This document shows positions 1 to 24,000 of a stretch of DNA of 24,000 nt, piece by piece (positions within the stretch are counted from its first letter, which is position 1; each line of letters opens with the position of its first letter). Under the pieces are notes generated by a model. It was not told the DNA's origin, ran no database searches, and saw only the letters and a program-made list of their open reading frames with translations. Location: positions 1 through 24,000 of the forward strand of contig CAZLYJ010000002.1 of NCBI GenBank assembly GCA_964563845.1, in the 5' to 3' direction. A program made the position numbers and the translations under genes. The stretch is from an uncultured Candidatus Saccharibacteria bacterium. GTDB taxonomy: Bacteria > Patescibacteriota > Minisyncoccia > UBA6257 > UBA9933.

Positions 1-81
1 ATAAAAAGTGTCACGGGAAGTGACATCTCGCAATTCTGAGCAAAGTCGAAGGATAAAAAATGTCATGGAAAATAGATAGCA

Positions 82-561
82 ATGATCAACCCAATTTTAG
101 AACAGAAAATGGATAAGATTGCAGAGCAGATTTTTGGTACTGAAAAAGATCCGGATCAAATTCCTATTAATAGAGAATCGGGAGAAAAATTAGAGAAACT
201 AACTCCTCATTGGATTAAATATGCACTGGATGATAAGGGTGAGCCGATTGCGTGGTCAATTGTCGTTCCTACATCTTTAGAAATGATGAATAAATTTCTT
301 AGAGGGGGAATTACCGAAAAAGAACTGCTGGATTTAACGAAGCCGCAAGATATGTATGAGGCGTTATATCTTTGTGCCATAGTAACGGTTCCGGAACATC
401 AGAGAAAGGGTTATGCTTTGAAATTGACTATCGAATCAATAAACAGTATTCCGCACGTGGAAAATGTAAAATTGTTTGTTTGGCCGTATAGTACTGAAGG
501 TGCTAAATTTATTGAGAAGCTTAGTAAAAGTTTGAAAATCAATATTTTGCTTAAACAATAA
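82..561 (+). CDS. Hypothetical protein, possible GNAT-fold N-acetyltransferase
   Basis: 159-aa ORF. The segment CAIVTVPEHQRKGYALKL resembles GNAT acetyl-CoA-binding motif A (V-x-P-x-x-[QR]-x-x-G-x-[GA]). No other motif recognised, so the family call is tentative. Confidence 0.4.
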   Translation: MINPILEQKMDKIAEQIFGTEKDPDQIPINRESGEKLEKLTPHWIKYALDDKGEPIAWSIVVPTSLEMMNKFLRGGITEKELLDLTKPQDMYEALYLCAIVTVPEHQRKGYALKLTIESINSIPHVENVKLFVWPYSTEGAKFIEKLSKSLKINILLKQ

Positions 562-592
562 AAACCAAAAGTGCTATGGGGCGTAATAAAAC

Positions 593-853
593 TTACGGCA
601 CCACGATTATCATTTTTTCTTCAGGTTTTTTGTAATTAAATTTTGACCGCAATTCTTTTTCCAAATTTTCCGGTAGGGAAAAATATTCTATTTCAGATTT
701 AATTTTAGCGTTTTCCGCAATTAAATTATCGGCTTTAGTTTTCAAAATCCCGAATTTTTCTTTTGATTGGCTTAATTCTTTGAAAATAAAATAAATCTGC
801 GTCCAGGTTGCCAATAGAACAATTGTTAAAATAATAAAAATTACTGTTTTCAT
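593..853 (-). CDS. Small bitopic membrane protein, FtsB/DivIC-like septum formation initiator (tentative)
   Basis: 86 aa. N-terminal TM helix (VIFIILTIVLLATWTQIYFIF), then a coiled-coil-like stretch (KADNLIAENAKIKSEIEYF) and a KKPEEKMIIV tail, the usual FtsB/DivIC layout. Divergent from lepA. Confidence 0.45.
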   Translation of the reverse strand: MKTVIFIILTIVLLATWTQIYFIFKELSQSKEKFGILKTKADNLIAENAKIKSEIEYFSLPENLEKELRSKFNYKKPEEKMIIVVP

Positions 854-881
854 TTGATTCTGTTACATTATACTATACCTT

Positions 882-2675
882 ATGGATTACAATAATATCC
901 GCAATTTTGTCATTATCGCTCACGTTGATCATGGAAAATCCACTTTAGCCGACCGGTTTTTGGAAATTACCGGAACGATTGAGTTGCGGCAGATGCGGTC
1001 GCAATATTTGGATCAACTTGAATCCGAAAGGGAAAGAGGAATCACCATCAAAATGGCCCCTGTTCGAATGTCTTACATCCTAAACGCTAAATCCTATATT
1101 CTCAACCTGATTGATACACCGGGTCATCAGGATTTTTCTTACGAAGTTTCTAGAGCTCTGGCGGCGGTGGAGGGCGCGATTTTATTAGTTGACATAACTC
1201 AAGGAATTCAAGCTCAAACTTTGGCAAAATTTTATGCGGCAAAAAAAATGGGTTTGAAAATTATCGGCGCAATCAATAAAGTTGATTTGATGAATGATGA
1301 AGAGGAATTAAGCAAAAGAATAAAAGAATTAGCCGACTTGATTGGTTGTCAGCCAAAAGAAATTCACAAAGTTTCCGGGAAAACAGGAGAAGGAGCGCAA
1401 CAACTTTTAGCGGCAATTATAAGCCAAGTTCCACCGCCAAAAGATTCAGTTTCTGATTTTAGAAGGGCCCTTATTTTCGATTCTTTTTATGATGATCATA
1501 AAGGAGTGGTCGCTTCAGTTAGAATTTTCGACGGCGAATTTAATATTGGCGATGAAATTTTGCTTGCGGCTGTTGATGAAAAAATCAAAATCAAAGAATT
1601 AGGTTATTTTTTGCCGAAAATTAAAGCGGCTGAAAAATTATCGGTCGGAGAAATCGGTTATATCGCCACGGGCATAAAAGAGCCGGAAAAAATTAAAATT
1701 GGAGACACAATAATAAATCTCAAATTTAAAATCTCAAATCTTAAATCTTTTGTCTTGCCGGGTTATGATGAACCAAAACCCGTAGTGTTCGTCAGTTTTT
1801 ATCCAGAAGCCAACGATAATTATCAAGAATTGAAAATTGCTTTTGGTAAATTAAAACTTAACGATTCCGCTTTAAACATAGAATCGGATTTTAATGAGGT
1901 TTTAGGAAGAGGATTCAAGGTCGGTTTTTTAGGAAAACTTCATTTTGAAATTACTACAGAACGTTTGGAAAAAGAATTCGGCGTTAAAACAATCAATACT
2001 TTTCCTTCGGTGGCTTATAAATTAAAAACGGATAAAAATTATATTATTGTTAAAAATCCGGCGGATATGCCCGATTATTGCGAAGAGGTTTTGGAACCGA
2101 TGATAAATATTGAAATTATTTCTCCGACAAAATATCTTGGGAATGTTTTACAGCTTAAAGAACAATTCCGGATGGAAAATTTGGAAACAAAAAATCTTGG
2201 AGAAAGGATTATGTTGACCGCTAAAATGCCGCTCTCGGAAATGATTGCCGATTTTGACGATCGTTTAAAATCGGTTTCCGAAGGATTTGCGTCTTTCAGT
2301 TATGAATTGGCCGATTACAAGAAAGCTGATTTGCGGAAAATGGAAATTTTGGTTGCCGGAAAAATGATAGTTGGGTTGACGCGGATGATTCATGAAACAA
2401 AATTGGAAAAAGAAGCTAGAAAATCTGTTGAAAAATTGAAAAATATTTTGCCACGTCAGCAGTTTTCTCAAGCGATTCAGGCAATGGCTGGCGGACGGAT
2501 TATCGCGCGGGAAACGGCGCCGGCAATGAAAAAAGACGTTACAGGTCATCTTTATGGCGGTGATAGAACAAGAAAGATGAAATTATGGAAGAAACAGAAA
2601 AAAGGGAAAAAGAAATTATTAAGCCGAGCCGATGTTTCTATTTCAGCCGAAGTATTTAAGGAAATGGTAAAATAA
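882..2675 (+). CDS. lepA: Translation elongation factor 4 (LepA/EF4) GTPase
   Basis: 597 aa. N-terminus NIRNFVIIAHVDHGKSTLADRFLE (G1), DTPGH (G3), NKVD (G4). Length and the C-terminal LepA-type region (PRQQFSQAIQA...GGDRTRKMKLWKKQKKGKK) are typical of EF4. Confidence 0.95.
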   Translation: MDYNNIRNFVIIAHVDHGKSTLADRFLEITGTIELRQMRSQYLDQLESERERGITIKMAPVRMSYILNAKSYILNLIDTPGHQDFSYEVSRALAAVEGAILLVDITQGIQAQTLAKFYAAKKMGLKIIGAINKVDLMNDEEELSKRIKELADLIGCQPKEIHKVSGKTGEGAQQLLAAIISQVPPPKDSVSDFRRALIFDSFYDDHKGVVASVRIFDGEFNIGDEILLAAVDEKIKIKELGYFLPKIKAAEKLSVGEIGYIATGIKEPEKIKIGDTIINLKFKISNLKSFVLPGYDEPKPVVFVSFYPEANDNYQELKIAFGKLKLNDSALNIESDFNEVLGRGFKVGFLGKLHFEITTERLEKEFGVKTINTFPSVAYKLKTDKNYIIVKNPADMPDYCEEVLEPMINIEIISPTKYLGNVLQLKEQFRMENLETKNLGERIMLTAKMPLSEMIADFDDRLKSVSEGFASFSYELADYKKADLRKMEILVAGKMIVGLTRMIHETKLEKEARKSVEKLKNILPRQQFSQAIQAMAGGRIIARETAPAMKKDVTGHLYGGDRTRKMKLWKKQKKGKKKLLSRADVSISAEVFKEMVK

Positions 2676-3247
2676 TGAATAAAATTCGGTTTTTGACAAT
2701 ATTGTCGGGGATTATTGTCATTTTCGGCTTTTATTTTGTTTTGGGCGGTTTTTATCCGATCGCTTTGGTTGATTTTAAGATAATCAGCTCTCGGGATTTT
2801 GACAAAGATTATTTTGGCACTTTGACTTATTATAAAAACGCTCTTGATGTTTATGACAGCGATTCGGCTTTGATTAACGCGGACGAAGTTAAAAATGAAC
2901 TTAAGCGGGCGGTTTTGGATAATTTGATAGAAAACATTTTAATTGATAAAGAATTAAAAAAAGAATCAAGCTCCATTGATATAGATGAATTGGCGGATAA
3001 AAAAATTGAAGAAGCAATAAGGGGAAAATCGGTTAAGGAAGAAGCGAAAACTCTTTATGGATTTTCTTATAAAGAATTTAAGGAGAGAGTGTTGATTCCT
3101 CAAGCAAAAAAAGAAATTCTAGAAACAAATTTTCTTTCAAAAGGAGAAAATTTTGAGGGAAAAATCATTGAAGCAAAATCTAAGACAAAAGTAATGATAT
3201 TCTTGTCAGGCTTTGAATGGAACGGCAAGGAGGTTATAATTAAATAA
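2675..3247 (+). CDS. Membrane-anchored hypothetical protein, SurA-N/PrsA-N-like chaperone domain (tentative)
   Basis: 190 aa. Start overlaps the lepA stop (TAATG), implying translational coupling. One N-terminal TM helix followed by a Lys/Glu-rich helical region. No PPIase motif seen. The ORF is solid but its function is weak. Confidence 0.35.
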   Translation: MNKIRFLTILSGIIVIFGFYFVLGGFYPIALVDFKIISSRDFDKDYFGTLTYYKNALDVYDSDSALINADEVKNELKRAVLDNLIENILIDKELKKESSSIDIDELADKKIEEAIRGKSVKEEAKTLYGFSYKEFKERVLIPQAKKEILETNFLSKGENFEGKIIEAKSKTKVMIFLSGFEWNGKEVIIK

Positions 3248-3248
3248 T

Positions 3249-3319
3249 GCGGGATTAGTATAGTGGCAGTACGCTTGCTTCCCAAGCAAGGGGCGCGAGT
3301 TCGATTCTCGTATCCCGCT
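3249..3319 (+). tRNA. tRNA-Gly (anticodon CCC)
   Basis: 71-nt cloverleaf folded by hand: acceptor GCGGGAT/ATCCCGC, D arm GTAT-AGTGGCA-GTAC, anticodon arm CTTGC-TTCCCAA-GCAAG (anticodon CCC), T arm GCGAG-TTCGATT-CTCGT, discriminator T. CCA is not encoded. Confidence 0.9.
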
Positions 3320-3326
3320 TAATTTA

Positions 3327-4502
3327 ATGAAATTTATTTCTTCTTTTACAAACAAAGATTTATCCGGCGAAATTTGCCTTTTAAGGGTTGATTTTAATTT
3401 GGATTACAATGAGGCGGCGGCAATTAAAATAAAAGATAAAAAAACTTGGCCTTTGCGTTTGAGCCGGTCCTTGCCAACAATTAAATTTTTATTGAATCGC
3501 GGCGCGAAAATTTTAATTCTTTCTCATCGCGGCGATCCGATTAAAAAAATAAAAAATCCCGCTTCAAAACTTATATTATCGCCAAACGAAAAAAAAGAAT
3601 TTAGTTTGAAATTCGCCGCCGATTTTTTATCAAAAGTTTCGGGGAAAGAGACGATTTTTTTTGACGATTTTAATTTCAAGCGAATTAAAAAAAATATTGA
3701 TAAGGCGCCGGCAAAAAGCGTTTTTTTATTGGAAAATTTGAGATTTTTGGACAAAGAAGAAAAAAACGACAAACAATTAAGTAATCAATTGGCGAGTTTG
3801 GGAACTTTTTACGTTAACGACGCTTTTGGCGCGATTCATCGCAATCATTGTTCAATAGCGGCCTTGGCAAAAAGATTTCGTCAAAACGCTTACATGGGCA
3901 TTTTAATTGAAGAAGAAATAAAAAATCTTTCGCGAGTCGCGAAAAATCAAAAAAAGCCATTTGTTGTTATTTTGGGGGGAGCCAAAGTTTCCGATAAAAT
4001 AGGAGTTATTAAAAATTTCGCGTCTAAAGCCGATTATTTTCTGGTCGGCGGCGGTATTGCCAATACTTTGTTCAAATTGAACGGTTTGCCTATTGGAGAT
4101 TCTCTTTGCGATAAAAACACCGATTTTAAAATATTGGCTCCAAAATTAAGGCGTAAAATTATTTTGCCCGAAGACACGATTATTTATAAGCGGCAGATTT
4201 TGGATATTGGCCCGAAGACCGCGAAAAAATACGCGGAAATCATAAAAAAAGCTAAAACAATTATCTGGAACGGGCCGATGGGAATGATCGAGGATAAAAG
4301 ATTCTCAAAAGGGTCGGAGGCAATAGTAAAAGCGATTTTTAAAAGCCGGGCTTTTGCCGTAATCGGTGGGGGTGAAACCATAGCTTTATTAAAAACCAAA
4401 AATTATAAATTAAAAACTAATATCTTTATTTCCACCGGCGGAGGAGCAATGTTAAAATATTTAGCGGCCGAAAAATTACCCGGCTTAAAAGCTTTATCAT
4501 GA
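3327..4502 (+). CDS. pgk: Phosphoglycerate kinase
   Basis: 391 aa. LLRVDFNL, LENLRF..EE.N, YVNDAFGAIHRNHCS, ILGGAKVSDKIGVI, WNGPMGMIE and STGGGAMLKYL are all hallmark PGK segments. Confidence 0.93.
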   Translation: MKFISSFTNKDLSGEICLLRVDFNLDYNEAAAIKIKDKKTWPLRLSRSLPTIKFLLNRGAKILILSHRGDPIKKIKNPASKLILSPNEKKEFSLKFAADFLSKVSGKETIFFDDFNFKRIKKNIDKAPAKSVFLLENLRFLDKEEKNDKQLSNQLASLGTFYVNDAFGAIHRNHCSIAALAKRFRQNAYMGILIEEEIKNLSRVAKNQKKPFVVILGGAKVSDKIGVIKNFASKADYFLVGGGIANTLFKLNGLPIGDSLCDKNTDFKILAPKLRRKIILPEDTIIYKRQILDIGPKTAKKYAEIIKKAKTIIWNGPMGMIEDKRFSKGSEAIVKAIFKSRAFAVIGGGETIALLKTKNYKLKTNIFISTGGGAMLKYLAAEKLPGLKALS

Positions 4503-5332
4503 AAAATATTATTATTCTTTATCATAAAAATTGTCCCGACGGTTTTAGCGGCGCTTGGGCGGCTTGGAAAAAATTCGGTAAAAAAGCCGATTATTTTGGG
4601 GTGGAATATCAGCAACCGCCTTTGAAAGGATTGAAAAATAAAGAAATTTATATTATTGACTTTTGTTATCAGAAACCGGAAATAATGAAGCGATTGCTTT
4701 ATGATAATAAAAAAGTCATTGTGATAGACCACCATATTACTTTGAAAGAATTGTCAAAAATATCATCAAAGCGCGTTTTTGATTTGAATCATTCCGGAGC
4801 GGTTTTAGCTTGGAAATATTTTTTCCCTAAAAAAGCGACGCCAAAATTTTTGCTTCATGTTGAAGATGTTGATCTTTGGAAATTCAAATTGCCGCATACG
4901 AAAGAATTAATGTCGGCCTTAGCCATTTGCGGTTTTAATTTTAAGGTTTGGAATAAAATCGCCGCTGATTGGCAAAATTCTGAAAGCAGAAAAAAATATA
5001 TTGAGGAGGGCGAAATCATTTTAAAATATGAACAAAAAATCATTGAGCGATTATTGAAAAGCGCCGATAAGGCGAAATTTGGAAATTATAAAGCCGCTGT
5101 TGTTAATTCGCCGGTTTTACAATCGGAAATAGGCAATGCTTTGGTAAAATTGGGATATCAAATCGGCGTCATCTGGTCGCAAAAAAATAATAAAAAGAGA
5201 ATTTCTTTAAGATCAAATGGCAAAACGGATGTTTCTAAATTAGCTCAAAAATACGGCGGCGGCGGGCATAAAGCGGCTTCTGGATTCGCATTAAAAATCG
5301 ATAAACCATTTCCATGGAAAACAACAAAATAA
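4499..5332 (+). CDS. DHH/DHHA1-family phosphoesterase (NrnB-like nano-RNase or phosphodiesterase)
   Basis: 277 aa. ATGA overlap with the pgk stop. Motif I-like HKNCPDGFSG, a DHH motif (VIVIDHH) and the DHHA1 motif GGGGHKAASGF. Confidence 0.75.
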   Translation: MKNIIILYHKNCPDGFSGAWAAWKKFGKKADYFGVEYQQPPLKGLKNKEIYIIDFCYQKPEIMKRLLYDNKKVIVIDHHITLKELSKISSKRVFDLNHSGAVLAWKYFFPKKATPKFLLHVEDVDLWKFKLPHTKELMSALAICGFNFKVWNKIAADWQNSESRKKYIEEGEIILKYEQKIIERLLKSADKAKFGNYKAAVVNSPVLQSEIGNALVKLGYQIGVIWSQKNNKKRISLRSNGKTDVSKLAQKYGGGGHKAASGFALKIDKPFPWKTTK

Positions 5333-5739
5333 CAATTTATTGCGATGGGGGAAGCAGGGGGAACCCCGGACCGGCGGCATTAGGAATTTATATTTCACAA
5401 TTTAAAAAAGGATATTCAAAATTTCTCGGCAAAACAACTAATAACGAAGCTGAATATCAATCGGTGATTTTTGCGCTCAAAAAAATAAAACATTCAATCG
5501 GCGGCGAAAAAGCGGAAAAATCGGAAATTGAAATAAAAACGGACAGCGAATTGATTGTTAAACAATTAAACGGCGAATATAAAATAAAAGAAAAAACTCT
5601 TGTGCCGTTTTTTATTGAAATTTGGAATTTGAAGCAGGATTTTAGCAGAGTTAATTTTATTCACATTCCGCGTGAAGAAAATAAAGAAGCCGATAGATTG
5701 GTAAACAGGGAATTGGACAGCCAAAATCCGTTGTTTTAA
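5314..5739 (+). CDS. rnhA: Ribonuclease HI
   Basis: 141 aa. Catalytic DEDD positions are recognisable: IYCDGGSRGNPGPAA (D), NNEAEY (E), TDSELIVKQL (D), ENKEADRLVN (D). Overlaps the preceding gene by 19 nt. Confidence 0.88.
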   Translation: MENNKITIYCDGGSRGNPGPAALGIYISQFKKGYSKFLGKTTNNEAEYQSVIFALKKIKHSIGGEKAEKSEIEIKTDSELIVKQLNGEYKIKEKTLVPFFIEIWNLKQDFSRVNFIHIPREENKEADRLVNRELDSQNPLF

Positions 5740-5764
5740 GTTTTAACTCTTTTGAGCGCGTGGT

Positions 5765-5793
5765 TGACACTTTTTATATTTAATGATAGAAAA
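5765..5793 (+). promoter_or_regulatory. Putative sigma70-type promoter of the orphan cassette
   Basis: TTGACA (5765-5770), 17-nt spacer, TGaTAGAAA (extended -10, hexamer 5788-5793). The -10 is weak and the region is AT-rich, so a chance match is possible. Confidence 0.35.
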
Positions 5794-5848
5794 TTTATAG
5801 CTATATTTGGGTTAGTTTTATAGTAATTCAAATAAATCAAAACTAAAA

Positions 5849-5855
5849 AAGGAGG
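5849..5855 (+). promoter_or_regulatory. Canonical Shine-Dalgarno site (AAGGAGG)
   Basis: AAGGAGG lies 7 nt upstream of ATG 5863. One of only two strong SD sites I could find in the window. Confidence 0.7.
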
Positions 5856-5862
5856 ACGGGAA

Positions 5863-6282
5863 ATGAAGCAGATAGCTATAGCAATATGTTTGTTGCTGAT
5901 AAGTGTTGCGGTCATGGTGTATTTGGCGGCGACGAATGAGTATATTTTGGTAGTGATTTTTTCCGCGATGATATTCGTGACGGCGCTTGCGTTGCTTATT
6001 GGTGCGGCGAAAAATTACGGGAAGAAATTAGGCAGCGTTGTCAGTCGGGACGAGCTTCTTCTCCGAAAGGGAGTATATGTGGTGGAAGCAGCAGAACAAG
6101 TTTTTGCATATTGGCCCGATTTTCCCCGTATGCAAAAGAATCGGGTGTTGGTGCTTCTTCGATCTCTGTCAGATGGTACGCTGTGCGTATGCTACACGAG
6201 AGATATTCCGCGTGATTTTCAGGTGAAAATCACGAACGGTAGGCGGGAATATGTGCCATGGTATCCATCATGGAGCACATAA
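5863..6282 (+). CDS. Orphan hypothetical membrane protein (two N-terminal TM helices plus about 85-aa soluble domain)
   Basis: 139 aa. TM1 IAIAICLLLISVAVMVYLAA, TM2 YILVVIFSAMIFVTALALLIGAA, then a Trp/Arg/Pro-containing C-terminal domain with no motif I recognise. Perfect SD upstream and an intrinsic terminator downstream. GC is clearly above the neighbours: spot counts 28/60 and 29/60, against 17/60 in rnhA. Confidence 0.6.
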   Translation: MKQIAIAICLLLISVAVMVYLAATNEYILVVIFSAMIFVTALALLIGAAKNYGKKLGSVVSRDELLLRKGVYVVEAAEQVFAYWPDFPRMQKNRVLVLLRSLSDGTLCVCYTRDIPRDFQVKITNGRREYVPWYPSWST

Positions 6283-6306
6283 AATTGCAGTAATTGCATC
6301 ACAAAC

Positions 6307-6338
6307 AAGGCGGCTTTTGAAAAGCCGCCTTTATTTTT
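6307..6338 (+). terminator. Rho-independent terminator
   Basis: AAGGCGGCTTTT-GA-AAAGCCGCCTT hairpin (GC core GGCGGC 6309-6314 pairs with GCCGCC 6324-6329), followed by TTTATTTTT. Confidence 0.7.
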
Positions 6339-6368
6339 CCATCGGTATTGCAAAACAGTATTTTCCAA

Positions 6369-6397
6369 TTGACTAAATTTATTATAGGAGCTATAAT
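6369..6397 (+). promoter_or_regulatory. Near-consensus sigma70 promoter of rnpB
   Basis: TTGACT (6369-6374), exactly 17 nt, TATAAT (6392-6397). The RNase P RNA P1 stem begins 10 nt downstream, at 6407. Confidence 0.65.
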
Positions 6398-6406
6398 ATA
6401 AACAAT

Positions 6407-6757
6407 CGGCAAGCTAGACGATAGCTCCGACGTATTGTCGGGGAGGAAAGTCCGGGCTCCCGTTCCGTATAAACGGAACAAAAGTATCCGCTAACAGCGG
6501 ACCACAGTAATGTGAGAGGTGCGAACAGAGACGGTTCGATTTGAAAGAATCGGACAGGCCCGATCCCAAGCTAGTCGGCCTAATTCTGCCATAGGGATAA
6601 AAAGCAGAAGTGAAACGGCTAAATCCTTACTGGGTGCAAGGTTGTGCTCCGACGATATGTCGGAGAATGCCGCTAGAGCTCGCGAGTAATCAAGGGCCCA
6701 GATAAATTATCGTTATCCGCCAATCGGCGGAACAGAACCCGGCTTATGGCTTGCCGG
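6407..6757 (+). ncRNA. rnpB: RNase P RNA, bacterial type A
   Basis: Universal P4 strands are present: GGAGGAAAGTCCGGGCTCC (about 6440-6460) and ACAGAACCCGGCTTAT (about 6731-6746). Terminal P1 pairing is CGGCAAGC (6407-6414) with GCTTGCCG (6749-6756). AGATAAATTATCG matches the conserved J18/2-P2 region. About 351 nt, followed by a T-run. Confidence 0.9.
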
Positions 6758-6767
6758 TTTTTTGTTT

Positions 6768-8552
6768 TTATCTATGCGCTTTGACGCGCTCGTTTTCCGT
6801 AAGATATTGTTTTCGTAGGCGCACGCTTTTAGGAGTAATTTCCAAATATTCGTCGTCAGCCATAATTTCAAGGCCGCGCTCAATTGTCAGCGTAAAAGGC
6901 GGAATAAGTTCTATGGCGTCGTCATTGCGAGAAGAGCGCGTGTTGGTGAGTTGTTTCCCTTTGGTCGGATTTACTTTCATTTCTTCTCCTTTTGAAGTGT
7001 TGCCGATTACCATACCCTCGTAAACTTCCATGCTTGGGTTGATATAAAGTACGCCGCGTTCTTGTAAATTATAAAGCGCGTAGCCGAGAGCTTTTCCATT
7101 TGTCATTGAAATCATTGACCCGGCAAGCCGTTTGCTAATATCTCCGATATGTGGCCGAAATCCGATAAAATGAGATGAAAGAATTCCTTCACCTTTGGTG
7201 TCAACGACAAATTGGTTTCGATATCCGAGAAGTCCGCGCGTCGGCCCTTCAAATGAAAGGCGCAAAATCGTATCGCGATGAAACATATTTTTTAAAATAA
7301 AACCGCGGTTGCTGAGGCGTTCAATTATAATGCCTTGGTAATCTTTTGGAATATCCACAACCGCTTCTTCAAACGGTTCGTTTTTTACTCCGTTTATTTC
7401 GCGAATAATGACTTGCGGTTGGGAAACTTGCAATTCATATCCCGCTCGCCGCATATTTTCAAGTAGAATTGCAATATGAAGTTCGCCGCGTCCATAAACG
7501 CGGAAACTGTCCGGTGATGAAAAATCAATTTTTAATCCGACATTCACTTCAAGTTCTCTTTCAAGATATTCGCGCAATTGCCTTGAAGTTACGTATTTTC
7601 CTTCTTTCCCGGCAAACGGCGAATTATTCACCAAAAAATTAAGCGAAATGGTCGCTTCGTCAATCGCGATTGCCGGCAATGGTTCCGCGTTGGCGTCAGT
7701 TGTTACTGTTTCGCCGATATCAATGTCGGGTAGACCGGCGATAAGGCAAATGTCGCCAGCCATTGCTTCATTTGCTTCCATTCTTTCTAAGCCGCGGAAA
7801 GTAAAAATTTTCGCGATTTTTCCGGAACGAATTTCTCCACCTTGTTTTTTTATAAATATATTCGCGCCAGTCGTTGCGATGCCTTCGTATATTCGCCCGA
7901 TTGCCAAGCGTCCAAGAAAATTATCATATGCGAGATTAAACGGCTGAAATCTCAAAGGTTTTTGAGAAAGTATTTCAGATGAGGAAGCCGGTATATGAGC
8001 GATAATAGTATCCAGAAGGGGAGTTAAATCTTTCGATTCGTCGGTAAGACGAAGTTTCGCTATTCCTTCTCGGCCTATCGCGTAGACAATGGGAAAATTC
8101 GCTTGTTCGTCATTCGCTCCAAGTTCGAGAAAAAGTTCAAGCGTTTGTTCTTCCGTGAGAGACGGATTGGCGGCTGGTTTATCGATTTTATTAATTACAA
8201 CGATCGGTTTTAATCCAAGTTCAAGAGATTTTTTTAATACGAAACGGGTTTGGGGCATCGGGCCTTCTTGCGCGTCAATAATAAGAAGCACGGAATCAAT
8301 GGAACGCAAGACGCGTTCAACTTCGGAACCGAAATCGGCGTGGCCGGGAGTGTCCACGATATTAATTTTAGTGTCTTTATATGAAATAGAAGCGTTTTTA
8401 GAATAAATAGTAATACCGCGCTCAAGTTCAAGCGCGTTGGAATCCATGGAAACGCCTTCTTTGGCAACGCCCGTCTGGCGCAGAAGCGCGTCAGTTAAAG
8501 CGGTTTTGCCATGGTCAACGTGGGCGATAATTGCGATGTTACGAATTTCCAT
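6768..8552 (-). CDS. typA: Translational GTPase BipA/TypA
   Basis: 594 aa. IRNIAIIAHVDHGKTALTDALLRQTG, DTPGHADFGSEVER and NKIDK. The overall EF-G-like layout, and a C-terminal region typical of BipA rather than LepA, support the call. Confidence 0.95.
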   Translation of the reverse strand: MEIRNIAIIAHVDHGKTALTDALLRQTGVAKEGVSMDSNALELERGITIYSKNASISYKDTKINIVDTPGHADFGSEVERVLRSIDSVLLIIDAQEGPMPQTRFVLKKSLELGLKPIVVINKIDKPAANPSLTEEQTLELFLELGANDEQANFPIVYAIGREGIAKLRLTDESKDLTPLLDTIIAHIPASSSEILSQKPLRFQPFNLAYDNFLGRLAIGRIYEGIATTGANIFIKKQGGEIRSGKIAKIFTFRGLERMEANEAMAGDICLIAGLPDIDIGETVTTDANAEPLPAIAIDEATISLNFLVNNSPFAGKEGKYVTSRQLREYLERELEVNVGLKIDFSSPDSFRVYGRGELHIAILLENMRRAGYELQVSQPQVIIREINGVKNEPFEEAVVDIPKDYQGIIIERLSNRGFILKNMFHRDTILRLSFEGPTRGLLGYRNQFVVDTKGEGILSSHFIGFRPHIGDISKRLAGSMISMTNGKALGYALYNLQERGVLYINPSMEVYEGMVIGNTSKGEEMKVNPTKGKQLTNTRSSRNDDAIELIPPFTLTIERGLEIMADDEYLEITPKSVRLRKQYLTENERVKAHR

Positions 8553-8632
8553 AATTAAAATTGGCCTCTTCGGCCAAAGATATAAAATACAATACTATAT
8601 TAAAAAATTTTAGTCAATGAAAATATAAAATT

Positions 8633-8661
8633 TTGACAAAACGCCTTAACATCTTTATACT
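8633..8661 (+). promoter_or_regulatory. Putative promoter of the ABC-F gene
   Basis: TTGACA (8633-8638), 17 nt, TATACT (8656-8661). ATG at 8684 with no SD in the 22-nt interval. Confidence 0.45.
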
Positions 8662-8683
8662 TCTTTTTTGATTTGATAAAAAA

Positions 8684-10168
8684 ATGAAAGAAAAACAATC
8701 TAATAAAACAATCTTAACCGCCAATCATGGAAACGTTATTTTGCGATTTGACGGCGTTTCTTTCAATTACGGGATTAAGCCAATTCTTGATGAGGTGAAC
8801 TTTGGTGTTCGCGAAGGAGCGAAAATAACTTTAATGGGACAAAATGGCGCGGGCAAAAGTACTTTGTTTGATCTCATTATGTCCGTTCATGAGCCAGCGG
8901 AGGGTAGTATTCATATTCAAAAAGGTTTGACTATCAGTCATGCGATGCAAGTGATGCCTCGTGAAAAGATTAATCTTTCGGTTAGAGAATTTTTCCAGAG
9001 CGCTTTTATTGAAAAAGTGTACGACATTGATCCCCGGATAAAGGAGATTTTGAAAGTCGTCCATTTAATCGCGCCATTTGAAAAAAAAATAAGCGAGTTC
9101 TCCGGTGGACAACAGGCTCGTTTATTATTGGCATACGCGCTTATTCAGAAACCCGATATTTTATTGCTTGACGAACCGACTAATAATTTAGACAAGCAGG
9201 GGATAGAACATTTGACAAAATTTTTGATTGAGTACGAAAAAACTTGTTTGGTTATTTCGCATGATGCGAAATTTTTGAACGCTTTTACGCACGGCGTTTT
9301 GTATCTTGATTTTTATACGCGAAAAATAGAATACTATGTTGGCAATTATTTTGACGTGGTTGCCGAAATAACGGCTCGAATAGAACGTGATCGTATGAAA
9401 AATGTTCGCTTGGAAAAGGATATTTCCAATCGCAAAGAACAGGCAAATTTTTTCGCTCAAAAAGGAGGTCACATGCGCGATGTCGCCCGAAAAATGAATG
9501 AAAAAATAGAAGAACTTGAAGGGCAGTTGGTTGAAACTCGTCAGGAAGACAAAACAATTCGCGATTTTGTCATTCCTACAACAATTTTCTCCGAGCCGGT
9601 GGTGACAATTAAATCAGTTTCGGTGATGCATAATCATAAACCAATTGTTAAAAAAGTTAATATTATATTAAAAAAAGGAGAGCGATTATTGATAAAAGGT
9701 CCGAATGGCATTGGTAAGACATATTTTTTACAGAGTATTGTAGATGAAAAAGCCAAAGGGACTTTTTTGCTCAAAGGAGCGGCTATCGGTTATTATCGTC
9801 AGGATTTTTCCGGTCTTGATATGAATGCTTCCGTGTATAAAACATTGTCTGACATAATGAAAGACGGTTCCGACCAACAACTTCGCTCGGTAGCGGCGCA
9901 ATTTTTGTTGACGAGTGATATTTTAAACAATAAAGTTGAATCGCTTTCCGAGGGGCAGAAGGGTTTGCTTTGTTTTGCGCAATTTGTGCTTCAACATCCG
10001 GCGCTTTTGATTCTTGATGAACCGACTAATCATATTAATTTCCGTCATCTGCCGATTATCGCGAAAGCGCTCAATAAATATGGCGGCGCTATGATTATTA
10101 TTTCTCATATGGGCGAATTTGTTAATGAAGTAAAAACTACGCAAACGCTTGATCTCGGAGCGTTGTAA
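8684..10168 (+). CDS. ABC-F family ATPase (two fused ABC domains, no TM domain; translation-factor type)
   Basis: 494 aa. NBD1 has GQNGAGKSTL, FSGGQQARLLLA, LLLDEPTNNLD and ISHD. An Arg/Lys/Glu-rich inter-domain linker follows (RIERDRMKNVRLEKDISNRKEQANFF...). NBD2 has GPNGIGKTYF, LSEGQKGLL, LILDEPTNHIN and ISHM. Confidence 0.88.
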   Translation: MKEKQSNKTILTANHGNVILRFDGVSFNYGIKPILDEVNFGVREGAKITLMGQNGAGKSTLFDLIMSVHEPAEGSIHIQKGLTISHAMQVMPREKINLSVREFFQSAFIEKVYDIDPRIKEILKVVHLIAPFEKKISEFSGGQQARLLLAYALIQKPDILLLDEPTNNLDKQGIEHLTKFLIEYEKTCLVISHDAKFLNAFTHGVLYLDFYTRKIEYYVGNYFDVVAEITARIERDRMKNVRLEKDISNRKEQANFFAQKGGHMRDVARKMNEKIEELEGQLVETRQEDKTIRDFVIPTTIFSEPVVTIKSVSVMHNHKPIVKKVNIILKKGERLLIKGPNGIGKTYFLQSIVDEKAKGTFLLKGAAIGYYRQDFSGLDMNASVYKTLSDIMKDGSDQQLRSVAAQFLLTSDILNNKVESLSEGQKGLLCFAQFVLQHPALLILDEPTNHINFRHLPIIAKALNKYGGAMIIISHMGEFVNEVKTTQTLDLGAL

Positions 10169-10177
10169 ATTTTTTTA

Positions 10178-10186
10178 TGTTATAAT
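10178..10186 (+). promoter_or_regulatory. Extended -10 element (TGtTATAAT) abutting the helicase start codon
   Basis: TG at 10178-10179 and TATAAT at 10181-10186. Only 6 nt separate the hexamer from ATG 10193, and there is no SD. Confidence 0.4.
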
Positions 10187-10192
10187 TTTAAA

Positions 10193-11398
10193 ATGAATAA
10201 ACAATCAGGTTTCTACAATCTTGGCATCGCGCCGAATATTTTAACAATCCTTGATAAGCTTAATTTTAAAACTCCCACGCCAATTCAAGAAAAATCCATT
10301 CTTCCGGCAATTGAAGGAAAGGATTTAATCGGCGTTGCTCAAACCGGCACGGGGAAAACTCTTGCTTTTGCCATACCTATGATTCAGGGCGCTTTTCGCG
10401 GACAACAGGGACTCGTTGTGTTGCCGACTCGCGAGCTCGCTCTTCAAGTGAATGAAGTTTTTCGTAAAATAGGAATATCATTCGGTCTTCGGACGGCAAT
10501 TCTTATCGGCGGCGAGCCCATTGGCCGTCAAATCCAAACTCTTCGCAGAGGTCCGCAAATTGTAATCGGCACCCCGGGAAGAATTATTGACCATCTTGAC
10601 AAAAGAACTCTTTCGCTCGGATCAGTGGGAATTCTTGTGCTTGATGAAGCGGACAGAATGCTTGATATGGGTTTTGCCCCTCAATTGAAGCGCATTTTAC
10701 AATCAGTGCCCGTTAAGCGGCAAACCATGCTTTTTTCCGCCACCATGCCCGAAAATATTGTCGCTATCGCGCGAGGTTATATGAAACTTCCCGTTCGCGT
10801 TGAAATCGCGCCATCGGGGACTGCCGCGGAAAAAGTCACTCATGAACTTTTTTTTGTTCAAAAACACGATAAGTCGCGGCTTCTTGAAAAAATTTTGGAA
10901 GAGTACAGAGGTTCCGTGCTCGTATTTTCTCGGACGAAATTCGGCGCGAGGAAAATTACCGCCGGCGTTCGCGCGCTTAAACATGCCGTAGCGGAAATTC
11001 ACTCTGATCGTTCTTTGAGCCAGCGTAGGGAAGCGCTTGATGGTTTTCGAAACGGCAAATATCGGGTTCTTATCGCGACTGATATCGCCGCGCGCGGCAT
11101 AGACGTAAAAGGAATTGAACTTGTGTTGAATTACGACCTTCCTCAAAATCCCGAGGATTATGTTCATCGCATTGGCCGGACTGGAAGAGCAGGCGGCGTG
11201 GGCCATGCCATTTCTTTTGCCACTTCCGATCAGAGAAGAGACGTTAAGGGAATAGAGCGTCTTATTCGCGCCACTCTGCCGCTTTCTAAACTTCCCGAGC
11301 TTCCTCCGGCGCGAAGAATAGAAAAAATATCAGAAGTATCGGAAGCTCATTTTGGTTATGGTCGCCGTCCTCAAATCCGTTCCCGTTTCAGAAGATAA
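10193..11398 (+). CDS. DEAD-box ATP-dependent RNA helicase
   Basis: 401 aa. Q motif (F..PTPIQ), AQTGTGKT (I), PTRELA (Ia), DEAD (II), SAT (III), HRIGRTGRAG (VI), and an Arg-rich C-terminal tail. Confidence 0.93.
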   Translation: MNKQSGFYNLGIAPNILTILDKLNFKTPTPIQEKSILPAIEGKDLIGVAQTGTGKTLAFAIPMIQGAFRGQQGLVVLPTRELALQVNEVFRKIGISFGLRTAILIGGEPIGRQIQTLRRGPQIVIGTPGRIIDHLDKRTLSLGSVGILVLDEADRMLDMGFAPQLKRILQSVPVKRQTMLFSATMPENIVAIARGYMKLPVRVEIAPSGTAAEKVTHELFFVQKHDKSRLLEKILEEYRGSVLVFSRTKFGARKITAGVRALKHAVAEIHSDRSLSQRREALDGFRNGKYRVLIATDIAARGIDVKGIELVLNYDLPQNPEDYVHRIGRTGRAGGVGHAISFATSDQRRDVKGIERLIRATLPLSKLPELPPARRIEKISEVSEAHFGYGRRPQIRSRFRR

Positions 11399-11402
11399 TA
11401 AT

Positions 11403-12368
11403 TTATTTCTCCGCTTTTATTTCGTTTAAAATCTTTTTTACTTTTTCCAAGCTGTCCCAATCATAAACGGAGATTGGGAAAATGTTTTCGTTTATTTTTT
11501 TTAAGGCGGTAATTTTCTTTTTTATTTCTGCCACTGGAATCATGTCGCTTTTGCTTAAAAATACGTACTCGGTTTTTTTTACGAGTTCTTTACTATGGGT
11601 TTCAAGTTCTTTTTTAATTATTTTGTAATCTTTTACCGGATTTTCCGACTCCGCGGAAATTAAATGAAAAAGGATTTTTGTGCGTTCAATGTGGCGGAGG
11701 AATTTTATGCCCAAACCTTTGCCAGTGGATGCCCCTTCAATAAGTCCTGGAATATCCGCAAGAATGAGTTCGTAATACGTTCCTAAGTTAGGTTCCAAAG
11801 TCGTAAAGGGGTAATTAGCGACTTTGCTTTTTGCTTTTGTAAATTCATTCAGCAAACTTGATTTTCCGGCATTTGGCAAACCAATAAGTCCCACATCGGC
11901 AATGAGTTTGAGTTCCAGTCTTGCGGTAAAATTTTCGCCGGCTAGACCCGGTTGAAATTGTTTTGGAGTGGTGTTTGTTGAAGATCTAAAATGAAAATTT
12001 CCTTTTCCACCGCGTCCGCCTTTCGCGATGAGAATTTTCTCGCCGATTTTTAACACTTCTTTAATTTCATTTGTTTTCATTTTTTTATGAATTATCGTTC
12101 CCACGGGAACTTTCAAAACAAGATCAATTCCATCAATGCCGTCTCTAAATTGCCCCCTTCCGTCCGCGCCGTTTTTCGCTTCAATGTCTTTTTTATATCT
12201 GAATTGGCCCAAAGCGTTTAAGTCGGGAACGCCTTCAAGATAAATACTGCCGCCTTTGCCGCCGCTTCCGCCGGCCGGTCCTAAACTCATTAAATTTTTA
12301 TTAAAAGCCACGGCGCCCTTTCCGCCATTACCGGCTTTTATTTTAATTGTTACGTCGTCAATTAACAT
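11403..12368 (-). CDS. obg: GTPase Obg/CgtA
   Basis: 321 aa. Glycine-rich Obg fold (KAGNGGKGAVAF, GGSGGKGGSIYLEG, GGRGGKGN), then the G domain GLPNAGKSSLL, DIPGLIEGAS and SKSD. Confidence 0.93.
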   Translation of the reverse strand: MLIDDVTIKIKAGNGGKGAVAFNKNLMSLGPAGGSGGKGGSIYLEGVPDLNALGQFRYKKDIEAKNGADGRGQFRDGIDGIDLVLKVPVGTIIHKKMKTNEIKEVLKIGEKILIAKGGRGGKGNFHFRSSTNTTPKQFQPGLAGENFTARLELKLIADVGLIGLPNAGKSSLLNEFTKAKSKVANYPFTTLEPNLGTYYELILADIPGLIEGASTGKGLGIKFLRHIERTKILFHLISAESENPVKDYKIIKKELETHSKELVKKTEYVFLSKSDMIPVAEIKKKITALKKINENIFPISVYDWDSLEKVKKILNEIKAEK

Positions 12369-12414
12369 ATTTGTATTTTAATTTAGTAATATATTATATT
12401 ATAATTAACTGGGT

Positions 12415-12615
12415 ATGGATATAGACATTTTGAAAAAATTGGAAGAACAGGAACAAAAAATCGATAAAATTTATCGGTCAGTAGAAAAGATGAGAAAATA
12501 TTTTCTCTGGTCGTTAATCATCGGCATTGTTTTTATCGTTCTTCCTTTTATTGGGCTTATCTTCGTTATTCCGATGTTTTTGAGAACGCTCAATATTGGC
12601 GGTTTGGGATTATAA
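12415..12615 (+). CDS. Small hypothetical membrane protein
   Basis: 66 aa. Charged helical N-terminus, then one long hydrophobic stretch (FLWSLIIGIVFIVLPFIGLIFVIPMFL). No homology recognised. Confidence 0.4.
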   Translation: MDIDILKKLEEQEQKIDKIYRSVEKMRKYFLWSLIIGIVFIVLPFIGLIFVIPMFLRTLNIGGLGL

Positions 12616-12681
12616 AGTTTTAAAAATGAAGTTTTAGTTAATTTTTTCGGACGATTTTCAGATTCTCTTTCGCTTTTTTAT

Positions 12682-13305
12682 TTAAATAATCCATTTATTT
12701 TCCATGAGGAAATCTTTTACTTTTGTAAAAATCTTTTCATGCCCGACTGAATTAGGATGAAGACCATCTTCAAAATCTTCGTTATTTAACAAACCAAAAA
12801 TATTCAAATATAAAATATCATTTTTTTCGCAAACAATTTTCATAACCTCGTTATATTTTTTAATCTCCGTATTTACATAGTAAATATCCTCCCTTGATAC
12901 TGGCGCGGTTTTTGCCTCATTAACATTTTTAAATCCAATAAAAATTATATTAGGGGTGATATCTCTGGTCTTTTTAATAATTTCTTCTATATTTTTTCTA
13001 AATTGATCTATTGGAATTTGATTCGGACCATTTTTACTTTTTAGACAAGAGTCATTTCCGCCCGATTGAAAAATTAGGGCATCAGCTTCTCTGATTTTTG
13101 CTTCTGATTCAAATCTTTCAAGTATAGTTTCAGTCGTACCTCCGGAAATACTCAAATTATAGATTTCGGTTTCTCCGTTTGTTTTTTCATTAATATAAAA
13201 CCAGAGACGATTTACCCATCCGCCTTTTTCCATATCCCACGCGCCCCAAGCCGTGCTATCTCCAAATACACAAATGGACTCTATTTTTTTATTATCTTGA
13301 GCCAT
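12682..13305 (-). CDS. SGNH/GDSL-family hydrolase (lipase or acylhydrolase-like)
   Basis: 207 aa. Block I FGDSTAWG (catalytic Ser), block III GGND, block V DGLHPN (Asp-x-x-His). Confidence 0.8.
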   Translation of the reverse strand: MAQDNKKIESICVFGDSTAWGAWDMEKGGWVNRLWFYINEKTNGETEIYNLSISGGTTETILERFESEAKIREADALIFQSGGNDSCLKSKNGPNQIPIDQFRKNIEEIIKKTRDITPNIIFIGFKNVNEAKTAPVSREDIYYVNTEIKKYNEVMKIVCEKNDILYLNIFGLLNNEDFEDGLHPNSVGHEKIFTKVKDFLMENKWII

Positions 13306-13342
13306 AAATTTTTTACAAAAAAATTTGATTATTTTTCGCTAG

Positions 13343-13413
13343 CTGCCGGGCAGGGACTCGAACCCCGATACTGGGCTTCAAAGGCCCATGTCCTACCATT
13401 AGACGACCCGGCA
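13343..13413 (-). tRNA. tRNA-Gln (anticodon UUG)
   Basis: The reverse complement folds as a 71-nt cloverleaf: acceptor TGCCGGG/CCCGGCA (U1-A72), D arm GTCT-AATGGTA-GGAC, anticodon arm TGGGC-CTTTGAA-GCCCA (anticodon TTG), T arm CGGGG-TTCGAGT-CCCTG, discriminator G. No encoded CCA. Confidence 0.9.
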
Positions 13414-13421
13414 ATGCCGCA

Positions 13422-13450
13422 ATTATATAAAAATTTTGCTTGAAATTCAA
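13422..13450 (-). promoter_or_regulatory. Near-consensus promoter of tRNA-Gln
   Basis: On the minus strand: TTGAAT (complement of 13445-13450), 17 nt, TATAAT (complement of 13422-13427). Only 8 nt then separate it from tRNA nucleotide 1 at 13413. Confidence 0.55.
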
Positions 13451-13464
13451 TAAGATGTTAAAAT
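13436..13464 (+). promoter_or_regulatory. Putative promoter of the pilus operon
   Basis: TTGCTT (13436-13441), 17 nt, TGtTAAAAT (hexamer 13459-13464). ATG 13472 is 7 nt downstream and has no SD. Lies back-to-back with, and overlaps, the tRNA-Gln promoter. Confidence 0.4.
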
Positions 13465-13471
13465 AAATTTA

Positions 13472-14704
13472 ATGCCTGAGGAAAAAATTTTAGACACTTC
13501 GTTAATAGAGAAAGAACTCAAAGCGGCGCCGGAGGGAATTTCAATTATCCGGCTTGTTGACGCTTTAATTACTCACGCTTTTAATTCTCGGGCTTCTGAT
13601 GTTCATATCGCGCCTGAAGAAAGCCGCGTCAGAGTGCGATTGAGAATAGACGGCACGCTTCACGATATTTTCGTTTTTCCCAAAGAAATTCAATCGGAAG
13701 TAATCACTAGAATAAAGGTGCTTTCCGGACTTCGAACGGACGAACATCAGGCGGCTCAAGATGGAAGATTCAAAATTCCCATTGAAGATATCGGTTATGT
13801 TGATGTTCGCGTTTCAATCGCTCCGACTTATTATGGCGAGAACGCGGTTTTAAGAATTTTATCCGAAAGAACGCAACTGGGTTTGGAACAATTGGGATTT
13901 TCAGAAAGGGACATGAGAATTGTCAAAGAATCCATTCGAAAACCTTATGGAATGATTTTAGCCACCGGCCCGACCGGTTCGGGAAAAACAACTTCGCTTT
14001 ACGCTATCATCAGAGTTTTAAACACGGATGAAGTTTCCATTATTACGATTGAGGACCCGATAGAATATTCCATCAAGGGCGTTGATCAGATTCAGGTTAA
14101 CGCGCAAACTGGTTTGACTTTTGCTCAGGGGTTGCGTTCAATTTTGCGGCAAGATCCGAATATCATAATGGTCGGCGAAATTAGGGATGAAGAAACAGCC
14201 GGCATCGCGGTGAACGCGGCTTTAACCGGACACTTGCTTCTTTCAACTATTCACACCAATGACGCGGCTACCACATTGCCGCGGCTTTTAGACATGAACA
14301 TTGAACCGTTTTTGATCGCTTCAACGATTAATATTGCCATAGGTCAACGGCTAGTCAGAAAAATTTGCCAAAATTGCAAAGCCAAAAAAGTTTTAACGGA
14401 CGCTGAATTTAAAAGTTTGTCTGAAGTTTTGCCTTTGGAAATTTTAGATAATCACCGCGAATTTTATAAAGGCAACGGCTGCGAAAAATGCGAAGGCGAC
14501 GGATATGACGGCAGAATCAGCATTTACGAGGTTTTGGAGGTGACGGAAAATATTAGAGAGTTGATTATGAAAAGGGTTAATTCCGCAGAAATTAAAGAGG
14601 CGGCAATTAAAGAGGGAATGACTACAATGCTTGAAGACGGCTTCAAGAAAGCGCTTAAGGGAATTACCACGATCGATGAAATTTTAAGAATTATTCACGA
14701 ATGA
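13472..14704 (+). CDS. pilB: Type IV pilus / type II secretion assembly ATPase (PilB/GspE/ComGA family), short form
   Basis: 410 aa. Walker A GPTGSGKTT, Asp box IITIEDPIE, Walker B IIMVGEIRD, His box GHLLLSTIHTND, and a tetracysteine Zn motif (CQNC...CEKC) characteristic of assembly rather than retraction ATPases. The long N-terminal domains of classical PilB/GspE are absent. Confidence 0.9.
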   Translation: MPEEKILDTSLIEKELKAAPEGISIIRLVDALITHAFNSRASDVHIAPEESRVRVRLRIDGTLHDIFVFPKEIQSEVITRIKVLSGLRTDEHQAAQDGRFKIPIEDIGYVDVRVSIAPTYYGENAVLRILSERTQLGLEQLGFSERDMRIVKESIRKPYGMILATGPTGSGKTTSLYAIIRVLNTDEVSIITIEDPIEYSIKGVDQIQVNAQTGLTFAQGLRSILRQDPNIIMVGEIRDEETAGIAVNAALTGHLLLSTIHTNDAATTLPRLLDMNIEPFLIASTINIAIGQRLVRKICQNCKAKKVLTDAEFKSLSEVLPLEILDNHREFYKGNGCEKCEGDGYDGRISIYEVLEVTENIRELIMKRVNSAEIKEAAIKEGMTTMLEDGFKKALKGITTIDEILRIIHE

Positions 14705-14727
14705 TTAAGAATTTTAAACCTTAAAAT

Positions 14728-15798
14728 ATGACAAATCCCTTTAAAAATTTTTTCTTGCGTGTGCCGCTTTTTGAAAAAATGCTTTTTGCCAAACATCTTT
14801 CAATTATGATTCGCGCGGGAATGCCGATTTTAAACAGCCTTCAGGTTTTAAAAAAGCAAGCGAAGTCGAAATCTTTAAAAAAAATTCTTGAAGAAGTGAG
14901 CGTTGATATTGATAATGGGCAATTTCTTTCAGCCAGCTTGGAAAAGCATGTTTCTGTTTTCGGGAAATTCTTTATCAATATCATTCGGGTTGGAGAAGCC
15001 AGCGGCACTTTGGCGGACAATCTTAATTATCTTCATGAAGAATTGAAAAAAAATTACGAATTGCGCCGCAAAATAAAAGCGGCTTTGACTTATCCCATTA
15101 TTATTCTCATAGCGGCTACCGCTATCGGAGGGCTTTTAATATTTTTCGTGTTTCCTAAAATCATTTCCATATTTTCGGGTTTTCAAGCGCAATTGCCTTT
15201 GAGTACGAGAATTTTAATCGCTTTTGTCAATTTTATGACGAACTATTTCTTGTGGTTGATTATCGCTTTTGTCGTTTTGGCGGTTTTAATCTGGTTTTTG
15301 TTTAAAATCAGTCGGGTGAAATTTTTGTATCACCGATTTATTTTGATGATGCCTTTTGTCGGCGGCGTGGCGCGCAACATCAATATGACGAATTTCGCCA
15401 GAACATTGGGTTCGTTGTTGAAAAGCGGGATAAAAATAGTTGACGCGATTTTAATTACGGCGGACACTATCCCAAATTTGGTTTATGGAAAAAAATTGCG
15501 CGAAATTGCCGAAAGAGTTAGGAGTGGAGAATCAATGTCCCATTATATGGTTCAGGAGGAAAAATTTTTTCCGGCAATTTTTTCTCAAATGGTTGAAGTG
15601 GGAGAAAATACCGGTCATCTCGATGAAAATCTCGCTTATTTGGCGAATTTTTACGAAGCGGAGGCGGATGAGGTGTTTAAAAATCTTTCGACGGTTTTAG
15701 AACCGATTCTTTTACTGGTGATGGGTATAATAGTCGGTTTTATCGCGGTTTCGGTTATCACGCCGATTTATAAGATTGCCGGCGGACTTGGCCTTTAA
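14728..15798 (+). CDS. pilC: Type IV pilus platform protein (PilC/GspF/ComGB family)
   Basis: 356 aa with two repeated T2SS-F-type halves (FAKHLSIMIRAGMPILNSL... and FARTLGSLLKSGIKIVDAI...), three TM segments, and the conserved ending EPILLLVMGIIVGFIAVSVITPIY. Confidence 0.88.
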   Translation: MTNPFKNFFLRVPLFEKMLFAKHLSIMIRAGMPILNSLQVLKKQAKSKSLKKILEEVSVDIDNGQFLSASLEKHVSVFGKFFINIIRVGEASGTLADNLNYLHEELKKNYELRRKIKAALTYPIIILIAATAIGGLLIFFVFPKIISIFSGFQAQLPLSTRILIAFVNFMTNYFLWLIIAFVVLAVLIWFLFKISRVKFLYHRFILMMPFVGGVARNINMTNFARTLGSLLKSGIKIVDAILITADTIPNLVYGKKLREIAERVRSGESMSHYMVQEEKFFPAIFSQMVEVGENTGHLDENLAYLANFYEAEADEVFKNLSTVLEPILLLVMGIIVGFIAVSVITPIYKIAGGLGL

Positions 15799-15803
15799 TT
15801 GAA

Positions 15804-16238
15804 ATGACAAATAAAGGATTTACATTTATTGAAATTATGGTCGCGGTTGCTATTTTAATTTTAATTTTCGGCTTAGGAGGCGATATGGGATTAAATTTTT
15901 ATCGCCAATATTTAAGAGAACAATCAAAGAGCGATTTGACGACAATTTTAAAAAAAGCCCGTTCTCGAGCTATGGCTGACATCAATCAATCAAATCACGG
16001 CGTTTATGTGGGCGAAAATCAATATATTCTTTTTCAAGGGAGTTCTTATTCAAGCAGAACGACGGAATATGATCAGGCGTTTAACAAGGCGTCTGGAATT
16101 TCAGCTAGTGGTTTAGGCGAAATTGTTTTTGAGCGTTTTCGCGGCAACTCTTCCTCTTCCAGCACGATAACTTTAACGGATGTTTTCACCAATAAAACAA
16201 AAACGATAGAAATCAATTATGAAGGCAGAATCAATTAA
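15804..16238 (+). CDS. Prepilin-type minor pilin, GspH/FimU-like
   Basis: 144 aa. Class III signal MTNKG|FTFIEIMVAVAILILIF (Gly-1, Phe+1, Glu+5). The C-terminal beta-rich part ending TKTIEINYEGRI resembles GspH/FimU-type pseudopilins. Confidence 0.75.
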   Translation: MTNKGFTFIEIMVAVAILILIFGLGGDMGLNFYRQYLREQSKSDLTTILKKARSRAMADINQSNHGVYVGENQYILFQGSSYSSRTTEYDQAFNKASGISASGLGEIVFERFRGNSSSSSTITLTDVFTNKTKTIEINYEGRIN

Positions 16239-17589
16239 AGAAAAAGGACAATCAATTCTTGAGGTTTTAATCGCTTTGGGGGTTTTAGCGATGAGTTTAT
16301 CAGCCGCGATTTATTTATTTTTCAGCGGCCAATCACTATTGATTGATTCCCGTTTAAATCAAAAAGCGCTGTATTTAGCGCGGCAAAATATGGAAGAAGC
16401 GCGGTTTGGCGCCATTTCCAATTTTAATAATTTGCAAAGTTCTTCAGGTACGGAGAGTGGTTTTTTGAAAGAATTAATCGTTGAACAAACGGCGGGGGAT
16501 ACAAAAAAAATAATCAGCCGCGTTTCTTGGAATTCGACGCCGTTAAGAACTTCTAAAAAAGAACTTGTTACTTATTTGACTGATTGGCGAAGGGTGGGTG
16601 TTGGCGGCGCGGCCGGTGGAGGCGGTTCGGCGCCAACCGGAGATTGGATCAACCCGGAAACATTGACAAGCACTGATATTGGACCCGGCAATGAAGGCAC
16701 GGATATTGAAGTAAAAAGTTCTTACGCTTATTTGACAAGTATGGCTTCGGACGTTAATAAGCCGGACTTGTTTATTTTTAATGTTTCCGATCCCTCTTCA
16801 CCGATTTTAACAAGCCAAACAAATTTTGGAATTAAAGGATTAAATTCTTTAAATATTTTCGGTAATTATTTATACGCCGTTTCCGATGACGATAGTCAGG
16901 AATTTTTAATTATTGACATCTCCAATCCGGTTTCGCCGACAAAAATTTCGTCAGTTAATCTTTCCGGCAGTAGCAACGGAATGGCGGTTTTTTACAAAAA
17001 TAATTTTGCTTATGTCGGCCGGGCCAATGGCGCGGCGCAGGAATTCGTTATCATTGATGTTTCCAATCGTTCCAGTCCTCAATATTATTCCGGTTTATCC
17101 GGCGTAGGCGGAGAAATAAACGACATTTTTGTTTTTAATAATCGCGCTTATCTTGGGACAGAAGATGATAATAACGGTTTGACCATCATCAATGTCGGTG
17201 ATCCGGCAAATCCTTCCAAAATTGGCTCTTTAAATGTCGGTGAACATGTTTACAGCGCGTATCTTACCGCTGAATCTTCGGTATTTGTCGGCGGGAAGAC
17301 GAAATTTTATATTGCCGACGCTTCTAATCCGGTTAGCGTCAATGTGATTGGTTCAATTGCTACCGGCGGAAAAGTGCATGATGTTGTAACGGCCGGAACA
17401 TTGGCTTTCCTGGCAACCGGCAATTCCACTAAAGAATTTCAAGTCATTAATTTCGCCACTTTAAGCAATCCAATTCTTAATTCTTCTTTTAATTTCCCTC
17501 AGCAAGCGACCGGCGTCGATTATTTAAATAATCTTATTTATATGTCTGTGCGCAGCAATGACGCGTTAAGAATTATCACTTCACAATGA
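16219..17589 (+). CDS. PilV-like minor pilin fused to an LVIVD-repeat beta-propeller
   Basis: 456 aa. Prepilin-like N-terminus MKAESIKEKG|QSILEVLIALGVLAMSL (Gly-1, Glu+5), a pilin-sized domain to about aa 125, a Gly-rich linker VGVGGAAGGGGSAPT (aa 126-140), then about 7 repeats of the LVIVD type. Overlaps the upstream gene by 20 nt and the downstream gene by ATGA. Confidence 0.75.
   Translation: MKAESIKEKGQSILEVLIALGVLAMSLSAAIYLFFSGQSLLIDSRLNQKALYLARQNMEEARFGAISNFNNLQSSSGTESGFLKELIVEQTAGDTKKIISRVSWNSTPLRTSKKELVTYLTDWRRVGVGGAAGGGGSAPTGDWINPETLTSTDIGPGNEGTDIEVKSSYAYLTSMASDVNKPDLFIFNVSDPSSPILTSQTNFGIKGLNSLNIFGNYLYAVSDDDSQEFLIIDISNPVSPTKISSVNLSGSSNGMAVFYKNNFAYVGRANGAAQEFVIIDVSNRSSPQYYSGLSGVGGEINDIFVFNNRAYLGTEDDNNGLTIINVGDPANPSKIGSLNVGEHVYSAYLTAESSVFVGGKTKFYIADASNPVSVNVIGSIATGGKVHDVVTAGTLAFLATGNSTKEFQVINFATLSNPILNSSFNFPQQATGVDYLNNLIYMSVRSNDALRIITSQ
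16699..17586 (+). repeat. About seven tandem protein-level LVIVD-type repeats (40-45 aa each)
   Basis: Repeat cores: YAYLTS..LFIFNVSDPSSP, YLYAVS..FLIIDISNPVSP, FAYVGR..FVIIDVSNRSSP, RAYLGT..LTIINVGDPANP, SVFVGG..FYIADASNPVSV, LAFLAT..FQVINFATLSNP, LIYMSV..LRIITSQ. The repeats are diverged at DNA level. Confidence 0.7.
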
Positions 17590-18071
17590 CAAAAGGATTT
17601 ACTTTAATAGAAATTCTTATTTATCTGGTTTTGGTTTCTTTAATCGCGACTATTTCCATTGCCGCGGTTTATCCGTTAATAGATAATTATCATCGCAGTC
17701 AGGCACTATTGGACATCGAGAGCGAAACTAATTTTTTAATGAGAAAAATAAATTGGGCGCTAATGGGAGCTTATGCAATTAATCAGCCGGCATCCGGCAG
17801 CACCTCAACGATTCTTTCCATAAATAAAGAGGGATTTTCTCAAAATCCAATAGCCTTTGATGTCAGCGGCGGAAATCTTAGAATTTCTTTGGCCGGCGCG
17901 GAACCGATTGTTTTGAATAATACTAATGTTAAAATAGAAAAAGCGGAGTTTGAAAATATTTTCCAATCTGGCTTGCCGGCGTCAGTTGGCGTTGAATTGT
18001 CGGTTAAACATTCAAGTTCAAATTCAAACGCTTCAACGACGATTAAAGTAAAAATAGGATTAAGGAAATAA
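17586..18071 (+). CDS. Prepilin-type minor pilin, PilW/GspJ-like
   Basis: 161 aa. MTKG|FTLIEILIYLVLVSLIA (Gly-1, Phe+1, Glu+5). The subfamily assignment is by position and size only. Confidence 0.7.
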   Translation: MTKGFTLIEILIYLVLVSLIATISIAAVYPLIDNYHRSQALLDIESETNFLMRKINWALMGAYAINQPASGSTSTILSINKEGFSQNPIAFDVSGGNLRISLAGAEPIVLNNTNVKIEKAEFENIFQSGLPASVGVELSVKHSSSNSNASTTIKVKIGLRK

Positions 18072-18082
18072 TTAAAAATTAT

Positions 18083-18457
18083 ATGGAAAACGGTTATCTC
18101 GCCATTACTTCGGCGATCATTCTTTCAATAATCGCGATGGTTCTAGCGGTCGGATTAAGTTTTTCTTCTTATTTCGGTTTGTCCGATATTCAGGACGCGA
18201 ATTTGAAAGAAACAAGTGTTGCGCTTGCCGAGGCCTGCGTTGATAAAGCGCTTCTTAGTTTGGCTCAAAATATTAATTACGCCGGCAATGAAATTGTCGC
18301 GGTGGGCAGCAGCACCTGTTCAATATTGCCAATGGAAACATCTTCCACTTATAAAATTATCAAAGCGGGAGCTGATTTCAGCGGCGCGGTCACTAATTTA
18401 AAAATAACGGTGGTAACCTCTTCCCCCCTTGAAATTTTAAAGTGGGAAGAATATTAA
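18083..18457 (+). CDS. Pilin-like protein lacking Glu+5, PilX/GspK-like (tentative)
   Basis: 124 aa. MENG|YLAITSAIILSIIAMVLAVGL is a hydrophobic N-terminal helix with Thr instead of Glu at +5. The ALAEACVDKALLSLAQ segment resembles the PilX N-terminal A-x-x-AEAG-x-x-x-A motif. Confidence 0.5.
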   Translation: MENGYLAITSAIILSIIAMVLAVGLSFSSYFGLSDIQDANLKETSVALAEACVDKALLSLAQNINYAGNEIVAVGSSTCSILPMETSSTYKIIKAGADFSGAVTNLKITVVTSSPLEILKWEEY

Positions 18458-18459
18458 AA

Positions 18460-18921
18460 ATGATTAAACAAGGATTTACTCTTATGGAAATTTTAATTGT
18501 TATAGCTATTATGGCGATTTTGACGACTTCGGTATTGCTAATTATAAACCCTTTTCAGCAGTTCGCTCAGGCGCGCAATAATCAGCGCTTGTCTCACATT
18601 ATGACGATATTAAATTCAGTCAGCCAATATATGACGGATAATAACAATAGTCTTCCGTCGGCTATCAGTGGACTTGCCACAAGCACTTTCAAGGAAATTT
18701 GCATGACTGACGCCGCCAGTTGTTCCAATCTCATTGATCTTTCAGTTTTAACAAACAATGAACTTTATTTGGTTTCTTTGCCTATTGATCCGTCATGTTC
18801 AACAAACGGTTGCGGTTCGGCTTCGGGTACGGGCTATTGGATTTCTCGAAGCGCCAATAATAGAATAACGGCTTACGCCACTTCTTCGGAATTAGGAAAA
18901 GACATTAGAGCGACTCGATAG
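18460..18921 (+). CDS. Type IV pilin (candidate major subunit)
   Basis: I prefer ATG 18460 (leader MIKQG|FTLMEILIVIAIMAIL) over the tracked GTG at 18442, because it gives a typical short prepilin leader and starts 2 nt after the upstream stop. The QARNNQR motif after the helix and four Cys in the C-terminal half (possibly two disulfides) are typical of major pilins. Confidence 0.8.
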   Translation: MIKQGFTLMEILIVIAIMAILTTSVLLIINPFQQFAQARNNQRLSHIMTILNSVSQYMTDNNNSLPSAISGLATSTFKEICMTDAASCSNLIDLSVLTNNELYLVSLPIDPSCSTNGCGSASGTGYWISRSANNRITAYATSSELGKDIRATR

Positions 18922-19756
18922 AACTATTTATAATTTGAGGTTTTTTGCCTTCTTTTTGGATTTTAACAAGTTTTAATTTGTTGTCTTCAATTTTAGTTTC
19001 TAAAAGTTTTATCCGCTTGCCTTTAATAATGGTAAAAGTTCCGGGCTCGGGGTTAAGAGCTCTAATTTTTTTGTTAATTATTAAACCATTTTGTGCCTTT
19101 TCTAAATCTTCCGGTTTTATAAAAGCGTCTTCGGTTTTGAATTTTTTCGTATAAGTGGCTTCAGATTCATTTTGGGGTTTCGCGTTTTTGATTTTTTCTT
19201 CTATATTTGGGAGCGTTTCAATTAAAAGATTCGCGCTTAACTCCGCCAGTTTTCGCATTAAAGTTTTGTAATCATCGTTAGTAGTTATCGGCAAGTGGCT
19301 AGCGGCTAAAATTGGTCCATGGTCAATTTTTTCATCCATTAGAAAAAGCGTTGTTCCGGTTTTTTCATTGCCATTTAAAATTGCGGTTTGAATCGGCGTT
19401 GGACCGCGGTGCTTGGGAAGCAGTGATGGATGAACCCCGATAGTTCCAAGGCTGGGGATTTCTAAAATTTCTTTGGAAATAATTTTGGCGTACGCCGCCA
19501 CTATAAATAATTGACAATCGACATCTGACAATTGACTTTTGACATCTAATATTTTTTCCGGTTGATAAATTTTAATCTTTAAATCTTTAAATTTTTCAAT
19601 CAGCAATTTTTTTATTGGTGGCGCGGTGATAATTTTTTTTCTGCCAACCGGTTTGTCGGGATTACACACTACCGCTTGCGGTAGCAAGTCGGCTTTAATC
19701 ATTTTTTCTAAAATAATGGCGGCGAATTCGGGACTGCCAAAAAATATGAACTTCAT
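18905..19756 (-). CDS. fmt: Methionyl-tRNA formyltransferase
   Basis: 283 aa. FFGSPEFA at the N-terminus and the HPSLLPKHRGPTPIQTAILNG catalytic segment, followed by TGTTLFLMDEKIDHGPIL. Lies immediately downstream of def. Confidence 0.92.
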   Translation of the reverse strand: MKFIFFGSPEFAAIILEKMIKADLLPQAVVCNPDKPVGRKKIITAPPIKKLLIEKFKDLKIKIYQPEKILDVKSQLSDVDCQLFIVAAYAKIISKEILEIPSLGTIGVHPSLLPKHRGPTPIQTAILNGNEKTGTTLFLMDEKIDHGPILAASHLPITTNDDYKTLMRKLAELSANLLIETLPNIEEKIKNAKPQNESEATYTKKFKTEDAFIKPEDLEKAQNGLIINKKIRALNPEPGTFTIIKGKRIKLLETKIEDNKLKLVKIQKEGKKPQIINSSIESL

Positions 19757-19759
19757 TTT

Positions 19760-20281
19760 CTATAAATTTCTATTAATTTCCGTTTTGTGGAGATTTTTTG
19801 CTTTATCAATAAACAAAATCCCGCTAAGGTGGTCTATTTCGTGTTGAAAAACCCTGGACAAAAGTCCGCTAGCTTCAATTTTAATCATTTTGCCGTATCT
19901 ATTATTCCCTTTAAGGATTATGTTTTCTGGCCTTTCAACTTCGCCGTAAATCTCAGGCACGCTTAAACAGCCCTCTTCCATTGTTGTTTTTTCTTTGGAA
20001 GCTTTGGTAATTTCCGGATTAAAAATCGCGTAGAATTTATTGTTGTTGGTCGTTGGCCGTTGATTATTGGTTATTTTTGGCATTTGTGCCACAAACAATT
20101 GGATATCTAAGTTGATTTGATTGGCGGAAAGCCCAATGCCATGAGCTTTAATCATCGCGCTCTTCATTTTTCCAATCAGATTCTCGATGTCTTTTTTGCC
20201 GTTCTTGGAAAAATCAAATTTCGCGGTTTTTTTCCGCAAAAATTTTTCCTCGGTTTTGTTATTAATTGTAAAAATCCTCAT
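19760..20281 (-). CDS. def: Peptide deformylase
   Basis: 173 aa. The three deformylase motifs are present: GIGLSANQI, EGCLSVP and QHEIDHLSG. Confidence 0.93.
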   Translation of the reverse strand: MRIFTINNKTEEKFLRKKTAKFDFSKNGKKDIENLIGKMKSAMIKAHGIGLSANQINLDIQLFVAQMPKITNNQRPTTNNNKFYAIFNPEITKASKEKTTMEEGCLSVPEIYGEVERPENIILKGNNRYGKMIKIEASGLLSRVFQHEIDHLSGILFIDKAKNLHKTEINRNL

Positions 20282-20284
20282 TTT

Positions 20285-20293
20285 TGATATAAT
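20285..20293 (+). promoter_or_regulatory. Extended -10 element (TGaTATAAT) for the 90-aa orphan gene
   Basis: TG at 20285-20286 and TATAAT at 20288-20293. Predicts a leader of about 45 nt that contains the SD. Confidence 0.35.
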
Positions 20294-20332
20294 AATATTA
20301 GTTCAAATAAGCGTTAAAATCCATAGAAAAAA

Positions 20333-20338
20333 GGGAGG
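20333..20338 (+). promoter_or_regulatory. Strong Shine-Dalgarno site (GGGAGG)
   Basis: AAGGGAGG with GGGAGG 6 nt upstream of ATG 20345. Confidence 0.65.
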
Positions 20339-20344
20339 CGTGAA

Positions 20345-20617
20345 ATGAAAAAAGACAAGCATATCCCAGTAACAGAAGAACATAAACGAACTTTTGTCGA
20401 GAAATATGACAGGTTTTTTGTTAAAAAGGATTTATCAGACGACAACGATGACTTTTCTTCTGAAAGAAAAAGTATTCAAATAAGATTGGAAAATAGCGGT
20501 GGTAAAATTTTCATTTCGCTTCAAAATGGGCATGTTAGTACTCTAGAAAGCTTCACGATAGGTTTTGACCAATTTCATAAAGTGTTGTTGGGGTTAAGGC
20601 AAAAACAAAAGAAGTAA
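20345..20617 (+). CDS. Orphan hypothetical protein (90 aa)
   Basis: ORF with a strong SD and an intrinsic terminator directly downstream. Charged N-terminus and a predicted beta-rich centre (KSIQIRLENSGGKIFISLQNGHVSTLESFTIGF). No motif recognised. Confidence 0.55.
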   Translation: MKKDKHIPVTEEHKRTFVEKYDRFFVKKDLSDDNDDFSSERKSIQIRLENSGGKIFISLQNGHVSTLESFTIGFDQFHKVLLGLRQKQKK

Positions 20618-20627
20618 ACGATATTTG

Positions 20628-20656
20628 GGATGAATGAGTTTATTCATCCTTTTTTT
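20628..20656 (+). terminator. Rho-independent terminator
   Basis: GGATGAAT (20628-20635), loop GAGTTT, ATTCATCC (20642-20649), then TTTTTTT (20650-20656). Confidence 0.65.
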
Positions 20657-20756
20657 AAAAGTATTTTGTATTTTAGTTAATAGCTAAAAAGTTATTACAA
20701 AAAACAATAAACAAAAGTTTTATTTTGATTTTTATTTATAGTATAATAAACAACTT

Positions 20757-20993
20757 ATGAGCTTAGAAAGAATACCTCAAAAAAGAGAAATATCGGAAGA
20801 ATTAAGGGAACAAGCGATAGAAAAAATAGAAAGAGGGATAAGGGATGGGGTTATTGAAATTGATGAAAATCGCATTAGTGAAATAGCTGAAGATTTAAAA
20901 AATAAGGGATTGTTTACTGCTGGCAATGAATTAAAGGAAGAGACATTCAGGATTTGGAAACAAGAATTAATAAATCGCAAACTTGAAAATTAA
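20757..20993 (+). CDS. Orphan hypothetical protein (78 aa, acidic, helical)
   Basis: The sense-frame product is Glu/Arg/Ile-rich and protein-like. The antisense ORF 20777-20980 is Ser/Phe/Leu-rich and looks like shadow noise. TATAAT (20742-20747) lies 9 nt upstream of the ATG, with no SD. Confidence 0.45.
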   Translation: MSLERIPQKREISEELREQAIEKIERGIRDGVIEIDENRISEIAEDLKNKGLFTAGNELKEETFRIWKQELINRKLEN

Positions 20994-21265
20994 GTTGGAT
21001 TTTTTAAAATATGCGGGTGGGTTTTAGCCAGAACTTTCATAAAATATCCTCCTTTATTTTCTATATTTTTTCTCTCGGCAACGTCTTTGGCAATGGCGAG
21101 TAAATGGTCGCCGGGGTGTTTTTTCGCCAATTTTATATAGAGCGCTTTGTGTTTTTCGTCGTTCAAAAGTTCGGCAATAAGCAAGCCGGTAAACTGGTAT
21201 TTTTTGTAAACATGGCTTGTTTTGGCGCGCTCTTTGAGCGTTTTTAAATAATCTTTATCTTCCAT
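20990..21265 (-). CDS. Orphan hypothetical protein (91 aa from the ATG; basic, helical)
   Basis: The tracked ORF begins at a TTG (21301) only 5 nt from the divergent sod start. The first ATG (complement of 21263-21265, MEDKDYLK...) is preceded by TACAAT plus 7 nt. Lys/His-rich helical protein ending NKGGYFMKVLAKTHPHILKNPT. No family assigned with confidence. Confidence 0.45.
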   Translation of the reverse strand: MEDKDYLKTLKERAKTSHVYKKYQFTGLLIAELLNDEKHKALYIKLAKKHPGDHLLAIAKDVAERKNIENKGGYFMKVLAKTHPHILKNPT

Positions 21266-21306
21266 TGTTTTTATTGTATTCTTAAAAGAAAACAAGAGCA
21301 ACCAAA

Positions 21307-21885
21307 ATGTATCAGTTTAAAAATTACGACAATTTAATCGGCATTGGCGGTTTAAGCGAGGGATTATTGAAAAATCACTTCACACTTTATCAGGGATACG
21401 TTAATAATTTCAATAAATTGGATGAAATTTTGATGGCGATGGAAAAAGAGGGAAAATTTGGGATGCCGGAATTCGCGGAATTAAATCGGCGGTTGGGCTG
21501 GGAATTCAACGGTATGCGGCTCCACGAATATTATTTCAATAATCTAACAAAAGAATTTAAAGAAATCGATAAAAGTTCCGAGTTGTATAAAAAAATTGAA
21601 AAAGAATGGGGGAGTTATGAGATGTGGGAAAAAGATTTTAAATCAATGGCGGGGATGAGAGGCATTGGCTGGGTTATATTATATTACGATAAAGAAGCGG
21701 ACAGATTATTTAATGTTTGGATTAACGAACACGATGCCGGCCATTTTGCCGGTTGTCAGCCGCTTTTAATAATGGATATTTTTGAACACGCTTATATGTT
21801 TGATTACGGTATTAAGCGAGCGGATTACATTGAGGCGTTTATGAAGATAATTAATTGGGGAGCAATTGCGTGCAGATTGAAATAA
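21307..21885 (+). CDS. Fe/Mn-family superoxide dismutase (divergent)
   Basis: 192 aa. By-eye alignment to E. coli SodB places the four metal ligands in NHFTLYQGYV (His26-equivalent), MRLHEYYF (His73-equivalent) and DIFEHAYMFDY (Asp156 and His160-equivalents). The C-terminal RADYIEAFMKIINW matches RP.Y...FW..VNW. Confidence 0.85.
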   Translation: MYQFKNYDNLIGIGGLSEGLLKNHFTLYQGYVNNFNKLDEILMAMEKEGKFGMPEFAELNRRLGWEFNGMRLHEYYFNNLTKEFKEIDKSSELYKKIEKEWGSYEMWEKDFKSMAGMRGIGWVILYYDKEADRLFNVWINEHDAGHFAGCQPLLIMDIFEHAYMFDYGIKRADYIEAFMKIINWGAIACRLK

Positions 21886-21888
21886 AAT

Positions 21889-22749
21889 ATGTTTTCCCGT
21901 CGTCATTTAATTTTATTGCTGGTTTTCCTGGCGATTTTTGATTTTTTCGTTTGGTCGGAAATTGTTTTTGGAAGGGAGAGAACCACTAATAAAAATTCAG
22001 AAGTTTATTTTTTGGATATAGGTCAGGGCGACAGCGAATTGATAAATTTGGCCGGCGGAGTCCAGATTTTAATAGACGGCGGCCCGAACAAAAAAATTTT
22101 GGATGAACTGGCTTCAATTTTGCCCGTAACCGATCGCTATATAGATTTAGTAATTCTATCTCATCCTCAATATGACCATTTCGCCGGCTTGATTGATGTT
22201 TTAAAACGGTATCAAATCGGCGCTTTTATTTATAACGGCCGAAATGGCGAAATAAAAGCTTTTGAGGATTTGGAAAAAGTTTTGAAAGAGAATAAAATTA
22301 AAACAATTGTTTTGGTTCAAGGAGATAAAATCAAATATCGGAATAATCAATTGGATATTATTTCTCCAGCTTCAGATTTTTTGAAAAGCAAAGAATTAAA
22401 CGACACCAGTTTGGTAATAAGTTTACAAAGCGCGGGAGCGAAATTTTTATTTACCGGCGATATCGGTTTTGCGGTGGAAAATTATTTAGCGAAAAATTTT
22501 GACCTTAAAAGCGATGTTTTGAAAGTGGCTCATCATGGTTCAAGATATTCTTCGGGCGAGGAATTTTTAAAAAAGGTGAATCCGAAAATTTCGGTTATTG
22601 AAGTAGGTAAAAATTCTTACGGCCATCCGACGAGTCAGGCGTTAAACGGATTAGCTTCGGTCGGTTCGCGCGTTTTTCGCACGGATTATGACGGAACAAT
22701 TAAATTAATAATCAATGGAAATAAAATTGATATTTTAAAGAGAAAATGA
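21889..22749 (+). CDS. Membrane-anchored ComEC/Rec2-type metallo-beta-lactamase-fold hydrolase (stand-alone domain)
   Basis: 286 aa. One N-terminal TM helix (LILLLVFLAIFDFFVWSEIVF), then ComEC C-terminal-domain signatures: YFLDIGQGDSELI, ILIDGGP, LSHPQYDHFAGL, FTGD, VAHHGS, NSYGHP, FRTDYDGTI. The ComEC channel (Competence) and OB-fold domains are absent. Confidence 0.78.
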   Translation: MFSRRHLILLLVFLAIFDFFVWSEIVFGRERTTNKNSEVYFLDIGQGDSELINLAGGVQILIDGGPNKKILDELASILPVTDRYIDLVILSHPQYDHFAGLIDVLKRYQIGAFIYNGRNGEIKAFEDLEKVLKENKIKTIVLVQGDKIKYRNNQLDIISPASDFLKSKELNDTSLVISLQSAGAKFLFTGDIGFAVENYLAKNFDLKSDVLKVAHHGSRYSSGEEFLKKVNPKISVIEVGKNSYGHPTSQALNGLASVGSRVFRTDYDGTIKLIINGNKIDILKRK

Positions 22750-22763
22750 TAATTTAAACAATT

Positions 22764-23327
22764 ATGGTTCTTTCGGACAGAGACATAAAAAAAACGATTA
22801 AAGAAGGAAAGTTGGTTTTTAGGCCTGAATTAGATACGGATCAAATTGGACCGGCTTCAATTGACTTGAAATTAAGTCCGATTTTTAAGGTTTTTCACAC
22901 CGAAAAGCAAAGCCTGTTAGACATCAGAAAGGGATTGCCAAAAGAATTTATGAAAACCTACAAAATGAAAGACAAAAACGATTATTTTGTTGTTCATCCA
23001 AATGATTTTATTTTGGCGAGCACAATTGAATATATAAAAGTTCCCGACAATATAATAGTAAGAGTTGAGGGAAAAAGTTCTTTGGCGAGAATGGGAATTT
23101 TAGTCCATACCGCCGGTTTTGTTGACCCGGGTTTTGAGGGAACGCTTACTTTGGAAATCAGCAATCAGTCTAATTTGGCCGTGACTTTGTATCCGGAAAT
23201 GTACATTTGCCAGATTGCCGTTGAATATTTGTCGTCTCCATCGGAAATACCTTACAATAAAAGAAAAAAATCTCTTTATTCAAAACAGAAAGGGCCAATG
23301 GAAGTAAAAATAAAAAATCTTTTTTAA
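22764..23327 (+). CDS. dcd: dCTP deaminase (possibly bifunctional dCTP deaminase/dUTPase)
   Basis: 187 aa. MVLSDRDIKK N-terminus, GPASIDLKL, VEGKSSLARMGI and GFEGTLTLEISN are typical Dcd segments. Confidence 0.9.
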   Translation: MVLSDRDIKKTIKEGKLVFRPELDTDQIGPASIDLKLSPIFKVFHTEKQSLLDIRKGLPKEFMKTYKMKDKNDYFVVHPNDFILASTIEYIKVPDNIIVRVEGKSSLARMGILVHTAGFVDPGFEGTLTLEISNQSNLAVTLYPEMYICQIAVEYLSSPSEIPYNKRKKSLYSKQKGPMEVKIKNLF

Positions 23328-23331
23328 TATA

Positions 23332-24000
23332 ATGCGGACTTTAACTAAAGAAATCGTCAATAAAGAAAACGAAACGATTGAATTACTTGGCTGGGTGGCG
23401 GTTCGTCGCGACCACGGCAAACTGATTTTTATTGATTTAAGAGATAGGAGCGGCGTTGCTCAAGTCGTTTTTTTGCCGAAACCGGAAGAACTTCATTCTT
23501 TGGCGGATAAATTGCGTTCGGAATGGGTTGTAAAAATTGTCGGCAAAGTCAACAATCGGCCTAAAGGAATGGAAAATCCGGAAATTGAAACGGGCGAATT
23601 TGAAATTCAAGCGGAGAAATTGGAAATTTTGAATCAGGCGGAAGCGTTGCCGATTGCCATAGACACCGATGGTTATGAGATCGGCGAAGAATCAAGAATG
23701 AAACACCGTTATCTTGATTTGCGTCGGCCACGACTTCAGAAAAATTTGAAAATGCGGGCTGAAATTATTAAATTTATCCGCGATTTTTTAGCGGAAAGGG
23801 ATTTTGTGGAAATTGAGACGCCGATTTTGGGGAAATCCACGCCCGAAGGCGCCCGCGATTATTTAGTTCCCAGTAGGTTTCATTCGGGGAAATTTTACGC
23901 TTTGCCTCAATCTCCTCAGCAATATAAGCAATTACTTATGGCCGCCGGTTTTGAAAAATATTTTCAAATTGCCAAGTGTTTTCGGGATGAAGACACTCGC
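23332..24000 (+). CDS. aspS: Aspartyl-tRNA synthetase, 5' partial (runs off the window)
   Basis: Not in the ORF track because no stop is reached. My translation from ATG 23332 gives MRTLTKEIVNKENETIELLGWVAVRRDHGKLIFIDLRDRSGVAQVVF (OB-fold anticodon-binding domain) and, near the window end, FQIAKCFRDEDTR (class II motif 2 region). Confidence 0.92.
   Translation, partial: MRTLTKEIVNKENETIELLGWVAVRRDHGKLIFIDLRDRSGVAQVVFLPKPEELHSLADKLRSEWVVKIVGKVNNRPKGMENPEIETGEFEIQAEKLEILNQAEALPIAIDTDGYEIGEESRMKHRYLDLRRPRLQKNLKMRAEIIKFIRDFLAERDFVEIETPILGKSTPEGARDYLVPSRFHSGKFYALPQSPQQYKQLLMAAGFEKYFQIAKCFRDEDTR

Follow-up and report, generated by a model that had tools for sequence, protein, structure and literature searches.

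A minor pilin fused to a predicted seven-bladed LVIVD propeller in a conserved type IV filament operon of Patescibacteria, a candidate ligand-binding head of the pilus tip

In Streptococcus sanguinis, the modular pilins PilB and PilC carry adhesive modules and were modelled at the pilus tip (Raynaud et al. 2021, PMC8179133). In Dataset S1 of the same work, the architecture IPR012902-IPR013211 has 30 entries, in which the pilin motif is followed by one to thirteen LVIVD repeats; the text also mentions a Falkowbacteria protein of 860 aa with 12 LVIVD copies. These LVIVD modular pilins were only counted there, and were labelled 'of unknown function' (PMC8179133). For LVIVD propellers there is no established function (PMC2447325, PMC10210494).

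Two further systems carry propellers on pili. In Nanosynbacter lyticus TM7x (Saccharibacteria), the minor pilin PilX2 bears a seven-bladed RCC1 propeller and promotes host binding; its deletion lowered host binding from 10.6% to 4.6%, and filaments were still formed (Grossman et al. 2024, PMC11623550). In type IVa pili, the PilHIJK complex keeps PilC/PilY1 at the tip, where a 12-residue plug at the C-terminus of PilC/PilY1 binds PilK (bioRxiv 10.64898/2026.09.18.752573); PilC/PilY1 combines adhesion with a role in biogenesis (PMC8179133; bioRxiv 10.64898/2026.09.18.752573). Searching the literature for LVIVD together with pilins, we found only one unrelated preprint and, for propeller pilins of Parcubacteria, nothing beyond Raynaud et al.; a transcriptome paper on Minisyncoccus/Yanofskybacteria mentions pilins and no propeller.

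We analysed a stretch of 24,000 nt (hereafter, the window) from an uncultured Candidatus Saccharibacteria bacterium, in which a gene for a pilin fused to LVIVD repeats lies inside a type IV filament operon. Its features are collected in Table 1.

Table 1. Features of the filament operon and of the fusion protein, in positions of the window; arrows mark the predicted cleavage sites.
Feature	Position	Strand	Evidence
Type IV filament assembly ATPase, PilB/GspE-like, 410 aa, without the N-terminal domains of PilB/GspE	13472..14704	+	Pfam T2SSE E 3.4e-125
Platform protein, PilC/GspF-like, 356 aa	14728..15798	+	Pfam T2SSF E 1.9e-55 (two stretches), NCBIfam GspF E 1.2e-83
Minor pilin 1, GspH/FimU/ComGD-like, 144 aa, canonical leader MTNKG↓FTFIE	15804..16238	+	N_methyl 22.7 bits, ComGD
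Modular minor pilin (pilin module + linker + seven-bladed LVIVD propeller), 456 aa	16219..17589	+	ATG-start ORF, LVIVD match, AF2
Predicted class III leader peptide MKAESIKEKG, aa 1-10	16219..16248	+	Gly-1/Gln+1/Glu+5 conservation; cleavage after Gly10 inferred
Pilin module, aa 11-121: alpha1 helix 13-67 and four-stranded antiparallel sheet 75-121	16249..16581	+	AF2 models
Flexible Gly/Ser/Thr/Pro-rich linker, aa 122-146	16582..16656	+	Low pLDDT
Closed seven-bladed LVIVD beta-propeller (predicted), aa 147-454, 28 strands	16657..17580	+	AF2, aligned repeats, Foldseek
Minor pilin 3, GspJ/PilW/ComGF-like by position, 161 aa, canonical leader MTKG↓FTLIE	17586..18071	+	N_methyl 23.5 bits, syntenic
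Minor pilin 4, GspK/PilX/ComGG-like, 124 aa, non-canonical leader MENG↓YLAIT without Glu5	18083..18457	+	Weak GspK, syntenic
Probable major pilin, 153 aa from ATG 18460, leader MIKQG↓FTLMEIL	18460..18921	+	N_methyl 28.5 bits, GspG/GspH-type N-terminus

The product of the fusion gene has four parts, namely a prepilin-like leader (G↓QSILE), a predicted pilin fold, a Gly-rich linker and a predicted closed LVIVD propeller, and this is the architecture of modular type IV pilins (pilin module, short linker, non-pilus-specific domain). The extent and start codon of the ORF, the reading of the leader as MKAESIKEKG↓QSILEVLIALGVLAMSL and that of the linker core as VGVGGAAGGGGSAPT (aa 126-140, nt 16594-16638, contained in the linker of Table 1) are as an earlier note on this DNA had given them. 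The protein has 409 homologues at E<=1e-3, the best 120 of which are nearly all 440-490 aa long with a coverage of 96-100%; full-length relatives, with 38-91% identity, occur in hundreds of contigs. The census of the architecture that the earlier note had proposed gave relatives encoded in at least 118 Patescibacteria species genomes. On homology and structure prediction, we conclude that a minor-pilin module is truly fused here to a closed seven-bladed LVIVD propeller, and that the fusion is conserved.

The N-terminus has the features of a class III signal, precisely a short basic leader (median length of 11 among 85 family members), Gly at -1, Glu at +5 and about 20 hydrophobic residues that open a long alpha1. 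Position -1 is Gly in 81/85 members (Ala in the other 4), position +5 is Glu in 81/85 (Asp in 4) and position +1 is Gln in 79/85; the usual residue at +1 is Phe or Met. The Pfam N_methyl model (PF07963) reached only 16.8 bits on this protein, below its gathering score of 21.2, likely because of the unusual Gln, and a precomputed PF07963 match was present in one (P0085) of the 120 best homologues. Hence the family mostly escapes the census of Raynaud et al., and InterPro-based censuses of modular pilins would undercount it, since the Gln+1 leader scores below the N_methyl threshold.

For the pilin module, AlphaFold2 (AF2, run with an alignment of 85 sequences) predicted a pilin fold with a pLDDT of 78-95 in 10-residue blocks over aa 11-120 of the full-length model; modelled alone, the module had a mean pLDDT of 90.9. 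Matches to curated class models were weak (PilV E 0.0053, with 17.2 bits against a cut-off of 52.2; ComGE E 0.016; GspI E 0.08). Among 57 members, the top class matches were ComGE (27), PilV (26), GspI (9) and XpsI (4), all of them sub-threshold and mostly over alpha1. A Foldseek search of the module alone against the PDB gave no match at E<0.001, the weak matches including EpsI (2ret_C and 3cfi_A, E 0.19-0.31, target-normalised TM-score 0.53-0.55), and a PDB sequence-profile search with the module profile gave nothing significant. The module is predicted to fall in the GspI/PilV/ComGE size class. The earlier description of a PilV/GspI-type minor pilin therefore stands for the class III leader and the predicted pilin fold, while its assignment to a class is weaker than stated. 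A profile search for other domains grafted on this pilin module (e.g. RCC1 in Saccharibacteria) returned two matches only.

The linker, of 25 residues in this protein, is predicted to be disordered (pLDDT <50 at aa 127-134); across the family, 13-23 residues, 30% of them Gly, separate the conserved Trp123 and Gly141. After it, Pfam LVIVD (PF08309, IPR013211) matched with 67.7 bits (E 5.5e-19, gathering score 20.2) in four detected stretches, and seven units of 42-48 aa could be written out by eye, with the signature ...F/L-x-I-I-D/N-V/I-S-N/D-P-x-x-P. The AF2 model (mean pLDDT of 91.4 over the whole protein, 91-97 in 10-residue blocks of the propeller) placed 28 strands between aa 147 and 454, i.e. 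seven blades of four strands, with the C-terminus of the protein as the last propeller strand (aa 450-454). Against the PDB, Foldseek matched the propeller to seven-bladed WD40 propellers (E down to 5.6e-11, target-normalised TM-score <=0.76). Both the seven or so LVIVD repeats and the closed seven-bladed propeller that the earlier note had anticipated were borne out, the propeller as a structure prediction, whereas of its two proposed Pfam searches only that for LVIVD exceeded the gathering score and that for N_methyl fell short. The LVIVD repeat itself is abundant (57,163 cluster representatives at E<=1e-3).

In the seven-gene cluster (ATPase, platform protein, H-like pilin, fusion, J-like pilin, K-like pilin, major pilin), the order of the five pilin genes agrees with what had been read from the sequence. 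The NCBIfam matches of the ATPase (GspE E 5.7e-148, PilB E 5.5e-146) were both below the equivalog cut-offs and covered the C-terminal ~390 positions only. Minor pilin 1 scored above the N_methyl gathering score and matched ComGD (E 3.7e-6 over aa 3-135) and, weakly, GspH (E 0.13); its copies in the related loci listed have canonical G↓F(T/S)xxE leaders. For minor pilin 3, the NCBIfam matches among 56 members were unspecific (ComGE 18, ComGF 15, GspH 12, GspJ-type models 8). Minor pilin 4 had no Pfam N_methyl match; its family has the consensus G↓Y-I-A-I-x, without Glu at +5, and invariant Cys52 and Cys79. The only recurrent family on it was GspK, found weakly in 5/59 members (best E 2.2e-4), and a PDB sequence-profile search with the K-like profile gave nothing significant. 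For the major pilin, which has the best N_methyl score of the cluster, we chose the start at ATG 18460 by comparison with the related locus L001, since the mechanical ORF opens at GTG 18442.

The end of the minor pilin 1 gene overlaps the start of the fusion gene by 20 nt, and the fusion stop overlaps the start of the minor pilin 3 gene in an ATGA; such overlapping or closely spaced genes suggest translational coupling. All seven genes were present in 58 of 80 related loci, and most of the other loci end at a contig boundary. In the related loci listed the gene order is nearly always the same, the ATPase gene upstream of the fusion and the syntenic platform gene are conserved, and the fusion gene is found in almost every copy of the core operon. 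The cluster is conserved across Parcubacteria-type Patescibacteria (Wolfe-, Lipton-, Jorgensen-, Brenner-, Harrison-, Colwell-, Azam-, Uhr- and Falkowbacteria). Pfam and NCBIfam searches found no genes for a prepilin peptidase, PilM/N/O or PilT in the window, so we assume that other parts of the genome encode the remaining machinery. About 3 kb downstream, there is a gene for an MBL-fold protein that resembles the C-terminal domain of ComEC.

Conservation differs among these proteins: the mean pairwise identity was 42% for the propeller, 30-35% for the minor-pilin modules and 44% for the platform protein, and the major pilin (55%) is the second most conserved protein of the cluster. Within the propeller, the most conserved segments are its N- and C-terminal ends (GDWxNPxTLGSxDLGPGNxATD and VRSNDALRIITS), and the nearly invariant residues mostly belong to the structural motif of the repeat. 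The propeller is acidic, with a pI of 4.35 and a net charge of -14 in this protein, and it is so in all the 110 members examined (pI 4.05-4.76, net charge -9 to -30).

We propose, with a probability of roughly 0.6, that the protein is a modular type IV minor pilin of the tip-priming complex that shows its LVIVD propeller as a ligand-binding head. The fusion is the second gene of an H-I-J-K-type cassette, an order that holds in most related loci. In it, the H-like neighbour matches ComGD/GspH, the module of the fusion matches ComGE, PilV or GspI, below threshold, in up to 27 of 57 members, and the K-like neighbour, without Glu5, matches GspK only. A prepilin peptidase would cut after Gly10, and the four minor pilins would form a priming complex, later the pilus tip, like GspHIJK and PilHIJK of type II secretion and type IVa pili. 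Through its pilin module the propeller would be anchored covalently in this complex, and the flexible linker may let the ~4-5 nm propeller lie beside or above the small K-like cap. There would be about one propeller per filament, at the tip, where covalent fusion would take the place of the non-covalent anchoring of PilY1/PilC. The protein is probably located at the tip; display of the propeller there and adhesion through it are plausible, given the position of the gene, the fold and the TM7x PilX2 precedent.

As regards the ligand, the propeller surpasses every minor-pilin module in conservation, which agrees better with a conserved ligand, or with structural capping, than with host-specific adhesion. 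Receptors that follow diverse hosts are not typically so conserved, and a structural role would fit this equally well. The acidity of the propeller and its high conservation point to a target that is widely shared and is not a nucleic acid (for instance a surface glycan, a protein or a cation-bridged surface), instead of a strain-specific receptor.

TM7x PilX2, which we compared by its description only, is likewise a Patescibacteria minor pilin with a C-terminal seven-bladed propeller and a non-canonical leader, is encoded among other minor pilins and is a proposed tip adhesin. Its propeller, however, consists of RCC1 repeats, for which the fusion protein had no Pfam match at E<=1, and PilX2 is part of a second and non-essential pilus, with pilin genes that lie apart from those of the machinery, whereas the fusion gene lies in a single core operon, by the ATPase and platform genes. 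With the modular pilins of S. sanguinis the fusion shares a pilin module, a short linker, a grafted domain that is not pilus-specific and a predicted display at the tip; for PilB (vWA module) and PilC (lectin module) there are experimental structures and binding data, whereas the present family is known from sequence and prediction.

PilY1/PilC resembles the fusion as a large protein with a seven-bladed propeller tied to a tip complex of four minor pilins, but it is a non-pilin that is attached by a non-covalent plug, whereas the fusion has its own pilin module and a covalent propeller; moreover, in PilY1/PilC the propeller (IPR008707) is the conserved carrier and the N-terminal part the variable effector. 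Membership of the PilY1 family was rejected, as the fusion protein had no match to the PilC/PilY1 propeller in Pfam (E<=1), no PilY1 chain appeared in the PDB profile search, a pilin module is part of the protein itself and a predicted propeller strand forms the C-terminus. The earlier idea of a propeller without a separate PilY1 gene is consistent with the window, in which no PilY1/PilC-type protein was found. GspK of type II secretion is, like the fusion, a tip-complex minor pilin with an extra bulky domain; there, the K subunit has an alpha-domain within its pilin fold, whereas here the I-position subunit bears the additional domain at the end of a linker, and GspK is enlarged in comparison with the minimal K-like neighbour of the fusion (124 aa).

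The best-surviving alternative, which we consider unlikely though far from negligible, is that the main role of the propeller is structural, as a cap or a priming factor that steadies the minor-pilin complex and is needed to start assembly, a specific adhesive ligand being absent or secondary. The near-constant presence of the fusion gene in the core operon, the identity of the propeller, above all minor-pilin modules and near that of the platform protein, and the concentration of conservation at its two ends all agree with this. Given that the K-like cap is tiny compared with GspK, another bulky element could serve in its stead; in type IVa pili, PilC/PilY1 is needed for biogenesis because it stabilises PilK (bioRxiv 10.64898/2026.09.18.752573). 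On the other hand, the TM7x propeller pilin PilX2 is dispensable for filament extrusion (PMC11623550), and a rigid cap would be oddly built if it hung on a long flexible linker. Capping and priming are the biogenesis half of PilY1/PilC function. The structural and adhesive roles are not mutually exclusive.

A Com-like DNA-uptake pilus with the propeller as DNA receptor is very improbable. Patescibacteria rely on imported nucleotides, the order of ATPase, platform and D/E/F/G-like minor pilins resembles comG operons, the best matches, though weak, were to ComGD and ComGE models, and the ComEC-like protein lies close by. DNA-binding pilins are, however, expected to have electropositive surfaces, the opposite of a propeller that is acidic in every member, which argues against DNA binding; in addition, TM7x mutants in T4P-2 pilins, including pilX2, showed wild-type competence (PMC11623550).

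We give even less credit to a propeller that acts as an enzyme, perhaps a hydrolase, and is delivered by the tip of the pilus. Apart from WD40 propellers, the sole relative of known structure is the Sphingobium phosphotriesterase/haloalkylphosphorus hydrolase 5hrm (Foldseek E 1.7e-10, sequence profile E 0.008), and pilin-peptidase architectures were catalogued by Raynaud et al. (PMC8179133), but the 5hrm match is weak and partial (profile positions 232-346), no catalytic family was matched in Pfam or NCBIfam, and the nearly invariant residues are mostly those of the structural motif.

It is scarcely credible, too, that the protein is not a filament subunit and that its N-terminal helix is an uncleaved signal anchor holding the propeller at the cell surface. 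The sub-threshold N_methyl score, the Gln in place of Phe/Met and the single precomputed match would suit such an anchor, yet Gly-1 and Glu+5 are both kept in nearly the whole family, AF2 gave a complete pilin fold at high confidence, and minor-pilin genes flank the fusion gene in almost every related locus. Finally, an artefactual ORF, by a frameshift or a chimeric join inside the linker for which the earlier note had proposed to check this junction, was rejected as virtually impossible, since the sole ground for suspicion is the low-complexity linker sequence, whereas the same 456-aa product is found in three independent assemblies, full-length relatives occur across hundreds of contigs and at least 118 species genomes, and the GGDxGG...GDW frame of the linker is conserved in the family alignment.

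The pilin-LVIVD architecture is already known as a kind of modular pilin, so the novelty is modest and the member described here is an uncharacterised one. The view of the earlier note that no characterised pilin-LVIVD fusion was known agrees with our literature search, although the architecture was catalogued in 2021 (PMC8179133) and a propeller pilin has been genetically characterised in TM7x. If displayed as proposed, the fusion would be a third way to place a propeller on a pilus tip, after the non-covalent plug of PilY1 and the RCC1 fusion of TM7x PilX2, and would give the LVIVD repeat its first testable biological context.

Outside Saccharibacteria, little is known of how the ultra-small Patescibacteria, most of them uncultivated, locate their hosts and hold on to them. 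The fusion is a well-defined, highly conserved candidate for a surface-exposed protein in the core pilus operon of many Parcubacteria-type lineages, and its propeller domain could be expressed alone to screen for binding to glycans or proteins, and could be used as a cryo-ET tag or in host pull-downs. More tentatively, and as a speculation that we think doubtful, the core, possibly the only, type IV filament of Parcubacteria-type Patescibacteria may always bear a covalent LVIVD propeller on its I-position pilin, which would merge the tip priming and stabilising of PilY1/PilC with target binding, the ligand being common to many hosts or substrates. If this were true, the I-position propeller pilin would serve much of the Candidate Phyla Radiation as a general attachment head.

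The mechanical ORF list gave the fusion as one 456-aa ORF, whose N-terminus, linker and repeats (the last by repeat alignment) lie as the earlier note had placed them. The LVIVD repeats proposed there were recognised by Pfam far over threshold (PF08309, 67.7 bits where 20.2 is required, E 5.5e-19, in four stretches), and in NCBIfam the protein partly matched 'choice-of-anchor B', a family that contains LVIVD (E 3.2e-10). The observation of a pilin-LVIVD fusion is confirmed, and its architectural interpretation is supported.

A misassembled or frameshifted join at the linker is excluded: the identical 456-aa product occurs on contigs of three independent ENA assemblies, a search of 5.8 billion proteins returned 409 relatives with E<=1e-3, and 118 genomes encode a relative when each species is represented by one genome. 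The best 120 of the 409 relatives are nearly all 440-490 aa long, with query coverage of 96-100% and identity of 38-91%, and the linker frame GGDxGG...GDW is recognisable across the family (13-23 residues, 30% Gly).

Processing and assembly of type IV prepilins depend on two residues, Gly-1 and Glu+5. In the alignment of the fusion family (A1) each was found in 81/85 members, in leaders with a median length of 11 residues. The prepilin motif is weaker than had been implied: the Pfam N_methyl model scored 16.8 bits, short of the required 21.2, and matches of the fusion to the models for PilV, ComGE and GspI reached only E 0.005-0.08. A precomputed N_methyl match was present in 1 of the 120 best homologues only, probably because Gln+1, carried by 79 of the 85 members, is unusual at a place where Phe or Met is usual. 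Cleavage is predicted between Gly10 and Gln11 (window 16246-16251); as a speculation, pyroglutamate formed from the new N-terminal Gln could neutralise the N-terminus without N-methylation.

The AlphaFold2 model, built from 85 homologues, was confident (mean pLDDT 91.4). Its N-terminal part, in which a long helix (aa 13-67) precedes a sheet of four strands (aa 75-121), is predicted to form the classical pilin 'lollipop', and is followed by a disordered segment (pLDDT <50 at aa 127-134). The propeller expected from the sequence, with about seven blades, was modelled as 28 strands in seven four-stranded blades (aa 147-454; 10-residue blocks at pLDDT 91-97). Foldseek matches in the PDB were seven-bladed WD40 propellers, including beta-TrCP (E 5.6e-11) and Ciao1 (target-normalised TM-score 0.76); the Sphingobium phosphotriesterase 5hrm was also matched. 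PilY1-family identity of the propeller was ruled out by Pfam and PDB profile searches.

Features of the window and of related loci (L-numbers)
Feature	Locus	Position	Strand	Remark
tRNA-Gly(CCC)	window	3249-3319	+	
RNase P RNA, bacterial class A	window	6406-6761	+	Rfam RF00010, 119 bits, E 2.9e-36
SGNH/GDSL-type lipase/esterase	window	12682-13305	-	L082 8-481
tRNA-Gln(TTG)	window	13342-13413	-	just upstream of pilus ATPase
ATPase	window	13472-14704		
Platform protein	window	14728-15798		
H-like pilin	window	15804-16238		G|FTFIE
Fusion	window	16219-17589	+	
J-like pilin	window	17586-18071		G|FTLIE
K-like protein	window	18083-18457		G|YLAIT, no Glu5
Likely major pilin	window	18460-18921		G|FTLME
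Stand-alone MBL-fold protein, 286 aa	window	21889-22749	+	3 kb downstream of pilus operon
Second, shorter T2SSE-family ATPase	L049	8282-9313	-	
Second, shorter T2SSE-family ATPase	L067	8369-9550	-	
Second, shorter T2SSE-family ATPase	L079	5816-6853	-	

The order read in the earlier note (FimU-like, PilV-like::propeller, PilW-like, PilX-like, pilin) was recovered, as H-like, fusion, J-like, K-like and likely major pilin, from the ORF list and the Pfam and NCBIfam searches. The operon is compact, with neighbour overlaps of 20 nt and 4 nt and otherwise gaps of 5-24 nt. When the window proteins were compared with the ORFs of 80 related loci, the seven-gene order was nearly always the same where the contig was long enough, and all seven genes were present in 58 loci. 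The pattern is that of the 'core' minor-pilin quartet H-I-J-K known from type II secretion, type IVa pili and Com pili, in which the fusion would take the I position. The class matches are sub-threshold: among 57 members, the models most often matched by the pilin module were ComGE (27), PilV (26) and GspI (9), and the J-like protein is placed by its position, its matches to class models being unspecific. Searched alone against the PDB, this module gave nothing significant by sequence profile or Foldseek (EpsI was among the weak Foldseek matches), and PilV/GspI is a reasonable, putative label for it. Members of the K-like family lack Glu at +5, and the only class matched is GspK, weakly and in 5/59 members; the family's two invariant Cys (Cys52 and Cys79 in the window's copy; alignment A3) suggest a disulfide conserved within a protein set that is otherwise poor in Cys.

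In public gene calls the H-like pilin is 117 or 133 aa long (L081 9667-10020), against 144 aa for the full ORF, and the major pilin has 145 aa (L081 12266-12703; window 18442-18921), against 153 aa. These calls cut off both class III leaders, hence motif-based annotation would miss both proteins. At three loci (L049, L067, labelled Uhrbacteria, and L079) the major pilin gene lies upstream of the operon, not downstream, and a second ATPase, absent from the window, lies after the K-like gene but on the other strand; it matches the window ATPase with E 1e-27 to 1e-32 and is possibly PilT-like. The SGNH/GDSL-type gene is divergent, upstream of the pilus operon, and further assemblies of this organism show it in the same place. 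The RNase P RNA accounts for a local GC rise to 0.46.

Named sources among the best 120 of the 409 relatives were Wolfe-, Lipton- and Brennerbacteria or 'Paceibacterota'; the species-genome scan added Jorgensen-, Harrison-, Colwell-, Azam-, Uhr- and Falkowbacteria. Named genomes among the 118 were all Patescibacteria, except for a few that were unclassified or labelled 'Gammaproteobacteria'; where third-party assemblies bear the label 'uncultured Saccharibacteria/Gammaproteobacteria', it was probably assigned automatically. In a search of 1.84 billion cluster representatives, the family profile matched 57,163 proteins with E<=1e-3 (13,972 with E<=1e-30), most of them LVIVD propellers in other contexts, and single-stretch fusion-family members of 450-510 aa made up about one third of the best 150 matches. 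Some database proteins (P0121-P0135 and others) are giants, 1,000-6,900 aa long and matched in as many as 18 stretches; P0124 (1,998 aa) has a similar pilin module, with leader MNGNKG|FLLVELL, and then many LVIVD repeats. P0213 carries an extra C-terminal extension of about 108 aa. In the family member P0140 (604 aa), a response-regulator-like extension of about 135 aa precedes the pilin leader; it probably arose when gene calls were merged or the upstream gene was read through.

A putative adhesin function of the propeller is plausible. A serious rival is a role as structural cap: across 58 complete loci, mean pairwise identity was 60% for the ATPase, 55% for the major pilin, 44% for the platform protein and 42% for the propeller, above every minor-pilin module (H-like 35%, K-like 34%, the fusion's own pilin module 34%, J-like 30%). 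A head more conserved than its own stalk suggests a conserved ligand or a structural/priming role, not a fast-evolving host-specific adhesin. A DNA-receptor role is unlikely, although the operon looks Com-like and the nearby MBL-fold protein resembles the ComEC/Rec2 C-terminal domain (NCBIfam E 1.1e-34, below cut-off): the acidity of the propeller in all 110 members checked (pI 4.05-4.76, net charge -9 to -30) argues against it. For an enzymatic role, the weak 5hrm resemblance is the sole support.

The domain architecture, leader conservation, position among the minor pilins and flexible linker were observed or predicted directly for the fusion; the steps of a tip complex are drawn from the GspHIJK/PilHIJK models and the modular-pilin concept (PMC8179133; bioRxiv 10.64898/2026.09.18.752573). 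Precisely, the four minor pilins would prime filament assembly and stay at the tip, where the pilin module would anchor the propeller covalently and the linker of about 25 residues would let it sit beside or above the small K-like cap. The pilus tip would then bear a propeller head without a separate PilY1; Pfam and NCBIfam searches found no PilY1-type protein in the window.

Modular pilins were defined by Raynaud et al. 2021 (PMC8179133), whose Dataset S1 includes 30 proteins with IPR012902 followed by 1-13 repeats of IPR013211, the LVIVD repeat, and whose text cites a Falkowbacteria pilin of 860 aa that has 12 IPR013211 copies 'of unknown function'. PilX2 of Saccharibacterium TM7x is a minor pilin with a seven-bladed RCC1 propeller and a non-canonical leader, without which the share of bound hosts falls from 10.6% to 4.6% while filaments are still extruded (Grossman et al. 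2024, PMC11623550). Compared with these, the fusion differs in its propeller family, LVIVD, and in its place, the I slot within the core operon; it is near-universal in Parcubacteria-type lineages and is known from sequence and structure prediction. We found no paper on a characterised pilin-LVIVD fusion, in line with the first reading, which knew of none. Modular, propeller-bearing minor pilins are thus a kind already known, to which the fusion is an uncharacterised, very widespread addition. It is no surprise to specialists; as a conserved candidate it provides a definite starting point for studying how a large uncultivated radiation attaches to hosts, and it would give the LVIVD repeats a first functional context.
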